A DNA stretch of 64,000 nt from assembly GCA_021803575.1 (NCBI GenBank), contig JAJZLH010000010.1:11055-75054 (forward strand), written 5' to 3'. Shown here one piece after another: positions 1 through 64,000 of the stretch. The first letter of the stretch is position 1; every line of letters begins with the position of its first letter. The notes under the pieces are model-generated. The model had not been told where the DNA came from. It saw only the letters and a program-made list of their open reading frames with translations, and ran no database searches. Both the position numbers and the translations under genes were made by a program. This stretch comes from Bacillota bacterium. Its GTDB lineage: Bacteria > Bacillota > Sulfobacillia > JAJZYS01 > JAJZLH01.

Positions 1-1224
1 CCGGGACCGATCAAAGGAGATATGGTGGCGCCCTTCGTCCGGCGCAGGCTGGGCAAGGAGCCGGTCACCTACCCGGCAGCAGGGCTGGAGGATGTGCTGC
101 AGCGCACCTACGGCGTGGTGGTCTATCAGGAGCAGGTGCTGGAGATCGCCGTGCGGGTGGCCGGGTTCAGCCCCGCTGAGGCCGACCAGCTGCGGCGGAC
201 GATGAGCCGGGCCCGGTCCAAGGCCCAGATGCAGGCCTTGGGCGAGGTGTTCTGCAGCCGGGCCGTCCAGCGCGGCGTGGACGGCGAGGCGGCAGGAGAG
301 ATCTGGCAGACCCTGCTCGGCTATGCCTCGTATGGATTCGCGGAGGGACATGCCGCTGCCTTCGGGCTGATCGGCTACCGCACCCTATACCTGCTGGAGC
401 ACCATTCCGCCGTCTGGTATGCAGCGCTGCTCAACCACCAGCCGATGGGCTACTACCCGCCGCAGACCCTGGTCACGGAAGCGAGGCGGCGGGGGATCGG
501 GGTGCGGGGGCCGGACGTGAACCAGAGTGCGATGCGGTGGACGGTGGAGGACGGTGCCCTTTGCTGCGGCCTCCTGCAGGTGCGGGGGCTAGACCAGGCC
601 GAGGCGGAGCGGGTGTTGGCCAACCGGCCCTACCGCACCGTGCGGGAGCTGGCGGAGCGAACTCAGCTGTCCAGGGCGGCGCTGCAGCAGCTGGCGATGG
701 CAGGGGCGCTGGACGGCATCTCGTCCAACCGCCGAAATGCGCTCTGGCAGATAGAGGGCCAAGCTGCCCTGAGGGACCTGCCTGACTTCACAGCTGCCCG
801 GCGGCTGGCCCTGGAGATGGCTGCCCTGGGCCTGGCCGTGTCGGCCCATCCGCTCTCCTTCTTCAGACCCAGCCTGGAGCGGGCCGGCGTGCTGCGCACG
901 GACCAGGCGCTGTGTGCGCCGCACCGGATGCAGGTGGCGGTGGCGGGGGCGCTGGTGCGTCCGCACCGCCCGCCCACCAGGTCCGGTGAGCGCGTGGTGT
1001 TCTTGTGCCTGGAAGATGAGAGCGGGCTGCTTGACGTGACGGTGTCAGAGGCAGTCTATCGGCAGAGTGCGGACGCCATCTTCGGACCGGACGCCTGGCT
1101 CTTGGCCATCGAGGGCACGATGCGGGAGGTGGGGACAGGTGCGAACCTGGATGCACAGCGGGTGACGCCTCTTCGCACCTATCTGAAGCAGGTTGGGCCC
1201 GCCAAGCTCCCGCTGCTGCGATGA
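1..1224 (+). CDS. dnaE: DNA polymerase III alpha-subunit family (DnaE/DnaE2-type), C-terminal ~400 aa; 5' end lies outside the window
   Basis: Open frame continues to nt 1 with no upstream stop. Contains the DnaE finger/HhH region 'YGVVVYQEQVLEIA...GFSPAEADQLRRTM' followed by an OB-fold segment 'RVVFLCLEDESGLLDVTV'. It ends ~30 aa after the OB fold, so there is no long tau-binding tail; that is compatible with Firmicute DnaE or error-prone DnaE2/ImuC and cannot be decided here. Confidence 0.7.
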   Translation, partial: PGPIKGDMVAPFVRRRLGKEPVTYPAAGLEDVLQRTYGVVVYQEQVLEIAVRVAGFSPAEADQLRRTMSRARSKAQMQALGEVFCSRAVQRGVDGEAAGEIWQTLLGYASYGFAEGHAAAFGLIGYRTLYLLEHHSAVWYAALLNHQPMGYYPPQTLVTEARRRGIGVRGPDVNQSAMRWTVEDGALCCGLLQVRGLDQAEAERVLANRPYRTVRELAERTQLSRAALQQLAMAGALDGISSNRRNALWQIEGQAALRDLPDFTAARRLALEMAALGLAVSAHPLSFFRPSLERAGVLRTDQALCAPHRMQVAVAGALVRPHRPPTRSGERVVFLCLEDESGLLDVTVSEAVYRQSADAIFGPDAWLLAIEGTMREVGTGANLDAQRVTPLRTYLKQVGPAKLPLLR

Positions 1225-1287
1225 GGGAACGCCGGTGCCCAGAGCGAAGCTAGGGGAGACGGAAATGGAAGGCGAGGTGGCCCGCCG

Positions 1288-1734
1288 GTGAAGAAGATTC
1301 CTCCGATCGCGCCCGTCGACGCCAAAGGACCGCTCGGTGTGGTGCAGCTGCCCAGGCTCTGGTCGAAGGTGCTGCTCGATGCCAACGGACTCTTGCCCGA
1401 GGGCTATCACGTCTGCGGCAACGGCTTCGACCGCATTGTGCTGGAAGGCCTGGGCCTGGAGCGCGAGGCGGTGCTGACCTACATCGTTTCGACGCGCCCC
1501 ACTTATCCGCAGTTTGAGGCCTGGGTGGCCTCCCAGGTCGGCCCGGTCTCCGCTGAGACCAAGGCAAGGATCAACGATGCCATCTTGAGGTTTGCGCCCA
1601 GCCCGGAGCGGCGCGCCCAGATCATCGAACGGCTGGGTCTGCCCCCTGACCATCCGGCCGCCACCATGGTGGAGCTGAACACGCTCGACGACTGGGCCGA
1701 GTTCCATCGCTACCTGACCGAGGAAGGGGCCTAA
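1288..1734 (+). CDS. conserved hypothetical protein, 148 aa (possibly DUF5069-like; uncertain)
   Basis: GTG start. Protein has hydrophilic conserved-looking motifs (GVVQLPRLWSKVLLDANG, CGNGFDRIVLEGLGL). No catalytic motif recognised. The 3' end overlaps the convergent SRAP gene by 4 nt. Confidence 0.4.
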   Translation: MKKIPPIAPVDAKGPLGVVQLPRLWSKVLLDANGLLPEGYHVCGNGFDRIVLEGLGLEREAVLTYIVSTRPTYPQFEAWVASQVGPVSAETKARINDAILRFAPSPERRAQIIERLGLPPDHPAATMVELNTLDDWAEFHRYLTEEGA

Positions 1735-2414
1735 TCGGAAGCTTCGGCAGCCAGCGGCCGGATGCATTCCGGCGAGTCAACGCGCGGGTCGCTGACGGCC
1801 CGTGACACTTGGTGTGCCTGCATCTGCTCCGCGTCATAGGGTGTCATTAGGCTGTCCAGATCAGCCTGGCTGGTGACAGCAGGGTCCAGCCAGACGCTCT
1901 CCTGCTCCGGGCGCACGATGACCGGCATGCGGTCATGCATGGGCGCGATCAGGGAATTCGGGCTGGTCGTGATGAGGCAGGCGCTGACCGTGCGCTCACC
2001 GCTGGGGCTCAGCCACTCCTCCCAGATGCCGGCCATGGCGAAGAGGTGGCCGTCCTTCATCGAAAAGTGCCACGGAGAGCGGTGCGGCGGTTTTCCTGTC
2101 CACTCGAAGAAGCCGTCCGCCGGCACCAGGCAGCGGCGCTGGCGGATGGCCTGGCGAAACATCGGCCGGGCAAAGACGGTCTCGCTGCGGGCGTTGATCG
2201 GCCCTGGGCGGCCGTCCCGGCTCCAGGTTGGGGTGAGACCCCAACGCAGCCACAGCACCCGCCGGCTGGCTGCCTGGCCGGTTACAGCCAGCACCGGCTG
2301 GGATGGCGCAATGTTGTAGCGAGGCTGGTAGAGGCGATGCAGTTCGGCCAGGTCCAGGAGGAAGCGGGCAGCCAGATCCTCGGCCGGAGCAGCCAGTGTG
2401 TAGCGTCCGCACAT
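1731..2414 (-). CDS. SOS-response-associated peptidase (SRAP / YedK / HMCES family), abasic-site processing protein
   Basis: N-terminus 'MCGRYTL' (catalytic Cys2 hallmark); family motifs 'WGLTP', 'NARSET', 'PADGFFEW'; 227 aa. Confidence 0.85.
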   Translation of the reverse strand: MCGRYTLAAPAEDLAARFLLDLAELHRLYQPRYNIAPSQPVLAVTGQAASRRVLWLRWGLTPTWSRDGRPGPINARSETVFARPMFRQAIRQRRCLVPADGFFEWTGKPPHRSPWHFSMKDGHLFAMAGIWEEWLSPSGERTVSACLITTSPNSLIAPMHDRMPVIVRPEQESVWLDPAVTSQADLDSLMTPYDAEQMQAHQVSRAVSDPRVDSPECIRPLAAEASD

Positions 2415-2419
2415 GGTAG

Positions 2420-2797
2420 CTAGGCATCTCCGCGATGGCAGATCTCCAGGAGGTTGCCATCGGGATCGGCGAAGAAGGCGGCGTAGTAGTCGGGAGTGTA
2501 CTCGGGGCAGGGTGCAGGCCCCTCCATCCCAATGGCGCCGGCTCCAGCCGCGGCGGCTGCGGCTGTATCGACAGCCACCCGCGATTCGGCGCCAAAGGCG
2601 ATGCGGGTGTGCCCGGGCCGGTGGGAGCTGTCCTCAATCAGGCTGAAGAACGGCCCCAGGCGATGGGGCGATGAAAACTCCACCCAGCCGTGATCCTCGT
2701 CATGCTCGGACAGACCCAATAGCGGCAGCCAAGCCCCGTAAAAAGCCCGAGCCCGCTCCAGGTCGCCGACGCGCAGATCGATGTGGTCGAGAATCAT
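2420..2797 (-). CDS. VOC / glyoxalase-bleomycin-resistance family protein (~125 aa)
   Basis: ORF 2420-2935; start moved to the internal ATG (residue M47, 'MILDHIDLRVGDLERARAFY') because it is preceded by GGAGG at 8-nt spacing. C-terminal 'DPDGNLLEI' is typical of the VOC fold. Lies 5 nt upstream of the SRAP gene on the same strand (probable operon). Confidence 0.6.
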   Translation of the reverse strand: MILDHIDLRVGDLERARAFYGAWLPLLGLSEHDEDHGWVEFSSPHRLGPFFSLIEDSSHRPGHTRIAFGAESRVAVDTAAAAAAGAGAIGMEGPAPCPEYTPDYYAAFFADPDGNLLEICHRGDA

Positions 2798-2940
2798 GGC
2801 CAAACCTCCGTCTGAGCGCTGCCTAGCCTGCTTCGCCATCGGCGCCGACTGCCCCTTGGCAGCAAGTGATAGGCTGACCGGTGGAGCCCGGCCGAGCACG
2901 GGACAGGAGACTGCCGGGGGCTGGGGAAAGGACACGAACC

Positions 2941-4056
2941 ATGGGATGGAACCCGCCGAGCCGGGGTCAGCGCCGGAAGCGCAAGATATGGAAGTGGCTG
3001 GCCGTCGCCGCGCTGCTGCTGGTGGCCACTGGGCTGGCTCTCCACGCCCGCCAGCGCTGGGGCCTGGTCAGTCTGCAAGGCGGTGCACTGACCGTCACGG
3101 TGAAGGGAACTCTGGTCGACACCGGCTTCTTGCACAGACCGTCCCCCAAGCAGTATGTGGTCAACGGCAGCGCTCCTGCACCTCTCCGCTTCACGTCCTG
3201 GTCTCCCGGCAAACTGGGGGTTGGCACCAACGATGCTCACAACCCGGTCTACCATGGCTTGTTCTATGTCACCACCCAGATGTTTCCAGCCAATTCGTAC
3301 GTGCAGGTTGTGGTCTATCCGATGACCGTTTCCACTGGTGCCAGGCAGAGCGCCGAGACGGTCGTGGCGGTGCAGACCGGCTCTACAGGCCGCACCGGCC
3401 TGATCAACTACCTGGTGGTGTCAGAGCTCTCGTTCAATGGTCACAAGCCACGATTCCTGGTGGGCTATGCCCACGGCTACATCGCCGACGCCGCCACAGC
3501 GTCGTACGCTTACCACCGGGCAGCCCGCCTCGTTGCAGCGGACGTCCCCTATACCGTGACCATTCAGACCAACGGAACCACCACTGCCCGCTACTGGTTG
3601 GACAACCAGCTGGTCTTCGCCTCCGCCAACCTGAAGCTGGCGATTCAGCCACCCTTTCAGGTGTACCTCGAGGTGCAGGCAGACAACATGCGCTATGAGG
3701 CGTTTTTCAAGCACTTCGCAGTGTTCTCGGGCTCGACCGTCCGCCTCTTCCATCTGCCGCCGGGTGCCACGGTGTCCTTCACGGCATCGACCGCCCACCT
3801 GCATGCCACGGCGTCGGCAGGCGGGGTCGCCCTGCTACAGATGCCGACTCCCACCTTGCAGGCGACAGGAACCCTGGCCGTGCGCGCACCGAGTGGAGCC
3901 AGTTGGGCCTGGACCGGGCAGACGCTCAGCGGCGGTGAGGTGGTGCGCTTTGACGCCATCCCGCTCGCCTTGCGCTGGATGGCTCTGGTGCCGCGCGTCA
4001 CACTGCCGCCGATCCACTGGCCGAGGCTGCACTTGCCGTGGAGTCGCCTGCCATAG
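2941..4056 (+). CDS. hypothetical membrane-anchored/secreted beta-rich protein (371 aa)
   Basis: ATG at 2941 (M21 of ORF 2881-4056) preceded by AAGGA. Basic N-terminus, then one TM/signal-anchor 'IWKWLAVAALLLVATGLAL', then a long V/T/Y-alternating region. No recognisable domain. Confidence 0.45.
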   Translation: MGWNPPSRGQRRKRKIWKWLAVAALLLVATGLALHARQRWGLVSLQGGALTVTVKGTLVDTGFLHRPSPKQYVVNGSAPAPLRFTSWSPGKLGVGTNDAHNPVYHGLFYVTTQMFPANSYVQVVVYPMTVSTGARQSAETVVAVQTGSTGRTGLINYLVVSELSFNGHKPRFLVGYAHGYIADAATASYAYHRAARLVAADVPYTVTIQTNGTTTARYWLDNQLVFASANLKLAIQPPFQVYLEVQADNMRYEAFFKHFAVFSGSTVRLFHLPPGATVSFTASTAHLHATASAGGVALLQMPTPTLQATGTLAVRAPSGASWAWTGQTLSGGEVVRFDAIPLALRWMALVPRVTLPPIHWPRLHLPWSRLP

Positions 4057-4089
4057 CCGGAGAGGGGAGGGCTGGCAGGAGTACACGCG

Positions 4090-4809
4090 CTAGTTCTCGA
4101 GGTAGTCGTCTGTGAAGGGCCGCAGGTCCAACTCGAAGCTCCAGCTCGAGGGCGCTTGGGTCGCCACCTGGTAGTAGGTCTCGGCGATGTCGGCGGGGTG
4201 CAGGTAGTCCGGGGCATCCCCCGCCTCTCTGGCGGCCCTGGGCGTCAGGATGGCGCCGTCGATCAGCAGGTGGGCGATGTGCACGCCCTGGGGGCCCCAT
4301 TGCCGCATCAGGGACATGGCGAGGCCGCGCAGGCCGAACTTGGCGGAGGCGAAGGCAGGGGCCCTCCCGGGCGCATGCACCGACGAGGTGGCGCCGGTGA
4401 AGAGCAGCGCGCCGTTTTGCCGCCTTGCCATGGACGGCAAAAGCCGCCGGGCGTGGAGGAAGGCGCCCCATGGCCCGGTTTCCCAGGCGGCCCGAAACTC
4501 TTCGGGACTGACCTGGTCGACGCCGCCGGGCACATAGTTGCCAGCGTTGTACAGGAGGAACTGGACCGGACCGAGTGCGGCCTCCAGCCGATCGATGGCG
4601 CCTGCCACCGCCTCTTCATCGCTCACGTCGTAGGGCAGGGCCAGGGCCCTGCCGCCAGCGGCCGTGATCTCGTCGGCGACGGCTGTGATGGCCGCGCCGG
4701 AGCGCGCTCCTAAGGCGACCGGGTGCCCGGCCGCGGCGAAGCGCCGGGCCAGGGCCGCACCAAGGCCCAATCCCGCGCCGGCGACCAACACAGATCCCTG
4801 GTCAGGCAA
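4090..4809 (-). CDS. SDR-family short-chain dehydrogenase/reductase-like protein (~239 aa)
   Basis: ORF 4090-5103; likely TTG start at residue L99 with GGGGGTG just upstream. Rossmann motif 'VLVAGAGLGLGAALA' and 'LYNAGN' present. The active-site YxxxK position reads 'FASAK' (Tyr replaced by Phe). Confidence 0.55.
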   Translation of the reverse strand: MPDQGSVLVAGAGLGLGAALARRFAAAGHPVALGARSGAAITAVADEITAAGGRALALPYDVSDEEAVAGAIDRLEAALGPVQFLLYNAGNYVPGGVDQVSPEEFRAAWETGPWGAFLHARRLLPSMARRQNGALLFTGATSSVHAPGRAPAFASAKFGLRGLAMSLMRQWGPQGVHIAHLLIDGAILTPRAAREAGDAPDYLHPADIAETYYQVATQAPSSWSFELDLRPFTDDYLEN

Positions 4810-5101
4810 GAGAGCACCCCCGTGGCGGCTAGGAGACGTGGCGCCTGGTTCATTCCGCGTTTGCCCACAGAACCCTGGCGCCTTGCCAGTCATCCCGGGT
4901 GGCCGATCACCGGGAAGGGAGGCGATGGGGCCCTGGCAGCCGGGGTGACCGGCCGCCCCAGGGCATCTCCAGGACATGAGACAGGCGTCGGCGAACGGTC
5001 GGCGAAGCCACCCAGCGGATGGCAGGGCCTCGGGCGGGTCATGGTGGGCGGCCGGACGGGGCAGTGGCAGGATCCGCCCGGCAGGTGAGGGGAGGGAGCC
5101 C

Positions 5102-5338
5102 ATGCTGACTCTCTATGGCGCACTCGCCGTGTGCTTGATGATGGTCTTCTACGCCCTCGAGCCGCGTGGGAGGCGCTTCACGCTCCTCTTCGCCGTGGCC
5201 TGTGCCCTGTCGTCGCTCTACGGCTGGCTGGCTGGAACATGGCCGTTCGGCGTGGTTGAGGCGGTCTGGGCACTTCTGGCCGTGCGGAAATGGTGGCGGC
5301 TCGACCCGCACCTGCCGCAGACGGGCGGGCCCGACTGA
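5102..5338 (+). CDS. small hypothetical membrane protein (78 aa, 2 predicted TM)
   Basis: ATG at 5102 (M43 of ORF 4976-5338) preceded by GGGGAGGGAG. Hydrophobic segments 'LTLYGALAVCLMMVFYAL' and 'LLFAVACALSSLYGWLAG'. Confidence 0.35.
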   Translation: MLTLYGALAVCLMMVFYALEPRGRRFTLLFAVACALSSLYGWLAGTWPFGVVEAVWALLAVRKWWRLDPHLPQTGGPD

Positions 5339-5441
5339 GCGGCGGATCGAGCGGAGGGTGTATCGTGCGGGGAGGATGGCTGAGGCGGTGGGCGTGAAGC
5401 CAGGGAGTGATCCGGGCCAGAGGCTGAAGGAGGAGAGCCAA

Positions 5442-6641
5442 GTGCGCTACGACTTCGATCGCCCGGTGGACCGGCAAGGGACAGCGTCAATCAAGTGGGA
5501 CGGCCGCACCGACCGCTTCGGGAGAGCAGACGTCCTTCCCATGTGGGTGGCCGACATGGACTTCCCGTCTCCGCAGCCGGTGATCGAGGCACTGGCCGGC
5601 CGCGTCGGACACGGTATCTTCGGTTACACCAGGGCCGACGAGGACTACCGGCAGGCCGTGATCGGCTGGCAGGAGAGACACCACCACTTCACGCCCCGCC
5701 CGGAGTGGCTGTGCCACAGCCCAGGCGTGGTGGCTGGTCTGGCCCTGATGGTCAGTGCATACAGCGCAGCCGGTGACGGCGTGATCATCCAGCCGCCCGT
5801 CTACCACCAGTTCAAGGCCGTCCTCGACGCGCTTGGCCGCCGGACCGTGCTCAACCCTCTGCGCTATGATGGCGAGCGCTACACGATCGATTTTGCCGAT
5901 CTGGAGGCCAAGGCGGCCAGCGCCAAGATGCTGATCCTGTGCAGCCCGCACAACCCGGTCGGCCGGGTCTGGCTTAGAGACGAACTGGTTCGGCTGGGAG
6001 AGGTGTGCCTCCGCCACGGTGTGCTGGTGATCTCTGACGAGGTGCACGCCGACCTGGTGCTGGGAGATGTGCCGCACACGCCGTTTGCCAGCATCTCAGA
6101 GGAGTTCGCCCATCACTCTGCCACCTGTGTGTCGCCGAGCAAGACCTTCAATCTGGCTGGCATGCAGACGGCGGTGGCCATCATCGCCGACCCTGAGCTG
6201 CGGCGGGCGTACGACCGCTGGCTGCACGACTACCACCTGTGGGGGTTGAATCCGCTTGCCCTCACGGCACTGGTGGCAGCCTACACCCACGGCGACGAGT
6301 GGCTGGAGCAGCTATTGGCTTATCTGCGCGCCAACGCCGCCCTGGTCGTGAGTTTCGTCCGCGATCGGATGCCCGAGCTTCGGGTGCAGCCGCCAGAAGC
6401 GACCTACCTGATGTGGCTGGACTGCCGGGCGCTCGGCATGACAGGCTCGGCACTGGAGCGCTTCTTCGTGGAGGAGGCGGGTCTTGGTCTGGACGGGGGA
6501 CACCAGTTTGGGGTGGGCGGCGACGGCTTTCTGCGCCTGAACATCGCCACAGCGCGCTCCCGGCTGGTTCAGGCCCTCGAGCGCATGGAGAACGCGCTGT
6601 CGGGTCGGCCCCGGGAGCGGGCCGCAGCCACCGAGGGCTAG
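5442..6641 (+). CDS. patB: PLP-dependent C-S lyase (PatB/MalY-type cystathionine beta-lyase, aminotransferase class I/II fold)
   Basis: GTG at 5442 (V93 of ORF) preceded by GAAGGAGGAG. N-terminus 'RYDFDRPVDRQGTASIKWD...LPMWVADMDF' matches the PatB/MalY signature; PLP-lysine region 'SPSKTFNLAG'. Confidence 0.75.
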   Translation: MRYDFDRPVDRQGTASIKWDGRTDRFGRADVLPMWVADMDFPSPQPVIEALAGRVGHGIFGYTRADEDYRQAVIGWQERHHHFTPRPEWLCHSPGVVAGLALMVSAYSAAGDGVIIQPPVYHQFKAVLDALGRRTVLNPLRYDGERYTIDFADLEAKAASAKMLILCSPHNPVGRVWLRDELVRLGEVCLRHGVLVISDEVHADLVLGDVPHTPFASISEEFAHHSATCVSPSKTFNLAGMQTAVAIIADPELRRAYDRWLHDYHLWGLNPLALTALVAAYTHGDEWLEQLLAYLRANAALVVSFVRDRMPELRVQPPEATYLMWLDCRALGMTGSALERFFVEEAGLGLDGGHQFGVGGDGFLRLNIATARSRLVQALERMENALSGRPRERAAATEG

Positions 6642-6894
6642 GTAGCCCTCGATCCTGGCAGGACGTCAGTCGTTGGCGAGAGAGCAACGGGGCAGTCTTC
6701 CCTGCTGTCCGTCGCCAGCGAGGCGGGGCGCAGGTGAACCCGTGACACTCCGCTCGGCCGGTTGCAGCGTGTGCACCACAAGCCATGGGCCACTTTTCAC
6801 TAGGCAGGCGCGGGGATACCATAGCGATGAGGGGGGAGTGAAGGACCTGTCCTGACAGAGCCGACTCGCCAGTTGCTCGCAGGAGAGCGATGTC

Positions 6895-9339
6895 ATGGTT
6901 TACGCCGAGGAACATCGCCGCACACGTTTTCTTCCTCTTTCATCCTATTGGTTCGCTGTGAATATGCAGTCAGCAGCACTGCTCGCCATCGCGGTGCCGG
7001 AGAGCCTGCTCCGCTTCGCCGGAGCTGGTCACACCACAGCGCTGGCGCGGGTTGCCGCCATGGGCGCCATCGTCTCCATGGTCGTGCCGCCAGCGATGGG
7101 GTGGGTCTCGGATCGCTGGAAGCAGCGCGGCATTCAGCGGCGGACCATTGTCGTGGCCGGCGCCGTCGCCAACGTGGCCGGCCTTCTGGCCATGGCCCAG
7201 GCCACCAGTCTGACTACCCTCACCCTTGCCTTCATGCTCACCATGCTCGGTCAGAATGCGGCGCTGGCCGCCTTCGAGGCGCTCTTGCCAGATGTTGTGC
7301 CGGAGAATGCCTGGGGACGGGCCTCAGGCGCCATGGGTGTAGCCACGCTCACCGGCAGCATCTTCGGCCTGATCTCGGCCGGGCTGCTAGGCGCCGCCTG
7401 GGCTTACGAGATCATGGCCGTGACCACCGTTTCGGCTCTCGTCCTCACCTACTGGGTGCATGAGACACCAAAGGCAGAGCAGGCGGCTGAACCAGCGAGC
7501 GAGGTCCCGAAGAGCAGACATGACTTCGGCGTGACGTTTGTGGCCCGCTTTCTGATCATGCTGGGCCTCACCTTCCTGCTCACCTTTGTCCTCTACTTCT
7601 TTCAGGATGTGCTGCACGTGCAGAATCCCGGCGAGGGCACGGCAACGGTGGCTGGCGTCGCCCTGATCGGAGCCGTGATCTCAACCTGGGCGATCGGGCA
7701 CATCGCCGATCGGGTGAAGAAGTCCTACGTGGTGGCCGCCTCCGGCGTGCCGATGGCGCTGGCGGTCTTCGGCTTTGCCCTCTTCCCGGAGGAGCGTGTC
7801 ATCTTCGCCCTTGGCATCCTCTACGGCCTCGGCTACGGGGCGTTCCTCTCATCGGACTGGGCGCTCGCCCTGGCCACGCTGCCAGATCGCCACCATCGGG
7901 CCCGCGACCTCGGCATCTGGGGCATCGCCTCCAGCTTGCCAAATGTGGTGGCACCGGCCATCGGCGGCGTCATCATCACCGCCTACGCCCTGCCCGCGGT
8001 CGGTTACCGCGTGCTCTTCGCCGTGTCGGGTGCGTGCCTACTGCTGGGCTCGGCAGTCGTTCTGGGCGTAGGCCGGCCGGAGAACCGCACCTCGCTGCTG
8101 CACATGGCCTTCATGGCCTTCATCGCCGGCATTCTCACCGCCTATGTCAAAATTGCCTACCGCTCGCGCATCATTGGCCGTCTTCCCTTCCGTCGCGGCG
8201 CCACGCTGGTGGTTGCCAACCACAACCAGGACCTGGAGGGCATGGTGCTGCCGGCCGCCCTCTTCCTGGGCGGTCCGTGGACCCGGCCGGTGTACTCAGC
8301 CGGCTCGCGCCGCCTGTTCGAGCCCTACTTCCTATGGGATAGGGCGCCGAAGTGGCTCCGCCCGCTGGTGGCGTGGCTGCCGCTGATGCACATCATGAAC
8401 GCCCTCGGGGTCCTCCCCATCGAGAACCAGCCGCGCCGCCGGCCGCTCTCCAGCCTGCTCTATGACATCCGCCTTAGGGAAGGTGATCTTCCGCTCGCCT
8501 CCGTCATGACAGCCGAGGGCCTGGCAGAGCTGTCCCAGGCGGCAGGTGTTGATCTCAGCGCCGCCCGCCTCTCCGACGTGTGGCGCCGGGCGCGCCTGCG
8601 CGACGCCGGCCGGCGAGAGGCCTCCTACCGCCTCTTGCAGCCCGCTTACCGCGAGCAGATGAAAGTCCGCACCCGGGAGATGGTGAGAGAGCAGTTCGCC
8701 AGGCTCAAGGCTGTGCTTGTGTCAGGCGGCACCCTCTATCTCACCCCGGAGGGCATGATGTCCCCGGATGGCCGGCTGCACCGCTTCAAGGAGATCCTCC
8801 GGGTGCTCCAGCCACTGGCCGATCAGGTGTTCATCGCCACCCCGTCGTGTGATCCCTTCGCCTCTGGCCGCCTCGCCATGACCCTGCGCATCGTGCGGGC
8901 CAGCAGCCCGGACCTGAGAGGAGAGATCCTGCGGGCCCGCCCGATCACCGTGAGCCAGGTGCTGGCCGAAGCCCTGATCATGCTCAAGGGGCCGGCCTAT
9001 CCCGAGGAAATCGCGGAGGCTGCCCTCGGCGGCCTCGACACCCTGCCTGCCGAGGCCTGCCTGGTTCCTGCCGCCAAGTCCGATTGGGCGCGGCGGATCC
9101 GGGGCGAGATCGCGACCCTCCGTGCCCGCCGCATCCTGATCGACGCAGGAGACGGCCGCCTCGTCCTCTCGCCCAATCGCCACGATCGGCGCTTTTCCCA
9201 TATCCCCGACATCGTGGTGGCGTGCGCCAACATGCTGGCCGACGCCAGGGCCGCCTTCGCGACGGCGCAAGCCGCCCCCGAGCCGGCAACCAGCCGGACG
9301 GAGGCGCTTGGCGGCGGAGCACAGCGGTATGGCAGTTGA
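6895..9339 (+). CDS. fusion protein: N-terminal MFS transporter (~12 TM, LplT-like) + C-terminal lysophospholipid acyltransferase (LPLAT/PlsC-like) domain
   Basis: Single 814-aa ORF. Residues 1-~400 form a hydrophobic MFS-like 12-TM region with an MFS loop 'GWVSDRWKQRGIQRR'. The C-terminal half carries LPLAT motif I as a variant 'ANHNQDLEG' (H-x4-E instead of H-x4-D) and a clear motif III 'LYLTPEGMMS' (compare FPEGTR). Resembles an E. coli LplT/Aas-type lysophospholipid re-acylation system fused into one polypeptide. Confidence 0.65.
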   Translation: MVYAEEHRRTRFLPLSSYWFAVNMQSAALLAIAVPESLLRFAGAGHTTALARVAAMGAIVSMVVPPAMGWVSDRWKQRGIQRRTIVVAGAVANVAGLLAMAQATSLTTLTLAFMLTMLGQNAALAAFEALLPDVVPENAWGRASGAMGVATLTGSIFGLISAGLLGAAWAYEIMAVTTVSALVLTYWVHETPKAEQAAEPASEVPKSRHDFGVTFVARFLIMLGLTFLLTFVLYFFQDVLHVQNPGEGTATVAGVALIGAVISTWAIGHIADRVKKSYVVAASGVPMALAVFGFALFPEERVIFALGILYGLGYGAFLSSDWALALATLPDRHHRARDLGIWGIASSLPNVVAPAIGGVIITAYALPAVGYRVLFAVSGACLLLGSAVVLGVGRPENRTSLLHMAFMAFIAGILTAYVKIAYRSRIIGRLPFRRGATLVVANHNQDLEGMVLPAALFLGGPWTRPVYSAGSRRLFEPYFLWDRAPKWLRPLVAWLPLMHIMNALGVLPIENQPRRRPLSSLLYDIRLREGDLPLASVMTAEGLAELSQAAGVDLSAARLSDVWRRARLRDAGRREASYRLLQPAYREQMKVRTREMVREQFARLKAVLVSGGTLYLTPEGMMSPDGRLHRFKEILRVLQPLADQVFIATPSCDPFASGRLAMTLRIVRASSPDLRGEILRARPITVSQVLAEALIMLKGPAYPEEIAEAALGGLDTLPAEACLVPAAKSDWARRIRGEIATLRARRILIDAGDGRLVLSPNRHDRRFSHIPDIVVACANMLADARAAFATAQAAPEPATSRTEALGGGAQRYGS

Positions 9340-9370
9340 GATGCTGAAGCGGACTTCTGGGATGCTTCTA

Positions 9371-9550
9371 CTAGACCGAGCGTCTGACTTTGGCCGTTTG
9401 CTTCTTCACGGTCTTTCCGGCCCTGGTGACCGCCTTCTTGACTTCCTTGGCCTTCTCATTGACAGTTTTCTTCATTTCCTTGGTCTTGTCGCGGGTTGCC
9501 TCGCGGATGTCCTTCATTCCTTGTTTCATTGCCTGCGTGGTCTTCGCCAT
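9371..9550 (-). CDS. unannotated small protein, 59 aa, Lys-rich with three 11-residue repeats (LEA-like / stress or nucleic-acid-binding?)
   Basis: Absent from the ORF track (below its 60-aa limit). Minus-strand ATG at 9550-9548 is preceded by GAGGAGGGG at 6-nt spacing; TAG stop at 9373-9371. Translation: MAKTTQAMKQGMKDIREATRDKTKEMKKTVNEKAKEVKKAVTRAGKTVKKQTAKVRRSV. Repeats KEMKKTVNEKA / KEVKKAVTRAG / KTVKKQTAKVR. An AT-rich island (about 9575-9640) lies immediately upstream in a ~70% GC genome. Confidence 0.5.
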   Translation of the reverse strand: MAKTTQAMKQGMKDIREATRDKTKEMKKTVNEKAKEVKKAVTRAGKTVKKQTAKVRRSV

Positions 9551-9905
9551 TTCGGGCCCCTCCTCAGATTGGAACTCGCCTCATAAAAGTAAGTTTACAC
9601 CAATAATAGCGGTTAAAACCATTTTGCCGAGAAAGATCGCAGATGCGAGATGGGCATGGGCAGCACAGGGTTGAGACAGCTCTGGCCGGACGCCGCCGCC
9701 ACCCACCGCGCTGGCAGCAGTGCCGCGAACGGACGCATACCAGCGCTGGCCGGTAGTTTGGCAGGTGACAGGGCGGGGAGCGGCGCCGTTGGAGGGGCGT
9801 TGTGACGAAGCGACGGCGCGAGGAGACGGTTGGGCGGCGCGCCAAAATAGGAGAGGTCATTGGCAGACAGGTCGCACACTGCACCGTCTGCCCTTAGGTC
9901 AAATC

Positions 9906-9981
9906 TGGTGGAGGCGGGGGGAATCGAACCCCCGACCTATTGATTGCGAACCAATCGCTCTCCCGACTGAGCTACGCCCCC
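9906..9981 (-). tRNA. tRNA-Ala (anticodon CGC)
   Basis: Reverse complement reads GGGGGCGTAGCTCAGTCGGGAGAGCGATTGGTTCGCAATCAATAGGTCGGGGGTTCGATTCCCCCGCCTCCACCA. It has a 7-bp acceptor stem with the G3:U70 wobble diagnostic of tRNA-Ala, a D-arm GCTC/GAGC, an anticodon loop TTCGCAA (anticodon CGC), a T-arm GGGGG/CCCCC with TTCGATT loop, and an encoded CCA. Confidence 0.85.
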
Positions 9982-10081
9982 ACACCGTGAGTTTAGGACC
10001 GACGGCGCGGGGTGGTCAAGGCGCGAAATTTGCAGGCGAGGCGAGGCAACAGGGAGGAACGCGTGGTAGGATCAAGAACAA

Positions 10082-10549
10082 ATGTGGGGGCAAGTGGGGA
10101 AGGGTGGTGGAGAGGTGTTCACAGGGGAGTTCCGCCACGCCTTGGACGAAAAAGGCCGCCTCTTCATCCCCACTAGGTTTCGTCAGTCACTTGGTGTGCG
10201 CTTCATCCTGACCAAGGGACTGGACGGCTGCCTGTTCGTCTATAGCCTGGGTGACTGGGAAGAGATCGAGAGCAAGCTGCGTGAGATGTCCTTCGCCAAT
10301 CCCGATGCCCGGCACTTCTCCCGCTTCTTCCTCGGCGGCGCCGAGGAGGTGGAGGCAGATCGTCAGGGCCGGGTGCTGCTGTCGCAACCGCTGCGCCAAC
10401 ACGCCCGGCTGAGCAAAGGGGCGGTCATCCTGGGAGTGGGGGATCGCGTCGAGATCTGGTCGGACGAGACCTGGGCAGCCTATCTCAAGTCCGACGGCCT
10501 GGAGCCAGAGCAGATGGCCAAGAACCTGTCTGAGGTCGGTGCCTTATGA
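10082..10549 (+). CDS. mraZ: transcriptional regulator MraZ
   Basis: 'FTGEFRHALDEKGRLFIPTRFR' and a second 'ADRQGRVLL' half-domain (duplicated MraZ fold). First gene of the dcw cluster. Start uncertain: ATG 10082, or the in-frame GTG at 10115. Confidence 0.8.
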   Translation: MWGQVGKGGGEVFTGEFRHALDEKGRLFIPTRFRQSLGVRFILTKGLDGCLFVYSLGDWEEIESKLREMSFANPDARHFSRFFLGGAEEVEADRQGRVLLSQPLRQHARLSKGAVILGVGDRVEIWSDETWAAYLKSDGLEPEQMAKNLSEVGAL

Positions 10550-11433
10550 TGACCACCCTCACGCATACCCCCGTCATGCTGGACGAGGTGCTATCTCTGC
10601 TCGAGCCTGCCCCTGGCATGACCTACGTCGATGTCACCATCGGCGGTGCCGGGCACGCCGTGGAGATAGCAGGGCGGATCGGGCCTACTGGGCGCGTGAT
10701 CGGCATCGATCGGGATCCGTGGGCGATCGAGGCGGCGGCGCGCCGTCTGGCTGAGACAAATGTCCCGTTTAGCCTGCACCACGGCCGGTTCAGCGAGTTA
10801 GAGCGGTTTCTGGCAGCCGACGGCGTGAGTGAGGTTGACCTCTTGCACGCCGACCTCGGCGTGTCTTCTGCTCAACTGGACGACGGCACGCGCGGCTTCT
10901 CCTATGCCGTCGATGCTGAACTGGATATGCGCATGGACCCGACTGAGGGTGAGTCCGCTGCGTTGCTCCTGGCCAGAGCGCCTGAACGGGAACTGGAAGA
11001 CATAATCGCGAACTACGGCGAGGAGCGCTATGCACGACGAATTGCCAAAGAGATTGTTCGGGCCAGACGTACGAGCCCCATCGCCACCACCGGAGATCTG
11101 AGCGCCATAATTCGAAACGCCATCCCGGGCCCAGCCAGGCGGGGACCGGGGCACCCTGCTAGGCGAACATTTCAGGCGCTGCGCATTGCGGTCAATCAAG
11201 AGTTGCAGGAACTAGAAGGTCTTTTGTCAACTGTCCCGAACGTGCTTAGACTTGGTGGCCGTGCCACCGTGCTCGCATTCCACTCACTGGAGGATCGCCG
11301 CGTGAAGCAGGCCTTCCAGGCACCTACGCTTCACCGTCTGACCAGCAAACCGTTGCGGGCGACCGAGGAAGAGGTCGGCCGCAACCGACGGGCGCGCAGT
11401 GCCAAGCTGCGCGCCGTAGAGCGTGTGCAGTGA
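10546..11433 (+). CDS. rsmH: 16S rRNA (cytosine1402-N4)-methyltransferase RsmH (MraW)
   Basis: 'HTPVMLDEVL...YVDVTIGGAGHA' SAM-binding region; start overlaps the mraZ stop (ATGA). Confidence 0.9.
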   Translation: MMTTLTHTPVMLDEVLSLLEPAPGMTYVDVTIGGAGHAVEIAGRIGPTGRVIGIDRDPWAIEAAARRLAETNVPFSLHHGRFSELERFLAADGVSEVDLLHADLGVSSAQLDDGTRGFSYAVDAELDMRMDPTEGESAALLLARAPERELEDIIANYGEERYARRIAKEIVRARRTSPIATTGDLSAIIRNAIPGPARRGPGHPARRTFQALRIAVNQELQELEGLLSTVPNVLRLGGRATVLAFHSLEDRRVKQAFQAPTLHRLTSKPLRATEEEVGRNRRARSAKLRAVERVQ

Positions 11434-11470
11434 CCGCTGCTGAGACCGAGAGCCTGGCAAGGGTGGGTGG

Positions 11471-11911
11471 GTGCCGATGATGCCGGTGGAGAAGCTGTCT
11501 AGGTCGTTGCTCCAGGAGCAGGAGACGCCTGTCGTGACCCGTCCGGCGCCGAGGCCGGCCTGGCTGCGCATCTCACTCACCTGGGCCGTGCTGACAGCTG
11601 CCGCACTGTGGACGGCTGGCGGTTTCGTGCGGGCCTCGGTGCTCGGGTACCAGATCGACGCCCTCCAGGCCGAGTCGCAGGTGCTGACCGCTCGGCACCA
11701 GGGCCTGGAGGCGCAGCTCTCGGCGATGACCAACCCCGCCCAGCTGGCGGCGTTCGCCAGCGCCGAGCATCTCAGCAGCCCGCCCACGGTCTTGGTGGTC
11801 AAGGGCAGCGGGTCGGCACCGGCCCGGATGACGACGGCCTCGACCAGTGCCTGGAAGTCAGGGCTCGATGCGATTGAAGGGGCCTTCGCCAACGCCTTGG
11901 TGATGTGGTAG
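11471..11911 (+). CDS. ftsL: cell division protein FtsL-like (bitopic, coiled-coil)
   Basis: Position between rsmH and murE; single TM 'ISLTWAVLTAAALWTAGGFV' followed by a coiled-coil 'IDALQAESQVLTARHQGLEAQLSAM'. Confidence 0.6.
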   Translation: MPMMPVEKLSRSLLQEQETPVVTRPAPRPAWLRISLTWAVLTAAALWTAGGFVRASVLGYQIDALQAESQVLTARHQGLEAQLSAMTNPAQLAAFASAEHLSSPPTVLVVKGSGSAPARMTTASTSAWKSGLDAIEGAFANALVMW

Positions 11912-12004
11912 CTCCCTCCTGACCTGGGGCTCTGGCCCCGGTATGATACGGGAAGAAGACGCCCCGTTTGGATAGGCGTCGATCACCCGCCTGGAGGTCA
12001 CGAC

Positions 12005-13447
12005 ATGCGACTTCGGCAGCTGGCTGACCTGGGGACACTTTGGGGCGAAGACGTGGAAGTCAAGGGGATCTGCTACGACTCCCGGCGCTGTCGGCCGGGG
12101 GATTTGTTTGTGGCCATCAGAGGTGCACATGCGGATGGTCGGCAGTTCATCGCCGAGGCCGTGGCCAAGGGGGCAGTGGCTGTGGTCAGCGAGCAGCCTG
12201 CGCCGGCCTTGGCCGTGCCGCAGCTGGCGGTAGGGGACGCCCGCGCCGCCCTGCCCGAGATCGCCAACCGCTTCTATGACCGTCCGGCCAGCCAGCTCAA
12301 GCTGATTGGTGTGACTGGCACCAACGGTAAGTCGACGGTTGCCTTTGTCGTGGCCGAACTGTTGAAGCTTATCGGTCAGCCCTGCGGCCTGATCGGCACG
12401 GTGCAGGTTGACACCGGCAGCCGGAGCGTCACAGAGGACCGCACGACGCCGGAGGCGCCCGACCTGTGCCGCTACCTGCGCGAGATGGTGGACAACGGCC
12501 TGCCGTACGCGGCGATGGAGGTGTCATCGCACGCCCTGGCGCTGCAGCGGGTGCAGGGGCTTCACTTTGCGGCCGCCCTTTTCACCAATCTGACCCGCGA
12601 CCACCTTGACTTCCACGGCACGATGGAGGCATACGGCGAGGCCAAGGCCAGGCTGTTCCGCTCCCTGGCCAAGGATGGCCTCGCCGTCCTGAACCGAGAC
12701 GACCCGGCTCACCGGGTGATGGCGGCGGAGGTGCGGGCACCGGTTGTCACTTACGGCGTCCACTCTCCGGCAGCCGACTTTCGGGCCACTCACATCACCC
12801 TGGCGGCCGATCGGACAGAATTCGTCCTGAGCGGACCGAGCGTTCGCCTGGAGGTGAGAAGCCGCCTGATCGGCCGCTTCAATGTGAGCAATCTGCTCGG
12901 CGCCCTGACCCTCCTGATCACGACGGGGCAGGACCCGGAGCGGCTGGCCGGCGCCCTGCCCCGGCTCGGCGGAGTCCCGGGCCGCTTCGAGCGGGTCGAT
13001 GGAGGCGGCTCCGTCGCCGTGGTCGTGGACTATGCGCACACGCCGGACGGCCTCGAGAAGGCGCTGGCGGCGGCCAGAGAGGTCACGAGCGGGCGCGTCA
13101 TCGTGGTCGTCGGCTGCGGCGGTGACCGGGATCGGGGCAAGCGGGCGCCGATGGGCCAGATCGCCACCAGTCAGGCCGATCTGGCCATCCTCACCTCCGA
13201 TAACCCGCGCAGCGAAGACCCGCTCGAGATCCTGGCGGCGATGGAGGTCGGTGCCAGCAGGGGAGGGGCTCCCTACCGGACGGTGCCAGATCGCCGCCTG
13301 GCCATCGCCGAGGCACTGGCCAGCGCCAGGGCCGGCGACCTGGTGCTGATCGCCGGCAAGGGCCATGAGGCCGTCCAGGTGATCGGCGAGCGATCTGTGC
13401 CCTTCGACGATCGCCAGGTGGCGAGAGAGTTGATGGCCCAGGCGTGA
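12005..13447 (+). CDS. murE: UDP-N-acetylmuramoyl-L-alanyl-D-glutamate--2,6-diaminopimelate ligase MurE
   Basis: P-loop 'GVTGTNGKST'; the 'DNPR' motif ('TSDNPRSEDP') indicates meso-DAP specificity; GGAGG before the ATG. Confidence 0.9.
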   Translation: MRLRQLADLGTLWGEDVEVKGICYDSRRCRPGDLFVAIRGAHADGRQFIAEAVAKGAVAVVSEQPAPALAVPQLAVGDARAALPEIANRFYDRPASQLKLIGVTGTNGKSTVAFVVAELLKLIGQPCGLIGTVQVDTGSRSVTEDRTTPEAPDLCRYLREMVDNGLPYAAMEVSSHALALQRVQGLHFAAALFTNLTRDHLDFHGTMEAYGEAKARLFRSLAKDGLAVLNRDDPAHRVMAAEVRAPVVTYGVHSPAADFRATHITLAADRTEFVLSGPSVRLEVRSRLIGRFNVSNLLGALTLLITTGQDPERLAGALPRLGGVPGRFERVDGGGSVAVVVDYAHTPDGLEKALAAAREVTSGRVIVVVGCGGDRDRGKRAPMGQIATSQADLAILTSDNPRSEDPLEILAAMEVGASRGGAPYRTVPDRRLAIAEALASARAGDLVLIAGKGHEAVQVIGERSVPFDDRQVARELMAQA

Positions 13448-14802
13448 TCACGCTCAGAGATCTTCTTGCCGACACCGGCGGCGTGGCCGTCGGCCTGGAT
13501 GGCGGCCACCGCTTCGAGTTGGCCAGCGCCGACTCTCGTCAGTGCCCGCCGGGAGCCCTGTTCGCCGCCGTGCGCGGTGACCACCTGGACGGCCACCGCT
13601 TCGCCCAGGCCGCACTCGAGCAGGGAGCCGGTGCCGTGCTGGTGGACGAGCCAGGCGGCTGGTCGCCGCGCATCGAGGTCCCGGATGTGAGGCGAGCTCT
13701 CTTTCAGATCCTGGCCGGGCAGCGCCGGCGCTATGGCGGACAGGTGGTGGCCGTCACCGGCTCCGTCGGCAAGACCACGACCAAGGATCTGCTGGCGCAG
13801 CTGATGGCTCCGTATCGGCGCACCTTCCGCTCGCCCGGCAACCTGAACAGTAATGTCGGCCTGCCTCTGGCCGCCGTGTCTCTCAGCGCAGACGACCAGC
13901 TGGCGGTCGTGGAGATGGCGATGCGGCTGCCAGGGGAGATCCATGAACTGGCCCTGGCCTGCCCGCCCGATCTAGCCATCGTCACGCGCATCGGTGTCAG
14001 CCACATCGGCCGCCTGGGCTCGGTGGAGGCGATCGCCCGCGCCAAGGGGGAGCTCTTCGGTGCCCTCTCTGGCCGTGGCGTGGCCATCTTGAACGCCGAC
14101 GATCCGTGGTCCGACTACCTGGCCCTGCTCGCCCCCGGACGGGCGCTGCGGGCTGGCCAGGCCGAGGGCGCCGACCTGCGCCTGGAGGTGCGTGAGGACA
14201 AGGGCCTGGCCGGCTGGAGTGTGACTCTGAGGGGCGCTGGGCAGTCGGTCGCGGCCGAGTTCTCCTGGCCAGGCACGGGAGCGCTGGAGGCACTGGCCCT
14301 CGCCGCCCAGGCCGCACTGGCACTCGGCCTCAGCCTGACGGAGATCGCCGCCGCCGTCAGCCACCTCGATCCGGCCGCCTCCCGACTGGTGATCTGGGAG
14401 GCGCATGGCGTCCTGGTGCTCGATGACGCCTACAACGCCTCGCCCCAGTCTGTGGCAGCGGCGCTCCGACTGCTCGGCTCGGTCAAGGGCCGGCGACGGG
14501 TGGCCATCCTGGGCGAGATGCGGGAGCTGGGCGCCCACAGCCGAGAGCTCCATCTGGAGGTGGGCCGCATGGCTGGCTTGGCGGTGGACCAGCTGGTGTG
14601 CGTCGGTGAAGGCGGCCAAGAGATCGCAGCCGGGGCGCGGGCAGCCGGCCTGGCAGACCGCTCCATCCACCTCACCTCGGACCGCCGGATGGCCGCGGCG
14701 CTCAGCCGTCGCCTGCTCGAGCCGGGGGATGCCGTGCTGGTCAAGGCGTCTCGGGCCGTCGGCCTGGACGGCCTGCTGCGGGAGGTGCTGGGCGATGGCT
14801 AG
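13444..14802 (+). CDS. murF: UDP-N-acetylmuramoyl-tripeptide--D-alanyl-D-alanine ligase MurF
   Basis: 'VAVTGSVGKTTTKDLL'; GTG start overlaps the murE stop. Confidence 0.9.
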   Translation: MITLRDLLADTGGVAVGLDGGHRFELASADSRQCPPGALFAAVRGDHLDGHRFAQAALEQGAGAVLVDEPGGWSPRIEVPDVRRALFQILAGQRRRYGGQVVAVTGSVGKTTTKDLLAQLMAPYRRTFRSPGNLNSNVGLPLAAVSLSADDQLAVVEMAMRLPGEIHELALACPPDLAIVTRIGVSHIGRLGSVEAIARAKGELFGALSGRGVAILNADDPWSDYLALLAPGRALRAGQAEGADLRLEVREDKGLAGWSVTLRGAGQSVAAEFSWPGTGALEALALAAQAALALGLSLTEIAAAVSHLDPAASRLVIWEAHGVLVLDDAYNASPQSVAAALRLLGSVKGRRRVAILGEMRELGAHSRELHLEVGRMAGLAVDQLVCVGEGGQEIAAGARAAGLADRSIHLTSDRRMAAALSRRLLEPGDAVLVKASRAVGLDGLLREVLGDG

Positions 14803-15745
14803 CGTCGTCGCAGCCGCACTGGCCCTGGCCCTGACCCTGGTCGGCACCCGCTGGTGGATCGCCCAGCCGTGGGCTGCCCGCCAGCCGGTGCGTAGCGACG
14901 GGCCAGCCAGTCATCAGAGCAAGGCTGGCACGCCGACCATGGGCGGCGTGGTCTTCACCGCCGGGATGGTGGCGGCCGTGGCCCTCACCGGCAGCGCAGG
15001 CGGCCGCACCGGCTGGGCCGTGATCGGACTGGTAGTGGCGATGGCCGCCATCGGCTTCGCCGATGACTGGGTGAAGGTGCGCCGGCGCAAGCCGCTCGGC
15101 CTGAGAGCCCGCGGCAAGATGATCGCCGGCGTGGTGGTGGCCACAGCCTTCGCCCTGGTCGTTCCAGCCAGCGTGCGAGTTGTCCGCCTGCCCCTGGCAG
15201 GGGGTACCTGGCATGCCCCCCTCTGGGCCTTCGTATTGCTGGTAGACCTGGTGGTGGCGGCCAGTGCCAACGGGGCTAACCTGACCGATGGCCTGGACGG
15301 CCTGGCGGCTGGAGTCTCGCTGCCGATCCTGGCCTTCCTGGCCCTGGCCGCCTTCGCCCTGGGCGAGCGGCCGGAGGGGACGATCGCGCTGGTGCTCCTG
15401 GCGGCCCTGTTGGCCTTCCTGGCCTACAACCGGCACCCGGCTCGTCTGATCATGGGCGACACTGGGGCGTTCGCCATCGGGGGGGCCATGGCCGGGCTGG
15501 CGGTTGCCACCGGCTGGGAGGTCCTCTTGCCGGTGGCGGCCGCCGTGCTGGTCGCTGAGACCCTGTCGGTCATCTTGCAGGTGATATCCTTTCGCACCAC
15601 CGGCCGCCGCATCTTCCGGATGAGCCCGCTCCACCACCACTTCGAACTGGGCGGCTGGAGCGAGCCACAGGTGGTGACGCGCTTTGTCCTGAGCAGCCTC
15701 TTCGCCTGTGGCCTGGCTGGGCTGCTGTGGGGGGTGCGGCTGTGA
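14795..15745 (+). CDS. mraY: phospho-N-acetylmuramoyl-pentapeptide transferase MraY
   Basis: ATG at M131 of ORF 14405-15745 ('MASVVAAALALALTLVG'); 'NGANLTDGLDGLAAG' MraY signature; overlaps the murF stop by 8 nt. Confidence 0.9.
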   Translation: MASVVAAALALALTLVGTRWWIAQPWAARQPVRSDGPASHQSKAGTPTMGGVVFTAGMVAAVALTGSAGGRTGWAVIGLVVAMAAIGFADDWVKVRRRKPLGLRARGKMIAGVVVATAFALVVPASVRVVRLPLAGGTWHAPLWAFVLLVDLVVAASANGANLTDGLDGLAAGVSLPILAFLALAAFALGERPEGTIALVLLAALLAFLAYNRHPARLIMGDTGAFAIGGAMAGLAVATGWEVLLPVAAAVLVAETLSVILQVISFRTTGRRIFRMSPLHHHFELGGWSEPQVVTRFVLSSLFACGLAGLLWGVRL

Positions 15746-16851
15746 AACCGGCAAGGCTGCCGGCTGTCGACCAGCGCCTGGTGGTGCTGGTCATGGCACT
15801 GCTCGGAATGGGCGTCGTGATGGTTTTCTCGGCCAGTTCCGTCACCGCCTACGTCAACTTCAATACGCCCTATTATTTCCTGATCAGGCAGCTGATCTGG
15901 GCAGCGCTGGGCGGGGCTGCGGCCTGGTTCTTCTCCCGCTACGACTACCACCAGTTTCAGAGGCACACCAAGGCGCTCGGCATCCTGGCCCTCATCCTGC
16001 TGGTGGCGGTCCTCATCCCACACGTCGGGCGCGTCATCGCCGGCGGCAGGCGCTGGCTGGGCTTCGGAGCGCTGGAGTTTCAGCCGTCCGAACTTGCCAA
16101 GCTGGCCCTGGCCATCGTCTTCGCCGGCACCCTGACCTCCGGTCGCTTTCCGCCAGCCGACCTGAAGAAGGGCTTCCTGCCGCACGTCATCGCGGTGGCG
16201 TTGGTGTTCTTCCTGGTGCTGAAGGAGCCGGACCTGGGCACCGCGCTCTGCCTGGGGGCGACCGCCTTCATCATGCTGTATCTGGCCGGTGCCCGGCTCG
16301 GCTACCTGGGCGGAACGCTGCTGGTCGCCATTCCGGCCGTGATCTACGAGGTGGTGCACAAGGCCTACCGGCTGCAACGGCTGCTCGCCTTCATCGACCC
16401 GGCGAAGAACCCATTGGGCTCCGGCTATCACATCCTGCAGTCCCTGTTCGCCCTCGGCTCGGGCGGTTTTGTGGGCGTCGGGCTCGGCCGCTCAGCCTTC
16501 AAGTTCTTCTACCTGCCCGAGCAGTACACCGACTTCATCTTCGCCATCCTGGGCAATGAGCTGGGCTTCATCGGCGGCGCTGTGGTTCTGGTCTTGTTCG
16601 TGATGCTGCTGTGGCGGGGGTTCAAGATCGCGGCTGAGGCGCCGGACTCCTATGGGCGCCTCCTGGCCGCCGGGCTGACCAGCATGATATTGATCCAGGC
16701 CCTGCTCAACGTGGCGGTGGTCACTGACTCCCTGCCGGTCACCGGCGTGCCCCTGCCGTTCATCAGCTACGGCGGCTCGTCGCTGGTCTTCACGCTGATC
16801 GGGGTCGGCATCCTGCTCAATATCTCCCGCCAGCGCCGGGAGCGGAACTGA
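15742..16851 (+). CDS. ftsW: peptidoglycan glycosyltransferase FtsW (SEDS family)
   Basis: 10-TM SEDS protein in dcw context. The GTG at 15742 overlaps the mraY stop (GTGA); an alternative GTG lies at 15727. Confidence 0.8.
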   Translation: MKPARLPAVDQRLVVLVMALLGMGVVMVFSASSVTAYVNFNTPYYFLIRQLIWAALGGAAAWFFSRYDYHQFQRHTKALGILALILLVAVLIPHVGRVIAGGRRWLGFGALEFQPSELAKLALAIVFAGTLTSGRFPPADLKKGFLPHVIAVALVFFLVLKEPDLGTALCLGATAFIMLYLAGARLGYLGGTLLVAIPAVIYEVVHKAYRLQRLLAFIDPAKNPLGSGYHILQSLFALGSGGFVGVGLGRSAFKFFYLPEQYTDFIFAILGNELGFIGGAVVLVLFVMLLWRGFKIAAEAPDSYGRLLAAGLTSMILIQALLNVAVVTDSLPVTGVPLPFISYGGSSLVFTLIGVGILLNISRQRRERN

Positions 16852-17954
16852 TGGCGGGGCCCAGGCCGCTGATTGTGCTGACTGGCGGCGGTACGGCCGG
16901 TCACGTGTCACCTGCCCTGGCCCTGGCCGAGCGCCTGGGCGGCCACTTCGACCTGGTCTTCGCTGGCAGCCCGTACGGCCCGGAGAAAGGCCTGGCACTC
17001 GCAGCCGGCCTCACCTTCGTGCCGGTGGCCGCCGCCGGCCTCGCCCGCAAGGGGCTGATGGCGAAGGGGCGGGCCCTGGCCATGACCGGATGGGGACTGG
17101 CTCAGGCCGCCGCCCACCTCCGCCGCCTCCGCCCGCGGGCGGTGGTCGGCACCGGCGGCTATGTGAGCGGGCCGGTCGGATGGGCAGCCGGCCAGCTGGG
17201 CGTGCCGCTCTACCTCTTGGAGCCGGACGCCAGGCTGGGGGTGGCGAATCGGCTGCTCGCCGCCAAGGCCCGCCGCCTCTTCCTCGGCTTCCCGGATCTG
17301 GCCGACCGGCTGCCGGAGGCGCTTCGGGCGAAGGCGGTGAGCAGCGGGCTGCCGGTGCGGCGGGCGATCGGCCAGGTTGACCGCAACCAGGCCCGCCGCC
17401 AGATGGGGCTGGACAGCGAGCGGCCGGTGCTGCTGATCGTCGGCGGCAGCCTGGGCTCAGCAGCCCTGAACCGCATGGCTGAGCGGGTGGCGGCGGCCAG
17501 GGAGGCGGCTGATGTGCAGCTGATCTGGGCAACCGGCCGCCGCTACCGGGCCGAGGTGTCCACTGGCGCCGGCCCGGGCCGGGTGGTAGTGCCCTATCTC
17601 GATGACATGGCCAGCGCCCTGGCAGCCGCCGACCTGGCCCTGACCAGGGCCGGGGCCGGCACCGTGGCTGAGCTGGCCCAATCCGGACTGCCGGCGGTGC
17701 TAGTGCCATCACCCAACGTCAGCGACGACCAGCAGCTGGAAAATGCCCGGCGGGTCGAAGCGGCGGGCGGCGGCCTCGTGCTGGCGGAAGAAGACCTGGA
17801 GGCCGCGGCCACGCTGACAGAGATCCTTGCCCTCCTGGCCGACCGCCAGCGCCTGGATGCCATGAGCGCCGGCATGCGGCGGGCGGTGCCGGTCGGCGCC
17901 GCCGAGCGCATCGCCGCCATCCTGATCGAAGATCTCTTGGAGGGACGACCGTGA
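16851..17954 (+). CDS. murG: UDP-GlcNAc:Mur-pentapeptide-PP-undecaprenol GlcNAc transferase MurG
   Basis: 'LTGGGTAGHVSPALALAE' N-terminal motif; the ATG overlaps the ftsW stop (TGATG). Confidence 0.9.
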   Translation: MAGPRPLIVLTGGGTAGHVSPALALAERLGGHFDLVFAGSPYGPEKGLALAAGLTFVPVAAAGLARKGLMAKGRALAMTGWGLAQAAAHLRRLRPRAVVGTGGYVSGPVGWAAGQLGVPLYLLEPDARLGVANRLLAAKARRLFLGFPDLADRLPEALRAKAVSSGLPVRRAIGQVDRNQARRQMGLDSERPVLLIVGGSLGSAALNRMAERVAAAREAADVQLIWATGRRYRAEVSTGAGPGRVVVPYLDDMASALAAADLALTRAGAGTVAELAQSGLPAVLVPSPNVSDDQQLENARRVEAAGGGLVLAEEDLEAAATLTEILALLADRQRLDAMSAGMRRAVPVGAAERIAAILIEDLLEGRP

Positions 17955-18856
17955 GCGTCGGCTGGATCGATGCCATCGATGAAGTCGGCGCTGGGCGGGT
18001 CCTGGCCGATGAACCGCTGGCTGGGCGCACCACCCTCCGGGTGGGGGGCAGGGCGGAAGGGCTGCTCGTGCTCGACGACAGGGAGCGGCTGCCAGCCGTG
18101 CTGATGGCCTGCCGGCGGATGGGCGTGCCCTGGCGATTTTTGGGTGCGGGCTCAAACGTGCTGGTAACGGACGGCCGCCTGTCCGGACTGACCATTGCCA
18201 CCGGCCAGCTGCGGGACCTGGCGGTGAGCGGGGAGGTGGTGAGCGCCGGAGCCGGTGTGATGCTGCTCTCCCTGATCGGCTTCGCGCACCGGGCCGGCCT
18301 CACCGGCATGGAGTGGGCAGCTGGCATTCCGGGAACGGTCGGCGGCGGCGTGGTGATGAACGCCGGCGCTCAGGGCGGAGAAATCTCAGACCACCTGCTG
18401 GCGGCAGAGCTGGCCAGTGCCGATGGCCAGATCAGGTGGGTGCCGGTCCAGGACCTCGGCCTCCGCTATCGCCACTCCCGTCTCCAGGAGACAGACGACG
18501 CGGTGGTGGCCGGCCGCTTCCGTCTGGACAGGGGCGATGTGGCCACGGCCGAGGCGAGACTGAGGACCGTCCTAGCCCACCGCCGGGCCACCCAGCCGCA
18601 GGGCAAGAACGCCGGCAGCATGTTCAAGAACCCGCCCGGCCAGAGCGCCGGGCAGCTGATCGAGATGGCAGGAGGCAAGGGCCGTCGCCTCGGCGACGCC
18701 GAGATCTCAACAGTGCATGCCAACTTCATCCTGAACCTGGGCCAGGCCAGGGCCACTGATGTGCTTGCCCTGGCGGACTGGGCGAAGGGCGAGGTCGCTG
18801 CTGCCTTCGCCCAGGAGCTGGAACTGGAGGTGCGGGTGTGGCACGCAGACGCCTGA
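17951..18856 (+). CDS. murB: UDP-N-acetylenolpyruvoylglucosamine reductase MurB
   Basis: FAD-binding 'TTLRVGGRAEGLLV...GAGSNVLV'; overlaps the murG stop. Confidence 0.85.
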   Translation: MSVGWIDAIDEVGAGRVLADEPLAGRTTLRVGGRAEGLLVLDDRERLPAVLMACRRMGVPWRFLGAGSNVLVTDGRLSGLTIATGQLRDLAVSGEVVSAGAGVMLLSLIGFAHRAGLTGMEWAAGIPGTVGGGVVMNAGAQGGEISDHLLAAELASADGQIRWVPVQDLGLRYRHSRLQETDDAVVAGRFRLDRGDVATAEARLRTVLAHRRATQPQGKNAGSMFKNPPGQSAGQLIEMAGGKGRRLGDAEISTVHANFILNLGQARATDVLALADWAKGEVAAAFAQELELEVRVWHADA

Positions 18857-19551
18857 GAGGGCGCCCGCTGCTGTGGGCGGTGCTGGCGCTGGCGGTTGTG
18901 CTGGGCTTGGCCTGGCTGGTCGGCGCCTCGCCCTGGCTCTCCCTCAGGCGCGTCGCGGTCAGGGGCGGCCCTCCCCAGCTCTTTCAGGACACCGGCCTGG
19001 CCCTCGGCCAGCCGCTCTACCTGGCACCGTTGGCCCAGGCCAGACTCACCCTGCTGGCCAGGGCTCCGTGGCTGGCCAACGCCGTGCTCAGCCGGGTGTT
19101 CCCGGACGAACTGGTGATCGCGGTCACGCCGCGCCAGCCGGTGGCGCTGGCCTTCGTCGGCGCCGGCACCCTGGTCGGCCTCGACCCAAGCGGCGTCACC
19201 TTGCCGGTGAGGCGGAGCGCCGAGGCTGCCTATCCGTATCTGACCGGGGTGGCGGTGCCGGCCAGCCCGTATCAGAAGATCACGTCCTCGGCCGGTCTGG
19301 CCGCCCTGGGCTTCCTGACCGATCTACCGGCCGCGCTGCGCACCAAGGTCTCCGAACTGATCGTGTCCAAGGGCCAGATCACCGTCTTCCTCCTGGCCGG
19401 CACCGAGATTGCGCTGGGTGAGCCGACGGCCATCGCCACCAAGGCCAGGCTTCTGGTGCAGATTCTGGGCGAGGCCCAGGCCAAGGGCCTGACCGTGACC
19501 CGTGTCGACCTGACCCATCCGGCCCAGCCGCTGGTGACGGCCACGCCCTGA
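18838..19551 (+). CDS. ftsQ: cell division protein FtsQ/DivIB (POTRA domain)
   Basis: Basic N-terminus, one TM 'LLWAVLALAVVLGLAWLV', and a POTRA-like 'LRRVAVRG'; sits immediately upstream of ftsZ. Confidence 0.7.
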   Translation: MARRRLRGRPLLWAVLALAVVLGLAWLVGASPWLSLRRVAVRGGPPQLFQDTGLALGQPLYLAPLAQARLTLLARAPWLANAVLSRVFPDELVIAVTPRQPVALAFVGAGTLVGLDPSGVTLPVRRSAEAAYPYLTGVAVPASPYQKITSSAGLAALGFLTDLPAALRTKVSELIVSKGQITVFLLAGTEIALGEPTAIATKARLLVQILGEAQAKGLTVTRVDLTHPAQPLVTATP

Positions 19552-19627
19552 GAGAAGGGAAACGGAGGGGTGAAGAGAAGTGCGTAGCCCTGAGCAGTCT
19601 CGTCATCCGTCCCCCGAGGAGGACGCT

Positions 19628-20716
19628 ATGTTTGAGTTTGAGTCGGCTCCATCTCATGCCGACCGCTCGGCCATCATCAAGGTGGTGGGAGTGGGGGGCG
19701 GCGGCAGCAACGCCGTGAACCGGATGATCGCCGTCGGCATCCAGGGCGTCGAGTTTATTTGCATCAACACCGACCTGCAGGCACTGCGCATGTCCCAGGC
19801 GCCGGTGCAGCTTCAGATCGGCGACAAGCTGACCAAGGGTCTGGGCGCCGGCGCCAACCCGGAAGTGGGGAAAAAGGCGGCCGAGGAGTCCCGGGAGCGG
19901 ATCTCCGAGCACGTGCAGGGCGCCGACATGGTGTTCGTGACGGCGGGACTGGGCGGCGGCACCGGCACCGGTGCGGCGCCGGTGGTGGCTGAGATCGCCC
20001 GTGAGACGGGTGCGCTGGTCGTCGGCGTGGTGACCAAGCCTTTCAGCTTCGAGGGCAAGCGGCGCAGCGCCTACGCCGAGATGGGCGTGGCCAGCCTCAA
20101 GGAGAAGGTCGACACGTTGATCGTGATCCCGAACGATCGCCTCCTGGAGGTGGTGGACCGCAAAACCACCATGCTGGACGCCTTCCAGCGCGTCGACGAC
20201 GTCCTGCGCCAGGGCGTGCAGGGCATCTCCGACCTGATCACGGTCCCCGGCATCATCAATGTCGACTTTGCCGATGTGCGCACCATCATGCGTGAGGCCG
20301 GCTCCGCCCTGATGGGGATGGGCGTGGCCCGCGGTGAAAACAGAGCGCTGGAGGCGGCCAAGTCGGCGGTGGAAAGCCCATTGCTCGAAACGTCGATCCA
20401 CGGTGCCAAGGGGGTGCTTCTCAACATCACCGGCAGCGCTGACCTGGCCATGTCCGAAATCCATGAGGCGGCCATGCTGATTCGCCAGGAGGCGGACGAG
20501 GACGCCAACATCATCTTCGGCGCCGTGATCGACGACCGGATGGGAGACGAGATCCGCCTGACCCTGATCGCCACCGGCTTCGGCGGCGGTGAGCGGCGGA
20601 GTCTGGAACCGATCAGCCGCCGCTTTGACACCGCCACCTTCGCCCCGGCCCCGACTGAAGAGCAGCCCGCCAAGGACGAACTGGACATCCCGTCTTTCCT
20701 GCGCCGGAAGGAGTGA
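19628..20716 (+). CDS. ftsZ: cell division GTPase FtsZ
   Basis: ATG at 19628 (M17 of ORF) preceded by GAGGAGG at 7 nt. '[13 protein letters not shown]' tubulin signature and 'NTDLQAL'; C-terminal 'DIPSFLRR' conserved peptide. Confidence 0.95.
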
Positions 20717-20763
20717 GCCAAGGCCCGCCGAGGCGCTGCGCCCGGACCCGGGGCCGGCCGGGC

Positions 20764-21477
20764 TCAGGCTGGGAACGACTCGGCCGCGATCTCCTGGACG
20801 CGGCGCGCACACATGTCGAGCAGTGCCTCGCCCTTCTCCGGCGTGGCGTGGCGCGGCTGGCCATTCACGGCACCCGGGAAGCGGCTCTCACGCCCCGCTA
20901 GCTCCTTGTAGGTCAGCCTGGCGAGGCGCGGCGGCGTCTGGTCTGGCGTGTCCTCCAGGTGAACCCAGTTCGGATCGATCGCCATCACCGCTGCCGTTTC
21001 GTCGGCGCCGGCGTGGCCAGCCCCCTCGATGATGGCGTCGATCTCCCGGCGAAAGTCCATCCACCAGTGCACGATCACCACGGCGGCGCCGACCTCCGCC
21101 GCCTCCTCGGCGGCCAGGGTCAGGGCGCCGTTGTTGCCGCCGTGGCCGTTCAGCCAGATCTGGCGGGGCAGGCCAGCGCGGACCAGGGCCACTGCCACGG
21201 CGGAGACGTAGCGCAGGAAGGGCCGGGCGGGGATGTCCACGGTTCCGGCGAAGGGCGCCAGATCCCAGGAGTGACCGTAGGGGATTTCGGGCAGGAGGAG
21301 AAATCTCTTGGGGTCAGCCCGCTCCACTCGCCGGCCGATCTCCACCGGAATTACAATGTCAGTGCCGAGCGGCGCATGCATGCCATGGGCCTCGACCGTT
21401 CCGATCGGCAAGAGCGCTACAGGCGACGCTTCCCTCAGAGACGAAAATGCCCGGGAGGTCAACTCACTGATGCGCAT
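20764..21477 (-). CDS. creatininase-family amidohydrolase (creatinine amidohydrolase/ArfB-like)
   Basis: Start at M44 of ORF ('MRISELTS'). 'LLPIGTVEAHG', 'IPYGHS', 'NGHGGN' family motifs. Antisense to flanking ftsZ and pgeF. Confidence 0.7.
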   Translation of the reverse strand: MRISELTSRAFSSLREASPVALLPIGTVEAHGMHAPLGTDIVIPVEIGRRVERADPKRFLLLPEIPYGHSWDLAPFAGTVDIPARPFLRYVSAVAVALVRAGLPRQIWLNGHGGNNGALTLAAEEAAEVGAAVVIVHWWMDFRREIDAIIEGAGHAGADETAAVMAIDPNWVHLEDTPDQTPPRLARLTYKELAGRESRFPGAVNGQPRHATPEKGEALLDMCARRVQEIAAESFPA

Positions 21478-21513
21478 GGCTTCCCCCTTGATCCGTCCTT
21501 GCACCGTCTGTTC

Positions 21514-22344
21514 GTGAGCGGGCCAGGCATTCACCTGCCGGCCGCCGAGGCCTTCGAGCTGACCTGGCGGGGCGAGGTGGCGCTCCTCCAGCCGCCCGGC
21601 TGGCAAGCCTCCGGTGTCGTGGCTGCCGTCTCCACCCGCATCGGCGGCGTGTCAGAAGGGGCCTATCGGGCGATGAATCCATCGCTGTCCAGCGGCGACG
21701 ACCCGGCGCGGGTGGAGGAGAACCGGCGGCGGCTGGTCCTGGCCATCGGCGCCTCCGGCTGGCCGGTCGCCACCGCCCACCAGGTGCACGGCAAGGCGGT
21801 GCACGTCGTGGCCACCCCGCCCGAGCTGGCCTGGGGCCAGGGGATATCGCCGCGAGCCGATGCTCTGGTCACGGCCCTGCCCGGCGTATTGCTGGCGCTG
21901 GTGGTGGCTGACTGCGTGCCCATCCTGCTCCGTGCCCCTGCCGGCCGGGGGGTGGCGGTGGTGCATGCCGGCTGGCGCGGCAGTGCCGCCGGCGTCACCG
22001 AGGCGGCGGTCAGAGAATTATGTCGTCTCACCGGCGCAGCCGCCGATGACCTGGAGGCCGCGATCGGCCCGGCGATCGGCCCGGGATGCTATCCGGTCGG
22101 GCCAGAAGTGAGGCAGGAAATTCTGCTTAATCACCCGTGGGCGCTTGCGGAAACGGCTGACGGCCGCCTCGATCTGCCCACCCTGCAGCGTAAGATCCTG
22201 GAGCGGGAGGGCCTGAAACCAAAGTCCGTATTGACTTCCGGGCTTTGCACCAGGTGCTGGCCGGACCTCCTGTTCTCCTATCGGCGAGACGGTCGGGCAA
22301 GCGGCCGGATGGCGGCCATAATTGGGCTGGAAAAGCAGGAATGA
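21514..22344 (+). CDS. pgeF: peptidoglycan editing factor PgeF (YfiH / laccase-domain, DUF152)
   Basis: GTG at V186 of ORF 20959-22344. 'VVADCVPILL', 'HAGWRG', 'CTRCWPDLLFSYRRDG' are conserved YfiH motifs (His/Cys ligands). Confidence 0.8.
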   Translation: MSGPGIHLPAAEAFELTWRGEVALLQPPGWQASGVVAAVSTRIGGVSEGAYRAMNPSLSSGDDPARVEENRRRLVLAIGASGWPVATAHQVHGKAVHVVATPPELAWGQGISPRADALVTALPGVLLALVVADCVPILLRAPAGRGVAVVHAGWRGSAAGVTEAAVRELCRLTGAAADDLEAAIGPAIGPGCYPVGPEVRQEILLNHPWALAETADGRLDLPTLQRKILEREGLKPKSVLTSGLCTRCWPDLLFSYRRDGRASGRMAAIIGLEKQE

Positions 22345-23051
22345 AGGGGATTTTGACGAATTCAGACAGCGGTGACGGGTTGACAGAACTTCTGGACCGT
22401 TTTCGCGAACTGCGGCAGGTGGTGGCCGAAAGGGCACTCGCAGCAGGGCGTGAGCCGGAGGAAGTGCGGATTGTCGCCGTTACCAAAGGGGTTGCCTTGC
22501 ATGTGGTGCAGGCCGCTCACCGGCTTGGTGTGTCGGACTTCGGGGAGAACCGGGTCCAGGAGGCCAGGCTGAAGGTGCCCCAGGTGGCGGCGGCCACCTG
22601 GCACGGCATCGGGCGGCTCCAAACCAACAAGGCAAGCTGGGCGGTGCGCCTGTTCTCCTGGATTCACAGCGTGGACCGGGAGGAGCTAGTGGGGCCGCTG
22701 GCACGAGCGGCCGCCGAGTACGGATGTCGGCCCAGGGTGTTGGTCGAGGTCTTGACGGCGGCGGACGGACACAAGGGAGGGGTGGTGCCGCAGCGGTTGC
22801 CCTGGCTCCTGGAGGCGGTTGGGAAGAGCGGGCCGCTTGAGCTCGCCGGGCTGATGACCGTCGCATCCCGGGCCGATCCCGAGGCCTGTTTCGCCCGCCT
22901 GAAGGAGCTGCAGCAGACGTGGGTCGCGGAGTATCCGGGTCTCAGGGAACTGTCGATGGGCATGAGCGATGACTTCGGGTCGGCCATCCGGCAGGGAGCC
23001 ACCATGATCCGGATCGGGCGGGCGCTGTTCGGCCCGAGGGACGCCAACTAA
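22341..23051 (+). CDS. yggS: PLP homeostasis protein YggS (alanine-racemase N-domain fold)
   Basis: ATG at M33 of ORF overlapping the pgeF stop (ATGA). 'VAVTKGV', 'FGENRVQE', 'HGIGRLQTNKA'. Confidence 0.85.
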   Translation: MKGILTNSDSGDGLTELLDRFRELRQVVAERALAAGREPEEVRIVAVTKGVALHVVQAAHRLGVSDFGENRVQEARLKVPQVAAATWHGIGRLQTNKASWAVRLFSWIHSVDREELVGPLARAAAEYGCRPRVLVEVLTAADGHKGGVVPQRLPWLLEAVGKSGPLELAGLMTVASRADPEACFARLKELQQTWVAEYPGLRELSMGMSDDFGSAIRQGATMIRIGRALFGPRDAN

Positions 23052-23060
23052 GGAGGATCG

Positions 23061-23504
23061 ATGATGAAGGTGATGGACAAGTTCCTGAACATGATCGGCT
23101 TCGAAGAGGAAGAGGGCGCAGATGAGCAGCCGGTGGGCGAGGAGCGGAAGGAAATGAAGGACAAGGTGCGGCGGGTGCCGCTGGTCAGCCTGCCGGGCAG
23201 CAACGCCCAAAAGGGCGGACTGCATGTGGTGGTCGCATACCCGACCGACGGCAAGGACGTACAGGAGATCGCGGACCAGCTGAAGGGCCGCCGGCCGGTG
23301 ATTGTCAACCTGGAAGGCATCTCCAAGAGCGAGGCGCAGCCGATCCTGGACTTTCTGGCCGGCGCTGTCTACGCCTTGGACGGCCGCCTGGAGCGCGTGG
23401 GGACCGGCATCTTCCTGGTCACGCCGGCCAACGTCGAGGTGCAGATGGATGAAGCCCCGGCCGAGGAAGTGTCAAAGCGCGAGGCGAACTACTTCGGCGC
23501 CTGA
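23061..23504 (+). CDS. sepF: cell division protein SepF
   Basis: Acidic N-terminus 'FLNMIGFEEEEGADE' and C-terminal SepF core 'VIVNLEGISKSEAQPILDFLAGAVYALDG'. Confidence 0.85.
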   Translation: MMKVMDKFLNMIGFEEEEGADEQPVGEERKEMKDKVRRVPLVSLPGSNAQKGGLHVVVAYPTDGKDVQEIADQLKGRRPVIVNLEGISKSEAQPILDFLAGAVYALDGRLERVGTGIFLVTPANVEVQMDEAPAEEVSKREANYFGA

Positions 23505-23544
23505 TGCCTGAGTCTGGCCGAGGGGGAGTGCCGGTCTGCTGCTT

Positions 23545-23799
23545 GTGATCTTCTTGGTCGAGCTCATCGGCAAGCTGCTGATTCTCGCCATCCTGGTCCG
23601 AGCGCTGATGACGTGGTTCTCGCCACCGCGGCCGGGCGGCGGTTTCTGGATGGTGGCGCATGCCCTGGACCGGGTGACTGAGCCGGTGGTCTCGCCCATC
23701 CGGCGGCGCCTGCCCACCTGGGGCGGTTTCGATCTGGCACCGCTAGTGGCGATTGTGGTCGTCTATCTGGTGATGAGTGTGGTGGTCTGGGTCCTGTAG
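23545..23799 (+). CDS. yggT: YggT-family membrane protein (Ycf19/YlmG)
   Basis: 84 aa, two TM helices; conserved position between sepF and divIVA. Confidence 0.7.
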   Translation: MIFLVELIGKLLILAILVRALMTWFSPPRPGGGFWMVAHALDRVTEPVVSPIRRRLPTWGGFDLAPLVAIVVVYLVMSVVVWVL

Positions 23800-23818
23800 T
23801 GACAAAGGAGGCGTCGCG

Positions 23819-24268
23819 TTGCTGACCCCGCTCGACATTCAGAACAAGGAGTTCAAGAAGGGCTTTCGCGGCTACGACGAACAGGAGGTGGACGCCTACC
23901 TGGACGAGGTGGTGCGCGACTTCGAACTGGCCCTCAAGGAGCGGGACGATCTGAAGGCGCAGGTGGCGGAGGCCCAGCGCCAGGTGCAGCAGTATCGGAC
24001 GCTGGAGGAGCAGCTGCAGAAGGCCCTCTTGGTGGCGCAGCAGACAGCGCAGGAAGTGGTGGAGGCGGCGCACAAGGAGGCGCAGCTGATCACCGAGCGC
24101 GCTGATCTGGAAGGGAAGCGGATGGCCGAGGAGGCCAGGGCGTCGGTGCGGGCGGTGGAGGAGGAGGCGGCCAGGCTGCGCAGCGAGTTGGAGGTGTTCC
24201 GGGCCAAGACCCGCTCGCTGCTCGAATCTCAGCTCAGGCTGTTGGAGGGTACGCCTGGCACCGACTAG
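23819..24268 (+). CDS. divIVA: cell division protein DivIVA
   Basis: TTG start at L15 of ORF 23777-24268, preceded by AAAGGAGG at 7 nt. Product '(M)LTPLDIQNKEFKKGFRGYDEQEVDAYLDEV' is the canonical DivIVA N-terminal lipid-binding domain followed by a coiled coil. Confidence 0.85.
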   Translation: MLTPLDIQNKEFKKGFRGYDEQEVDAYLDEVVRDFELALKERDDLKAQVAEAQRQVQQYRTLEEQLQKALLVAQQTAQEVVEAAHKEAQLITERADLEGKRMAEEARASVRAVEEEAARLRSELEVFRAKTRSLLESQLRLLEGTPGTD

Positions 24269-24269
24269 C

Positions 24270-25202
24270 ATGGATTGGATCGGACCGGGCATCTGGCAGG
24301 GGGACGCCTTAGAGGCGGCCTCCTTGTTGCCCTTGGACTCGATCGACCTGGCCTATCTGGACCCGCCCTTTGGCACCGGACGCACCCGCAGCGGCCCCCT
24401 CGGCCGCTATCCGGACGGCTGGCAGGGCGCCATGGCACACGCCAGCTGGCTGGTGCGATGCTGCGTCGGACTCTGGCCGGCGCTCCGAGAGGGGGGAACG
24501 CTCTGGCTGCACCTCGACGCCCGCACGGTGCACCACGCCCGCGTGCTCCTGGACGATCAGCTGGCTGGCGGCACCTGCCGCAACGAGGTGGTCTGGTGCT
24601 ACAACGGCGGCGGGCTGCCCAAGCGCGACTTCCCGCGCAAGCACGACGTGTTGCTCCGCTACGTGAAAGGCAAGGACTGGACCTTTCACCCGGCACGCCA
24701 GCCCTATAAAGCGAACACGCAGGCGGTCGGGCGCCACTCCAGCCGGGCCCGCCGGGTGGCCATTGATCTGGGCAGGGGCACCCCCCACACCGACTGGTGG
24801 ACAGATATCCCCACCGTCACCGGCTGGGCACCGGAGCGGCTTGGCTACCCCACCCAGAAGCCACTGCAGCTTCTGGAGCGCCTGATTGCGGCCACGTCTA
24901 ACCCGGGCGACCGGGTGGTCGATCTGTTCATGGGCAGCGGCACCACCCTGGAAGCGGCAGCCCGCCTCGGCCGTTGCTACCTGGGGGTCGACGCCTCGGC
25001 CGCCGCCTGCGACCTGGCCGCCAGGCGGCTCCGACCGTGGCAGGCGGCGGCCTGGCCGGTTGCGCTGGAGGGGGTGGGGACGGGACAAGCGGGCGGGACG
25101 GCGGAGGTTGGCGCTCAGGTCACCAGCCGCAGGAGGAGCGGGGTCACGAAGCTTTCAACCAAGGCGGCCACCAGCAAGAGGCCGATCGGCAAGAGCGTGT
25201 AG
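24270..25202 (+). CDS. beta-class DNA amino-methyltransferase (N6-adenine or N4-cytosine), no cognate REase recognised
   Basis: Motif IV 'IDLAYLDPPFGTG' is N-terminal and motif I 'VVDLFMGSGTTLEAA' is C-terminal (order IV...I = beta class, like CcrM/M.RsrI/M.PvuII). The ATG sits 1 nt after the divIVA stop. The C-terminal ~55 aa is low-complexity, and the last 88 nt overlap the convergent gene 25115-25717. Confidence 0.75.
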   Translation: MDWIGPGIWQGDALEAASLLPLDSIDLAYLDPPFGTGRTRSGPLGRYPDGWQGAMAHASWLVRCCVGLWPALREGGTLWLHLDARTVHHARVLLDDQLAGGTCRNEVVWCYNGGGLPKRDFPRKHDVLLRYVKGKDWTFHPARQPYKANTQAVGRHSSRARRVAIDLGRGTPHTDWWTDIPTVTGWAPERLGYPTQKPLQLLERLIAATSNPGDRVVDLFMGSGTTLEAAARLGRCYLGVDASAAACDLAARRLRPWQAAAWPVALEGVGTGQAGGTAEVGAQVTSRRRSGVTKLSTKAATSKRPIGKSV

Positions 25203-25717
25203 TAGAGCGGGCGCTGGCGCACGCCGGCCGGGCGGGAGGCGGCGACGGCCAGGCCGATGCCGAAGGCGTAGGCGCCGATTTCAAACACACCGTGCGGTAA
25301 GATGCCGGCCAGCATGACCAGCGGCCAGGCGGCGTGATGGGCGCGGGCGATGGCGGTGACGACCAGGCCGCCGATGATGGCGTTGACAAAGAGCAAGAGC
25401 ACGAACAGGGCCAGGGCGCCGTAGCCCAGCACAAGCCGGCCAAGGCGGCTCTTCAGGCGCAGCAGGAGGGCGGCCAGCAGGACGAGGGCCAGCACCTTGA
25501 GGTTGTTCAGAAAGATACCGAGCGCCCGGGCCAGCGGGGACGGTGAGAACAGCAAGGAGGAGAACATGCTGTGCTCGAAGCCGTGGCTGACCATGGTGGA
25601 GAGGTGGCCGAGGCTGCTGGGACTGAAGCTCTGAGCGAGGGCGCTGAACAGGAGCATCACCGCGAAGAAGAGGAGGAAGACGAACAGGGAAAACCGCCGG
25701 ATCTGGCGCCCTGTCAC
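25115..25717 (-). CDS. polytopic membrane protein, SpoIIM/DUF95-like
   Basis: 200 aa with ~6 TM helices. 'ILPHGVFEIGAYAFGIGLA' resembles the SpoIIM-family 'PHG.FE' motif. Last gene of a three-gene minus-strand operon (4-nt overlap with the upstream gene). Confidence 0.45.
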   Translation of the reverse strand: MTGRQIRRFSLFVFLLFFAVMLLFSALAQSFSPSSLGHLSTMVSHGFEHSMFSSLLFSPSPLARALGIFLNNLKVLALVLLAALLLRLKSRLGRLVLGYGALALFVLLLFVNAIIGGLVVTAIARAHHAAWPLVMLAGILPHGVFEIGAYAFGIGLAVAASRPAGVRQRPLYYTLLPIGLLLVAALVESFVTPLLLRLVT

Positions 25718-26139
25718 CGCCGCACTCCGTCGTCCGGTTGGCCGAGCGCCCGCCAGAGCTGCTCCCAGATGGAGTGGCGCATCATCAGGCAGATATCTCC
25801 GGCCCGGCAGCGGTCGGCTGCCTTGAAGGCATCGCCCAGCAGGTACTGGAGGCGGAGGCGATCGGCGGCACCGAGTTCGACCTCAGACGTGAACAGCGTG
25901 TCCCAGAAGTGGCAGGCGGCGCGCTCCCAGCGGTTTACCGGCACAGCTGGGTCGTAGCTGGGCGGGGTCAGGACCTGAGAGTCCTGCCAGGTGAACTCGC
26001 CGATCCGGCGCAAGAGCGCCTCGTCCAGCACGCAGGCCACCACGTTGGCCAGAAGGGCGGTGGCCGCCTGGCGCTCTGGGCGGTCTGGCCGGGGCAGACT
26101 CAGGCGCACCGTCTCAGCTGACGGCGACGGCTCACTCAC
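25714..26139 (-). CDS. hypothetical protein (141 aa)
   Basis: No recognised motifs. Translationally coupled to both neighbours (overlaps of 4 and 8 nt). Confidence 0.4.
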   Translation of the reverse strand: MSEPSPSAETVRLSLPRPDRPERQAATALLANVVACVLDEALLRRIGEFTWQDSQVLTPPSYDPAVPVNRWERAACHFWDTLFTSEVELGAADRLRLQYLLGDAFKAADRCRAGDICLMMRHSIWEQLWRALGQPDDGVRR

Positions 26140-26908
26140 GCGGCGGATCCCCCTTCAAGGTCAGCGGAAAGACGGTGGGCCGAAGGTCGGAGCGCACTGG
26201 CGCCGGGCTGGGCGCTGGGGTGAAGGTGATCACGGCATAGCCGCCGTCCTGATCACGCTCTTCGGCCAGGTAGGTGGCGGTGTGGCCCGGCGCCGCGCCC
26301 AGGAGCACGAAGAGGTGGGCGAGCTCGGCGTCGGGGTGGCCGTCGATCCAGTGCTGGGCGCCCACGTTTAGGATCTCCGCCCCCTCGCCTTGCTCCAGCA
26401 GGTGACGGAGGGTGCGCTCAAAAGCCTCGGGGCCCTCGCTGTTGCCTCCTGTGCTGCGCGTGGTGGCACCCACCACCACCAGTGCCACCGGGACAGAGGC
26501 CTGGGTGCATGCCGTCTGGATGGCCTCGCCGACCGCCATCGACCGCTCCGGGGCGTGGGGCGGCACGCTCACCGCCAACAGCCCATCTCGCAACTCAGGC
26601 AACCAACGGCCGAGATAGGCCTGGCCCTCCGCTTGCCACTGGCTGTCAGCCGCGTCCGGCCAGAAGTCGCGCTCGGCCAACTGGTGGCAGATCTCGTGGC
26701 GCAGGGCCTGGGCGGTCGGCCCGGACGGCTCTGAGACGGAAAGCCGAGGACTCCGCCACCGGGAGTCGATCATCACGACCTGTCCGACCCCGGCCTGGGT
26801 GAGGGTGGCCAGGGCACGGCCACAAGCCTCGGCGAGTGCGCCGGAGGCACCCGGCATGGCAGCGGCCGGAGGCAGGAAGAGGGGGAGCAGTGCGGGAGTG
26901 GTGGTCAC
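26132..26908 (-). CDS. class-III extradiol dioxygenase (LigB/DODA/YgiD)-like protein with substituted N-terminal metal ligands
   Basis: 258 aa (DODA is ~262 aa). Co-linear, weak similarity to E. coli YgiD recalled from memory: 'PALLPLFLP' vs 'MPALFLGHGSP' (His lost); 'VVMIDSRW' vs 'VVVSAHW' (His to Arg); 'GAQHWIDGHPD' vs 'GNVVHNL...WHGD'; 'HLFVLLGAAPG' vs 'PLLYVLGAWDG'. GTG start. Confidence 0.4.
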   Translation of the reverse strand: MTTTPALLPLFLPPAAAMPGASGALAEACGRALATLTQAGVGQVVMIDSRWRSPRLSVSEPSGPTAQALRHEICHQLAERDFWPDAADSQWQAEGQAYLGRWLPELRDGLLAVSVPPHAPERSMAVGEAIQTACTQASVPVALVVVGATTRSTGGNSEGPEAFERTLRHLLEQGEGAEILNVGAQHWIDGHPDAELAHLFVLLGAAPGHTATYLAEERDQDGGYAVITFTPAPSPAPVRSDLRPTVFPLTLKGDPPRE

Positions 26909-27056
26909 AGGCCCATCCTACCCGAGGCAAAGGCGGCCGACAACTCGGCAGGCGGCTCCCTCGGCAGGCCAGGCCATGGGTGCCGTGACGGCCGCCCCGG
27001 CCGGAGGGCACCGCTTCTGCCTGCCGGGTCTCGGCATGGCGGACGGAGCGGGCGCT

Positions 27057-27085
27057 TTGACCGGCGTCCTAAGCCGTGATACGCT
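27057..27085 (+). promoter_or_regulatory. putative sigmaA-type promoter for the ileS leader (TTGACC-17-TACGCT with TGn)
   Basis: TTGACC at 27057-27062; TGATACGCT at 27077-27085. Weak -10; a guess only. Confidence 0.25.
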
Positions 27086-27089
27086 CTCG

Positions 27090-27306
27090 GCAACCGATGA
27101 CCGAGACAGGCCACCCAGGCGACGCCATCACAGCGACCCGCAGCTGGTGCAAGGCGGGACGGCGACTGAGGCGGCATCCCTCGGGAGGGCCCAGGCGAAG
27201 CCAGTAGCCGGGCCGGATCCCCCCGTTAGCGGGTTCGAGTGGGGGCAACCCCAACGAAGGTGGTACCGCGGTCCGTCCGCCCTTTGGCGCACGGGCCTTT
27301 TTGTTT
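27090..27306 (+). promoter_or_regulatory. T-box riboswitch leader (presumed Ile-responsive) controlling ileS, ending in an intrinsic terminator
   Basis: F-box CCGTTA at 27223-27228. T-box consensus AAGGTGGTACCGCGG at 27257-27271 (compare AGGGUGGNACCGCG). Its 3' end overlaps the 5' strand of the terminator GGTCCGTCCGCC-CTTT-GGCGCACGGGCC + TTTTTGTTT (27270-27306). An AGTA box lies at 27203-27206; candidate Ile specifier AUC-A at 27127-27130. Sits 22 nt upstream of the ileS ATG in a 420-nt intergenic region. Confidence 0.65.
27270..27306 (+). terminator. intrinsic terminator of the ileS T-box leader (12-bp stem, 1 mismatch, 4-nt loop, U-tract)
   Basis: GGTCCGTCCGCC / CTTT / GGCGCACGGGCC followed by TTTTTGTTT. 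Confidence 0.6.
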
Positions 27307-27327
27307 GGCAAGGGGAGGGGATATCGC

Positions 27328-30063
27328 ATGGCCGAGGCGTTGAAGACGACCTTGAACCTTCCCCGCACCGAGTTCCCGATGCGGGCGGACCTGGCGCGGT
27401 CCGAACCGGAGCAGGTGGCACGCTGGCGGGCCATGGACCTGGCGGCGCTGGTGCACCAGGCCAGAGCCGGCCGCCCGGCGTTTGTCCTGCACGATGGCCC
27501 GCCCTATGCCAACGGGCACATCCATCTTGGCACGCTGCTCAACAAGACGCTGAAGGACATGATCAATAAGTACTGGACCATGCAGGGCAAGGACGCCCGC
27601 TACGTGCCGGGATGGGACACGCACGGCCTGCCCATCGAGCGGGCGGTGCAGCTGCGCGACGGGAACCAGATCCGGCTTGACCCGCTGAGGCTGCGCCAGG
27701 CCTGCCGTGCCTATGCCGAGGACTACATCGCCATCATGAGCGAGGAGTTCGAGCGGCTGGGGGTGAGGGCCGACTGGGCGCATCCCTACGTCACTCTGGC
27801 GCCGGCCTTCGAGGCGGCCGAGGTGCGGGTCTTCGCCCGCATGTACGAACTGGGCCTGATCAATAAGGATTTCAAGTCCGTGAACTGGTGCCCGGAGTGC
27901 GAGACTGCCCTGGCTGAGGCCGAGATCGAGTACGCGGAGATCACGTCGCCGTCCCTCTACGTGGCCTTTCCGGTCAGGGCGGCGGTGGGCCCCCTCCAGC
28001 CGGGCGACCGTCTCCTGGCCTGGACCACCACCGCCTGGACCTTGCCGGCCAACCGCGCGCTGGCCGTCCACCCCGAGATCCGCTACGTGCGGGCGAGCGG
28101 GCCCGAGGGCGCTCTGGTGCTGGGCAAAAGCGCCTACCAGCGCCTGGCCGCCGCCCTGGCTCTGCCGCCGGTGGTCGAAGAGTTTTCTGGCCAGGCGATG
28201 GTCGGCGCCTCGGTCGAGCACCCGCTGGAGGAACGCCTGGTGCCGGTGCTGGCCGGCGGCCACGTCACCGACTCAGAGGGCACCGGGATCGTCCACACCG
28301 CGCCTGGACACGGCGAGGAGGACTTTGAACTGGGCCGCAGCGCCGGTCTGGAGGTGGCCGTGCCGATCGACGCCAAGGGCATCTTCACCGCCGAGGCTGG
28401 TGCGCTGGCCGGGCTGGGCTACAAGGCTGCCTATGAGCCGATCGTGGCCGCCCTGAAGGGGCGGGGACGGCTGGTCGGCGAGCATCCCTACCGGCACAGC
28501 TACCCGCACTGCTGGCGCTGCCATGGCCCGATCCTGTTCCGGGCCACCGAGCAGTGGTTCTGCTCGATCTCCAAGATCCGCCCCCAGCTGCTTGAGGCGA
28601 TCGCCGAGGTGGCCTGGAGTCCGGCCTGGGGAGAGGAGCGCATGCGCCAGATGACCGCCGAGCGGGGCGAGTGGTGCATCTCGCGCCAGCGGGCCTGGGG
28701 CCTGCCCATCCCGGCGCTGTACTGCCAGGGCTGCGGTCGGATCGTGGTCAGCGAGGCGGCTGAGACGGTGGCCCGGGTGTTCTCCCAGGAGGGGTCCGAC
28801 GCCTGGCTGGTGAGGCCGGCCGAGGACTTCCTGCCCCAGGGCTTCACCTGCCCGGACTGTGGCGGCAGGGCCTTTCGCAAGGAGACCGACATCCTGGATG
28901 TCTGGTTCGACTCCGGGTCCTCCCACGTCTCGGTCCTGGCCGGAGAAGGTGGGCTGGGCTGGCCGGCCGACCTCTACCTGGAAGGCACCGACCAGTTCCG
29001 GGGCTGGTTCAACTCCTCCCTGACCACTGCCGTGGCCATCCGCGGCCGGGCCCCCTACCGCCAGGTCCTGTCCCATGGCTTCATCACCGACCAGCTCGGT
29101 GACAAGATGTCGAAGAGCCGCGGCAACGTCGTCACCCCAGCCGACCTGATCGGCACGTACGGTGCCGACATCCTGCGCCTGTGGGTCGCCTCCAGCGACT
29201 TTCGGGCCGACATCTCGGTTTCAGATACCATCCTGGCCCAGACGGCTGAGGCGTACCGGAAGCTGCGCAACACCCTGCGCTTCCTGCTCGGCAACCTGGG
29301 CCGCGCCTCGACGCCGCTGCCCGAGCCCGCCGCCCTGCCTGAGCTGGAGCGGCTGATCCTGTCCCGCCTGGACGCCCTGATCGGGCGCGTCGACCAGGCC
29401 TACCGGCGCTTTGACTTCCACGTGGTCAGCCAGCAGCTCAGCCGCTTCGTCTCGGTCGATCTGTCCAGCTTCTACCTGGACGCCAGAAAGGATCTGCTCT
29501 ACACCGCCCTGCCGGAGGACCCTGAGCGCCAGGCGGCGGTGTCGGTCCTGGAGCAGCTGGCCCGCACCCTCACCCTCCTGGTGGCGCCGATCCTCACCTT
29601 CACCAGCGAGGAGGTCTGGCGGTACCTGCCGCACCGGGCGGGTGATGCCGAGACCGTGCAGCTGGCCGACTTTCCGAAGGCCGGGCGCTTCCGGGACGAG
29701 GCCCTGGAGCGCCACTACCAGGAGCTGGAGCGGGTGCGCCAGGAGGTGCTCCGCGAGCTGGAGATGGCACGGGTGGCCGGTCGCATCCACGGCTCTTTGG
29801 ACGCCAGGGTGCGGCTCAGAGCCAGCGGCCCAGACCTGACGCGGCTCACCCGCTCGGAGGCACTCCTGCCCACACTCTTCGTCGTGTCTCAGGTCGAACT
29901 GGTGTCGGGTGCTGATGAGCTCAAGGTCGAGGTGGAGGCGGCTCCAGGTGAGCGGTGCGAGCGCTGCTGGCGGGTGCTGCCCGAGGTGCGGCCCCATGCC
30001 CTGGGCCTTATCTGCGAGCGTTGCGCGGGGGTTTTGGCCCGTCTGGCCGAGCGAGCAGAATGA
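27328..30063 (+). CDS. ileS: isoleucyl-tRNA synthetase (type 1, C-terminal zinc finger)
   Basis: ATG at M10 of ORF preceded by GGGGAGGGG. HIGH-type 'PYANGHIHLGT', 'KMSKSRGN', C-terminal 'CERCWRV...CERCAGVL'. Confidence 0.95.
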   Translation: MAEALKTTLNLPRTEFPMRADLARSEPEQVARWRAMDLAALVHQARAGRPAFVLHDGPPYANGHIHLGTLLNKTLKDMINKYWTMQGKDARYVPGWDTHGLPIERAVQLRDGNQIRLDPLRLRQACRAYAEDYIAIMSEEFERLGVRADWAHPYVTLAPAFEAAEVRVFARMYELGLINKDFKSVNWCPECETALAEAEIEYAEITSPSLYVAFPVRAAVGPLQPGDRLLAWTTTAWTLPANRALAVHPEIRYVRASGPEGALVLGKSAYQRLAAALALPPVVEEFSGQAMVGASVEHPLEERLVPVLAGGHVTDSEGTGIVHTAPGHGEEDFELGRSAGLEVAVPIDAKGIFTAEAGALAGLGYKAAYEPIVAALKGRGRLVGEHPYRHSYPHCWRCHGPILFRATEQWFCSISKIRPQLLEAIAEVAWSPAWGEERMRQMTAERGEWCISRQRAWGLPIPALYCQGCGRIVVSEAAETVARVFSQEGSDAWLVRPAEDFLPQGFTCPDCGGRAFRKETDILDVWFDSGSSHVSVLAGEGGLGWPADLYLEGTDQFRGWFNSSLTTAVAIRGRAPYRQVLSHGFITDQLGDKMSKSRGNVVTPADLIGTYGADILRLWVASSDFRADISVSDTILAQTAEAYRKLRNTLRFLLGNLGRASTPLPEPAALPELERLILSRLDALIGRVDQAYRRFDFHVVSQQLSRFVSVDLSSFYLDARKDLLYTALPEDPERQAAVSVLEQLARTLTLLVAPILTFTSEEVWRYLPHRAGDAETVQLADFPKAGRFRDEALERHYQELERVRQEVLRELEMARVAGRIHGSLDARVRLRASGPDLTRLTRSEALLPTLFVVSQVELVSGADELKVEVEAAPGERCERCWRVLPEVRPHALGLICERCAGVLARLAERAE

Positions 30064-30545
30064 AGTCCGGATCGCACCTCTGGCGGCGCTCACTGAGCTG
30101 GCTCCTGCCAGCGGCGGTGGTGCTGGCGATCGATCAGGTGACCAAGGCCTGGGTGGCCAGCCACCTGGCCATCGGCTCCAGAACCTGGCTGGTGGGTCAC
30201 CTGGTATCACTGACGCCGCTCTACAACAGCGGCGCCGCCTTCAGCCTCCTGCCGCATCAGGCCTACTGGCTTGGTGTGATCGGCGTGGCGGCGGCGGTGG
30301 TGGTGGCAGTGGTGGCTGCCCTGACCCGCCAGCTCTGGCTGGGTGTCACGCTCGGCGTGCTGTTGGGCGGCATCATCGGCAACCTGATCAGCCGCTTCCG
30401 GGGCCAGGCCGTGCTCGACTTCATCAAGCTGCCGCACTGGCCCGCCTTCAACGTGGCCGACATGGCGATCACCGTGGCGGCGGTGGTGCTGATTGTGGAG
30501 TCATGGGCCGGTGCCAGAGGCAAAGGTGGGGGCAGCCATCGCTGA
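30060..30545 (+). CDS. lspA: lipoprotein signal peptidase II
   Basis: ATG overlaps the ileS stop (ATGA). 'NSGAAFSLL', 'FNVADMAITV'. Confidence 0.85.
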   Translation: MKSGSHLWRRSLSWLLPAAVVLAIDQVTKAWVASHLAIGSRTWLVGHLVSLTPLYNSGAAFSLLPHQAYWLGVIGVAAAVVVAVVAALTRQLWLGVTLGVLLGGIIGNLISRFRGQAVLDFIKLPHWPAFNVADMAITVAAVVLIVESWAGARGKGGGSHR

Positions 30546-30558
30546 CGAGGGGGAGAGT

Positions 30559-31509
30559 GTGTTTCAAAGCCGCTCTGGCGGCCGCCTGGACAAGGAGTTG
30601 GCCGATCTGTCCGGCTTGGCCCGTCACCGGCTGGCTCAGTTGATCCGGGCGGGCATGGTCCAGGTGGACGGTAGGGTTGTGACCAAGCCGGCCCGCCTCC
30701 TCGCCGGCGGCGAGCAGCTGACCGTCACCTGGCCGTCAGCTCCGGCGCTGCCGGCTCCGGAGGCCATGGCGCTGACCGTGGTCTACCAGGACGCGCACCT
30801 GGTGGTGGTGGACAAGGCGGCGGGGATGGTGGTGCATCCGGCCGCCGGGCACAGTTCCCGGACGTTGGTCAACGCTCTCCTGGCCAGGCTGGGCACGTTG
30901 CCGGGAGCCGATCCCAGCCGTCCCGGCATCGTACACCGGCTGGACAAGGACACCTCGGGGCTCCTGGTGGTGGCGCGCAGCGAGGAAGCCCGTCTGGGTC
31001 TCATTCGCCAGCTCGCCGACCACACCATGAGCCGGCGCTACCTGGCCATTACCAGCCGGGCGCCGGATCCGCCGTTTGGCACGGTGGCGGCGCCGATCGG
31101 CCGCCACCCGGTCCACCGCCAGCGCATGGCGGTGACGCCGGCCGGCCGGCCGGCCGTCACCCACTACCGCACCATCGGCCAGCTCAAGGGCGGCCAGGCG
31201 GTGGTGCTGTTCCGGCTGGAGACCGGACGCACCCATCAGATCCGTGTGCATATGCAGGCCCTGGGCTGCCCATTGCTGGGGGACCGCACCTACGGCGGGC
31301 GGCCAGCCGCCCGCCAGATGCTGCACGCCTACGCCCTGGGCTTCCGTCACCCCATCTCCGGCACGGCCATGCTCTGCCTGGCCGATCTGCCCCCGGACCT
31401 ACGCCTGGCACTGGCCGATCAGGCCGAGATGGCCGACAGGGAAGCCCGCCGCGATGCCGAACGGTGGGCCGATGACGCCGATGCGACTGTGGTGGGGGGA
31501 CATCTGTGA
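30559..31509 (+). CDS. rluD: 23S rRNA pseudouridine synthase, RluA/RluD family
   Basis: GTG at V23 of ORF preceded by GAGGGGGAG. S4-like N-terminus and 'HRLDKDTSGLLVVA' catalytic Asp motif. Confidence 0.85.
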   Translation: MFQSRSGGRLDKELADLSGLARHRLAQLIRAGMVQVDGRVVTKPARLLAGGEQLTVTWPSAPALPAPEAMALTVVYQDAHLVVVDKAAGMVVHPAAGHSSRTLVNALLARLGTLPGADPSRPGIVHRLDKDTSGLLVVARSEEARLGLIRQLADHTMSRRYLAITSRAPDPPFGTVAAPIGRHPVHRQRMAVTPAGRPAVTHYRTIGQLKGGQAVVLFRLETGRTHQIRVHMQALGCPLLGDRTYGGRPAARQMLHAYALGFRHPISGTAMLCLADLPPDLRLALADQAEMADREARRDAERWADDADATVVGGHL

Positions 31510-32060
31510 TGACGGCTGAGAGCCGGGTGGTGCTCGACGCGGAGGGGATGCGGCGCACCCTGTGGCGCCTGGCCCACGAGGTGGTGGAGCGGTCCGACGA
31601 ACGCCATCCGCTGCTCCTGGTCGGTATCGAGCGCCGCGGCAGCCAGTTGGCGGGGCGCCTCGGCACCCTGATCGCCCAGGCCGATGGCGCCGTGCCTGAA
31701 GTCTGGCCCATCGACACCACGCCCTTCCGGGACGATGAGCGCCGCCAGGGTGTGGCCCAACCCCCGGCCATCTCGGCAGCGGGCCGCCAGGTGGTGATCG
31801 TCGACGACGTGCTGTTCACCGGGCGAACGGCCCGAGCCGCCATCGACGCCGTGCTGGCGGCCGGCCGGCCCGAGGTGATCCGGCTCCTGGTGCTGGTCGA
31901 CCGCGGCCACCGGGAGCTGCCGATCCGGCCAGATTTCGTGGGCAAAAATATCCCTACCGCCAAGCAGGATGAGGTGGTGGTCCACCTGGCCGAGGTGGAT
32001 GGAGTTGACGAGGTCCTGGTGGTGGGGCATAGTGTCGAAAGTGCGGCAACCAACCTTTAA
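31506..32060 (+). CDS. pyrR: bifunctional pyrimidine operon regulator / uracil phosphoribosyltransferase PyrR
   Basis: Aligns along its full length to B. subtilis PyrR ('VILDEQAIRRALTRIAHE' vs 'VVLDAEGMRRTLWRLAHE'); PRPP motif 'VVIVDDVLFTGRT'. Start overlaps the rluD stop (GTGATGA). Confidence 0.9.
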   Translation: MMTAESRVVLDAEGMRRTLWRLAHEVVERSDERHPLLLVGIERRGSQLAGRLGTLIAQADGAVPEVWPIDTTPFRDDERRQGVAQPPAISAAGRQVVIVDDVLFTGRTARAAIDAVLAAGRPEVIRLLVLVDRGHRELPIRPDFVGKNIPTAKQDEVVVHLAEVDGVDEVLVVGHSVESAATNL

Positions 32061-32138
32061 TCTGGTTCAGCGAAGCCAGGAAGGGAGGGCCACCGTGGCC
32101 AGCCCTGCCCTAGGCTCGCACCCCGGGCAGGAGGGGCA

Positions 32139-33032
32139 TTGGTGAGACATCTGGTCGGAATCCCTGAACTCAGCGCCCCAGAGTTGTCCGCAATATTGGA
32201 ACGCACGTCAGAGATCGCCAAAGGGGCGATCTTTTCGTTTCCGGGAGCGGTGGCGCTCGCCTTCTACGAGCCGTCCACCCGCACCGAGATGTCCTTCCTG
32301 CGCGCCTGCCAGCTGGTGGGCGCAGCTCCCTTGAGGCTCCTGCCGGAGCGGGCCTCGGTGCAGAAGGGCGAGGGGCCCGAGGAGACGCTGAAGACGCTCC
32401 TCGCGATCGGGGCCCAGGTGCTGGTGATCCGCACGCCGGAGCCGCTCCTGCCGCATCGGCTGAGCCATCTCGGCCTCTCCGTGGTGAACGCCGGGGACGG
32501 CGCCCACCAGCACCCGACCCAGGCCCTGGCCGACGCGGTGGCGCTGTCCCGCGCCCTCGGCGAGCTCGGCGGCCGCCGCATGCTGGTGGTGGGGGACCAC
32601 CTGCACAGCCGGGTCAGCCGCTCGACGGTGGCCCTCTCTGTGCGCCTGGGCATGACGGTGGAGCTCGCAGGGCCGCCCGATCTCCTGCCGGAGGGCTTCG
32701 CCGAGATGTTGGGCGCCACCCGCAGCCAGGATTTCGAGGCTAGCCTGGCCCAGGCCGACGTGGTGATGGCGCTCCGCATTCAGATGGAGCGCCTGGGCAG
32801 CGTTGGGGCGGGAGATCTGGCCGCCTACCGGCGCGAGTGGGGCGTGACAGCTGAGCGCTACCAGCGCCTGGGCGCCCAGCCCTGGCTGATGCACCCGGGG
32901 CCAGCCAACCTCGGCGTCGAGATCGACCCGGAGCTGGTGGATCTGCCTCGCTCCCTGATCCGCCGCCAGGTCACGGCCGGGGTTCAGGTGCGGGCGGCTG
33001 TGCTCAGCCTGATCGGGGAGGCGTTGTCCTGA
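32139..33032 (+). CDS. pyrB: aspartate carbamoyltransferase catalytic subunit
   Basis: 'STRTE', 'HPTQAL', 'LVVGD' motifs; GGAGGGG before the GTG. Confidence 0.9.
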   Translation: MVRHLVGIPELSAPELSAILERTSEIAKGAIFSFPGAVALAFYEPSTRTEMSFLRACQLVGAAPLRLLPERASVQKGEGPEETLKTLLAIGAQVLVIRTPEPLLPHRLSHLGLSVVNAGDGAHQHPTQALADAVALSRALGELGGRRMLVVGDHLHSRVSRSTVALSVRLGMTVELAGPPDLLPEGFAEMLGATRSQDFEASLAQADVVMALRIQMERLGSVGAGDLAAYRREWGVTAERYQRLGAQPWLMHPGPANLGVEIDPELVDLPRSLIRRQVTAGVQVRAAVLSLIGEALS

Positions 33033-34303
33033 TGCGGCTAGTGGTGCAGGGCGGCCGGCTGCTGGATCCCGGGCTGGCCATGGATGAGCTGGGCGACCTC
33101 CTGATCGAAGACGGCGTCATCGTCAGCGTCGGCGGCGACCAGCCGGCGGAGGGCGCCTTGGTGGTGGACGCCCGGGGCACGGCGGTGCTGCCGGGCCTGA
33201 TCGACATGCACATCCACCTCCGCCAGCCTGGGCAATCCCACAAGGAGACCTTGTCCAGCGGCCTCCTGGCCGCCGTGCGGGGGGGATTCACGGCGGTGGC
33301 CGCTATGCCCAACACCCAGCCGGTGATCGACAGCCCCGGTGCCGTTCTCGAGATCGAGCGCCAGGCCGCCCAGCTCGGCCTGGCCCACCTCCACCAGCTG
33401 GGCGCCGTCAGCCGGAAGAGCCTGGGCGAGGCGCTGGCTGACTTTGCCGGCTATCGGGCGGCGGGCGTGGTGGCCGTCAGCGACGACGGGGTGCCGGTCG
33501 CGCAGGCGGGACTGATGCGGCGCGCCCTCCAGCATGCCCAGGCCTGGGGGCTGGTGGTGGTCGCCCACTCGGAGGAGCCTTCGCTGGCGGAGGGAGGGGT
33601 CGCCGACGACGGACCGGACGCCTGGGCGCTGGGCCTGCCCACCCAGAGCGCCTCTGCAGAGGCGGCGATGGTGGCCCGGGACCTGGTGCTGGCCGAGGAG
33701 ACCGGCGGCCACCTGCACGTGGCGCACGTCTCGAGCAGGGCGACGGTGGAGCTGGTGCGGGCTGCCAAGGCCCGGGGTGTACCGGTCAGCGCCGAGGTGA
33801 CGCCGCACCACCTGCTCCTCACCTCGGCCGAGCTACCTCGCCTCGGCACCCTGGCCAAGATGAACCCGCCGCTCCGCAGCGAGCGGGACAGGCTGGCCCT
33901 GATCGAGGGGCTGGCCGATGGCACGATCGACGCCGTGGCCAGCGATCACGCCCCGCACACGCAGAGCGAGAAGGCGTCCGGCTGGCTCGCCGCCCCGTTC
34001 GGCGTAACCGGGATGGAGACCGCCCTGCCCATGCTGGTGGCGGGCCTGGTGGAGAAGGGCGCCCTGCCGCTCGGCCGGCTGATCGACGCCATGTCGGCGG
34101 CTCCAGCCCGTATTCTCGGCCTGCCGGCCCGCCAGCTGGCGGCGGGTATGGCGGCCAATCTGACTCTGGTCGACCTCCTGGCCCCCGTCAGCTTCAGTGC
34201 CGAGAGCCTAGCCACGCTCGGCAAGAACTGCCCGTTTTTGGACCGTCCGGGGCTGGGCAGGGTCCTGGGCGTGGTGGTGGAGGGGCGGTGGGTGGCATGC
34301 TGA
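33032..34303 (+). CDS. pyrC: dihydroorotase
   Basis: 'LPGLIDMHIHLRQPG' metal-binding motif; amidohydrolase fold. Confidence 0.9.
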   Translation: MRLVVQGGRLLDPGLAMDELGDLLIEDGVIVSVGGDQPAEGALVVDARGTAVLPGLIDMHIHLRQPGQSHKETLSSGLLAAVRGGFTAVAAMPNTQPVIDSPGAVLEIERQAAQLGLAHLHQLGAVSRKSLGEALADFAGYRAAGVVAVSDDGVPVAQAGLMRRALQHAQAWGLVVVAHSEEPSLAEGGVADDGPDAWALGLPTQSASAEAAMVARDLVLAEETGGHLHVAHVSSRATVELVRAAKARGVPVSAEVTPHHLLLTSAELPRLGTLAKMNPPLRSERDRLALIEGLADGTIDAVASDHAPHTQSEKASGWLAAPFGVTGMETALPMLVAGLVEKGALPLGRLIDAMSAAPARILGLPARQLAAGMAANLTLVDLLAPVSFSAESLATLGKNCPFLDRPGLGRVLGVVVEGRWVAC

Positions 34304-35352
34304 ACGGCCGGCCGGGCAGACTCCTACTGGAGGACGGCACCGCCTTTCCGGGGGTACTCCACGGTCCGGCCAAGGGCGGCGAGGTGGTCTTCACCACGGC
34401 CATGACCGGCTATCCGGAGGTGGCGACCGATCCCTCCTTTCGCGATCAGCTGGTGGTGATGAGCTTTCCCCTGATCGGCATCTACGGCCAGCGCCAGAGC
34501 GAGCACCAGTCCGGTGAGCCCCATCTTGGCGGCATGATCGTCCATGAGCTGGTGGATCGCCCAGATGGCGACAGTTCGTTCGCCGCCTATCTCCTGGCGC
34601 ACGACCGGCCCGTGCTGAGCGGCGTCGACACCAGGGCGCTGGTCCGTCACCTCCGGGCCCACGGCACCCTGCTGGGCGTACTGATGGAGATTGACCAGGA
34701 CCCGTTTCGGGCCCTGGACACCCGGCAGATGATCCTGGCCGCCGCCTGCAAGAAGGCCGCCACGGTGGCCGAGGGCGAGCGGGGCCGGGTGGTGGTGGTC
34801 GACTACGGCGTGAAGCGCCAGATCCTGGCTGAACTGGCCAGCCGCCGCATGACGGTGCGCCTGCTGCCTCCCAGCGCTACCCTCCGGGACATTCTGGCCG
34901 AGCGACCGGACCTGGTGGTGTTCTCGCCGGGTCCGGGAGACCCGGCCGACCTGCCGGACTGGGCCGAGGTGGTAGGCCAGGTGGCGGAGCGGGTGCCGGT
35001 TTTCGGCATCTGCCTGGGCCACCAGCTCCTGGCTTCGGCCTTCGGCGGGCGCACCTACAAGCTCCGCTTCGGGCACCGCGGCGCCAACCACCCGGTGCGG
35101 GAGAACGCCAGCGGCCGGGTGCGCATCACCTCCCAGAACCACGGCTACGCCGTGGACGAAGCCAGTCTGGCCAGAAGCGGACTCGAGGTCACGCATGTCA
35201 ATGCCAACGACCAGACGGTGGAGGGCATGCGCCATCGCGATCTGCCGGTGCGGTCGCTGCAGTATCATCCCGAGGCCAGCCCCGGCCCCTTTGACGAGCG
35301 GGTGGCCTTCGACCGGCTGCTCGGCGAACTGGTGGGTGGCGCCGATGCGTGA
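34297..35352 (+). CDS. carA: carbamoyl-phosphate synthase small (glutaminase) subunit
   Basis: 'GICLGHQLL' catalytic Cys; the ATG overlaps the pyrC stop. Confidence 0.9.
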   Translation: MLNGRPGRLLLEDGTAFPGVLHGPAKGGEVVFTTAMTGYPEVATDPSFRDQLVVMSFPLIGIYGQRQSEHQSGEPHLGGMIVHELVDRPDGDSSFAAYLLAHDRPVLSGVDTRALVRHLRAHGTLLGVLMEIDQDPFRALDTRQMILAAACKKAATVAEGERGRVVVVDYGVKRQILAELASRRMTVRLLPPSATLRDILAERPDLVVFSPGPGDPADLPDWAEVVGQVAERVPVFGICLGHQLLASAFGGRTYKLRFGHRGANHPVRENASGRVRITSQNHGYAVDEASLARSGLEVTHVNANDQTVEGMRHRDLPVRSLQYHPEASPGPFDERVAFDRLLGELVGGADA

Positions 35353-38300
35353 CCCCAGCCTGAAGAAGGTGGCCGTGATCGGCTCCGGACCGATTGTGAT
35401 CGGCCAGGCGGCCGAGTTTGACTACGCCGGCACCCAGGCCTGCAGGGCCCTGGCCGAGGAGGGCGTCCAGGTGGTCCTGGTCAACTCCAATCCGGCCACC
35501 ATCATGACCGACCGAGAGACGGCCGACCGGGTCTACCTGGAGCCTTTGACGGTGCCGTCGGTCGCCCGGGTGCTGGAGCGGGAGCGGCCGGACGGTCTGA
35601 TCGCCACGCTGGGCGGCCAGACCGGCCTCAACCTTGGGGTGGGGCTGGCTGAGGCCGGCATTCTGGAGAAACTGGGCGTCCGTCTGCTCGGCACCGGCCT
35701 CTTGGCCATCCGCCAGGCCGAGGACCGCGATGCGTTCCGCCGGCTGATGCTCGCCATCCATGAGCCGATCCCGAAGAGCCGGGTGGTGGCCACGGTCCAG
35801 GACGGCCTCGACTTCGCCCACCAGGTCGGCTTTCCGGTGATCGTCCGCCCCGCCTACACCTTGGGCGGCACCGGCGGCGGCTTCGCCGAGCGGGCGGCGG
35901 AGCTGGAGCAGGTGCTGGGCCGGGGATTGGCGATGAGCCCCATTCACCAGTGCCTGATCGAGGAATCGATCAAGGGCTGGATCGAGGTCGAGTATGAGGT
36001 GATGCGCGACCACGCCGGCAACGCCATCACGGTCTGCAACATGGAGAACGTGGACCCGGTCGGCGTGCACACCGGTGACTCGATTGTGGTGGCGCCCAGC
36101 CTGACCCTGACCGACCGCCAGTACCAGGTGCTGCGCTCGGCCGCCCTCTCGATCGTGCATGCCCTGGGCGTGGACGGCGGCTGCAACGTGCAATTTGGGC
36201 TCCGGCCGGACAGCCTGGAGTACCGCGTGATTGAGGTCAACCCCAGGGTCAGCCGCTCCAGCGCCCTCGCCTCCAAGGCGACCGGCTACCCGATCGCCCG
36301 CATGGCGGCCAAACTGGCACTCGGCTACACCCTGCCCGAGCTGAAGAACCCGGTCACCGGCGAGACCACCGCCTGCTTCGAGCCAGCTCTGGACTACGTG
36401 GTGGTGAAGATCCCGCGCTGGCCGTTCGACAAGTTCGTCCAGGCCGACCGCCGCCTTGGCACCCAGATGAAGGCGACCGGTGAGGTGATGGCGATCGACC
36501 GCTCGCTGGGCGGTGCCCTGCAAAAGGCGATCCGGGCGCTGGAGGCTGGACCAGGAAACCTGCTGCCCCGCCAGGCGGCAGCGCTCTCTGACCAGGCGCT
36601 GGCCGAGGGCATCCGCCAGCCCGATGACCGCCGCCTCTTCCTCCTGGCCGAGGCCTTCCGCCGCCAGTGGCCGCTTGCAGAGGTGGCGGCGCTCAGCCAG
36701 GTGCGCCCCTACTTCCTGGAGGAACTGCAAGCGCTGGCCGAGGCGGAGGCAGGGCTGCCCAGCCTGGCTGAGATGTCGCCCCGGCTGTGGCAGGATCTGA
36801 AGCGGCAGGGCTTCTCCGACCGGCGGCTGGGTGAGCTGTGGGGGGTGGAGGAGTCGGCGGTGCGTGCTGCCCGCTGGCAGGCCGGCGTGCACCCGGTCTA
36901 CAAGATGGTGGACACCTGCGCTGGCGAGTTCATGGCCCAGACGCCCTACTTCTACGCCTGCTACGACCAGGAGGATGAGGCGGAGCCGCTCACGGCGCCC
37001 AGGGTGCTGGTCATCGGCTCAGGCCCGATCCGCATCGGGCAGGGCATCGAGTTCGACTTCTCGACTGTGCACGCCCTGAAGGCGCTGCGCGAGCGGGGCG
37101 CCAAGGGGCTGATCATCAACTCCAACCCGGAGACCGTCTCCACCGACTTCACCGAGTCCGACCGGCTGTTCTTCGAGCCGGTCACGCTGGAGGATGTGCT
37201 CGAGGTGTGCCGCCACGAACAGGTGGCAGGCGTGCTGGTCCAGTTCGGCGGGCAGACGGCGCTGAACATGGCGCCTGCCTTGGAGCGGGCTGGCGTGAAG
37301 ATCCTGGGCACGCCGCTTGAGGGCCTGTGGGCGGCAGAGGACCGCGGCCAGTTCGACGCCTTGTTGCATCGACTCGGCGTCAGGCGGCCGGCCGGACGGG
37401 CGGTGGATAGCCCCGCCCAGGCCCTGGCGGCGGCTGGCGAGATCGGCTACCCGGTGCTGGTCAGGCCGTCCTTCGTGCTGGGCGGCCGGGCCATGCAGAT
37501 CGTCTACGACCAGGACGAGCTCGCCGTCTACCTGGAGGCGATGGCCGAACAGGGCGAGGTGCGCTCCCTGTTGGTCGACCAGTACTGCCAAGGCGTCGAG
37601 GTGGAGGTGGACGCCCTGGCGGACGGCCAGGAGGTGCTGATCGCCGGCATCATGGAGCACGTCGAGCGGGCCGGGGTGCACTCCGGTGACTCAACCGCCG
37701 TCTATCCGGCCCACTCCCTGACCCCAGCCCAGAAGCTGGAGGTGGCCGAGCTGACGCGGCGGGTCGCCCTCGGCCTGGGCGTGCGGGGCCTGCTCAACGT
37801 CCAGTTCGTGGTCTCAGGCGGCGAGCTGCTGGTGATCGAGGCCAATCCCAGGGCCAGCCGGACCATCCCGTTTCTGGAGAAGGTGGCTGGCATCCGCCTG
37901 GCCGAGCTGGCCACCCACCTGATGATGGGAGACTCGCTGGCCGACCACGGCCTCAGAGCGGGACTCTGGCCGGAGCCGCTCCACGTCGGCGTCAAGGTGC
38001 CGATCTTCTCCTGGGCCAAGCTGGGGCAGGTCGACGCCGCCCTCGGGCCCGAGATGAAGTCGACCGGCGAGGTGATGGGGCTGGACGACACCTTCGAAGG
38101 CGCTCTGGTCAAGGCCTTCGAGGCATCCGGCTTCAAGGTGCCGGACGGTGCCGCCATTCTCCTGACCGTGGCCGACCGCGACAAGGAGGAGGTGGTGGCC
38201 CTGGCTGAAGAACTGGCGGCCAGGCGCTTCCGGCTGCTGGCGACGGCCGGAACGGCCAGCGCCCTGGAGGGGCGCGGCGTCGAGGTGGAGCGGGTGGCCA

Positions 38301-38572
38301 AGATCGGCGGCGGCCACCCGGACATCCTGGACCTGATCGGCAGCCAGGCGGTGGCGCTGGTGGTCAACACCATCACCAGCGGCCACCAGCCGGAGCGGGA
38401 CGGCTTCCGCATCCGGCGGGCGGCGGTCGAGCATGGCGTCGCCTGCATCACCTCGCTCGACACGGTGCGGGCGGTGCTGCACGCCCTCTCCTGGGACCGG
38501 CGGCCGCGCACCCTGGCGCTGCAGGACTACCTAGACCGCGAGGCGCGCTCGGAGGAGGCGAGGCGGCGATGA
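35345..38572 (+). CDS. carB: carbamoyl-phosphate synthase large subunit
   Basis: ATG at M51 of ORF; 'KKVAVIGSGPIVIGQAAEFDYAGTQA'; duplicated ATP-grasp halves; 1075 aa. Confidence 0.95.
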   Translation: MRDPSLKKVAVIGSGPIVIGQAAEFDYAGTQACRALAEEGVQVVLVNSNPATIMTDRETADRVYLEPLTVPSVARVLERERPDGLIATLGGQTGLNLGVGLAEAGILEKLGVRLLGTGLLAIRQAEDRDAFRRLMLAIHEPIPKSRVVATVQDGLDFAHQVGFPVIVRPAYTLGGTGGGFAERAAELEQVLGRGLAMSPIHQCLIEESIKGWIEVEYEVMRDHAGNAITVCNMENVDPVGVHTGDSIVVAPSLTLTDRQYQVLRSAALSIVHALGVDGGCNVQFGLRPDSLEYRVIEVNPRVSRSSALASKATGYPIARMAAKLALGYTLPELKNPVTGETTACFEPALDYVVVKIPRWPFDKFVQADRRLGTQMKATGEVMAIDRSLGGALQKAIRALEAGPGNLLPRQAAALSDQALAEGIRQPDDRRLFLLAEAFRRQWPLAEVAALSQVRPYFLEELQALAEAEAGLPSLAEMSPRLWQDLKRQGFSDRRLGELWGVEESAVRAARWQAGVHPVYKMVDTCAGEFMAQTPYFYACYDQEDEAEPLTAPRVLVIGSGPIRIGQGIEFDFSTVHALKALRERGAKGLIINSNPETVSTDFTESDRLFFEPVTLEDVLEVCRHEQVAGVLVQFGGQTALNMAPALERAGVKILGTPLEGLWAAEDRGQFDALLHRLGVRRPAGRAVDSPAQALAAAGEIGYPVLVRPSFVLGGRAMQIVYDQDELAVYLEAMAEQGEVRSLLVDQYCQGVEVEVDALADGQEVLIAGIMEHVERAGVHSGDSTAVYPAHSLTPAQKLEVAELTRRVALGLGVRGLLNVQFVVSGGELLVIEANPRASRTIPFLEKVAGIRLAELATHLMMGDSLADHGLRAGLWPEPLHVGVKVPIFSWAKLGQVDAALGPEMKSTGEVMGLDDTFEGALVKAFEASGFKVPDGAAILLTVADRDKEEVVALAEELAARRFRLLATAGTASALEGRGVEVERVAKIGGGHPDILDLIGSQAVALVVNTITSGHQPERDGFRIRRAAVEHGVACITSLDTVRAVLHALSWDRRPRTLALQDYLDREARSEEARRR

Positions 38573-39348
38573 GTCTGGGCCGCTGGTCGGTGCCGGTGGT
38601 GGGCCGCACGGCGCACGGCCCCGGGGTGGTGGAGCTGGAGGTGGAAGCACCGGCCCTGGCAGCGTCGATTCGCCCCGGCCAGTTTGTGATGCTCTTCCCA
38701 GAGACGCCAGGCGCCCCCTACCTCGGCCGCCCGATGAGCTACTTCCGCCGGTCGGAGGAGACCATGTCGGTGCTGTTCCGGGTGGTCGGAGCAGGCACCC
38801 GTCACCTGGCGGCCCTGGTGAGGGGCGACCGGCTGAGTGCCCTCGGCCCGCTCGGCCAGCCCTTCCCCGACCCTGAGCCGGGAGAGGTCTGCCTGGTCGG
38901 CGGCGGCGTCGGCGTACCGCCCCTCTACGACTGGGCGCGCACCCTCCGCGAGCAGGGGCACGGCGTCACCGTGCTGCTTGGCGCCAGGAGCGCCGATCAG
39001 CTGCTGGGGGAGGCGGCGTTTTCGCCGATTGCGGCCCAGCTCCTAGTTGCCACCGACGACGGCAGCCGCGGCCACCACGGCCCGGTCACCAGCCTCCTGC
39101 CGGCGTCTACAGCCACCGTCTATGCCTGCGGCCCCAGCGCCATGCTGAAGGCGGTGCAGGAGTGGGCCAGGGGCAGGGCCGCCCCGGCCTACCTCACCCT
39201 GGAGGCCCGCATGGCCTGCGGTTTCGGCGCCTGCCTGGGCTGCACCGTGGCGGCCGCCAACCCAGATCCGGCCAAGGGCGACTACGGCCGCTATGTGCGG
39301 GTCTGCACCGACGGCCCCACTTTTGCCGCCGGGGCGGTGTTGCTGTGA
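38569..39348 (+). CDS. pyrK: dihydroorotate dehydrogenase electron-transfer subunit PyrK
   Basis: FAD/NAD-binding fold plus C-terminal 2Fe-2S 'CGFGACLGCTV'. Confidence 0.85.
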   Translation: MSLGRWSVPVVGRTAHGPGVVELEVEAPALAASIRPGQFVMLFPETPGAPYLGRPMSYFRRSEETMSVLFRVVGAGTRHLAALVRGDRLSALGPLGQPFPDPEPGEVCLVGGGVGVPPLYDWARTLREQGHGVTVLLGARSADQLLGEAAFSPIAAQLLVATDDGSRGHHGPVTSLLPASTATVYACGPSAMLKAVQEWARGRAAPAYLTLEARMACGFGACLGCTVAAANPDPAKGDYGRYVRVCTDGPTFAAGAVLL

Positions 39349-40277
39349 GCCAGCTGGCCACCCGGGTGGGCGGGCTGCAACTGAAGAACCCGGTGCTGGT
39401 GGCATCCGGGACCTTCGGCTACGGCCGGGAGTTCGCACCGCTGTTCGACCTCTCCCGGCTGGGCGGCATCATGGTGAAGGGCGTGTCGCTCGAGCCCTGG
39501 TCCGGCAACCCGGGCGTGCGGCTGGCCGAGACAGACTCCGGCCTCCTGAACGCCATCGGGTTGCAGAACCCCGGCCTCCGGCACTTTCTGGACGAGGACT
39601 GGCCGTGGCTCCGCCAGTTTGGCACGCCGGTGGTGGTGAACATGGTCGGTCACAGCGTGGAGGAGTATGTGGCGGTCGCCCAGGCTGTCAGCGATGCCGG
39701 CGTCGCCGCCATCGAACTGAACGTGTCCTGCCCCAACATCGAGGACGGGCTTGTCTTCGGCACAGACCAGACGGCCCTGGCCGGCCTGGTGGCCAGCGTG
39801 CGCCGTGTTACCGCCCTGCCCCTGATCGTCAAGCTCTCGCCCAACACCACCGGCCCGTTGCCCTACGCCCGGGCCGCCGTGGAGGCGGGAGCTGATGCAC
39901 TATCTTTGATCAACACCGTGCTGGGCATGGCGATCGACAGCGTGAGCAGGCGGCCAGTGCTGGGCAATGTGACCGGCGGGCTGTCCGGGCCGGCGATTCG
40001 GCCGATCGCCCTCCGGTACGTCTGGGAGGTCGCCTCCACCCTGGCGGTGGATGTGATCGGCATGGGCGGCATCGCCTCGGCCCAAGACGGCCTGACCTTC
40101 CTGGAAGCGGGGGCGGCGGCGGTGGCCGTCGGCAGCGCCCTGTTCCGGGATCCCTGGGCGGCGGTGCGGCTCGTCGACGAGTTGCCGGCGGAGCTGGCCG
40201 GCTTCGGCTATCCCTCGGTCCAGGCGGCGATCGGCGCGGCAAGAGGCGAGAGGAGGCGTGGCGGTGGATCGGCGTGA
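39345..40277 (+). CDS. pyrD: dihydroorotate dehydrogenase catalytic subunit (class 1B)
   Basis: GTG overlaps the pyrK stop (GTGA). 'LKNPVLVASGTFGYG', 'NAIGLQNPG', 'IELNVSCPN'. Confidence 0.9.
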   Translation: MSQLATRVGGLQLKNPVLVASGTFGYGREFAPLFDLSRLGGIMVKGVSLEPWSGNPGVRLAETDSGLLNAIGLQNPGLRHFLDEDWPWLRQFGTPVVVNMVGHSVEEYVAVAQAVSDAGVAAIELNVSCPNIEDGLVFGTDQTALAGLVASVRRVTALPLIVKLSPNTTGPLPYARAAVEAGADALSLINTVLGMAIDSVSRRPVLGNVTGGLSGPAIRPIALRYVWEVASTLAVDVIGMGGIASAQDGLTFLEAGAAAVAVGSALFRDPWAAVRLVDELPAELAGFGYPSVQAAIGAARGERRRGGGSA

Positions 40278-40953
40278 GCGGGTGATCGTGGCATTGGATG
40301 TGCCGGACTGGGCGGCGGCGGAGCGATTGGTGGAGAGGTTGGGCGGGGAGCTGCGCTGGGTGAAGGTGGGCCTGGAACTCTACACCGGGGCGGGCCCAGC
40401 GGCCATTCAGCGGCTGAAGGAGCGGGGCCTTCGGGTGATGGTGGACCTCAAGCTGCACGATATCCCAGAGACAGTGGGCCGGGCCGTGGCGCGCCTGGGG
40501 GCTCAAGGCGCTGACGCCCTCACCGTCCATGCCCAGGGCGGGCGGCCGATGCTGGAAGCGGCTGTGGCAGCAGCCCAGGCGGCCGAGGTCAGGGTGTGGG
40601 CGGTGACCGTGCTCACCTCTCTGGACGACGCCCTGTGGTCGGAACTGGGGCACGACGGAGACGTTCCAGGCGGTGTCCGGCGCCTGACCCGCCTGGCCCG
40701 GACGGCCGGCTGTCACGGCGTGGTGGCGTCCGGGATGGAAGCCAGGCTGGTGCGCCAGATGGCGGGCGACGACTTCGACATCGTGACGCCGGGCATCCGC
40801 TTTGCCGGGGACGAGGCAGCCGATCAGCGCCGCACTATGGACCCAGCCCAGGCCCTGGTCGCCGGGGCCACCCAACTGGTGATCGGCCGCCCCATCACCC
40901 ATGCGGCCGACCCGGCGGCCAGGCTGCATGAGGCCCAGGAGTTGGCCAGATGA
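40258..40953 (+). CDS. pyrF: orotidine-5'-phosphate decarboxylase
   Basis: 'IVALDV', 'VKVGLEL', 'DLKLHDIP'. Confidence 0.85.
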   Translation: MAVDRRERVIVALDVPDWAAAERLVERLGGELRWVKVGLELYTGAGPAAIQRLKERGLRVMVDLKLHDIPETVGRAVARLGAQGADALTVHAQGGRPMLEAAVAAAQAAEVRVWAVTVLTSLDDALWSELGHDGDVPGGVRRLTRLARTAGCHGVVASGMEARLVRQMAGDDFDIVTPGIRFAGDEAADQRRTMDPAQALVAGATQLVIGRPITHAADPAARLHEAQELAR

Positions 40954-41519
40954 GCGGCAAAACGGGCGTGGCGGAGATACTCAGGGAGAGCGGTGCCTGG
41001 CTGAAGGGGCACTTCCTGCTCACCTCCGGGCTGCACAGCGACCAGTTTCTGATTATGGCCAGGGCCTTCGAGGTGCCGCGCCTCGGCCGCCAGCTCGGCC
41101 AGATGGTGGCCGAACTGTTCCGGGAGGAGCGGGTGGAGGCGGTGGTGGGGCCGGCGATGGGAGGCGTCATCCTGGCCTACGAGGTGGCGGCGGCGCTCGG
41201 TGCCAGGGCGCTGTTCGCCGAGAAGGCGGATCAGGGTATGGTGCTGAAGCGAGGGTTTCGGCTCGGTGCGGGCGAACGGGTGCTGGTGGTGGAGGACGCC
41301 GTGTCCACCGGCGGCTCGGTGCAGCGGCTGCTGGACCACCTCGAGAGCCACCCGGCCCAGGTGGTGGGTGTGGGCGCCGTGGCGGACCGCAGCGAGGGCC
41401 GGGCGAACTTCAAGGTGCCGTTTCGCGCCGCCTGGTCGCTCGCCGTCCAGCAGTGGCCGGCGGCGGACTGCCCGCTGTGCGCCCAGGGCCAGCCGCTCAG
41501 GCGGCCGAAGGAGGAGTAG
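40950..41519 (+). CDS. pyrE: orotate phosphoribosyltransferase
   Basis: 'GHFLLTSGLHSDQF', PRPP motif 'VLVVEDAVSTGGS'. Confidence 0.9.
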   Translation: MSGKTGVAEILRESGAWLKGHFLLTSGLHSDQFLIMARAFEVPRLGRQLGQMVAELFREERVEAVVGPAMGGVILAYEVAAALGARALFAEKADQGMVLKRGFRLGAGERVLVVEDAVSTGGSVQRLLDHLESHPAQVVGVGAVADRSEGRANFKVPFRAAWSLAVQQWPAADCPLCAQGQPLRRPKEE

Positions 41520-41521
41520 AC

Positions 41522-42010
41522 GTGACGAGCTCCGACCAGGTACGCACACCCGCCGCCTCCCGGGTGGAGATGGTGCAGATGGTGATGCCGCTGCACACCA
41601 ACTCCCTGGGCTCGCTGTTCGGCGGCCAGATGGTGGCCTGGATCGACATGGCGGCCTCGATGGCCGCCATCCGCCACTCTCACTCCTACGTGGTGACGGT
41701 GGCGATTGACCAGCTCACATTCCAGCGGCCGATCCGAGAGGGCATGGCCGTGGTGCTGGCAGCGCAGGTGGACTGGGTAGGCCACACCTCGCTGGAGGTG
41801 GCGGTCCAGGTCTGGTCCGAACAGCTCCTGAGCGGCGTGAGGGAGCTCACCAACCAGGCGTTTTTGTCCTTTGTGGCGGTCGACCGCCAGCTCAAACCCG
41901 TGCCGGTGCCGGCCCTGACCCTGGTCACCGATGAGGACCGGCGGGCCTTCGCCGACGCCGAGCGGCGCCGGGAGCGGCGACTCAGTCAGCGTGAGGAGGA
42001 ACGGGCATGA
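41522..42010 (+). CDS. acyl-CoA thioesterase (hotdog fold, YciA/BFIT-like)
   Basis: GTG at V208 of ORF 40901-42010, preceded by GAAGGAGGAG, 3 nt after the pyrE stop. 'MVQMVMPLHTNSLGSLFGGQMVAWIDMAA' is typical of acyl-CoA hydrolases. Confidence 0.7.
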   Translation: MTSSDQVRTPAASRVEMVQMVMPLHTNSLGSLFGGQMVAWIDMAASMAAIRHSHSYVVTVAIDQLTFQRPIREGMAVVLAAQVDWVGHTSLEVAVQVWSEQLLSGVRELTNQAFLSFVAVDRQLKPVPVPALTLVTDEDRRAFADAERRRERRLSQREEERA

Positions 42011-43155
42011 GCGTGCACGTGGTCGAAGGGGCGCGCAGCCCGTTCGGAAAGTTTCTGGGCGGTCTCAAGGATGTGAGCGCCGTCGATCTGGGCGCCGCCG
42101 TAGCCAAGGCGGCCGTGGAGCGGGCGGGCGTCGAGCCCGGACGGGTGGGGGCGGTCGTCTTCGGCAACGTCATCCAGTCGTCTTCGGATGCGGTCTATCT
42201 GGCCCGTCACGTGGCGCTGAGAGCCGGGTTGCCCGTGGCGGCGCCCGCCCTCACCGTCAACCGGTTGTGCGGCTCCGGCCTGCAGGCGGTGATCAGCGCC
42301 GCCCAGGCGCTGGCCGGCGGCGAGGCGGAGTGGGCGGTGGCCGGCGGCACCGAGTCGATGTCGCAGGCGCCGCACCTCTTGTGGGGCGCCCGCCAGGGGT
42401 GGGGGCTCGGAGAGGGGCGGTTGGGCGACAGCCTGTGGGACTGCCTGACCGACCTGGACTGCGGCTGTTCGATGGCGGAGACGGCCGAGAACATCGCCGA
42501 TGACCTCGGCATCAGCCGGGAGGAGCAGGACGCCTTCGCCCTGCTCTCGCACCAGCGGGCGCTGGCCGCCCGGGAGCGGCTGGCCGAGGAGATCGTGGCC
42601 ATCGGCGAGGTGGGCCAGGACGAGCACCCCAGGGCCACGTCGCTGGAGAAGCTGGCAGCTCTGAGGCCGGCCTTCCGGACGGGCGGCCGGGTGACCGCCG
42701 GCAACGCCTCTGGCATCGACGACGGCGCTGCGGCGGTGGTGCTGGCCACAGAGGCGGGCCTGAGGGCGGCCCAGCGGCCGTCGTTGGGTGTGATCCGCAG
42801 CTGGGCGGTGGTCGGCGTCGACCCCACCCGGATGGGACTTGGCCCGGTGGAGGCCATCCAGCTCGCCCTCGGCCGCGCCCACCTCACCATCGCTGACATC
42901 GACCTGTTCGAGGTCAACGAGGCCTTCGCCGCCCAGTACCTGGGCGTCGAGCGGCTGCTCGGATTGCCCAGGGAGCGGACCAACGTCAACGGCGGCGCCA
43001 TCGCCCTCGGCCATCCGGTCGGGGCCAGCGGGGCCAGGCTCCTGCTCACGCTCCTCCTGGAACTCCGGCGCCGGCAGGAGAAGCTGGGTGTGGCGGCCCT
43101 GTGCATCGGCGGCGGGCAGGGCATCGCCATGGTGGTGGAGTGCACAGATGGCTGA
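42007..43155 (+). CDS. acetyl-CoA C-acetyltransferase (thiolase II)
   Basis: 'VNRLCGSGLQAV' active-site Cys region; C-terminal 'NGGAIALGHPVGASG'. Confidence 0.9.
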   Translation: MSVHVVEGARSPFGKFLGGLKDVSAVDLGAAVAKAAVERAGVEPGRVGAVVFGNVIQSSSDAVYLARHVALRAGLPVAAPALTVNRLCGSGLQAVISAAQALAGGEAEWAVAGGTESMSQAPHLLWGARQGWGLGEGRLGDSLWDCLTDLDCGCSMAETAENIADDLGISREEQDAFALLSHQRALAARERLAEEIVAIGEVGQDEHPRATSLEKLAALRPAFRTGGRVTAGNASGIDDGAAAVVLATEAGLRAAQRPSLGVIRSWAVVGVDPTRMGLGPVEAIQLALGRAHLTIADIDLFEVNEAFAAQYLGVERLLGLPRERTNVNGGAIALGHPVGASGARLLLTLLLELRRRQEKLGVAALCIGGGQGIAMVVECTDG

Positions 43156-43180
43156 GGCGGATCGGCAAGGAGGGCTGACC

Positions 43181-44044
43181 ATGGGTGAGACGCTATTGGT
43201 GGTGGGGGCGGGTCAGATGGGAGGCGGCATTGCCCATCTGGCGGCCCAGTCCGGTCTGGAGGTGCGCCTGGCCGACCTGGATCCGGCCCAGGTGGAGCGC
43301 GCCATCGGCCGCATCACCAAGCTCAACCAGCGCAGCGTGGAAAAGGGCCGGCTCACCTCTGAAGAAGCGGCGGCCCTGATCGGCCGCATCAAGCCGGTTC
43401 CGGATGTGCGAGCTGGGGCGGCCGGCGCCAGCTTTGCCATCGAGGCGGTGGTGGAGCGGGTGGAGGTCAAACAGGCGGTGTTCTCCGAGCTCGATGCCCA
43501 GCTTGGCGAGGACGCCGTGATCGCCACCAACACGTCGTCGATCTCGATCACGCAGCTGGCGGCGTCGGTGCGGCATCCGGACCGGGTAGTGGGCATGCAC
43601 TTCTTCAACCCGCCTGTGGTGATGAAGCTGGTGGAGGTGATCCGCGGCCTTCCCACCGCCGACCGGACGGTGGCTAGGGCCAAGGCCCTGGCCGAGGCCA
43701 TGGGCCGGACGCCGATCGAGGTCAAGAAGGACAGCCCCGGCTTCGTGGTCAACCGCATCCTGATGCCGTTCTTGGCCGAGGCGGTCAAGGTCTACGCCGA
43801 GGGCCTGGCCTCGCCTGAGGACATCGACACCGCCATCCGGCTCGGTCTCAACCACCCGATGGGGCCCCTCACCCTGCTCGACTTCACCGGCATCGACGTC
43901 TGTCTGGACGTGATGGACTACTTCCACCATGAGTTCGGCGAGGCGGCCTACGCGCCGCCGGTGGAGATGCGCCGCCTGGTGCGGGCCGGCCGGGTCGGCA
44001 AGAAGGCCGGCGCTGGCTTCTACGACTACCCCGAGGAGGCCTGA
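43181..44044 (+). CDS. hbd: 3-hydroxybutyryl-CoA dehydrogenase
   Basis: ATG at M115 of ORF preceded by GGAGGG. 'LVVGAGQMGGGIA' NAD fold, 'NTSSISIT', 'HFFNPPVVMKLVEVI'. Confidence 0.85.
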   Translation: MGETLLVVGAGQMGGGIAHLAAQSGLEVRLADLDPAQVERAIGRITKLNQRSVEKGRLTSEEAAALIGRIKPVPDVRAGAAGASFAIEAVVERVEVKQAVFSELDAQLGEDAVIATNTSSISITQLAASVRHPDRVVGMHFFNPPVVMKLVEVIRGLPTADRTVARAKALAEAMGRTPIEVKKDSPGFVVNRILMPFLAEAVKVYAEGLASPEDIDTAIRLGLNHPMGPLTLLDFTGIDVCLDVMDYFHHEFGEAAYAPPVEMRRLVRAGRVGKKAGAGFYDYPEEA

Positions 44045-44045
44045 G

Positions 44046-44903
44046 GTGTGGCTGGGGGCGCACCTCAGCATCAGCGGCGGTCTGCCGGAGGCGGCCCAGA
44101 CCGCCTCCGAGCTCGGCGCCAACACCTTCGCCTACTTCACCCGGAACCCGCGCGGCGGCAGCGCCCGGCAGATTCCCGCTGAGGAGGCGGCGGCCTGGCA
44201 GACAGCTCGGGCCACGTACGGCATCGGCCCGACCGTCGGCCACATGCCGTATACAGTCAATCTGGCCGGGAACAAGACCTCGGTCCAGACCTTCGCCCGG
44301 ATGGTGGTGGCCGAGGACTTCAGGCGAGTGGAGAGTTTTGGCGGAGAGTACATGTGCCTGCATCCGGGCAGCCACCTGGGAGATGGGGCCGAGGCCGGGA
44401 TCGAGCGGGTGGTCGACGTCCTGAAGGACGCCCTGCCCCGCTCCAGCGCCACCACCATGCTGCTCTTGGAGACGATGGCCGGCTCTGGCAGTGAGATCGG
44501 CGGGTCCTTCCCTGAGTTGGCCGAGATCATCGACCGCACCGGCGCACCGCCCACTCTGGGCGTGTGCCTGGACAGCTGCCATCTCTTCAGCCAGGGCTAT
44601 GACTTCACCACGGCGGCTGGCATCGACCGGCTGTTCGCCGACGTCGACCGGACGGTGGGCCGGGACCGGGTGCGCGCCATGCACCTGAACGACAGCAAGT
44701 TCCCGCTGGGGTCGCACAAGGACCGGCACGAGAAGCTCGGCCAAGGCAGCTTGGGCAAGGCTGGTGTCTTGAACATCCTCCGCCACCCCTGGCTGTCCAC
44801 TCTGCCCCTGGTGCTGGAGACGCCAGTCGACGACATCAAGGAGTATGGGACGGAGATCGCACTGGCCAAGTCCTGGCTGGCGGAGAGCGGAGGGCTCGCC
44901 TAG
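44046..44903 (+). CDS. nfo: endonuclease IV (AP endonuclease family 2)
   Basis: GTG at V40 of ORF preceded by GAGGAGG, 2 nt after the hbd stop. 'GAHLSISGG', 'HMPYTVNLAG', 'CLDSCHLFS', 'HLNDSK'. Confidence 0.85.
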   Translation: MWLGAHLSISGGLPEAAQTASELGANTFAYFTRNPRGGSARQIPAEEAAAWQTARATYGIGPTVGHMPYTVNLAGNKTSVQTFARMVVAEDFRRVESFGGEYMCLHPGSHLGDGAEAGIERVVDVLKDALPRSSATTMLLLETMAGSGSEIGGSFPELAEIIDRTGAPPTLGVCLDSCHLFSQGYDFTTAAGIDRLFADVDRTVGRDRVRAMHLNDSKFPLGSHKDRHEKLGQGSLGKAGVLNILRHPWLSTLPLVLETPVDDIKEYGTEIALAKSWLAESGGLA

Positions 44904-45027
44904 AGGGCCACGGCCAAGGGACCCGCTAGCAGAAAGGCTGATCCCGGCGCCGAGCCGTGCGCTGACCGTGGTCCACGCCATGCCGTCTACCCGCGGCCGA
45001 AGCCTGTCGTGGCGCCCACGCCTTGGC

Positions 45028-45063
45028 CAAGGCAAGAAGGAGGGGCCGGCGGATGCCGGCCCC
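45028..45063 (-). terminator. intrinsic terminator downstream of the lipoprotein gene (9-bp perfect GC stem, GGAT loop); U-rich run on the minus strand
   Basis: GGGGCCGGC-GGAT-GCCGGCCCC at 45042-45063. The minus-strand reading is followed by CUCCUUCUUGCC. Lies between convergent nfo(+) and lipoprotein(-). Confidence 0.5.
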
Positions 45064-45086
45064 TGTCCGATGGCACTGAAGGCACC

Positions 45087-45674
45087 CTACCAGCCGCTTG
45101 ACGAACTGCCCGACGATCCGCTGGACGAAGAGCCGGACGAGGAACTTCCCGAGGAGCTGCTGGGCGGAGCGGAGCTCGCACCGGAACTGCTGCCCGAGGA
45201 CTGGCTGGAATAGGAGCTGCCAGAAGATCCACCGGAGGATCCGCCTGTGCTCAGGATGTAGGTGGCGGTCACCGTGGTGGCGGCCTTGACCGGAACCGAG
45301 ATGCTGGAGCCGCTCATGGCGGTCGCTGAGTAGGCGCCGGCGTCACCGTTCAGGGTCCAGCCCGAAAAGGGCCAGGTGGCTGAACTGACCGGCGACTCAC
45401 TGATGGTGGCCGTGGAGTTGCAGGGCACCGAGACCTTCTGCGAGGCCGAGGTGACCGTGGTGTTGACGCTGCCGTCGACGACGGTGACCGAACCCCAGAC
45501 TGTCCCCGAGGCCTGCGTGACGTTGACGGTCAAGGTGCAATTGGACGTGGAGCTGGCGGATCCGCTGGCGGGGGGCGGACTGCTCGTGCTCGCGCTGGCA
45601 CTGCCGCCGCAGCCGGCCACCAACACCAGGAGCGCCGCGCCCACCAATATCGGGAAGAGGCGCACATGCCTCAC
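45087..45674 (-). CDS. lipoprotein with Ser/Gly-rich low-complexity C-terminal tail
   Basis: Signal peptide + lipobox 'LVLVAGC'. Tail 'GGSSGGSSGSSYSSQSSGSSSGASS...SSGSSSSGW'. Confidence 0.55.
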   Translation of the reverse strand: MRHVRLFPILVGAALLVLVAGCGGSASASTSSPPPASGSASSTSNCTLTVNVTQASGTVWGSVTVVDGSVNTTVTSASQKVSVPCNSTATISESPVSSATWPFSGWTLNGDAGAYSATAMSGSSISVPVKAATTVTATYILSTGGSSGGSSGSSYSSQSSGSSSGASSAPPSSSSGSSSSGSSSSGSSGSSSSGW

Positions 45675-45737
45675 CTCCTACACTTGAAGTAGTTCAAGTA
45701 GTTCGAGCCATGGCAGGCGATTCCTGTCGGTCGGCGG

Positions 45738-47315
45738 CTAGGCGTCAGGGGCCATCTGGTCGAGCAGAAACTGGAGCAGGGGGCCGCTGGGGCTGGCGTC
45801 CAGCGTCTCCTGGTGATCGAACAGGACGAAGCCTGGCGGGGCCTTGGCGGGCTTGCGGACATGGCGGCGGGCCGTGCAGTCCACCGCCACGGTGCGGGAC
45901 TGCCTGCCCTTGGAGAAATACGCGGCCAATGCCGCCGCCGCCTCCTTATCAGTGGCGCCGACGCCGCCCTGGGCGGAGAGAATGACGTGCGAGCCGGCGA
46001 TGCCGTGGGCGTGCAGCCAGAGGTCACTGGGCCGGGCCAGGCGGAGCAGGAGTTCGTTGCCGGCCTGATTGCGGCCGACCCGGACCTGGTGCCCGTCCGG
46101 TGTGCGGAAGGTGTGATAGGGGCGGGGCGCCGCCGCCTTATGGGCGCTGGATGCACCGCCGGTCGCCCCCGCTGTGTCTGGCAGCGTCGCCGCCGTGGCC
46201 ACTGCCGCTCGCTCTGCCTGGGTTGCCGCCAGGCGGGAGCGCACGGCGGGAAGAAGCTCCCTGGCCCGGGCGGCTCTGGCCGCCATCCGCCGCGCCTCTT
46301 TGAACCAGGCCTCGGCGTTGGCGGCAGGGGACAGGGCGGGGTCGAGCGGGACGGTGTGCTGGGTGCCGTCCGACCAGTCGGTGTAGGAGAACTCGCTGTC
46401 CCCCGGCGCGAGCTGGGTGACCACGCTGAGCAGCGCTTCGGCCCGGCGGCGCAGCGGCGCGGCGCGACGTGACTCCTCAATGGCGGAGGTGAGGTCCTGG
46501 GCCTGGCGCTGGAGGTGGGCCAGCGTCTTGTCCAGGACGGCCAGCCGGCGGGTGCGCACCGCCTCCGTCCGCTCCCGCTGGCGCTCGGCGCTGACATGCT
46601 CCGAGACCGCAGCGAGCAGGTCTGGTACGGCGGCCTGGGGCGGCGGCAGGTGAGAGAGGGGCAGCGGATAGAAGGGCGGCTTGAGCCCAGCCACCGCCAC
46701 CGGCTGGTACCGTCCAGGCTGCGACCAGGCCCGCTGCCAGAAGGCGTCGGCGGCTTGAGGATCGGCCGCGCTCAGGTGGTGGTACTCTCGCAGCGGCAGG
46801 GGCGGCCCGCCCATACCCGGATGGTCGGCATGGACGGCCGGGCCGAGGAGCAAAAACGGGGCGTGCGGTTCGTGGCGCAGGCGGCGCAGGCCGTCCACCA
46901 CCTCGCCCTGCTCGACCAGCAGGAGGTCGGCCCGGGAGCCGAACAGCTCTGCCACCAGGAGCAGTTCGGTCGGATCGCCGATCCGGTTGCGGCTCCTGAC
47001 GGCGATGGCCAGCTCGCGCTCGCCAAGGGGCACCCGGACGGCCTCGACGGTGCCTCCGGCCAGACGGGCCTGGAGCAGGTCCCGAAACGGATGGCGGAGA
47101 GGAGCCTGGCTACGGCTGGGCGCCGGCAGCACCGCCACCTGGTTGGCGGCGGGATCGATGGAGAGGAGCAGCGAGGCGCCGGCGCGGCCGAAGGCGAGCT
47201 GAACCGTATGCCTATCCGGCATCGAGGCCGCGCCCAGCCGAGTGCCGACCAGGCGGTCGGCCAGCGCTTCGCTGAGCGCCTTCAGCTGCAGGCCGTCGAG
47301 GGGGATCGCACTCAC
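45738..47315 (-). CDS. rqcH: ribosome quality-control factor RqcH (Rqc2/NEMF homolog; FbpA/YloA, NFACT domains)
   Basis: 'MSAIPLDGLQLKALSEALADRLVGTRL' NFACT-N start; coiled-coil middle; NFACT-R/DUF814 'GHQVRVGRNQAGNELLLRLARPSDLWLHAHGIAGSHVIL'. Confidence 0.75.
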   Translation of the reverse strand: MSAIPLDGLQLKALSEALADRLVGTRLGAASMPDRHTVQLAFGRAGASLLLSIDPAANQVAVLPAPSRSQAPLRHPFRDLLQARLAGGTVEAVRVPLGERELAIAVRSRNRIGDPTELLLVAELFGSRADLLLVEQGEVVDGLRRLRHEPHAPFLLLGPAVHADHPGMGGPPLPLREYHHLSAADPQAADAFWQRAWSQPGRYQPVAVAGLKPPFYPLPLSHLPPPQAAVPDLLAAVSEHVSAERQRERTEAVRTRRLAVLDKTLAHLQRQAQDLTSAIEESRRAAPLRRRAEALLSVVTQLAPGDSEFSYTDWSDGTQHTVPLDPALSPAANAEAWFKEARRMAARAARARELLPAVRSRLAATQAERAAVATAATLPDTAGATGGASSAHKAAAPRPYHTFRTPDGHQVRVGRNQAGNELLLRLARPSDLWLHAHGIAGSHVILSAQGGVGATDKEAAAALAAYFSKGRQSRTVAVDCTARRHVRKPAKAPPGFVLFDHQETLDASPSGPLLQFLLDQMAPDA

Positions 47316-47406
47316 CTCATCTTGATGGCGTCAGATGGCTTGGCGGCAGGAAAGGCGCCGCTATAATGGGACGAGACTTCCCACCTGGGCGGAAAGGGGG
47401 CTGACG

Positions 47407-49125
47407 ATGGCGTGGCTACCGAAGACCGAGAACCTCCGACTCCGGCGGCTCAATCTCGCAGATCTCGGCATCATGCTGTTCGTGATCTCCCTGATCGTTG
47501 CCCTGCTCCTGGCGGGACGGGTAGCGCCGGAGGACGTGCTGGCCCAGAGCGGGCCCTTCCATCTCAGCGGCTGGGCGCTGCCAGTCGACGCACTGAGGTC
47601 GCTTAGCCGCATTTTCGTTGCCTTCCTGGCCTCGCTCCTGTTCACCATTGGCTACGGATACGCCGCCGCCTACACCAAGGTGGGCGACAAGATCCTGGTG
47701 CCGCTGCTCGACATCCTGCAGTCGGTGCCGGTGCTGGGCTTCCTGGCTGCCTCGGTGGGCGGGTTCGTGCTGGTGTTCGGTCCCTTCTGGGGATTCGAGG
47801 CAGCCTCCGTCTTCGCCATCTTCACGGCCCAGGCCTGGAACATGACCTTCGCCTTCTACCACACCCTGCGCACTCTGCCCAAGGACCTGGAAGAGGTGAC
47901 CAGCGTCCTCAGGCTCAGCCGCTGGCAACGGCTGATTCACTTCGAGCTGCCGGCGGCCATCATCCCGCTGGTGCTGAACTCGATGATGAGCTTCGGCGGC
48001 AGCTGGTTCTTCCTGGCCGCCTCCGAGTCGTTCCTCTACCAGCACCGCACCATCCACCTGCCCGGCATCGGCTCCTACATCGCAGTCGCCCAGCAACAGG
48101 GCAACACCGCGGCCCTGCTTACAGCCATGGCCGCCCTGATTCTGATGATCGTGGCCGTGGACCAGCTGTTCTGGCGGCCGCTGGTGGCCTGGAGCACCAA
48201 GTTCAAGATGGGTCAGGTGCAATCCCAGGAGGAGCCGCCCAGCTCCTTCATCCTGACCACGCTGCGCCGGTCGAGCTTGATCCAGTCCCTGCGCGAGCGG
48301 GTGGTGATGCCCATCGCCGAGAGCCTGGAGGTGCGCTTGATCCGGCGGGCGGTGGCCCGCCCGCCCGCCCGCCGGGAGTGGCAGTGGGTGAGCACCGCAC
48401 TCAGCTTCGGGCTGATCGGCGGCACCGTCGTGGTGGCGGCCTTGGGCGCCGCCCACGTGGTGGCAAGCGACCTCGGCCTGGTGCCGCGGGCGATCGTGCT
48501 GGGCTTCTACACGCTGGGCAGGGTTTTGGCCGCCATTGTGCTGGGCGCGCTCTGGACCGTGCCGGTCGGCGTCTGGGTGGGCATGAACGCCCGGGTGCTG
48601 CGCTGGATGCAGCCCCTGGCCCAGATGGCGGCCAGCTTCCCGGCCAACGTCCTCTTCCCCCTGATCGTGGTGCTGTTCATCCGGGTGGGCTTGAACCTGA
48701 ATCTGGGCGCCATCCCGCTGATGATGCTCGGCACCCAGTGGTACATTCTGTTCAACGTGATGGCTGGCGCCATGGCCATCCCGGCCGACCTCAAGGAGGC
48801 CGGCAAGGTGTTCGGGCTGCGCGGCGCCCGCATCTGGCGGGAGCTGATCCTGCCCGCCATCTTCCCCTCCCTGATCACCGGCGGCATCACGGCCGCCGGC
48901 GGGGCCTGGAATGCCAGCATCGTGGCCGAGGTGGTAGTCTGGCACGGCAAGACGCTGGCCGCCTCCGGTCTGGGCGCCCTGATCACTCAGTCCACCGCCA
49001 GCGGCAACAACGTGGCCCTCTTGGTGGCGATCGTGGTCATGTCCTGCTTCGTGGTGGCCACCAACCGTCTGCTCTGGCGCCCCCTGTACCGGCTGGCCGA
49101 GACCCGCTTCCATGTGGAAGAGTAG
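47407..49125 (+). CDS. ABC transporter permease, two fused transmembrane domains (NitT/TauT-type binding-protein-dependent family)
   Basis: ATG at M25 of ORF preceded by GGGGG. Two ~285-aa halves, each with a 6-TM permease core; 573 aa. Confidence 0.75.
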   Translation: MAWLPKTENLRLRRLNLADLGIMLFVISLIVALLLAGRVAPEDVLAQSGPFHLSGWALPVDALRSLSRIFVAFLASLLFTIGYGYAAAYTKVGDKILVPLLDILQSVPVLGFLAASVGGFVLVFGPFWGFEAASVFAIFTAQAWNMTFAFYHTLRTLPKDLEEVTSVLRLSRWQRLIHFELPAAIIPLVLNSMMSFGGSWFFLAASESFLYQHRTIHLPGIGSYIAVAQQQGNTAALLTAMAALILMIVAVDQLFWRPLVAWSTKFKMGQVQSQEEPPSSFILTTLRRSSLIQSLRERVVMPIAESLEVRLIRRAVARPPARREWQWVSTALSFGLIGGTVVVAALGAAHVVASDLGLVPRAIVLGFYTLGRVLAAIVLGALWTVPVGVWVGMNARVLRWMQPLAQMAASFPANVLFPLIVVLFIRVGLNLNLGAIPLMMLGTQWYILFNVMAGAMAIPADLKEAGKVFGLRGARIWRELILPAIFPSLITGGITAAGGAWNASIVAEVVVWHGKTLAASGLGALITQSTASGNNVALLVAIVVMSCFVVATNRLLWRPLYRLAETRFHVEE

Positions 49126-49134
49126 AGGGGAGGC

Positions 49135-50454
49135 ATGAGCATGGCAAAGAGGCAGACGCTGCTTTCGGTGGATGCCCTCACCAAGGACTACACCATGCCT
49201 GGCGGCAACCCGGTCAGGGTCCTCGACCAGATCAGCTTCGGCGTCGAGGATGGCGAGTTTGTGACCATCCTCGGACCATCCGGCTCCGGCAAGTCCACCC
49301 TGCTCCGCATCATCGCCGGGCTGGTCACGCCGTCGTCGGGAGAGGTGCGCTACCTGGACCAGCCGGTGAGCGGCGTCAACCCGCATGTGGCGATGGTCTT
49401 TCAGTCCTTCGCCCTCTTTCCCTGGCTGACCGTCCAGGAGAACGTGGAACTCGGCCTGAAGTCGCGGGGGCTCTCGGTCAAAGAGCGCCACGAGCGCTCT
49501 CTCAGGGTGATTGACATGATCGGCCTGGACGGCTTTGAGGGTGCCTATCCCAAGGAGCTTTCCGGCGGCATGCGCCAGCGCGTCGGCTTTGCCCGCGCCC
49601 TGGTGATGGAGCCGGACGTGCTCCTGATGGACGAGCCCTTCTCGGCGCTCGATGTGCTGACCGCCGAGAACCTGCGCCGGGACCTCCTGGAGCTATGGCT
49701 GGAAAAGAGGATCCCGACCAAGGCGGTGCTGATTGTCACCCACTCCATCGAGGAGGCGGTGTACATGGGGGACCGGGCGGTCATCCTGTCCCGGGAGCCG
49801 GCCAGGGTGCTGGCCGAGGTGCCGATCCTGCTGCCGCACTGGCGGGAGCGGGAAGACGTACGCTTCGTGCGCCTGGTCGACCAGATCTACCAGACCCTGA
49901 CCGCCCGTCCGGTGGCGGCCGACTCCGTGTTCGCCCGCGGCCGCCCAGCCCCCGTTCCGGCGGTGCGCGCCGGCTCCTTGACCGGCATGATCGAGCTGTT
50001 GGACGACCTGGGCGGCAGCACCGACCTCTACCGGCTGGCCGACGAGCTGAACATGGACCTGGAAGACCTCTTGCCCATTCTGGAGGCCGTGGAGATGCTC
50101 GGCCTGGGCCGGGTGCGGGAAGGAGACGCCCAGCTGACGGAGACGGGGCGCGCCTTCGCCCAGGCCACGGTGCTCCGCCGCAAGGAGCTGTTCCGGGACA
50201 CCGCGCTCACGAACGTGCCGGCCCTGGCCCATATCAGGCACCAGCTGGAGCGCCACCCGCAGCACCGGGTGGGAGCCGAGAGCTTTTTGGAGTTGTTCGA
50301 GCGCTACTACAGCGCGGAGGACTCACGCAGCCAGATGGAGACCCTGATCGACTGGGGCCGCTACGCCGAGCTCTTGGCCTACGACCAGGAGACGGACCAG
50401 ATCTACCTGGAGGCTGAGACCGCCGACCCCAAGGCGGTGCCGGGGTCCGCCTGA
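49135..50454 (+). CDS. ABC transporter ATP-binding protein (NitT/TauT family) with ~190-aa C-terminal extension
   Basis: Walker A 'GPSGSGKST', signature 'LSGGMRQRV', Walker B 'LLMDEPFSALD'. The extra C-terminal domain resembles the AAA-associated C-terminal domain seen in this family. No solute-binding protein gene adjacent. Confidence 0.8.
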   Translation: MSMAKRQTLLSVDALTKDYTMPGGNPVRVLDQISFGVEDGEFVTILGPSGSGKSTLLRIIAGLVTPSSGEVRYLDQPVSGVNPHVAMVFQSFALFPWLTVQENVELGLKSRGLSVKERHERSLRVIDMIGLDGFEGAYPKELSGGMRQRVGFARALVMEPDVLLMDEPFSALDVLTAENLRRDLLELWLEKRIPTKAVLIVTHSIEEAVYMGDRAVILSREPARVLAEVPILLPHWREREDVRFVRLVDQIYQTLTARPVAADSVFARGRPAPVPAVRAGSLTGMIELLDDLGGSTDLYRLADELNMDLEDLLPILEAVEMLGLGRVREGDAQLTETGRAFAQATVLRRKELFRDTALTNVPALAHIRHQLERHPQHRVGAESFLELFERYYSAEDSRSQMETLIDWGRYAELLAYDQETDQIYLEAETADPKAVPGSA

Positions 50455-50497
50455 TCGAGGGGAGCGCGGCGTGGGCCGAAGGAAGGGGAGGGTGCCG

Positions 50498-51871
50498 ATG
50501 GCTGGCGTGATGGACTATCTGGACTCGCACAGTGAGCGGTTCATGACCGACCTCGCCGACCTATTGGCCATCCCCAGCATCTCAACCGCATCGGCGCACC
50601 GTGCCGACGTCTTGGCCGCCGCCGAACTGACCGCCCGCTACCTTAGCCGCTCCGGTCTCGAGCATGTGGCGATCCTGGACACTGCGGGCCACCCGGTGCT
50701 GGTCGCTGACTGGCTGCACGCACCGGGCCGGCCCACCTTGCTCCTGTATGGCCACCTCGACGTGCAGCCGGCAGACCCGGAGGGGGAGTGGACCTCGCCG
50801 CCCTTTCAGCCGACCGTGCGAGAGGGCCGGCTGTTCGCCCGGGGCGCTGCCGACACCAAGGCCAACGTGCTCTCCGCCCTGTGGGCCTGTGAGGCCTACC
50901 TGCAGTCCGAGGGGCGGTTGCCGGTGAACGTCCGCTTCTTGCTCGAGTGCGAGGAGGAGGTGGGCAGCCCCAGCCTCCGGCAGTTGGTGCGAAGCCGGCG
51001 GCAGGAGCTTCTGGCCAGTGCTGTGATCAATCTGGATGCCGGCCAGCTGGCCGAGGACCAGCCCGGCCTCACCACCTCCTACCGTGGCCTGGTCGGGCTC
51101 GAGGTGGAGGTCCGGACCGCCGAGACGGACGCCCATTCCGGGGGACTGGGCGGGCTGATCGCCAACGCCGCCATGACGCTGGCCCACCTTCTGGCCCGTC
51201 TCCAGGACGATGAGGGGCGCGTGCTGGTGCCCGGTTTCTACGACCAGGTCCGCCCCATCCCGCCGGACCAGGCCAGGGAACTGGCCACCCTCGGGCCCGG
51301 GGCCGAGCGGCTGGCCCAGGGCGTGGGGGCGAGGGGGCTGTGGGGAGACCCGGCGCACGGCCCGGTGGCCAGAAACTGGCTCAGGCCGACGCTGGAGGTG
51401 AACGGCATCTGGGGTGGCTTCCAGGGGGAGGGCAGCAAGACGGTGATTCCGGCCGTGGCCCGGGCCAAGATCACCTGCCGGCTGGTCGCCGATCAAGAGC
51501 CAGAGCGCGTCTTCACACTCCTGGAGGAGACGATCCGGGGCATGGCTCCGCCCTATGCCACCGTGCGGGTGAGGGCGACCTCGGGTTTTGCCACGCCCTA
51601 CCACCTGGATCCGGCACACCCGGTCGCCCGGTCGGCGGCCAAGGTGCTGACCGGCCTCTATGGCAGGCCGCCGCTGGAGGTGGGGGCCGGCGGCTCAGTG
51701 CCGGCCACAGCCATCTTCAAGGAAGAGCTCGGCCTCGACTCCGTCGCCTTCGGCTTCGCCCTGCCTGACGAGCACGTCCATGCCGCCGACGAGTTCTTCC
51801 GCCTCGCCGACCTGAGGCGGGGCCGTCAGGCGGTGGCCCTGCTCCTTCAGGAGGTGGCAGCCCAGCCGTGA
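50498..51871 (+). CDS. M20-family metallopeptidase (dipeptidase / ArgE-DapE-ACY1 type)
   Basis: ATG at M10 of ORF preceded by GGGGAGGG. 'LLLYGHLDVQPA', 'GRLFARGAADTKAN' metal-binding motifs. Confidence 0.8.
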   Translation: MAGVMDYLDSHSERFMTDLADLLAIPSISTASAHRADVLAAAELTARYLSRSGLEHVAILDTAGHPVLVADWLHAPGRPTLLLYGHLDVQPADPEGEWTSPPFQPTVREGRLFARGAADTKANVLSALWACEAYLQSEGRLPVNVRFLLECEEEVGSPSLRQLVRSRRQELLASAVINLDAGQLAEDQPGLTTSYRGLVGLEVEVRTAETDAHSGGLGGLIANAAMTLAHLLARLQDDEGRVLVPGFYDQVRPIPPDQARELATLGPGAERLAQGVGARGLWGDPAHGPVARNWLRPTLEVNGIWGGFQGEGSKTVIPAVARAKITCRLVADQEPERVFTLLEETIRGMAPPYATVRVRATSGFATPYHLDPAHPVARSAAKVLTGLYGRPPLEVGAGGSVPATAIFKEELGLDSVAFGFALPDEHVHAADEFFRLADLRRGRQAVALLLQEVAAQP

Positions 51872-51911
51872 GCGGCCAGAGGAAGCTGGGGAACAGAGGA
51901 GGAGAAAGACC

Positions 51912-52730
51912 GTGCGCGTCCTGATCTCAGTCGACATGGAGGGCATCGCCGGTGTCAGCGGGCACGATGACGTGTCTCCCGGCACCGCTCAGTACGAGCG
52001 CTTCCGCCGCCTGATGACGGCGGAGGCGAACCTGGCCGCGGCCGGCGCCTGGGCGGGTGGGGCCGACTCGGTGGTGGTCAATGACTCGCACGACGGCATG
52101 CGCAACATCCTGTACGAGGAACTCGATGAGCGGGCTGAGCTGATCTCCGGCTACAACAAGCCGCTGGGCATGGTGGAGGGGGCCGCGGGCGCCGACTGCG
52201 CCGTCTTCATCGGCTATCACGCCATGGCCGGCACGGCCCAGGCCGCGCTCGACCACACCATCTCCACGGTCCAGACCCACAACTGGTACCTGAACGGGGT
52301 GCGGGTGGGGGAGGCCCAGCTGAACGCCGCTCTCTGCGGCCACTACGGTGTGCCGGTGGTGGCGGTCAGCGGTGACGACAAACTGGGCCGGCAGGTCCGG
52401 GAGAGCCTGCCTGGTACCCGGGTGATCGTGGTCAAAGAGGCGCTGCAGCGGGAAGCGGTGCGTAGCATGGGCCGGGCAGAGGTGGCCCGGCTGATCCGCC
52501 AGGGGGTGGAGGACGGCGTGCGGGCCAGGGAGCAGATCGCTCCGATCCGTACTTCGGCCGGCGCCACCATCCAGGTGGAGTTCTCCCGGGCCGGTTTCGC
52601 CGACCTGGCGGCCATCCTGCCGGAGGCCAGGCGTGTCGATGACCGCACGCTGGAGGTAGAGGGCTCTGACGTTGTGGAAGCATGGCGGCGGGCCGACCTG
52701 ATGCTGCGCCTGGCCGGCTCCGGCCATTAG
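51912..52730 (+). CDS. dppA: D-aminopeptidase DppA (peptidase M55)
   Basis: 'MRVLISVDMEGIAGV' canonical M55 N-terminus; GAGGAGGAG before the GTG. Confidence 0.8.
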   Translation: MRVLISVDMEGIAGVSGHDDVSPGTAQYERFRRLMTAEANLAAAGAWAGGADSVVVNDSHDGMRNILYEELDERAELISGYNKPLGMVEGAAGADCAVFIGYHAMAGTAQAALDHTISTVQTHNWYLNGVRVGEAQLNAALCGHYGVPVVAVSGDDKLGRQVRESLPGTRVIVVKEALQREAVRSMGRAEVARLIRQGVEDGVRAREQIAPIRTSAGATIQVEFSRAGFADLAAILPEARRVDDRTLEVEGSDVVEAWRRADLMLRLAGSGH

Positions 52731-52765
52731 ACTGGGATCTTGAGCGGCAAAGAGGTGAGCAGACT

Positions 52766-54100
52766 GTGACCCTGAGGCCGAGCGCCCACATCGTGACCTA
52801 CGGCTGCCAGATGAACGAGAACGACTCCGAGGTGCTTCTGGCCTATCTGGAGGAGATGGGCTACCAGTGGTCGGAGACGGCGGAGGATGCCGATCTGGTG
52901 CTGGTCAACTCGTGCTGCATCCGCCGATCGGCCGAAGAGCGCGCCCTGGGCCGGGTGGGCGAACTGAAGCGGGTCAAGGAGCAGCGGCCGGACATGTTCA
53001 TCGGCCTCACCGGATGCCTGCCGCAGCAGCCCGGGCGTGCCGAGGAGATCGCCAGGCAGGCACCCCACCTCAACCTGGTGATGGGCACGCACAATCTATC
53101 CCGCTTCCCCGAGCTATACGCCCGAGCCAGCGGCCAGGCGGCCACCCTGGTTGAGATCGCGCCGGAGCCGGATCAGCTGCCAGCCTTTCCGCGCGGCCAG
53201 GTGCCGGGCCGGCGAGTCAGCGCATGGGTGACGATCCTGCGCGGCTGCGACAAGCGGTGCACCTACTGCATCGTGCCCTACGTCCGGGGCCGGGAGATGA
53301 GCCGGCCGGCAGGCGAGATCCTGGCCGAGGTGGAGGCCTTGGTCGGCCAGGGCGTGCGCGAGGTCAGCCTGCTCGGTCAGAACGTGAACGCCTATGGCAA
53401 GGACCGGCCAGCGGACGGGATCACCTTTGCCGGACTCCTCCGCCAGCTGGAGGAGGTGGACGGGCTGTGGCGGATCCGCTACACCACGTCTCACCCCCGC
53501 GACTTCACCCAGGAGATGATCGACACCATCGCCAGCTCGAAGAAGGTCTCTGACCACTTTCACCTGCCCGTCCAGTCCGGCGCCAACCCCATGCTGAAGA
53601 GGATGGCGCGCGGCTATCCGATCGAGCGCTATCTGGACTTGGTGCGGAGAGTCCGCCAGGCGCTGCCGGAGGCGACCTTGACCACTGATTTGATCGTCGG
53701 CTTTCCGGGCGAGAGCGAGGACGACTTCCTGGATACCTTGAGGCTGGTCGAAGAGGTGCGCTTCGACCGCTCGTACATGTTCATGTTCTCGCCCAGGAAG
53801 GGCACGCCGGCCGCCAGCTTCCCCGACCAGGTGCCGCTGGCCGTGAAGAAGGAGCGGCTGGCCCGGCTGATCGAGGTGCAAGACCGCATCTCCCTGGAGA
53901 AGAATCAGTGCCTGGTCGGCCGGGTGGTGGAGGTGCTGGTGGAGGGGCCGTCTGCCAAGCGGCCGGAGATCATGACCGGGCGCGCCCGGGACAACCGCAC
54001 CGTGCTGTTCGGCGGAGATCGCAGCTTGATCGGCTCCCTGGTGCCGGTGCGCCTTACGGCGGCGCACACCTGGACCATGCTCGGCGAACAGGCCAGTTGA
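52766..54100 (+). CDS. miaB: tRNA methylthiotransferase, MiaB family (radical SAM + TRAM)
   Basis: GTG at V29 of ORF preceded by AGAGGTGAG. 'HIVTYGCQMNENDSE' MTTase N-domain; radical-SAM 'CDKRCTYC'; C-terminal TRAM. Confidence 0.8.
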   Translation: MTLRPSAHIVTYGCQMNENDSEVLLAYLEEMGYQWSETAEDADLVLVNSCCIRRSAEERALGRVGELKRVKEQRPDMFIGLTGCLPQQPGRAEEIARQAPHLNLVMGTHNLSRFPELYARASGQAATLVEIAPEPDQLPAFPRGQVPGRRVSAWVTILRGCDKRCTYCIVPYVRGREMSRPAGEILAEVEALVGQGVREVSLLGQNVNAYGKDRPADGITFAGLLRQLEEVDGLWRIRYTTSHPRDFTQEMIDTIASSKKVSDHFHLPVQSGANPMLKRMARGYPIERYLDLVRRVRQALPEATLTTDLIVGFPGESEDDFLDTLRLVEEVRFDRSYMFMFSPRKGTPAASFPDQVPLAVKKERLARLIEVQDRISLEKNQCLVGRVVEVLVEGPSAKRPEIMTGRARDNRTVLFGGDRSLIGSLVPVRLTAAHTWTMLGEQAS

Positions 54101-54627
54101 GCGCCCAGAGAGGCGGATCTCTGCCGCTCTACCTGGCACCAGGGCTGAAGGTGGTATTCTGCGGCTTCAACCCGGGAGTCGCCTCCGGCCTGAGCGGCCA
54201 CTACTACGCCCACCCCTCCAACCACTTCTGGCGGCTTCTGGCCGACTCCGGGCTCACCCCCAGGCGGCTTCGGCCGGAGGAGGACGGAGAGATGCTGGCG
54301 ATGGGCTACGGCTTCACCGACCTGGTGCGGCGGATGAGCCGGTCGAGCGCCGACCTGGGCACCCTTGAGCTCCGCCGGGGCGCCAGGCGGGTGCGCGCTG
54401 AGCTCGCCCGCTACCAGCCCCGCATCTGCGCCTTCACCGGCAAGGGCGTGGCCAGGGCGGTGGTCGGCCGGCCGGTCGGCACTGGCTGGCTCGGCGAGCC
54501 GGTGGTGGCCGGGGTGAGGGGGATGGTGCTGGCCTCGCCCAGCGGCCTGGCCGCCATGGCGGCCGCTGAGCGGCTCACCCCCTACCTGGCGCTGGCCGCC
54601 GCCCTCGACCAGCCGCCGCCCGCATGA
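54097..54627 (+). CDS. mug: G/U mismatch-specific DNA glycosylase (Mug/TDG, UDG family 2)
   Basis: Proposed TTG start overlaps the miaB stop (TTGA). 'GLKVVFCGFNPGVASG', 'GHYYAHPSNHFW' match E. coli Mug 'GLRVVFCGINPG...NRFW'. Confidence 0.65.
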   Translation: MSAQRGGSLPLYLAPGLKVVFCGFNPGVASGLSGHYYAHPSNHFWRLLADSGLTPRRLRPEEDGEMLAMGYGFTDLVRRMSRSSADLGTLELRRGARRVRAELARYQPRICAFTGKGVARAVVGRPVGTGWLGEPVVAGVRGMVLASPSGLAAMAAAERLTPYLALAAALDQPPPA

Positions 54628-55523
54628 TGCGTCCCGGGCGCATCGAGATGGCGATGGTCGGCTCACTCTTGGCCGTGACGGCGGTGTGGGGGCTCACCTT
54701 CGTCACGGTGCAGCAGGCGGTGGCCGGCTTTCCAGTGCTGGCCTTCGTCGGCTGGCGGTTTGTGGCGGCTGCCGTCCTGCTCTTGCCCTTCACCTGGCGC
54801 AGCCTGGCCCAGATGGGCTGGCGGGGGGTGGTGAGCGGGCTGTGGATCGGGGTCTTCCTGGCCGCCGGTTACGTGCTGCAGACCTTCGGCCTCACCCTCT
54901 TGCCGGTGCCGACGGTCGGCTTCATCACCGGGCTGGTAGTGATCCTGACGCCGCTTCTGGCGGTGATCGTGCTACACCACCGGCCGCCGGCCGTGGTGTG
55001 GGCCGGTGCCGCCATCGCCACCGTCGGGCTGTGGCTCTTGACCGGGGCCGGCCGGGGCTTTGGCGTGGGCGACCTCCTGGTGCTGGCCAGTGCGCTGGCC
55101 TTCGCCGCCCAGATCCTCGGCACCGAGGACGCCGTCCGCCGCTTCCCCTTCGGGGGCCTGGTGCTGGTGGAGACGGCCCTGACCGGTCTCCTGGGCCTGG
55201 GCGCCGCCAGCCTCACTCACCAGCTGGCCTGGCCCCATCTGGCCGTCACCTGGTGGGCGCTCGGGATCACGGCGGTGTTCGCCAGCGTGGGCGGCGGCCT
55301 GGTGCAGGGCTGGGTGCAGACCCGGCTGGCGGCCGCCCGCGCCGCCGTGATCATGAGCGCAGAACCGGCCTTCGCCGCCCTCTTTGCCTATCTGCTCCAG
55401 GGCGCCCTGCTCAGTGCCATCGGCTGGGTGGGCGCCATATTGATCATGGTGGCGGTGCTATTGGTGGAAGTGAGGCCAGCCCTGGGCAGAAGGCGCCGCC
55501 TCAAGGCCGAGGCGGAACCCTGA
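54624..55523 (+). CDS. EamA/DMT-superfamily transporter
   Basis: 10 TM; two EamA repeats; overlaps the mug stop. Confidence 0.75.
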   Translation: MMRPGRIEMAMVGSLLAVTAVWGLTFVTVQQAVAGFPVLAFVGWRFVAAAVLLLPFTWRSLAQMGWRGVVSGLWIGVFLAAGYVLQTFGLTLLPVPTVGFITGLVVILTPLLAVIVLHHRPPAVVWAGAAIATVGLWLLTGAGRGFGVGDLLVLASALAFAAQILGTEDAVRRFPFGGLVLVETALTGLLGLGAASLTHQLAWPHLAVTWWALGITAVFASVGGGLVQGWVQTRLAAARAAVIMSAEPAFAALFAYLLQGALLSAIGWVGAILIMVAVLLVEVRPALGRRRRLKAEAEP

Positions 55524-55536
55524 ACCGGGCGTTCCT

Positions 55537-56781
55537 CTAGGCAGGCTGGGTGGCCCAGCGCCCTTTCCGGAAGATGGCGACCGTCTTGCCGGCTGCCGTC
55601 TCGGCGTCGATGGAGAGATCCTGGCTGCCGACCATGAAGTCGACGTGGGTCATGCTCACGTTGCCGCCCTTCTCCAGGAGGTCCTGGTCGGAGGCCACCT
55701 CCGCACCGTCGGTCAGGGTGTTGGGGTAGGCGGCGCCGATCGCCAGGTGGCAGGAGGCGTTCTCGTCAAACAGGGTGTTGTAGTAGAGGATGCCGGACTG
55801 GGCGATCGGGGAGTCGACCGGTACCAGTGCCACCTCGCCCAGGTAGCGCGAGCCGTCATCGGTCTCGATCACCTGGCCGAGGGCGTCCTGGCCGGTGGAC
55901 GCGCTGTACGAGACGATGCGGCCGTCTTTGAAGGTGAGGGCGATGCCGTCGATCAGCTGACCGGAGTGGGAGAGCGGCATGGTGCTTTGCACCGTGCCCT
56001 GGACGCCGGTGCGGAGCGGCAGCGTGAACACCTCTTCGGTCGGGATGTTGGGAGAGGTGGCGTAGCCGACGGAGCGCCGCTGGCCAGACGCCACCCACTG
56101 GTGGGTGGGCGGCAGCCCCACCGTGAGGTCCGTGCCCGGGCCCTGGTAGTGGAGCTGGCGGATGGAGAGCCCGTTCAGCCAGGCCACCCGGGCCTGCAGG
56201 TTGGCGATGTGGGCGTGCCAGGCAGCGATCGGGTCCGGGCCGTCCACCCGGCTGGCCCGCTGAATGGCCTGCCAGAGCAGGTCCATGGCCTGGTCCTCGG
56301 GCGTGTCGGGGAAGACCTTCTTCGCCCAGGCCGGGGCCGGGGCGGCGATGATCGACCAGGCCGCCCGGTGGCTGAGCAGGTAGGGCCGGTAGTTGACCAT
56401 CGCCTGCTGAGCGGCCTTCATCGACATGGCGACCCTGGCCGGTGGCACAGAGGAGAGCAGCTCCGGGTCTGAGCCGAGCACAGACAGGAATGCGGTGCCG
56501 CCCTTGGCCTCGGTTTCCAGTCCGTCGGCGATCCACTGCGGGAACTCGGCGAGCCCGGCCTCCGGCGCCATCTCCAGCCGGATCTTGCCCAACAGCTCGT
56601 CGTGGAAGTCAGCCTTCACGTCCCGGGCTCCGGCCTCGTAGGCCGCTCTGGCCACGGCCCTCACCAGGGCGGCGTGGGCGACCGGCGAGTTCACCCACAG
56701 CCGTTGGCCGGGCTGCAGGTTGACGCCGAGGCGTACGGCCACCTCGGCCAGGGGGGCGAAGTCGCGCTCAGTGAGGGACAT
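55537..56781 (-). CDS. M29-family aminopeptidase (AmpS / aminopeptidase T-like), copy 1
   Basis: 'MSLTERDFAPLAEVAVRLGVNLQPGQ' start; 'YNTLFDENASCHLAIG', 'THVDFMVG' metal-site motifs. Confidence 0.8.
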   Translation of the reverse strand: MSLTERDFAPLAEVAVRLGVNLQPGQRLWVNSPVAHAALVRAVARAAYEAGARDVKADFHDELLGKIRLEMAPEAGLAEFPQWIADGLETEAKGGTAFLSVLGSDPELLSSVPPARVAMSMKAAQQAMVNYRPYLLSHRAAWSIIAAPAPAWAKKVFPDTPEDQAMDLLWQAIQRASRVDGPDPIAAWHAHIANLQARVAWLNGLSIRQLHYQGPGTDLTVGLPPTHQWVASGQRRSVGYATSPNIPTEEVFTLPLRTGVQGTVQSTMPLSHSGQLIDGIALTFKDGRIVSYSASTGQDALGQVIETDDGSRYLGEVALVPVDSPIAQSGILYYNTLFDENASCHLAIGAAYPNTLTDGAEVASDQDLLEKGGNVSMTHVDFMVGSQDLSIDAETAAGKTVAIFRKGRWATQPA

Positions 56782-56832
56782 CTCGATCTTCCTTTCTGTG
56801 GTTGAACAGCCGGCAGCGAAGAGGGGCGGGGC

Positions 56833-58074
56833 TCAGATAGCCGTGGCCCAGCGCCCCTCCCGGAAGATGGGCACGCTTGCGCCGGAGCGGGTCAGGGCGT
56901 CGATCGCCAGATCGGCGGCGCCGACCATGAAGTCGACGTGGGTGAGGCTGACGTTGCCGCCCTTGGCCAGGAACACCTCATCGGAGGTGACCTCCTCGCC
57001 GTCGGTGAGGGTGAACGGGTAGGCGCGGCCGATGGCCAGGTGGCAGGAGGCGTTTTCGTCGAACAGGGTGTTGTAGAAGAGCACATCGGCCTTGGCGATC
57101 GGTGAGTCGACAGGCACCAGGGACACCTCGCCCAGGTAGTGCGAGCCCTCGTCGGTCTCGATCAGCTCCCTGAGGTTGTCCTCCGCCCGGTCGGCGCCAA
57201 AGGAGACGATGCGGCCGCCCTCAAAGGTGAGGCGGATGCCCTCGATCACCTGTCCGGCGTAGGCCAGCGGCTTGGTGCTGCGCACCGTGCCGTCGACCCG
57301 CCCCCGCTCCGGCAGGGTGAACACCTCCTCGGTCGGGATGTTGGCCACGTACTCGGTGCCGGCGGCGTTCTTTTGCCCGGCCGCCACCCACAGGTGGCTG
57401 GGCGGGAGCCCGACCGTGAGGTCGGTGCCCACCGCCCGGTAGTGCAGACGATCGATGCCCAGGCCGTTCAGCCAGTTAGCCCGGAGCTGCAGGCTGGCCA
57501 CGTGGCTCCGCCAGTTGCCGACCGGATCTGGGCCCTCGAGCCGGCTCGCCCGCTGGATCGCCTGCCACAGGGCCTCGACCGCCTCCGGCTCGGAGCGGCC
57601 GGGGAAGACCTTCCGGGCCCAGGCGGCGGTGGGCAGAGAGATGATCGACCAGGCCACCCGGCCGGCCATGATGTGGTCGCGGAAGGCGGCCGTGGCCTCC
57701 TCGGCCGCCCGCATGGCGATCGCCGTGCGCTCCGGCGGCACGCCGGCCAGGAGGTCCGGGTCCGAGCCCACCACCGACAGAAAGCAGCAGCCGCCCTCGG
57801 CCTCCTGGGCCAGGCCGTCCGCCAGCCACTTGGGGAAGTAGCGCAGACCCTCCTCCGGTGCCAGCTGCATGGTGATGCGGGACAGGAGGTCATCGTCGAA
57901 CAGGGTGAGGACGCTCCCGGCACCAGCCTGATAGGCAGCCTCCGCCACCTGGCGGACCAGGGGCGCCGCCTCGACGGGGCCCGTGATCACCAGGCGCTGG
58001 CCCGGCTGAACGTTCAGTCCGATCTCCACCGCCACCTTGGCCATGGCCGAAAAGTCCCGCTTCTCAAGCGACAA
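56833..58074 (-). CDS. M29-family aminopeptidase, copy 2 (tandem paralog)
   Basis: Co-linear with copy 1 at roughly 55-60% identity by eye; same motifs ('YNTLFDENASCHLAIG', 'THVDFMVG'). Confidence 0.8.
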   Translation of the reverse strand: MSLEKRDFSAMAKVAVEIGLNVQPGQRLVITGPVEAAPLVRQVAEAAYQAGAGSVLTLFDDDLLSRITMQLAPEEGLRYFPKWLADGLAQEAEGGCCFLSVVGSDPDLLAGVPPERTAIAMRAAEEATAAFRDHIMAGRVAWSIISLPTAAWARKVFPGRSEPEAVEALWQAIQRASRLEGPDPVGNWRSHVASLQLRANWLNGLGIDRLHYRAVGTDLTVGLPPSHLWVAAGQKNAAGTEYVANIPTEEVFTLPERGRVDGTVRSTKPLAYAGQVIEGIRLTFEGGRIVSFGADRAEDNLRELIETDEGSHYLGEVSLVPVDSPIAKADVLFYNTLFDENASCHLAIGRAYPFTLTDGEEVTSDEVFLAKGGNVSLTHVDFMVGAADLAIDALTRSGASVPIFREGRWATAI

Positions 58075-58214
58075 ACCGTCACAACCCTTCTCAAAATGGG
58101 CGCAGACACACCGCCCCCGCTTCGACAGGGCCGGCGGCCATCCTCTCCGCTCCTGGAGGATCGGTGCCCAGACAAGGGGAAGACCCCACGGCGACCGACT
58201 GGGGGAGGGTGGCC

Positions 58215-59156
58215 ATGCTCCAGGCCGAGGACCTGGTCAAGCGGTTCAAAAGCCGCACCGGTCTCATCACGGCCGTCGACCGCATCTCGCTGGCGGTCGA
58301 GGGCGGCGAGGTGCTGGCCTTCCTGGGGCCGAACGGGGCGGGCAAGACCACCACCATCAAGATGGTGGCCGGACTGATCCGGCCGGACGGCGGCCGGGTT
58401 CTGCTTGATGGCTTGGACGTGACAGGCCGCCCGGCCAGAGCGGCGGCCAGCCTCGGCGCCGTGCTGGAGGGCAGCCGCAACCTGTACTGGCGGCTGACTG
58501 CCTTGGAGAATCTGATCTACTGGGGCACGCTTCGCCGGCTCAGCCCGCGGCAGGCCAGGCTGCGGGCCGGAGAGCTCTTGCGGCTGGTCGATCTGGAAGA
58601 TCGCCAGCACAACTCCGTGCAGACGCTCTCCCGCGGCATGCAGCAGAAGCTGGCGCTCTGCCAGGCGCTGATGCACCGGCCCCGGCTACTCCTGCTCGAT
58701 GAACCGACCCTGGGCCTCGACTTTGCCTCTGCCGAGGCGATCAAGGCCACCGTCCGCCAGCTGGCCAGAGACGGCGTGGCGATCTTGCTCACCACCCACC
58801 AGATGGATGTGGCCCAGGAGCTGGCCGACCGGGTGGCGATCATCCGAACGGGCCGGCTGGTGCTGACCGGCCTCACCGCCGAGGTTCTGGAGAGCTACAG
58901 CCGGCCGGTGTGGCGGATCTTGACCCGAGGGCCGCTCGGCCCCGAGCAGGTGGCGGCGGTGCGGGGCCTGGGCTGGCCGCTCGAGCAGGCCGGGCCCGAG
59001 GACCTCTTGGTCACCACCCCGGACGGCGACGCCCAGGCCATCTACCGCCTGCTCGAGCTGCTCAGACCAACGCCGATCCGCCTCGTCGAACGCCATCAGG
59101 CCGACTTGGCCGAGGTGTTCCAGCAGGTGGTGTCGGGGACGGGTGAGGCGTCTTGA
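58215..59156 (+). CDS. ABC-2-type (DrrA-like) transporter ATP-binding protein
   Basis: ATG at M18 of ORF preceded by GGGGGAGGG. 'GPNGAGKTT', 'LSRGMQQKL', 'LLLDEPTLGLD'. Confidence 0.85.
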   Translation: MLQAEDLVKRFKSRTGLITAVDRISLAVEGGEVLAFLGPNGAGKTTTIKMVAGLIRPDGGRVLLDGLDVTGRPARAAASLGAVLEGSRNLYWRLTALENLIYWGTLRRLSPRQARLRAGELLRLVDLEDRQHNSVQTLSRGMQQKLALCQALMHRPRLLLLDEPTLGLDFASAEAIKATVRQLARDGVAILLTTHQMDVAQELADRVAIIRTGRLVLTGLTAEVLESYSRPVWRILTRGPLGPEQVAAVRGLGWPLEQAGPEDLLVTTPDGDAQAIYRLLELLRPTPIRLVERHQADLAEVFQQVVSGTGEAS

Positions 59157-59929
59157 TCGCCCTCCTGGTCGCCGAGTGGCGGCGCATGCTGATCGACTTG
59201 GTCAGATACCCCTTGGAGACGGTGTCGATGATGGTGGTCATGTTCGCGGTCTTTGCCGGCATGTTCTTCGGCGCCAGCTACCTCACCCAGGCCCCGATCA
59301 GCGGTCCGAACCTGACCGGCGTGGTGATCGGCTACGCGGTCTGGACTCTAGTCATGAACGCCACCGGATTCATGGGCTACAGCATCCAGAACGAGGCGCA
59401 GAACGGCACCCTGGAACAGGTCATGCTGGCGCCGTGGCGCACGGTGCAGATCTTCTTGGTCAGGGGCGTGATGGACATCCTAGAGATGCTGATCCCGGTG
59501 CTGGCGGTGCTGGCGGGCCTGGTGGCGCTGTCTGGAGCTCACCTCCTGTGGCGGCCGATCGCCCTGGTTCCGGCCCTGATGACGATCGTCACTGCCTGGG
59601 GCATTGGCCTCCTGATGGCCGCCCTGGCGCTTGTCTTTAAGCGCATGTCCCAGCTGCAGCTGATGATCCAGTTCGCCCTGCTCTTCATCATCATCGCACC
59701 CATCACCAACCTTGGCGGGGCCTGGGGAGTCGGGCTGGGCGTGCTGGCGCCCCTGTCCGTTCAGGTCAGCGTACTGCACACCGCCCTGGGCGTAGCGGCG
59801 GCCCCGGCCTCCCTCACCATGTGGTGGGAGGCGGCGGGAGACATGGTGCTGTGGTTCGGACTGGGCGTTTGGCTCCTCGGCGGCGCCGACCGCCTGGCCA
59901 GGCAGCGGGGCATCGTTGGCCACTACTGA
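59153..59929 (+). CDS. ABC-2 family transporter permease
   Basis: TTG start overlapping the ATPase stop (TTGA); 6 TM. Confidence 0.7.
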   Translation: MIALLVAEWRRMLIDLVRYPLETVSMMVVMFAVFAGMFFGASYLTQAPISGPNLTGVVIGYAVWTLVMNATGFMGYSIQNEAQNGTLEQVMLAPWRTVQIFLVRGVMDILEMLIPVLAVLAGLVALSGAHLLWRPIALVPALMTIVTAWGIGLLMAALALVFKRMSQLQLMIQFALLFIIIAPITNLGGAWGVGLGVLAPLSVQVSVLHTALGVAAAPASLTMWWEAAGDMVLWFGLGVWLLGGADRLARQRGIVGHY

Positions 59930-59975
59930 GCCGGCCCGAGGAGGCCACGGCAAGAGGCGGAGGGGGACGGCAAGG

Positions 59976-62498
59976 GTGGCCGAGGCGACGCCGGTGATGC
60001 GCCAGTATCAGGCGCTGAAGGAGCGCTACCCCGGCGCCCTCCTCTTCTTCCGGCTGGGCGACTTCTTCGAGCTGTTCGGCGAGGATGCCCAGCTGGCGGC
60101 CAGAGAGCTGGACCTGGTGCTGACCAGCCGGGACGGTGAGACGCCGATGTGCGGCGTGCCCAGGCACGCCCTTGACACCTATCTCGGTCGGCTGATGGAG
60201 AAGGGGTACCGGGTCGCCCTGGCCGAGCAGATGGAAAGCGCCGGCCAAGCCAAGGGGCTGGTCCGCCGGGAGGTGGTGCGCCTCGTCACGCCGGCCACCT
60301 GGGTCGAGGGCGGCGAGGACCGGATCAGCCGCCTGGCCGCCGTCGCCACCTCGGCTGAGGGCTCGGCCGTGGCCTGGCTGGAGCCGGCGGCCGGCCGCTT
60401 CGAGGCCAGCGTGTTCGGCGGCCCAGACCACCTCGACCAGGCGCTCAGGTGGGCCGAGCACCTGGCCCCGGTGGAGTGGGTGGCGGTGGGCGAGCTCGCC
60501 GCACACCGCCTGGCCGGACTGGCCGCCACCAACCCGGACGGCCTGCCGCCGGCCGATCAGACGGCGCTTCTGGCCATGACCAGCCACCTGGACGGATGGC
60601 CGGAGGTGGTCCAGGCGGCGGTGCGGGCCGGCGCCGACTACCTGCTGCGCACCCACCCCGGCGCCGGCCGGGCCATGGAGAGAGCGCACCTGGCAGCGGT
60701 CGGCGGCGAGATGGAGATCGACCCTGGCACCTGGCGTCAGCTGGAGATCACGCGGCGGGCCAGCGGCGAGCGGGGCAGCGGCACGCTCATTTCGGTCCTG
60801 GACGAGACCCTGACCGGACCGGGTCGGCACGCCCTGATCAGTTGGCTGGAGGCGCCCTTGGCCGATATCCCGGCGATCAGGCACCGCCAGCAGGCAGTGT
60901 CGGCTCTGGTAAGAGACGGCGTGCTCCGGGCCCAGCTGCGACGCGAGCTGGCGCCGGTCAAGGACATCCAGCGCACCCTGGCCAAGGCAGCGATCGGTGT
61001 CCTGGCGCCCGCCGACCTCATCCGGCTGGCGGCCACCCTGGAGGCGGCTAGCCGGCTGGAAGGACGCCTGGCCGGGCAGGGTGGCCTCCTGGGTGAGCTG
61101 GGCGCCGACCTGGCCGCTCCCCGGGAGCTGGCCGGGCGGATCGGGCGCACCATCGTCGACCAGCCGCCCTTGCAGTGGCGAGACGGGGGCTTCGTGCGCC
61201 CTGGTGCCACTGAGGAGCTCGACCGGCTGCGCAGCCTGGAGGAGGACTCGCACCAGCTGATGCTCGCCTTGGAGCAGCGGCTGCGCACGGAGACCGGCAT
61301 CCGCAATCTGAAGCTCGGCTACAATCGGGTGTTCGGCTACTACCTGGAGGTGGCCAGGTCCCAGCTCGACCTGGTGCCCCATAGCTGGGTGCACAAGCAG
61401 ACGGTGGCTGGCGGCGAGAGGCTTCTGACGCCGGAGCTGAAGGAGCTCGAAGCGTCGATCCTCGGTGCCGGAGAGGCCGCTCTCGCTCTGGAGATGGAGG
61501 TGCTGCAGGGCCTGACCGAGGCCCTCCTGGCCGAGAGGGAGACTCTCGGCCGGGTGGGGCGCGCCCTCGCCGCGGTGGACGGCCTGCAGTCGCTGGCCGA
61601 AGTGGCGGTGAGGCGCCGCTACGCCTGCCCCCAGATCGTGGCCGAGCCCACGCTCTCCATCCAGGAAGGGCGCCACCCGGTGGTGGAGGCCGAGGCCGGG
61701 AACTTTGTACCAAACGACCTGGTGCTGGATGCCGAGACCCGGCTGTTGATCGTGACCGGGCCGAACATGGGCGGCAAGAGCACCTATCTCCGCCAGGCGG
61801 CGCTGATCGTCCTGCTGGCCCAGATCGGCTCCTTCGTGCCGGCCAAGGCGGCCACGGTCGGCCTGGTCGACCGCCTCTTCTCCCGCATCGGCTCCGGCGA
61901 CGACCTGGCCGGCGGCCGCTCCACCTTCTTCATGGAGATGGAGGAGGTGGCCCACATCCTGGAGCGGGCCACCGCACAGAGCCTGGTGCTGCTGGATGAG
62001 GTCGGCCGCGGCACCTCCACCTATGACGGCATTGCCGTCGCCCAGGCCGTGGTGGAGCACCTGCACCAGGAGAACCGCTGCCGGGCCCTGGTGGCCACGC
62101 ACTTTCTGGAGCTGACCGCCCTGTCGCGCCAGCTGCCTGGCGTGGCCAACCGGGCGGTGACCGCCCTGGAGCAGGGAGAGCGCGTGGTGTTCCTGCGCCG
62201 GGTGGTGGAGGGAACGGCCGACCGCTCCTACGGCGTCCACGTGGCAGGGCTAGCCGGCGTGCCCCCGGCCGTTCTGGCCCGGGCCCGCCAGATCCTGGAG
62301 GAGCTGGAGGTCAGCTCGGAGGAGCGGGTGCGCTGGGACAGCCAGCAGCTTCGCTTCGCCCTGCACGAGCCGGTGGCCCGGCTCGAGCCGGAGGCGCTGC
62401 GCCGGCTCAGGGAGCTCAACCCGGACGAGATCACACCACGGCAGGCCCTCCAGATCCTGTTCGAACTCCACCACCTGGCTGAGGAGGAACCGTCGTGA
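59976..62498 (+). CDS. mutS: DNA mismatch repair protein MutS
   Basis: GTG at V21 of ORF preceded by GGAGGGGGA. N-terminus '(M)AEATPVMRQYQALKERYPGALLFFRLGDFFELF' parallels B. subtilis 'MAGYTPMIQQYLKIK...FFRLGDFYEMF'. Walker A 'GPNMGGKST'. Confidence 0.9.
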   Translation: MAEATPVMRQYQALKERYPGALLFFRLGDFFELFGEDAQLAARELDLVLTSRDGETPMCGVPRHALDTYLGRLMEKGYRVALAEQMESAGQAKGLVRREVVRLVTPATWVEGGEDRISRLAAVATSAEGSAVAWLEPAAGRFEASVFGGPDHLDQALRWAEHLAPVEWVAVGELAAHRLAGLAATNPDGLPPADQTALLAMTSHLDGWPEVVQAAVRAGADYLLRTHPGAGRAMERAHLAAVGGEMEIDPGTWRQLEITRRASGERGSGTLISVLDETLTGPGRHALISWLEAPLADIPAIRHRQQAVSALVRDGVLRAQLRRELAPVKDIQRTLAKAAIGVLAPADLIRLAATLEAASRLEGRLAGQGGLLGELGADLAAPRELAGRIGRTIVDQPPLQWRDGGFVRPGATEELDRLRSLEEDSHQLMLALEQRLRTETGIRNLKLGYNRVFGYYLEVARSQLDLVPHSWVHKQTVAGGERLLTPELKELEASILGAGEAALALEMEVLQGLTEALLAERETLGRVGRALAAVDGLQSLAEVAVRRRYACPQIVAEPTLSIQEGRHPVVEAEAGNFVPNDLVLDAETRLLIVTGPNMGGKSTYLRQAALIVLLAQIGSFVPAKAATVGLVDRLFSRIGSGDDLAGGRSTFFMEMEEVAHILERATAQSLVLLDEVGRGTSTYDGIAVAQAVVEHLHQENRCRALVATHFLELTALSRQLPGVANRAVTALEQGERVVFLRRVVEGTADRSYGVHVAGLAGVPPAVLARARQILEELEVSSEERVRWDSQQLRFALHEPVARLEPEALRRLRELNPDEITPRQALQILFELHHLAEEEPS

Positions 62499-64000
62499 GC
62501 GCCATCCAGGTCCTGGCCGACGACCTGATCAACGCCATCGCCGCCGGCGAGGTGGTGGAGCGGCCGGCGTCGTGTGCCAAGGAGCTGGTCGAGAACTCGC
62601 TGGACGCCGGAGCGAGCTGGGTTGAGGTCAGCTATCGGCAGGGCGGGCTGAGCGAGATCAGCGTCAGGGACAACGGACGGGGCATCCCGGCCCAAGAGGT
62701 GGCGCTGGCCTTCGAGCGCCACGCCACCAGCAAGCTGGCCGCCTTCAGCGACCTGGACAAGATCACCACCTTGGGCTTTCGCGGCGAAGCCCTGCCGGCC
62801 ATCGCCCAGGTCAGCCGCCTGGAGATGGTGACCCGCACGGCGGACGAGCCGAACGCCACCCGGGTCGTGATCGAAGGCGGCCGCCTCCTCCTCAGGGAGA
62901 AGGTGGCAGCCGCCAGCGGCACCCGGGTGGCGGTCCAGGACCTGTTCTTCAACACGCCGGCCCGGCTGGCCCATCTGCGCAGCACCGACGGCGAGGGCGC
63001 CCGGCTGGTCCAGGAGATGAGCCGCCTGGCGCTCTCCCAGCCGGGGGTCGGCTTTCGGGTCACCACCGACCAGCGGCTGGTGCTGGCCACGTCCGGAGAT
63101 GGCGACCTCCTGGCGGCGGCGGCGGCGGTCTGGGGGCTGGAAGTGGCGGAGGCCCTTGTGCCTATCTTTGACCAATACGGTGAGGTGACGATCAGCGGCC
63201 TGGTCTCGCGCCCCCACCAGTCCCGAGCCAACCGGCAGGCCCAGCTGGCGGTGGTGAACGGGAGGGCGGTGAACAATCCGCGGCTGCGCTACGCCGCTGA
63301 ACAGGCCTACCGGGAGCACCTGATGCGCGGCCGCTTCCCCTACCTCGTGCTGTGCGTGGACGTGCCGGTCCAGAGCGTGGACCCCAACGTGCACCCCAGC
63401 AAGTGGGAGGTGCGGCTGCGCGCCGAGGACGAGCTGGCCTCGCACATCTACGAGGCGTGCCGGCGCGCCCTCGGCCTGGAGCGCCGTCCGGAGATGTCCA
63501 GGCCGGCCTGGGCTGAACAGGCGCCCTCGGCGGCCAGTGCCGGGCCCACTCCGGCGCATGACGCAGGGGCCCAGATCGGCTTCGCCGCGGTGCGGACGGC
63601 CGCCAGTGCCACCGGCCTCGGCCCGCCGCCCGAGGCGATCAGCCAGGTGAACGAGCTGTTCTTAGTGGCGGTGGATGCGGATTCGCTCTACCTGATCGAC
63701 CAGCACGCCGCCCATGAGCGGGTCGCCTTCGAGGCCTTGGCCGGCGCCGGGGCCAGGCAGGCCCAGCTCCTTTTGGAGCCGGTGCGCGTCCGCCTCCTGC
63801 CGGAGGAGGCCGAGCGGCTGGGGTCGCTCGCTCCTGAGCTTGAGGAGATGGGGCTGGAGGTCGCGGCCCTGGGCCCGGGCGGCGAGGTGGTGGTGCGCAG
63901 CCTGCCCGAGGACCTGGCCGACGCCGCCCACGGCGAGCCGCTGCGCGCCTTGCTCAGCGATCTGGCCGCCGCCGCCTCCTGGACGGAGGCCGAGGAGAGG
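62495..64000 (+). CDS. mutL: DNA mismatch repair protein MutL (GHKL ATPase); 3' end lies beyond the window
   Basis: GTG overlaps the mutS stop (GTGA). 'LVENSLDAGAS', 'VRDNGRGI', 'LGFRGEAL' GHKL motifs. Frame is still open at nt 64000. Confidence 0.9.
   Translation, partial: MSAIQVLADDLINAIAAGEVVERPASCAKELVENSLDAGASWVEVSYRQGGLSEISVRDNGRGIPAQEVALAFERHATSKLAAFSDLDKITTLGFRGEALPAIAQVSRLEMVTRTADEPNATRVVIEGGRLLLREKVAAASGTRVAVQDLFFNTPARLAHLRSTDGEGARLVQEMSRLALSQPGVGFRVTTDQRLVLATSGDGDLLAAAAAVWGLEVAEALVPIFDQYGEVTISGLVSRPHQSRANRQAQLAVVNGRAVNNPRLRYAAEQAYREHLMRGRFPYLVLCVDVPVQSVDPNVHPSKWEVRLRAEDELASHIYEACRRALGLERRPEMSRPAWAEQAPSAASAGPTPAHDAGAQIGFAAVRTAASATGLGPPPEAISQVNELFLVAVDADSLYLIDQHAAHERVAFEALAGAGARQAQLLLEPVRVRLLPEEAERLGSLAPELEEMGLEVAALGPGGEVVVRSLPEDLADAAHGEPLRALLSDLAAAASWTEAEER

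Follow-up and report, generated by a model that had tools for sequence, protein, structure and literature searches.

A short open reading frame (ORF) of 59 codons, lying downstream of a tRNA-Ala gene, raises the question of whether it is a gene at all and, if so, what kind of protein it would encode. The ORF was noticed in a 64-kb stretch of DNA (hereafter the window) from an uncultured, Sulfobacillus-like bacterium during an inspection without database searches (the sequence-only reading), which described a plausible small gene with a strong Shine-Dalgarno (SD) sequence 6 nt before its ATG. Both the ORF and its SD were confirmed at 9371-9550 on the minus strand. The features at and around the start of the ORF are listed by their positions in the window.

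9371..9550 (stop included), minus strand: the small ORF, 59 codons, with an ATG start and a TAG stop
9557..9565, minus strand: SD sequence GAGGAGGGG, separated from the ATG by 6 nt (cccgaa)
9630-9603, minus strand: candidate sigma-70-like promoter element TCGGCA-N16-TATTAT, from a consensus scan
9619-9595, minus strand: candidate sigmaB-like promoter element GTTTTA-N13-GTGTAA, overlapping the sigma-70-like element
9390-9674, plus strand: antisense ORF of 94 codons with a hydrophobic product, a TTG start, and no SD

Start signals, base composition, and leader

The ORF specifies a 59-amino-acid product, MAKTTQAMKQGMKDIREATRDKTKEMKKTVNEKAKEVKKAVTRAGKTVKKQTAKVRRSV. Its start region was compared with others in the window by means of the pattern GGAGG-N5-10-ATG, which occurs at 34 sites, many of them genuine gene starts (murE, mraY, ftsZ, and others). 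Judged from these sites, strong SDs are used by the host organism, and the SD of the small ORF is typical of them, which is in keeping with the suggestion of a plausible small gene. The description of the ORF as unannotated does not apply to public data, as gene finders have called the 59-amino-acid product on nine contigs, including one from NCBI assembly GCA_027344905.1, which is among the MAGs that the window matches. In every public assembly that carries the small ORF, gene callers call it.

The mean GC content of the window is 69.2%, and the 200-nt bin 9401-9600, with a GC fraction of 0.515, is the lowest of 320 bins (the next lowest is 0.585). The locus had been singled out as the only markedly AT-rich stretch of the window, which is correct with respect to the lowest bin but requires a distinction between the ORF and its leader. 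Within the ORF, the low GC content is an effect of amino acid composition, with lysine accounting for 25% of the protein vs. 1.6% in the long ORFs of the window, and with GC1/GC2/GC3 values of 0.45/0.38/0.75. Only the leader of ~100 nt upstream of the ATG (noncoding, 9550-9649) is truly AT-rich, with a GC fraction of 0.45. The GC3 value of the small ORF is similar to those of the neighboring genes mraZ (0.78) and rsmH (0.69), while its codon use departs a little from that of the genome (GC3 0.75 vs. a mean of 0.86), with AAA, CAA, and GGA being commoner. Horizontal transfer was considered as a source of the low GC content and was rejected for the ORF itself, since its GC-rich third positions make it unlike freshly imported AT-rich DNA.

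GC3 alone cannot identify the coding strand, because the antisense frame at 9390-9674 shares third-codon positions with the small ORF and has the same GC3. This shared value and an open frame of 94 codons might be taken to mean that the plus strand carries the real gene, for a small membrane protein. Such a gene is highly improbable. Its frame would begin at a TTG without an SD and run through the AT-rich leader, it has never been called by gene finders in public assemblies, and profile searches with the overlapping and antisense ORFs gave no family match above noise. Furthermore, a hydrophobic antisense frame is the expected mirror image of an AAG-rich coding sequence.

The AT-rich leader had been considered promoter-like, and its GC fraction together with its promoter-like hexamers supports this description. 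The more specific proposal, a sigmaB-type promoter of the form GTTTTAA-N13-GGTGTAA, holds in part: both motifs are present, although as quoted they lie 11 nt apart, and a spacing of N13 is obtained only with the hexamers GTTTTA and GTGTAA. Relative to the Bacillus-type consensus GTTTAA-N12-15-GGGTAT, these hexamers match at only 5/6 and 4/6 positions, and the overlapping sigma-70-like element fits equally well, which does not favor the sigmaB assignment. The pattern GTTTWA-N12-14-GKGTAW has this site as its one match in 64 kb, which is weak evidence, as the pattern was written post hoc and the site lies in the sole AT-rich stretch. A terminator scan and folding found no intrinsic terminator downstream of the small ORF. 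None of the folds predicted for leader, spacer, or 3′ region went beyond those of shuffled sequences, and an Rfam search of the window returned nothing except the tRNA.

Eleven-residue units and the predicted helix

The protein consists of an initial methionine, five in-phase units of 11 residues (codons 2-56, window positions 9547-9383), and a terminal RSV. The units are AKTTQAMKQGM, KDIREATRDKT, KEMKKTVNEKA, KEVKKAVTRAG, and KTVKKQTAKVR. Three 11-mer repeats had been recognized previously, all of which are present as quoted, although residues 2-56 hold five units in phase. The strongest BLOSUM autocorrelation of the protein is at lag 11, and none of 20,000 shuffles reached the observed value. 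Periodicity at lag 11 arises automatically from any tandemly duplicated unit. Duplication has also left its mark on the DNA, in the form of one further feature:

9427-9457 and 9460-9490, minus strand: two copies of a 31-nt direct repeat at a spacing of 33 nt, 77% identical, each encoding [D/E]K[T/A]KE[M/V]KK[T/A]V

By its sequence, this repeat is the trace of an internal duplication of the 11-codon unit.

For residues 2-56, the Eisenberg hydrophobic moment is greatest at 98 degrees, the angle that corresponds to 360 × 3/11, where it reaches 0.46 vs. 0.13 ± 0.07 in shuffles (p < 5e-5). Since tandem repeats force power onto the 1/11 harmonics, a control that keeps the repeats was also used, in which the 11 columns were permuted identically across the units. 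Only 0.57% of these permutations reached the observed moment (p = 0.006), and the other four harmonics were ≤0.16. Columns 3 and 7 (TIMVV and MTVVT, respectively) form a narrow, weakly hydrophobic stripe that is flanked by columns 10, 11, and 6. Lysine occupies columns 1, 4, and 5, while acidic residues are found in columns 2 and 9. The amphipathic 11-residue periodicity, which had been likened to that of apolipoproteins, alpha-synuclein, and LEA proteins, is therefore statistically real.

The protein contains no proline, cysteine, aromatic residue, or hydrophobic segment, and its GRAVY value is −1.24. Lysine and arginine make up 34% of its 59 residues, giving a pI of 10.7 and a net charge of +14 at a mass of 6.7 kDa. 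AlphaFold2, run without an alignment, predicted one helix spanning residues 2-58 with a mean pLDDT of 89.8. The protein would most likely be a single unbroken amphipathic helix of hendecad (11/3) periodicity and strongly cationic character. Inspection of the sequence showed neither a signal peptide nor a lipobox, and the putative gene is most likely monocistronic, with a cytoplasmic microprotein as its product.

The tRNA-adjacent segment and searches for homologs

The small ORF had been placed downstream of tRNA-Ala on the same strand, and this position was verified, the ORF starting 355 nt downstream of the 3′ end of the tRNA gene. The relevant features are the following.

9906..9981, minus strand: tRNA-Ala(CGC), identified by ARAGORN, the only tRNA of the window
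9862..9892, minus strand: hairpin GGCAGAC...GUCUGCC, just downstream of the tRNA, with no adjacent U-tract
6542..9902, no strand assigned: lineage-specific segment containing the 814-aa MFS-fusion gene, the small ORF, and the spacer, with no counterpart at the syntenic site of sister species

The hairpin may end the tRNA transcript, and its folding energy is within the range of shuffled sequences. On the other side of the ORF, the end of the convergent MFS-fusion gene (9339) is separated by 31 nt from the small-ORF stop codon. Relatives of this neighbor (75-76% identity) occur in a different neighborhood, with no small ORF beside the gene.

Comparison with two sister species located the boundaries of the lineage-specific segment. 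In one of them (L103-L108), synteny is kept on both flanks, with nucleotide homology of ~73-75%. Homology to locus L103 stops at window position 6541, the end of an aminotransferase gene, and resumes at 9903, essentially the 3′ end of the tRNA. The segment that takes its place in L103 contains transposase fragments and two hypothetical genes and is delimited by a 55-nt partial copy of the 3′ half of the tRNA (L103 positions 6717-6771), i.e., an att-like direct repeat. The other sister species (L100/L101) has a tyrosine integrase directly beside the tRNA, together with a defense island; upstream of the integrase, L100 carries SMODS, restriction-modification, EAL, and MazE genes. A search of the 64-kb window for a remnant att site found no partial copy of the tRNA. 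Because homology with the sister species stops there, the 3′ end of tRNA-Ala is, on this comparison, an integration hotspot, and the small ORF lies in a tRNA-adjacent segment that turns over between species.

These findings determine what conservation can reveal about the ORF. Preservation of the reading frame in close relatives had been suggested as a check, and it yielded no support, as both sister species lack the ORF at the syntenic site and do not carry a frameshifted version of it there. Since the segment was replaced by integrated elements in both sisters, conservation cannot support the ORF. All 10 same-species loci that were fetched carry the ORF intact, and its only polymorphism there is R56G, a nonsynonymous change. 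Over 3.2 kb the same-species contigs share >99.9% identity, which leaves them uninformative about selection.

Searches for homologs were carried out in collections of several kinds. A word-indexed search of 5.8 billion clusters found none, nor did searches of metagenome contigs and viral contigs. Searches of plasmids and phages with tblastn were likewise negative, although the BLAST low-complexity filter may blunt tblastn. Against the 108 fetched loci, tblastn and blastn gave no homolog as protein or as DNA, and a scan of 5,886 small ORFs in about 1 Mb of fetched sequence showed none with a similar 11/3 moment in sister loci. An exhaustive phmmer search of 1.84 billion representatives gave a single match (P0001), a satellite-like 2934-aa tandem-repeat translation whose score sums 13 weak stretches, and it was rejected as spurious. 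The exact small-ORF protein is itself absent from a collection of 15 billion proteins, even though the gene index holds the product on nine contigs. Short proteins are not systematically excluded from this collection, since L34 (46 aa) and RMF (55 aa) are present in it. For the host lineage, the closest MraZ cluster (85% identity) has a member named Sulfobacillus sp. at NCBI, and a scan of metagenomes with MraZ found nothing closer than 49%.

The replacement of the segment in both sisters and the lack of homologs in any collection would be expected if the ORF were nonfunctional, that is, fortuitous or decaying within the scar of a former integrated element beside tRNA-Ala. Purine-rich, AAG-type duplications of 33 nt would then simply read as lysine repeats, and a G-rich motif would mimic an SD. 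The absence of the exact product from the collection of 15 billion proteins, the slightly atypical codon use, the missing terminator, and the nonsynonymous nature of the sole variant also agree with this explanation, which is nevertheless considered unlikely. It does not readily account for an SD, optimal spacing, an ATG, and an open frame occurring together in DNA of ~50% GC, where stop codons should be frequent, nor for a promoter-like leader in exactly the right place. In addition, the amphipathic arrangement beats 99.4% of the repeat-keeping column permutations, and the hydrophobic columns have been kept in units 1 and 2 despite the divergence of their sequences. The intactness of the ORF in the same-species loci also speaks against decay, though with the reservation that these loci are nearly identical. 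It is because of this coincidence of start signals, the GC-rich third positions, the placement of the leader, and the survival of the amphipathic design in both the permutation control and the diverged units that 9371-9550 is judged more likely to be a real gene than not.

Comparison with known proteins and a proposed mode of action

Although the periodicity recalls several protein families, the protein did not reach the curated cutoff of any family in Pfam or NCBIfam. The best Pfam match was to Apolipoprotein A1/A4/E (PF01442), at 17.3 bits (E = 0.004) vs. a gathering cutoff of 90, and the protein is thus not a member. YtxH (PF12732) followed at 14.1 bits (E 0.07) vs. a cutoff of 37.5, over profile positions 26-70 of 71 only, and DUF948 (PF06103) at 11.7 bits (E 0.3) vs. 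37.2, over positions 32-80 of 89 only; ApoO was another weak match below its cutoff. In NCBIfam, sll1863_fam (NF052504) scored 16.1 bits (E = 0.01) vs. a cutoff of 35, and a ZorA tail was also matched. PHROGs and PADLOC gave only noise, which again included ZorA coiled-coil tails. LEA_4 (PF02987) and Synuclein (PF01387) were not listed in the Pfam search even at E ≤ 10, and BLASTP against human alpha-synuclein gave E = 1.5, with the KTKEGV motif absent. Membership of the LEA, apolipoprotein, or synuclein families, to whose repeats the 11-mers had been likened, thus finds no support in these scores. The weak matches all involve amphipathic membrane-surface helices and, at the level of sequence, tell of physical resemblance and not of descent.

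Among 177,635 PDB sequences searched with phmmer, the best match was Leishmania SHERP (2x43), with residues 4-51 aligned to SHERP residues 5-52 (E = 0.0089, 19.7 bits); it is marginal, as both sequences are low-complexity and helical. [quoted passage not shown] The two proteins are alike in length (57 vs. 59 residues), in being hydrophilic, and in having no defined domain or orthologs, but SHERP is a kinetoplastid protein, is much less basic, and adopts a helix-turn-helix in place of the one straight helix predicted here. The match is most likely compositional and does not imply common descent.

Another physical parallel is offered by the 11-mer repeats of apolipoproteins, alpha-synuclein, and perilipins, which form 3-11 helices on lipid (PMC5889406). 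As in the alpha-synuclein N-terminus, Plin4, and the exchangeable apolipoproteins, the 11-residue periodicity would here produce a straight hydrophobic stripe, with a weak nonpolar face of V, T, A, and M, no aromatic residues, and lysines at the edges (PMC5889406; PMC3135411). Plin4, too, is devoid of aromatic residues and has a high content of Thr and Val (PMC5889406). The differences are that the present protein is bacterial, an orphan, composed of only five units, and without KTKEGV, and that it carries a charge of +14 compared with about +1 per 33-mer in Plin4. The hallmarks of a class A or 3-11 amphipathic lipid-binding helix, which is a functional class and not a homology family, were all found, namely a predicted continuous helix, a moment maximum at 98 degrees, and flanking basic residues.

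A narrower version of such a membrane helix was preferred by the sequence-only reading, in which the product would be a strict LEA-type hydrophilin or general-stress protein, i.e., a sigmaB-dependent protectant against desiccation or osmotic stress that shields proteins and membranes. The tandem amphipathic 11-residue repeats of the LEA_4 type are present, as five units, though without a match to the LEA_4 model, and the protein is highly hydrophilic. Bacterial LEA_4-like 11-mer proteins exist, such as BilRI of Aggregatibacter, and group-3 LEA proteins and BilRI share with it hydrophilic 11-mers in which K, A, T, and D/E are common and which can form amphipathic helices (PMC8096337). The present protein is much shorter than group-3 LEA proteins and has far fewer acidic residues. 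The weak YtxH, DUF948, and sll1863_fam matches, which concern the amphipathic helical parts of these proteins, also point toward a stress protein, as does a possible sigmaB-like promoter with no second pattern match in the window. YtxH and DUF948 are general-stress proteins of the Bacillota, to which the host also belongs, and the sll1863 family is cyanobacterial. YtxH- and DUF948-type proteins are expected to begin with a membrane helix. This N-terminal hydrophobic helix is absent here, and the models are matched over their C-terminal helical part alone. All of the stress-family scores are less than half of their cutoffs, the charge is atypical, and the promoter pattern carries the reservations given above. 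Little specific support is left for a strict LEA-type or sigmaB-dependent stress protein, which is regarded as improbable.

LEA proteins, apolipoproteins, and SHERP are all far less cationic than +14. Such a charge is unusual in a LEA protein or an apolipoprotein, and the alternative of a nucleic acid-coating protein, also raised by the sequence-only reading, therefore has to be weighed. Here the real gene would encode a small, very basic helical protein covering DNA, rRNA, or ribosomes, as histone H1-like, nucleoid-associated, or ribosome-associated stationary-phase proteins do. The pI and the proportion of basic residues suit nucleic acid as well as lipid, a membrane anchor is missing, and the strong SD points to an abundant product. 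A coherent stripe of 55 residues at the 11/3 angle, on the other hand, is needless for binding a polyanion and is a hallmark of interface-binding helices. Moreover, the PAKK/AKKA (Pro/Ala/Lys) motifs of bacterial H1-like proteins are absent, and no ribosomal or nucleoid family was matched, even weakly, in Pfam, NCBIfam, or the PDB. A role in coating nucleic acid thus appears possible but rather unlikely.

A helix lying on an interface is favored because of the straight stripe, its weak and aromatic-free face, and the flanking lysines. The reading put forward, tentatively and as one that could well prove wrong, is that the gene is real, is restricted to its lineage, and encodes a cationic helix that binds surfaces, which would work like alpha-synuclein, perilipin, or SHERP while standing outside those families. 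The gene would probably have a promoter of its own within the AT-rich leader, its strong SD would probably ensure efficient translation, and its expression may be regulated by stress. The free peptide would be disordered or weakly helical and would fold onto an anionic interface, most probably the cytoplasmic membrane face (phosphatidylglycerol, cardiolipin). The narrow V/M/I/A/T stripe (columns 3, 7, 10, and 11) would insert shallowly, while the flanking lysines (columns 1, 4, and 5) would bind lipid head groups. As a result, the membrane surface would be coated or stabilized, as it is by alpha-synuclein, the 11-mer regions of perilipins, apolipoproteins, group-3 LEA proteins, and SHERP.

The gene seems to have lengthened as a 33-nt unit was duplicated in tandem, and a more speculative account of its origin is as follows. 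The product may be a recently born or very fast-evolving microprotein that arose by such duplication in a tRNA-adjacent island scar and converged on the alpha-synuclein/perilipin/SHERP solution. It would then sense or stabilize anionic membranes under stress, as a minimal prokaryotic analog without ancestry in a known family. Taken as a whole, this account is doubtful, though not far-fetched.

The earlier interpretation is supported in part as a description of how the protein would work, but not as a statement of family membership, and it gains nothing from conservation. The small gene is plausible, though unproven; no long-standing question is opened by it, and its restriction to one uncultured species limits the conclusions that can be drawn. 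What is new here is a predicted, minimal, highly cationic, orphan bacterial amphipathic helix of 11/3 periodicity. If expressed, it would be a very small natural bacterial protein of this kind and a convenient minimal model in which to see surface binding driven by charge and a weak hydrophobic stripe. In addition, its gene would exemplify the birth of a microprotein gene in the fast-turnover DNA beside a tRNA integration site.

An integration hotspot at tRNA-Ala(CGC)

Sequence comparison shows that tRNA-Ala(CGC), which lies upstream of mraZ, has an integration hotspot at its 3' end. The hotspot occupies the following positions in the window and in the loci of two sister species, L103 and L100:

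Window 9903-9981 and 6542-9902: tRNA-Ala(CGC) hotspot
L103 6717-6771 and 9826-9903: tRNA-Ala(CGC) hotspot
L100 8552-9733: tRNA-Ala(CGC) hotspot
L100 1-8526: island behind the integrase, sister MAG GCA_021850485.1

Homology between the window and the sister loci stops essentially at the 3' end of this tRNA. What lies beyond it in L103 is a degenerate element of ~3 kb, bounded by a 55-nt partial copy of the tRNA (6717-6771), while in L100 the tRNA is directly adjoined by a tyrosine integrase. Two contigs from independent Logan assemblies (L003 and L004; SRR33270664 and SRR13236739) end at the identical base within tRNA-Ala, their position 1 corresponding to window ~9933; this shared break fits the co-occurrence of related species that have the tRNA in common and differ in the DNA downstream.

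The island behind the L100 integrase encodes two SMODS (CBASS-type nucleotidyltransferase) genes and XhoI-like and Eco57I-like restriction genes, together with an EAL-domain gene, a MazE antitoxin and an HTH_36 protein. By gene content, it looks like a defence island.

The small ORF leader and its convergent neighbour

Window 6895-9339, + strand: gene for an 814-aa protein with an N-terminal MFS_1/PUCC transporter domain

This gene converges on the 59-codon Lys-rich ORF across a 31-nt gap, in which no terminator was found. Its product extends ~400 aa C-terminally beyond the transporter domain, and some homologues carry a PF01553 acyltransferase domain, an arrangement reminiscent of LplT-Aas-type lysophospholipid transport/re-acylation fusions. 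In relatives (75% identity) the gene lies instead between a Mur ligase gene and a PBP gene.

In the minimum free energy fold of the small ORF leader (- strand), the upstream UCUUUCUC (9627-9636) pairs with the SD GAGGAGG (9557-9566) and could act as an anti-SD. The fold showed no excess stability over shuffled sequences (z = -0.36), and transcription from either proposed promoter would leave the upstream arm out of the transcript.

A second small ORF

Window 5102-5338, + strand: 78-aa ORF lying between the SDR and aminotransferase genes and preceded by a strong SD, GGGGAGGG

A Pfam search of its product returned no match. Gene calling places a 76-aa gene at the equivalent position in L103 (5003-5233), a positional match, so this ORF, in contrast to the 59-codon one, may encode a conserved small protein.

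Follow-up and report, generated by a model that had tools for sequence, protein, structure and literature searches.

The genes that lie between divIVA and ileS of this Bacillota genome belong to two separable units: a gene for a DNA methyltransferase (MTase), directly behind divIVA, and a convergent three-gene operon (the trio) for a LigB-like protein, a 141-aa protein (p141), and a membrane protein of the DUF95/SpoIIM family. The best explanation overall, for which we consider the chances slightly better than even, is that of two unrelated native units, a solitary MTase coupled to divIVA and an envelope-associated trio operon. The locus is an uncharacterized, lineage-specific operon beside an MTase of an ordinary type, not a new defense system, and the trio is known only from a few uncultured high-GC Bacillota.

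In the stretch of DNA analyzed (64,000 nucleotides; the window), the MTase gene (24270-25202, plus strand; 310 aa) follows divIVA (23777..24268, plus strand; PF05103, E 1.5e-39), the last conserved gene of a ylmD-yggS-sepF-yggT-divIVA block. Gene callers place the start of divIVA at 23819, which results in a product of 149 aa, as it does on identical contigs. The genes of the trio are all on the minus strand and encode, in this order, the LigB-like protein (26132-26908; 258 aa; GTG start at 26908), p141 (25714-26139), and the DUF95 protein (25115-25717; 200 aa). As read from the sequence, the first two overlap by 8 nt and the last two by 4 nt, the GTG start of the DUF95 gene overlapping the stop of p141. 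The interval is flanked by yggS-sepF-yggT-divIVA upstream and by a T-box leader, ileS, lspA, rluD, pyrR, pyrB, and pyrC downstream. The T-box was revealed only by a permissive Rfam search; at the gathering threshold, Rfam yielded no match in the divIVA-ileS region. Relative to the Bacillus-type gene order, which is divIVA-ileS, 2.6 kb of additional genes are present. No second copy of any of the three trio genes was found in the window. The four ORFs are real genes and not chance ORFs of high-GC DNA, and the gene content and coordinates of a preliminary description of the locus proved correct. Its assignments, i.e., a β-class amino-MTase followed by a convergent, translationally coupled operon for a LigB/DODA-like protein devoid of the N-terminal His ligands, a protein without recognizable domain, and a SpoIIM/DUF95 membrane protein, were likewise borne out by the overlaps given above and the matches given below.

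What did not hold was the proposal that the four genes form a single module. They are contiguous in four close lineages (the window, L098, L007, and L013). In L009, the MTase gene directly follows divIVA and is parted from the trio by four unrelated genes (ccmF, two small ORFs, and an MFS transporter gene). L018 has divIVA-MTase-ccmF, the trio being absent within 6 kb, and in L099 a convergent MFS gene follows the trio in place of the MTase gene; an MFS gene is located downstream of the trio in both L009 and L099. Thus, 3′ of the MTase gene, the window, L098, L007, and L013 carry the trio, and L009 and L018 carry ccmF. The trio itself is intact as a block in seven lineages (the window, L098, L007, L013, L009, L099/L100, and L101). 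The MTase and the trio are, therefore, two separable units, and the trio occurs in relatives independently of the MTase, the very outcome named beforehand as one that would speak against a common module.

The locus had also been regarded as accessory-looking and as a candidate for a defense module. GC3 of the four genes (0.83-0.91) corresponds to that of the flanking core genes (0.81-0.90), and overall GC of the interval is the same as that of its flanks; the comparison of GC and codon usage with flanking core genes, proposed earlier as a check, revealed no difference. Compared with an 84%-identical relative, dN/dS of the four genes is 0.10-0.27 (0.125 for the MTase gene and 0.097 for the DUF95 gene), which indicates purifying selection, and dS is 0.29-0.37 for the interval genes versus 0.20-0.25 for divIVA and ileS. 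Orthologs of the interval genes were found in several related contigs, and their identity to relatives follows that of core genes. By sequence comparison, both units are vertically inherited in a small, uncultured high-GC Bacillota lineage. That a four-gene accessory island, serving defense or a novel kind of DNA modification, was inserted between divIVA and ileS might be suggested by the additional 2.6 kb, by the contiguity of the four genes in the four close lineages, and by the fact that MTases often reside in defense islands, 70 PADLOC MTase models matching this one. However, the units part in L009, L018, and L099, compositional anomaly is lacking, dS and identity are like those of core genes, no integrase, repeat, or tRNA boundary was found, the MTase gene is coupled to divIVA, and the three trio proteins had no PADLOC match (PADLOC-DB v2, E ≤ 1). 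We therefore consider such an island very improbable. The interval contains no defense, restriction-modification (RM), toxin-antitoxin (TA), or bacteriocin signature; PADLOC matches the MTase alone, in agreement with the earlier statement that the architecture is not one of the known RM, TA, or defense types.

The MTase matches PF01555 (N6_N4_Mtase) over residues 25-251 with 123.7 bits (gathering threshold 26.7; E 1.4e-35). Its DPPF motif (residues 31-34) and FMGSGTT motif (residues 220-226; F220-x-G222-S-G-T-T226) are invariant in four orthologs, and the position of motif IV N-terminal to the SAM-binding motif I places the enzyme in the β-class. The best match in the PDB is 8urk (M.BceJIV; 87.6 bits), with M.RsrI, CcrM, and M.MboIIA also found; scores against these N6A enzymes are 55-88 bits versus 29-35 bits against N4C enzymes, and the base specificity is probably N6-adenine. 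The conserved core of the protein (24270..25055, plus strand; 262 aa) is followed by a window-specific C-terminal tail (25056..25202, plus strand; 48 aa) that extends antisense over the 3′ end of the DUF95 gene, creating a convergent overlap of 88 nt. MTase orthologs end at 266-276 aa without such an overlap, and alignment of the DNA to that of L098 showed indels just ahead of the tail. No terminator-like site was found between the convergent MTase and DUF95 genes.

The ATG of the MTase gene is located 1 nt past the stop codon of divIVA. In the window, L009, and L018, the two genes are either 1 nt apart or overlap by 4-17 nt, and in L098, L007, and L013 they abut with a 1-nt gap (for L013, derived from ORF coordinates). 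Altogether, six lineages have the MTase gene immediately 3′ of divIVA, with DivIVA identity falling to ∼50% (identity to the window is 87-89% in L007/L013 and 59% in L009). Judged by this spacing, translation of the MTase is coupled to that of divIVA, and its gene should, therefore, be expressed as the last one of the sepF-yggT-divIVA division operon. Among 80 metagenomic relatives of the MTase, division genes were present upstream only in the lineage member L018. The other metagenomic relatives share 31-50% identity, stem from genomes with 28-67% GC, and are often larger fusion proteins.

Neither divIVA nor the DUF95 gene or ccmF, the neighbors of the MTase gene, gave a nuclease or defense match when the locus was searched against Pfam, NCBIfam, and PADLOC. 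The MTase is accordingly called an orphan for the 64-kb window and the loci of the relatives, a nuclease elsewhere in the genome being possible. The best of its PADLOC matches are models of type II MTases, which, like all the others, are generic; since novel restriction enzymes are often devoid of detectable domains, the unrecognized nuclease of a type II RM system could in principle be p141 or the LigB-like protein. Against this speaks that the MTase gene and the genes for p141 and the LigB-like protein part in L009, L018, and L099, that distant p141 homologs occur alone, without an adjacent MTase, that p141 has no nuclease-like fold match, and that a fixed position across ∼50% DivIVA divergence is atypical of RM genes. 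An adjacent endonuclease that travels with the MTase, as in type II systems, was not found: nuclease domains are lacking, and the 3′ neighbors vary. An RM system is thus highly improbable. M.BceJIV, CcrM, and CamA are orphan DNA adenine methyltransferases, conserved within their clades, with a function in epigenetic regulation. Like them, the MTase is a β-class enzyme (PF01555) in which motif IV (DPPF/Y) is close to the N-terminus and motif I (FxGSGTT) close to the C-terminus; it has no adjacent nuclease and occupies a fixed chromosomal position across its lineage. Unlike them, it is coupled to divIVA inside a division operon, and it shares little identity with the solved enzymes; a literature search did not turn up a methylase coupled to divIVA in a division operon. 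M.BceJIV, the best solved relative by sequence, is an orphan N6A epigenetic regulator (PMC11380664). Most likely, the role of the MTase is likewise orphan or epigenetic rather than in RM or defense, and it would mark the chromosome in a housekeeping or epigenetic capacity, like M.BceJIV, CcrM, or CamA. The earlier suggestion of a division-linked DNA modification remains, in a weaker version, for the MTase only, because of its coupling to divIVA.

The trio may be transcribed from a promoter of its own. Ahead of the trio, GGTTGTCGGC and GGTA(G/C)GATG are conserved among the window, L007, and L013, and the stretch from this block to the ileS promoter region differs both in sequence and length. 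The block is a candidate σ70-like promoter (26915..26943, minus strand) composed of TTGTCG (26943-26938), a 17-nt spacer, and TAGGAT (26920-26915); it corresponds to the consensus at 8 of 12 positions, which is below the cut-off of the scanner (9/12). It ends 6 nt ahead of the GTG start, and the trio mRNA would therefore be leaderless or nearly so.

The product of the first gene, the LigB-like protein, belongs to the LigB-fold superfamily. PF02900 scored below threshold on the protein of the window (16.9 bits), and the ortholog from L009 passed (40.7 bits). A profile search for further relatives returned the same five proteins only. The three best matches of its profile in the PDB are α subunits of the AmnA/CnbCa type (3VSG_A, 8IHG_B, and 7TXY_A), and no catalytic chain was matched at E ≤ 10; phmmer with the L009 ortholog against the PDB gave noise only. 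A 2-His-1-carboxylate Fe(II) site, to which the N-terminal half would contribute two His, is not present: no His in this half is conserved among the LigB-like proteins, no His, Asp, or Glu is invariant through residue 80 (D81 being the exception), and residue 71, the first His in the window protein, is not a conserved one. What we take to be the positions of the ligand motifs, on the basis of family knowledge and the alignment with 3vsg_A, contain LFLPP and DSRW/TTAW. Invariant in the family are H198, E128, R122, D193, and a WI.G.P.A.L.HLF block. The structural model of the protein is of low confidence (pLDDT 52). The α subunit of 2-aminophenol 1,6-dioxygenase is non-catalytic, and because it is closest to this subunit, the LigB-like protein is probably a pseudoenzyme or a ligand-binding scaffold. 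AmnA forms a heterodimer with a catalytic LigB-fold β subunit encoded by the adjacent gene (PMC10470539). Unlike in AmnA/CnbCa, there is no β-like paralog in the window or the related loci, the partners of the LigB-like protein are p141 and the DUF95 membrane protein, and no genes of a meta-cleavage pathway are located near the trio.

The trio might instead encode an active class III extradiol dioxygenase of the LigB/DODA type, with p141 as a LigA-like subunit and the DUF95 protein anchoring the enzyme to the membrane or handling its substrate or product, e.g., in aromatic or pigment metabolism. The LigB-superfamily fold and the translational coupling of the genes are consistent with this, and H198, E128, R122, and the WI.G.P.A.L.HLF block could form a remodeled active site; a metal site rebuilt from H198, E128, R122, and D193 might make the LigB-like protein an enzyme after all. 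LigAB (protocatechuate 4,5-dioxygenase) provides the precedent of an all-helical subunit of ∼140 aa paired with a LigB-fold subunit, and p141 is likewise a helical protein of about this size whose gene adjoins, and is translationally coupled with, one for a LigB fold. No likeness of p141 to the LigA small subunit (PF07746) in sequence or fold was found, and the dioxygenase is considered improbable, the pseudoenzyme or scaffold being preferred.

p141 is predicted to be soluble, acidic (pI 5.4), and helical, with a conserved core of ∼110 aa. No match was obtained in Pfam, NCBIfam, PADLOC, or PHROGs, and its structural model, which is confident, matches no known fold. The family is an orphan one, comprising four clusters among 1.84 billion representatives; an exhaustive profile search added only P0012-P0014. 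A further candidate, P0015 (1260 aa, 11 matched stretches), was rejected as a repeat-protein artifact. The distant homologs P0013, P0014, and L010/L011 (on contigs of 45% GC) have no LigB-like or DUF95 neighbors, so p141 is not obligatorily partnered with either; a 172-aa ORF upstream of the L010 homolog is unrelated to the LigB-like protein (hhalign probability 0.07). One distant homolog adjoins LytR_cpsA_psr and Peptidase_S11 genes. Neither the p141 profile against viral contigs nor tblastn of the low-GC homolog against phage and plasmid collections returned anything.

The third protein matches PF01944 over its full length (model positions 2-163 of 163) with 52.8 bits, well above the gathering threshold of 26.9 (E 5.6e-14). 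It is highly basic (pI 11.7) and polytopic, with about five hydrophobic segments in the ranges 5-33, 62-93, 91-127, and 169-200. No relative was found in the PDB, and no NCBIfam SpoIIM model matched at E ≤ 1; a single, spurious match to MetS was the only one that any of the trio proteins gave in NCBIfam, PHROGs, or PADLOC. Its topology, the full-length match, the Bacillota host, and the division cluster nearby would be compatible with a true spoIIM gene, the trio then being a sporulation or engulfment operon. Unlike spoIIM, however, the gene does not stand alone and shares an operon with two genes for cytosolic proteins, which are not SpoIID/SpoIIP, and the candidate promoter appears to be σ70-like rather than σE-like. 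Spore-formers usually carry a spoIIGA-sigE-sigG block after ftsZ, which is absent in the window, as is any other sporulation context. Together with the lack of a SpoIIM match in NCBIfam, this makes a sporulation operon distinctly improbable. DUF95/SpoIIM proteins are also a hallmark of circular (head-to-tail cyclized) bacteriocin gene clusters, which need to encode a precursor peptide and one or more transporters (PMC8659200). Despite the shared Pfam family (PMC8659200), precursor peptide, transporter, and immunity gene are all missing at the locus: neither a small cationic ORF nor an ABC transporter gene was found in the divIVA-ileS interval, and its sole intergenic space is filled by promoters and the T-box. 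In addition, p141 is acidic and soluble with a core of ∼110 aa, whereas bacteriocin cores are cationic, hydrophobic, and ∼60-70 aa long. A cluster for such a bacteriocin or another RiPP is, thus, barely conceivable.

Most likely, the trio proteins form a complex with a role at the envelope: the LigB-like protein and p141 would assemble in the cytosol and dock on the DUF95 membrane protein, in parallel to SpoIIM scaffolding SpoIID/SpoIIP. A scaffold role of SpoIIM in the SpoIID-SpoIIM-SpoIIP engulfment machinery is itself a proposal. The complex would serve envelope-associated, lineage-specific housekeeping, the link to the envelope being suggested by the analogy to SpoIIM, the position at the division cluster, and the gene neighbors of the one distant p141 homolog. 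The two most far-reaching readings of the locus, a CcrM-like cell-cycle methylase co-translated with DivIVA and a membrane-anchored machine built on a DUF95 scaffold, are doubtful.

If the MTase is indeed an orphan coexpressed with DivIVA, it would exemplify the rare integration of a methylase into a cell-division operon. As such an orphan, it would also offer a simple testable handle on epigenetic control in an uncultured Bacillota lineage, via the motif seen in the methylome and how this motif is distributed near division or replication genes. Were it a CcrM-like cell-cycle methylase, the methylation state of the chromosome would be tied to division or to polar growth in Gram-positive bacteria. 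The trio brings a very narrow new family (p141), a new subfamily of LigB-fold pseudoenzymes, and a new genomic context for DUF95/SpoIIM. Should its proposed organization be true, with a DUF95 scaffold onto which a pseudoenzyme of LigB fold and a new-fold protein dock, the large DUF95/SpoIIM family would gain a third functional context, after engulfment and bacteriocin maturation.

Domain searches and ORF calling returned four ORFs between divIVA (23777/23819-24268, + strand; PF05103, E 1.5e-39) and ileS (27328-30063), precisely as the preliminary description had them. The gene following divIVA encodes a DNA methyltransferase (MTase) of 310 aa (24270-25202, + strand; PF01555). The other three (the trio) lie on the minus strand and encode a LigB-like protein of 258 aa (26132-26908; an ORF call, with Pfam LigB below threshold), a 141-aa protein without family match (p141; 25714-26139), and a SpoIIM/DUF95 protein of 200 aa (25115-25717; PF01944); direct reading of the sequence showed that these genes overlap by 8 and 4 nt (GTGA). 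At 70% GC, chance alone produces long ORFs on each strand, and coding status was therefore tested. GC3 of the four genes was 0.83-0.91, compared with 0.81-0.90 for the flanking core genes. Relative to L098, the reference contig for dN/dS and dS (84% identical), dN/dS was 0.125 (MTase), 0.097 (DUF95), 0.171 (p141), and 0.266 (LigB-like gene), compared with 0.076 (divIVA) and 0.161 (ileS). The same four genes were predicted by gene callers on 21 independent contigs. The window is from an uncultured organism, and sequence identical to it is carried by MAG GCA_027344905.1.

The Bacillus-type gene order is divIVA-ileS, relative to which the window has additional genes. That these constitute an accessory insertion, as had been proposed, was not borne out, as they bear no sign of recent acquisition. 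GC was alike over interval and flanks (0.69-0.72), and GC3 of the interval was indistinguishable from that of the flanking core genes. No integrase, repeat, or tRNA boundary was found at the interval, the sole tRNA of the window being at 9909-9981. Compared with L098, dS was 0.29-0.37 for the four genes and 0.20-0.25 for divIVA and ileS. Amino acid identity to the related contigs L007 and L013, and then to the more distant L009, fell from 68-72% to 50% (MTase), from 77-79% to 36% (DUF95), from 67-69% to 50% (p141), and from 52-54% to 31% (LigB-like), in step with the core genes ileS (74-78% to 61%) and yggS (65-69% to 56%).

The neighborhoods in relatives separate the interval into two units. 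In the window, a single nucleotide separates the divIVA stop from the start codon of the MTase; in L009, there is a 17-nt overlap of the two genes, and the order is divIVA, MTase, ccmF, two small ORFs, an MFS transporter gene, the convergent DUF95/p141/LigB-like trio, and ileS. A metagenome scan with the MTase profile yielded 80 loci, a single one of which (L018) had yggS-sepF-yggT-divIVA upstream; its DivIVA is ∼50% identical, divIVA and MTase overlap by 4 nt, and the trio is absent within 6 kb. The trio itself was kept as a block in six relatives (L098, L007, L013, L009, L099/L100, and L101), and in L099 the convergent gene downstream of it is that of an MFS transporter, not an MTase. The trio is thus separable from the MTase, and the interval consists of two independent native units; the preliminary description was correct in its observation but wrong in uniting four genes into one module, and had itself named occurrence of the trio genes apart from the MTase as a finding that would refute it. 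A four-gene defense island is contradicted by this separability, by the native composition, and by the lack of PADLOC matches for the three trio proteins; nothing pointed toward a role in defense. A restriction-modification (RM) system with a cryptic nuclease is likewise argued against by the separability of MTase and trio. In both L009 (11135-14039) and L018 (5875-8792), ccmF (cytochrome c maturation) directly follows the divIVA-linked MTase gene, overlapping its 3′ end by 16 nt in L018. This raises the possibility that divIVA-MTase-ccmF is the ancestral order and that the lineage of the window has lost or relocated ccmF.

In the MTase, motif IV (DPPF, residues 31-34) precedes motif I (FMGSGTT, residues 220-226), both invariant among orthologs, and by this motif order the enzyme belongs to the beta class. 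Its best solved relatives, 8URK (87.6 bits), M.RsrI, CcrM, and M.MboIIA, are all N6-adenine enzymes, whereas N4-cytosine enzymes scored 29-35 bits. The 8URK structure is that of M.BceJIV, which has GTWWAC as its methylation target and acts in Burkholderia cenocepacia as an orphan epigenetic regulator (PMC11380664). Domain and PADLOC searches gave no nuclease or defense-system match among the MTase neighbors in any relative. In being solitary and retaining one syntenic position through divergence, the MTase resembles the clade-conserved orphan methylases Dam, CcrM, and CamA (for CamA, PMC13395437); fixed synteny and translational coupling to a division gene are unlike an RM component. It would be an orphan enzyme expressed together with the division operon and would methylate the chromosome for a housekeeping or regulatory purpose. 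The MTase is a new representative of a familiar kind of enzyme in an unusual operon position; a limited search of the literature turned up no MTase described inside a divIVA operon. The MTase of the window also has a 48-aa C-terminal low-complexity tail (25056-25202, + strand), which arose through indels, as judged against the closest relative, and is absent from orthologs (266-276 aa). Because of this tail, the gene is antisense to the DUF95 gene for 88 nt (25115-25202), an overlap that orthologs lack; there is no terminator between the two convergent genes.

The Pfam LigB model scored 16.9 bits (sub-threshold) with the LigB-like protein of the window and 40.7 bits, which passes, with the L009 ortholog. 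When all PDB was searched with a family profile enriched with divergent orthologs, the matches were solely alpha subunits of 2-aminophenol 1,6-dioxygenase (3vsg_A, E 3.4e-8; 8ihg_B, 0.011; 7txy_A, 0.15), and no catalytic chain was found at E ≤ 10. The alpha subunit of this dioxygenase is non-catalytic. The beta subunit holds the iron and the active site, and the folding of alpha and beta is interdependent (PMC10470539); no beta-like paralog is present in the window. None of the eight family members has a conserved His in the N-terminal half, the His ligands of catalytic relatives being replaced by "LFLPP" and "DSRW/TTAW"; the sole invariant His (H198) lies within a highly conserved W-I-x-G-x-P-D-A-E-L-x-H-L-F block. 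This supports the loss of the usual N-terminal ligands, already recognized in the preliminary description, and the simplest reading of the protein is that of a pseudoenzyme or binding scaffold. The most credible rival is that the trio is an active LigAB-like dioxygenase, because an alternative active site would be compatible with the sequence; we consider this improbable. At the C-terminus (26132-26200, − strand), a Pro-rich linker precedes a short motif, P-T-(V/I)-F-P-L-T-L-K-G, conserved in closer orthologs, which might serve to dock a partner, for example p141 or the DUF95 protein.

The helical protein p141 is acidic and soluble (pI 5.4), and neither Pfam, NCBIfam, PADLOC, nor PHROGs gave a match; IMG/VR yielded no copy either. 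Seven relatives came from a word-indexed search of 5.8 billion proteins, and four real clusters from an exhaustive HMM search over 1.84 billion cluster representatives; among GTDB species representatives, only two are carriers, both unclassified Bacillota MAGs. Across the family, 44 positions are invariant, among them those of LLAN, LDE, NRWERA, and HFWDT. One profile match, P0015 (1260 aa), was rejected as false: its ∼11 near-identical ∼100-aa repeats each match weakly and sum to E 2.5e-13. No linkage to LigB-like or DUF95 genes was seen for the more distant homologs. P0013 lies between an SDR and an M20 peptidase gene, and the most distant homolog, P0014 (134 aa), stands by itself, with LytR_cpsA_psr/Peptidase_S11 genes on one side and an MCP gene on the other. 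On its contig (L015, 6683-8405), P0014 is divergent from the LytR_cpsA_psr gene, which is followed by that of Peptidase_S11 (DD-carboxypeptidase); no other gene context hints at a connection of the family to the cell envelope. A 49%-identical homolog was found on two 45%-GC contigs (L010, 2404-3335; L011, 7399-8417) that share their metagenome project with the 70%-GC organism of the window. It is preceded by, and translationally coupled to, an unrelated Cys/His-rich ORF of 172 aa, and nearby are two paralogous genes (∼306-343 aa) without assignment and genes for a TacA-like antitoxin, a NUDIX protein, and a phage-type Dam. These features suggest that p141 was transferred horizontally by a mobile element, but searches with this homolog gave no phage or plasmid match.

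The DUF95 protein matches PF01944 over the complete model length (52.8 bits), and is highly hydrophobic and basic, with ∼5 transmembrane segments; it has no solved relative. The family is known from two contexts. In one, SpoIIM acts as scaffold to the SpoIID/SpoIIP engulfment machinery, a partner set that is absent here. That the gene is a true SpoIIM is argued against by the lack of an NCBIfam ortholog-model match and of a sporulation context within the window. The other context is that of circular bacteriocin clusters, in which SpoIIM/DUF95 is the hallmark membrane protein and whose definition also includes a transporter and a precursor peptide (PMC8659200); both defining genes are absent here, contrary to such a cluster.

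A candidate promoter of the trio (TTGTCG, 26943-26938; 17-nt spacer; TAGGAT, 26920-26915; − strand) forms a block conserved in the window, L007, and L013, beyond which the sequence toward the ileS promoter region is variable. The block stops 6 nt before the GTG start of the trio, which suggests that the transcript may be leaderless. A T-box leader precedes ileS (27088-27287, + strand); it was missed by the default Rfam search because its 51.6 bits are well below the gathering score of 93. Its GGUGGUACCGCG box and a terminator-like hairpin with U-run are intact, and it is near-invariant in L007 and L013; a −35-like hexamer (TTGACC) lies just 5′ of it, at about 27063. Elsewhere in the division cluster, between ftsZ and ylmD and on the opposite strand, is a creatininase-family gene (20764-21606, − strand; PF02633, E 3.7e-50), found at the same position in L007. 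Spore-forming Bacillota usually carry spoIIGA-sigE-sigG there.

Taken as a unit, the two cytosolic proteins of the trio might assemble on the DUF95 membrane protein, and the assembly might serve an envelope-associated, lineage-specific function; the analogy to SpoIIM, the position next to the division cluster, and the one distant p141 homolog beside cell-wall genes hint weakly in this direction. The trio is an undescribed combination, in which a DUF95 protein is joined by a new protein family and a new subfamily of LigB-fold pseudoenzymes, and is restricted to a handful of uncultured Bacillota. It is a legitimate yet modest lead.

Follow-up and report, generated by a model that had tools for sequence, protein, structure and literature searches.

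A putative solitary beta-class DNA methyltransferase encoded directly after divIVA and inherited with the division cluster in uncultured thermophilic Bacillota

The window analysed here, a 64-kb stretch of DNA, carries on its forward strand a tight co-directional array, pgeF-yggS-sepF-yggT-divIVA, that runs directly into a 310-aa ORF from the ORF listing of the window, here called the methyltransferase (MTase) (Table 1). Gaps within the array, MTase included, are of 40 nt or less. Ahead of it come an ftsQ-like gene, ftsZ and, on the reverse strand, a creatininase-family gene. The original prediction had placed sepF, yggT and divIVA upstream of the MTase, and Pfam matches to all three bear this out; it had also put the MTase ATG a single base past the divIVA stop, exactly as we read it (...gacTAGcATGgat...). 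The divIVA start is most likely not at 23777 but the TTG at 23819, which stands 8 nt after an AAGGAGG (23804-23810) and gives a protein fitting the lengths of the orthologues (148-159 aa).

On the other side, the MTase is directly adjoined by a convergent gene for a SpoIIM-like membrane protein, whose 3' end overlaps the MTase ORF by 88 nt. The original prediction left this direct neighbour unmentioned; it lies outside the MTase unit. Past the genes for p141 and p258, a T-box leader (51.6 bits, below the Rfam gathering score of 93) opens the following transcription unit, with ileS and then lspA. The surroundings of the MTase are a core chromosomal region. The order ylmE-sepF-ylmG-ylmH-divIVA-ileS has been inferred to be an ancestral Firmicutes cluster, in a survey of Firmicutes division clusters that does not mention a methyltransferase (PMC8136486). 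Since that ancestral cluster lacks one, the MTase gene would represent an insertion between divIVA and ileS. From the cluster in the window, ylmH is missing.

Table 1. Features of the MTase locus, in window positions
Feature	Position	Strand	Remarks
yggS (ylmE)	22245..23051	+	PF01168, E 2e-15; start codon uncertain; orthologues 223-236 aa
sepF	23061..23504	+	PF04472, E 4e-27
yggT (ylmG)	23545..23799	+	PF02325, E 4e-18
divIVA	23819..24268	+	PF05103, E 1.5e-39; 149 aa from TTG 23819
divIVA stop/MTase start junction, TAGcATG	24266..24272	+	TAG 24266-24268, c 24269, ATG 24270; 1-nt gap
Beta-class DNA amino-methyltransferase ORF (predicted)	24270..25202	+	conserved core, residues ~8-262 = 24291-25055
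Catalytic motif IV, DPPF	24360..24371	+	residues 31-34, read from sequence
Central segment	24687..24830	+	residues 140-187; highly conserved yet pLDDT <50
TQKP motif	24852..24863	+	residues 195-198, just ahead of motif I; conserved in beta-class enzymes
AdoMet-binding motif I, FMGSGTT	24927..24947	+	residues 220-226
C-terminal tail	25056..25202	+	residues 263-310 and stop; non-conserved; overlaps SpoIIM-like gene from 25115
SpoIIM-like membrane protein, convergent	25115..25717	-	PF01944, E 5.6e-14; no PADLOC match
p141, 141-aa lineage-restricted helical protein	25714..26139	-	not a nuclease candidate
p258, 258-aa LigB-superfamily-like protein	26132..26908	-	weak PF02900 match, E 0.0034; no PADLOC match; not a nuclease candidate
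T-box leader before ileS	27088..27287	+	RF00230, E 1.8e-10, model positions 1-219 of 219

The MTase ORF matches the Pfam family PF01555 (N6_N4_Mtase) with an E value of 1.4e-35 (123.7 bits, cut-off 26.7), and its residues 25-251 span positions 1-220 of the 221 in the profile. Among 19 clade members, D31, P32 and P33 of motif IV are invariant, with F or Y at position 34, as are T195, Q196, K197 and P198 of the TQKP motif and G222, S223, G224, T225 and T226 of motif I. The TQKP motif aligns with HPTQKP of M.BceJIV and M.RsrI, and motif I with FMGSGTT of M.BceJIV. Motif IV precedes motif I, both aligning to the corresponding motifs of M.BceJIV and M.RsrI, and this order is the permutation of the beta class. 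The beta-class call of the original prediction, made on DPPF standing before FMGSGTT, agrees with these results, and by its motifs and profile match we assign the predicted protein to the beta-class PF01555 amino-methyltransferases. Besides the three motifs, about 80 other positions are invariant in the 19 members, including most of the central segment (R143, P145, K147, N149, T150, G154-S157, I165-L167, G170-P172, D175-W177 and D179-W186). In-frame GC3 is 0.87 for the MTase versus 0.86-0.89 for its neighbours, and the ORF is genuinely coding and intact.

The ORF named in the original prediction exists and is 310 aa long, but its last ~48 residues are a non-conserved, species-specific tail. 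A 91%-identical relative (276 aa) is without it, sister species end at 266-267, and clade members stop 5-15 residues past the catalytic domain. Residues 269-302 have pLDDT below 50 and are modelled as disordered. The functional protein is essentially residues 1-262.

To the AlphaFold model of the MTase, which was built with 19 family members and has a core pLDDT above 90 and a whole-model mean of 69.6, Foldseek returned CcrM, M.BceJIV and M.MboIIA as top matches (E ~1e-14). CcrM, M.BceJIV, M.MboIIA, M.RsrI and M.PvuII were all matched with probability 1.00 and E values from 1e-14 to 1e-9, a beta-class fold. By sequence, the best solved matches were 8URK (M.BceJIV, E 7e-24), M.RsrI (1e-20) and CcrM (1e-15). 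N4-cytosine enzymes were matched as well, by sequence and by fold, more weakly than N6-adenine enzymes. In motif IV, an aspartate rather than a serine points to m6A. DPPF would favour adenine specificity without proving it, and because motif IV has D and not S and the N6-adenine matches outscore the N4-cytosine ones, the MTase is most likely N6-adenine-specific. Like other beta-class enzymes it probably acts as a dimer, and by comparison with beta-class complexes residues 140-187 are probably a DNA-contacting target-recognition loop (PMC11380664).

A non-DNA substrate (rRNA or a different RNA, for example) would suit the housekeeping-like conservation of the MTase and its position in the division cluster, and its central recognition segment is unlike those of characterised enzymes and was modelled with low confidence. 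The precedent is RsmH (MraW), whose gene stands in the division cluster and which methylates cytosine of rRNA at N4; it belongs to a separate family from the MTase. However, all significant sequence and fold matches are DNA methyltransferases, RNA methyltransferases appear only at E ~5e-4 with TM below 0.3, and the sister clades are fused to DNA nucleases. We consider an RNA substrate very improbable, and DNA the probable one.

Membership in two named families was rejected. The CcrM family (NCBIfam NF050803) matched only residues 193-256, with 60.3 bits against a cut-off of 830, and the conserved C-terminal DNA-binding extension of CcrM is lacking in the window MTase, none being conserved in its clade. 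The YhdJ family (PRK11524) is the best NCBIfam model for the MTase (E 1.9e-22, residues 8-257), yet its 79.7 bits stay below the membership cut-off of 292. M.BceJIV of Burkholderia cenocepacia (PDB 8URK/9C3S; GTWWAC), the best solved sequence match (residues 11-259), is like the MTase a small single-domain beta-class protein of ~250-280 residues without a separate DNA-binding domain, and it is an orphan N6-adenine methyltransferase of this class that is conserved across a taxon (PMC11380664). The two differ in that identity is only ~26%, that M.BceJIV comes from a different phylum, and that it has not been reported in connection with a division operon. As the central recognition segment does not align confidently with M.BceJIV, the target of the MTase is probably different.

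Searching 5.8 billion proteins, we obtained 690 homologues at E <= 1e-5. Those nearest to the MTase (52-99% identity) are without exception short and free-standing, with lengths of 264-310 aa, and most of the more distant ones exceed this length and carry a fused Mrr_cat or HNH nuclease domain. On a tree built by neighbour joining, the short stand-alone, divIVA-linked methyltransferases form one clade, whose nearest outgroups are uncharacterised methyltransferase-Mrr_cat and -HNH fusions. At 35-53% identity, these fusions share the motifs [FC]RNE[IV][VI]WC and GTPx[TP]DWWxD with the clade; they differ from it by their C-terminal nuclease domain, their spread over many phyla and their lack of a divIVA context. 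At the locus L021, from a Dehalococcoidia MAG, ftsZ lies beside a methyltransferase-HNH fusion, which we treat as a coincidence because no other fetched Dehalococcoidia locus has it. Among the matches listed in scans of sequence collections, most were distant homologues (<=45% identity) from many phyla, and the close ones were only L007-L009 and the incomplete L011 and L092. All carriers found are uncultured and metagenome-assembled. The longest listed contig of a clade member is of ~360 kb, none being genome-sized, and the attached organism names are those of MAGs only.

Genomic context was retrieved for members of every major branch of the clade, and the MTase lies directly after divIVA in every member with readable upstream sequence. 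These are the window, L001-L004 (Sulfobacillus sp. MAGs), L005, L006 (a Thermaerobacter sp. MAG), L007, L008 and L009 (Bacillota MAGs), L087, L088, L089/L090, L091 and L176. The same position is thus found in at least 11 lineages, which fits vertical descent of an orphan methyltransferase. As in the window, the two genes are 1 nt apart in L002 (TGAcGTG); they overlap by 4 nt in L006 (ATGA), 8 nt in L091 (GTGcgTGA), 14 nt in L176 and 17 nt in L005. The MTase starts called in L087-L089 leave gaps of 25-59 nt after divIVA, calls that are uncertain because relatives in the same protein clusters have longer N-termini. Downstream of the MTase stand the convergent SpoIIM/p141/p258 genes in the window clade and, in most other lineages, a co-directional ccmF-like gene, often overlapping the MTase stop. 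Since the downstream genes vary among lineages, divIVA, and not p141 or p258, is the stable partner.

Most of these loci were found through the methyltransferase itself, and the sample is biased accordingly. Sampling based on DivIVA yielded two related lineages, L172 and L177, that hold an unrelated gene in the slot: in L172 an ORF of 280 aa that shows no resemblance to the MTase and looks GNAT-like by eye, and in L177/L178 a PF02594 protein. The more distant, Clostridia-like L173 and L174 are also without the MTase at divIVA. Given the different slots of L172 and L177, the arrangement is widespread in the group and not universal, and the MTase is dispensable or relocatable in some lineages.

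In the flanking DNA, no gene beside the MTase gave a nuclease or defence match in Pfam, NCBIfam or PADLOC. The original prediction, too, had recognised no restriction endonuclease alongside, and had pointed to the 141-aa and 258-aa neighbours as genes whose folds should be looked at. The model of p141 is an all-helical bundle with no PD-(D/E)XK-like sheet and p258 is LigB-like, its orthologues in L005 and L089 giving clear PF02900 matches; neither resembles a nuclease. Three points would fit a Type II restriction-modification system in which the MTase is the modifying component and the endonuclease is an unrecognised neighbour (p141, for instance) or is encoded elsewhere in the genome: in PADLOC the MTase best matches models of Type II methyltransferases (PDLC03300, E 1.5e-48), restriction enzymes are not easily recognised from sequence, and relatives of the MTase are fused to nucleases. 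Yet the adjacent, co-conserved restriction endonuclease of such a system is not found at this locus. Not only their folds but also their arrangement argue against p141 and p258: both are encoded on the strand opposite to the MTase, both accompany the SpoIIM-like gene and are, as it is, separated from the MTase by four genes in L005, and both are absent beside the MTase in Thermaerobacter-like lineages; the SpoIIM-like gene is likewise absent nearby in L006, L087 and L089. In addition, the MTase co-diverges with core genes, which is atypical for restriction-modification genes (PMC4752239). We regard a Type II system as improbable, and the status of the MTase as a conserved orphan methyltransferase, judged on the flanking genes, is well supported. 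The conservation of orphan methyltransferases across taxa is well known, with 57% of them conserved at genus level versus 9% of restriction-associated ones, in a study (Blow et al. 2016, PMC4752239) that does not cover the genera of the window's group.

Pairwise distances of the MTase core and of the concatenation YggS+SepF+YggT+DivIVA were correlated across 11 lineages (Pearson r 0.97, Mantel p ~2e-4). The MTase tree and that of the neighbour genes agree in their three groups and in the branching inside these, and at the deepest splits the MTase retains 56-60% identity versus 46-50% for the neighbours. Against the orthologue in L002, dN/dS was 0.185 for the MTase, with 0.156 for ileS, 0.159 for yggT and 0.167 for spoIIM, values that indicate purifying selection and are approximate because dS is 0.9-1.2, near saturation. 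The co-divergence, the low dN/dS and the invariant residues together indicate a long-resident functional core gene and not a mobile restriction-modification gene; vertical inheritance of the MTase is well supported. As far as sequence can tell, the pattern is one of fixed specificity, extending to the conserved putative recognition segment.

In a search of phages and plasmids, the best relatives of the MTase among those listed had at most 35% identity, and a mobile-element origin was rejected on these matches. The read-through C-terminal tail overlapping the neighbouring gene could be taken as a sign that the ORF is a functionless, decaying remnant of a restriction-modification system or mobile element. 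This idea is effectively refuted by catalytic motifs that are intact and invariant, by the dN/dS of 0.19, and by deep conservation across lineages whose SepF and DivIVA are less than 50% identical.

Our preferred explanation, to which we give a probability of roughly 75%, is that the MTase is a solitary beta-class DNA amino-methyltransferase, vertically inherited in the divIVA cluster and serving a host function, not restriction. The original prediction had likewise argued for an orphan rather than a restriction-modification component, in line with the conserved adjacency, the co-phylogeny and the lack of a partner nuclease; its interpretation as a whole is partly supported. The gene would have entered the slot between divIVA and ileS of the ancestral Firmicutes division cluster in the common ancestor of these uncultured thermophilic Bacillota, which carry the labels Sulfobacillus sp., Thermaerobacter sp. 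and Bacillota bacterium, and would since have descended vertically along with that cluster.

A scan of positions 19000-27400, made with a weak consensus tool restricted to sigma-70 promoters, found no terminator-like or sigma-70-like site near the junction. From the close spacing and the lack of a consensus terminator or promoter we infer co-transcription of divIVA and the MTase, which the original prediction had also thought likely, and on this sequence evidence the assignment of the MTase to the divIVA operon is well supported. The MTase would thus probably share its mRNA with yggS-sepF-yggT-divIVA; a promoter lying within divIVA may also drive it. The MTase start is without a Shine-Dalgarno at normal spacing, a GGAGGG lying 19 nt upstream. 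Because of this, and because the start falls 1 nt past the divIVA stop, termination-reinitiation at that stop is probably the route of translation. Such translational coupling would be expected to hold the MTase at a low level, a small fixed fraction of DivIVA output. The enzyme may methylate a fixed short motif chromosome-wide for a host function, be it gene regulation, replication or segregation, or self-marking, and would not act as the protective half of a restriction system.

Whether the link to divIVA matters is the sole point on which a second explanation differs. The MTase would then be a conserved housekeeping orphan methyltransferase whose position is a frozen accident, meaningless beyond a constitutive promoter, and its role could be, for example, to protect the genome from foreign restriction enzymes or from invading relatives fused to nucleases, or to set a general epigenetic mark. 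The nearest outgroups, the Mrr_cat and HNH fusions, are elements whose action would be neutralised by a solitary methyltransferase sharing their specificity; in L172, L173 and L177 unrelated genes occupy the slot behind divIVA; and in most lineages the operon runs on into the unrelated ccmF-like gene. Against this, the adjacency and the overlap of start and stop have outlasted divergence of the neighbours to below 50% identity as well as reshuffling downstream, a persistence longer than usual for neutral gene order, although operon inertia could explain it. We see a frozen accident as a serious possibility, if one we lean against.

Going beyond the preferred explanation of a vertically inherited solitary methyltransferase, the MTase might be a Gram-positive counterpart of CcrM, conserved at class level in thermophilic Bacillota, in which synthesis tied to DivIVA couples remethylation to septation or to the asymmetric division of sporulation. 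We rate this proposal as speculative and rather unlikely; if it were true, genes for division, segregation or sporulation would in turn respond to the methylation state. The MTase shares with CcrM (Caulobacter, GANTC) the beta-class fold and motifs (top Foldseek match 6PBD, E 1.2e-14) and the status of an orphan vertically conserved within a large clade, and CcrM serves as the model of how such an enzyme can function in step with the cell cycle. The CcrM gene itself is not known to lie in a division operon, its timing being set by CtrA-dependent transcription and Lon proteolysis. Another likeness is with CamA of Clostridioides difficile, an orphan adenine methyltransferase in a spore-forming member of the Bacillota that promotes sporulation, a developmental role (PMC13395437); the MTase clade sits in a cluster that ancestrally opens with spoIIGA-sigE-sigG-spoIIR. 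However, CamA is species-specific, whereas the divIVA-linked family spans deeply diverged lineages, and as CamA is absent from the solved-structure sequence matches, no close relationship between the two is detectable.

In the literature we found no report linking a DNA methyltransferase with a sepF/divIVA operon. The leading candidates for epigenetic regulation in bacteria are conserved orphan methyltransferases; to our knowledge, very few of them have a known role (Dam, CcrM, CamA and M.BceJIV), and none is known from a division operon. The family described here is a new one of this known kind, with an unusual and evolutionarily stable coupling to divIVA. The MTase looks more like a housekeeping or epigenetic enzyme than a part of a restriction defence and, joined to divIVA, is a concrete candidate for division- or sporulation-linked methylation in Gram-positive bacteria. 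It also shows a route from a nuclease-fused, mobile methyltransferase family to a stably inherited core gene.

The operon downstream of divIVA varies among lineages. In most relatives, the end of the methyltransferase gene is overlapped, stop codon included, by 11-17 nt of a ccmF-like gene encoding ~650-675 aa, and at these ccmF-bearing loci the operon seems to run on into cytochrome-c-assembly-like genes. No ccmF-like or cytochrome-c-assembly-like module follows the methyltransferase in the window clade (the window and the relatives with convergent SpoIIM-like, p141 and p258 genes downstream of it). In two related lineages sampled via DivIVA (L172 and L177), the position after divIVA is occupied by an unrelated gene and not by the methyltransferase.

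Upstream, between ftsZ and pgeF, the window carries a creatininase-family gene, a position occupied in Thermaerobacter-like relatives by spoIIGA-sigE-sigG-spoIIR (L006, 2220-5329); this sporulation sigma-factor block was not found between ftsZ and pgeF in the window clade. The inferred ancestral Firmicutes cluster, ylmE-sepF-ylmG-ylmH-divIVA-ileS, includes ylmH (PMC8136486). No ylmH lies between yggT and divIVA in the window (23545-24268), nor in that interval in any of the methyltransferase-bearing relatives, and a more distant Clostridia-like locus, L174, retains it (3197-3985).

Features of the window and of related loci.
Feature	Locus	Coordinates	Strand	Remarks
ccmF-like gene	L006	8887-10914		PF01578 + PF16327
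ccmF-like gene	L088	6217-8184		PF01578 + PF16327
ccmF-like gene	L089	6812-8839		PF01578 + PF16327
Creatininase-family gene	window	20764-21606	-	opposite strand, between ftsZ and pgeF
p141	window	25714-26139	-	lineage-restricted protein adjoining SpoIIM-like gene
T-box leader	window	27088-27287	+	full-length model match, 51.6 bits, E 1.8e-10, just 5' of ileS
Post-divIVA gene	L172	4544-5386		280-aa ORF, GNAT-looking, without Pfam match
Post-divIVA gene	L177	1992-2324		PF02594 protein

Among the matches listed for the methyltransferase, a large and phylogenetically scattered set of proteins carries the same methyltransferase type fused in one chain to an Mrr_cat or HNH nuclease (for example P0034, P0041 and a protein of the Dehalococcoidia MAG L021). 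No characterised member was found among these listed fusions, which may be single-polypeptide restriction-modification enzymes. The L021 protein, a 453-aa methyltransferase-HNH fusion of the same family as the window methyltransferase (40% identity), lies 88 nt after ftsZ in the interval 4672-7272 of L021. As this pairing is absent from all other Dehalococcoidia loci retrieved, its adjacency to ftsZ is probably a coincidence.

At its 3' end, the methyltransferase ORF of the window overlaps the convergent SpoIIM-like gene by 88 nt (25115-25202) because it bears a species-specific 48-residue read-through tail; in sister species, a gap of ~45 nt separates the two genes. The SpoIIM-like gene is also the constant neighbour of p141, a lineage-restricted 141-aa protein with seven homologues in 5.8 billion sequences. 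About 44 of the p141 positions are invariant, NRWERA and HFWDT among them, and its predicted structure is helical and confident, with no structural match found to this model.

Finally, the T-box match before ileS was overlooked by the default scan since it scores far under the Rfam gathering score of 93, and the ileS leader may be a divergent high-GC T-box.
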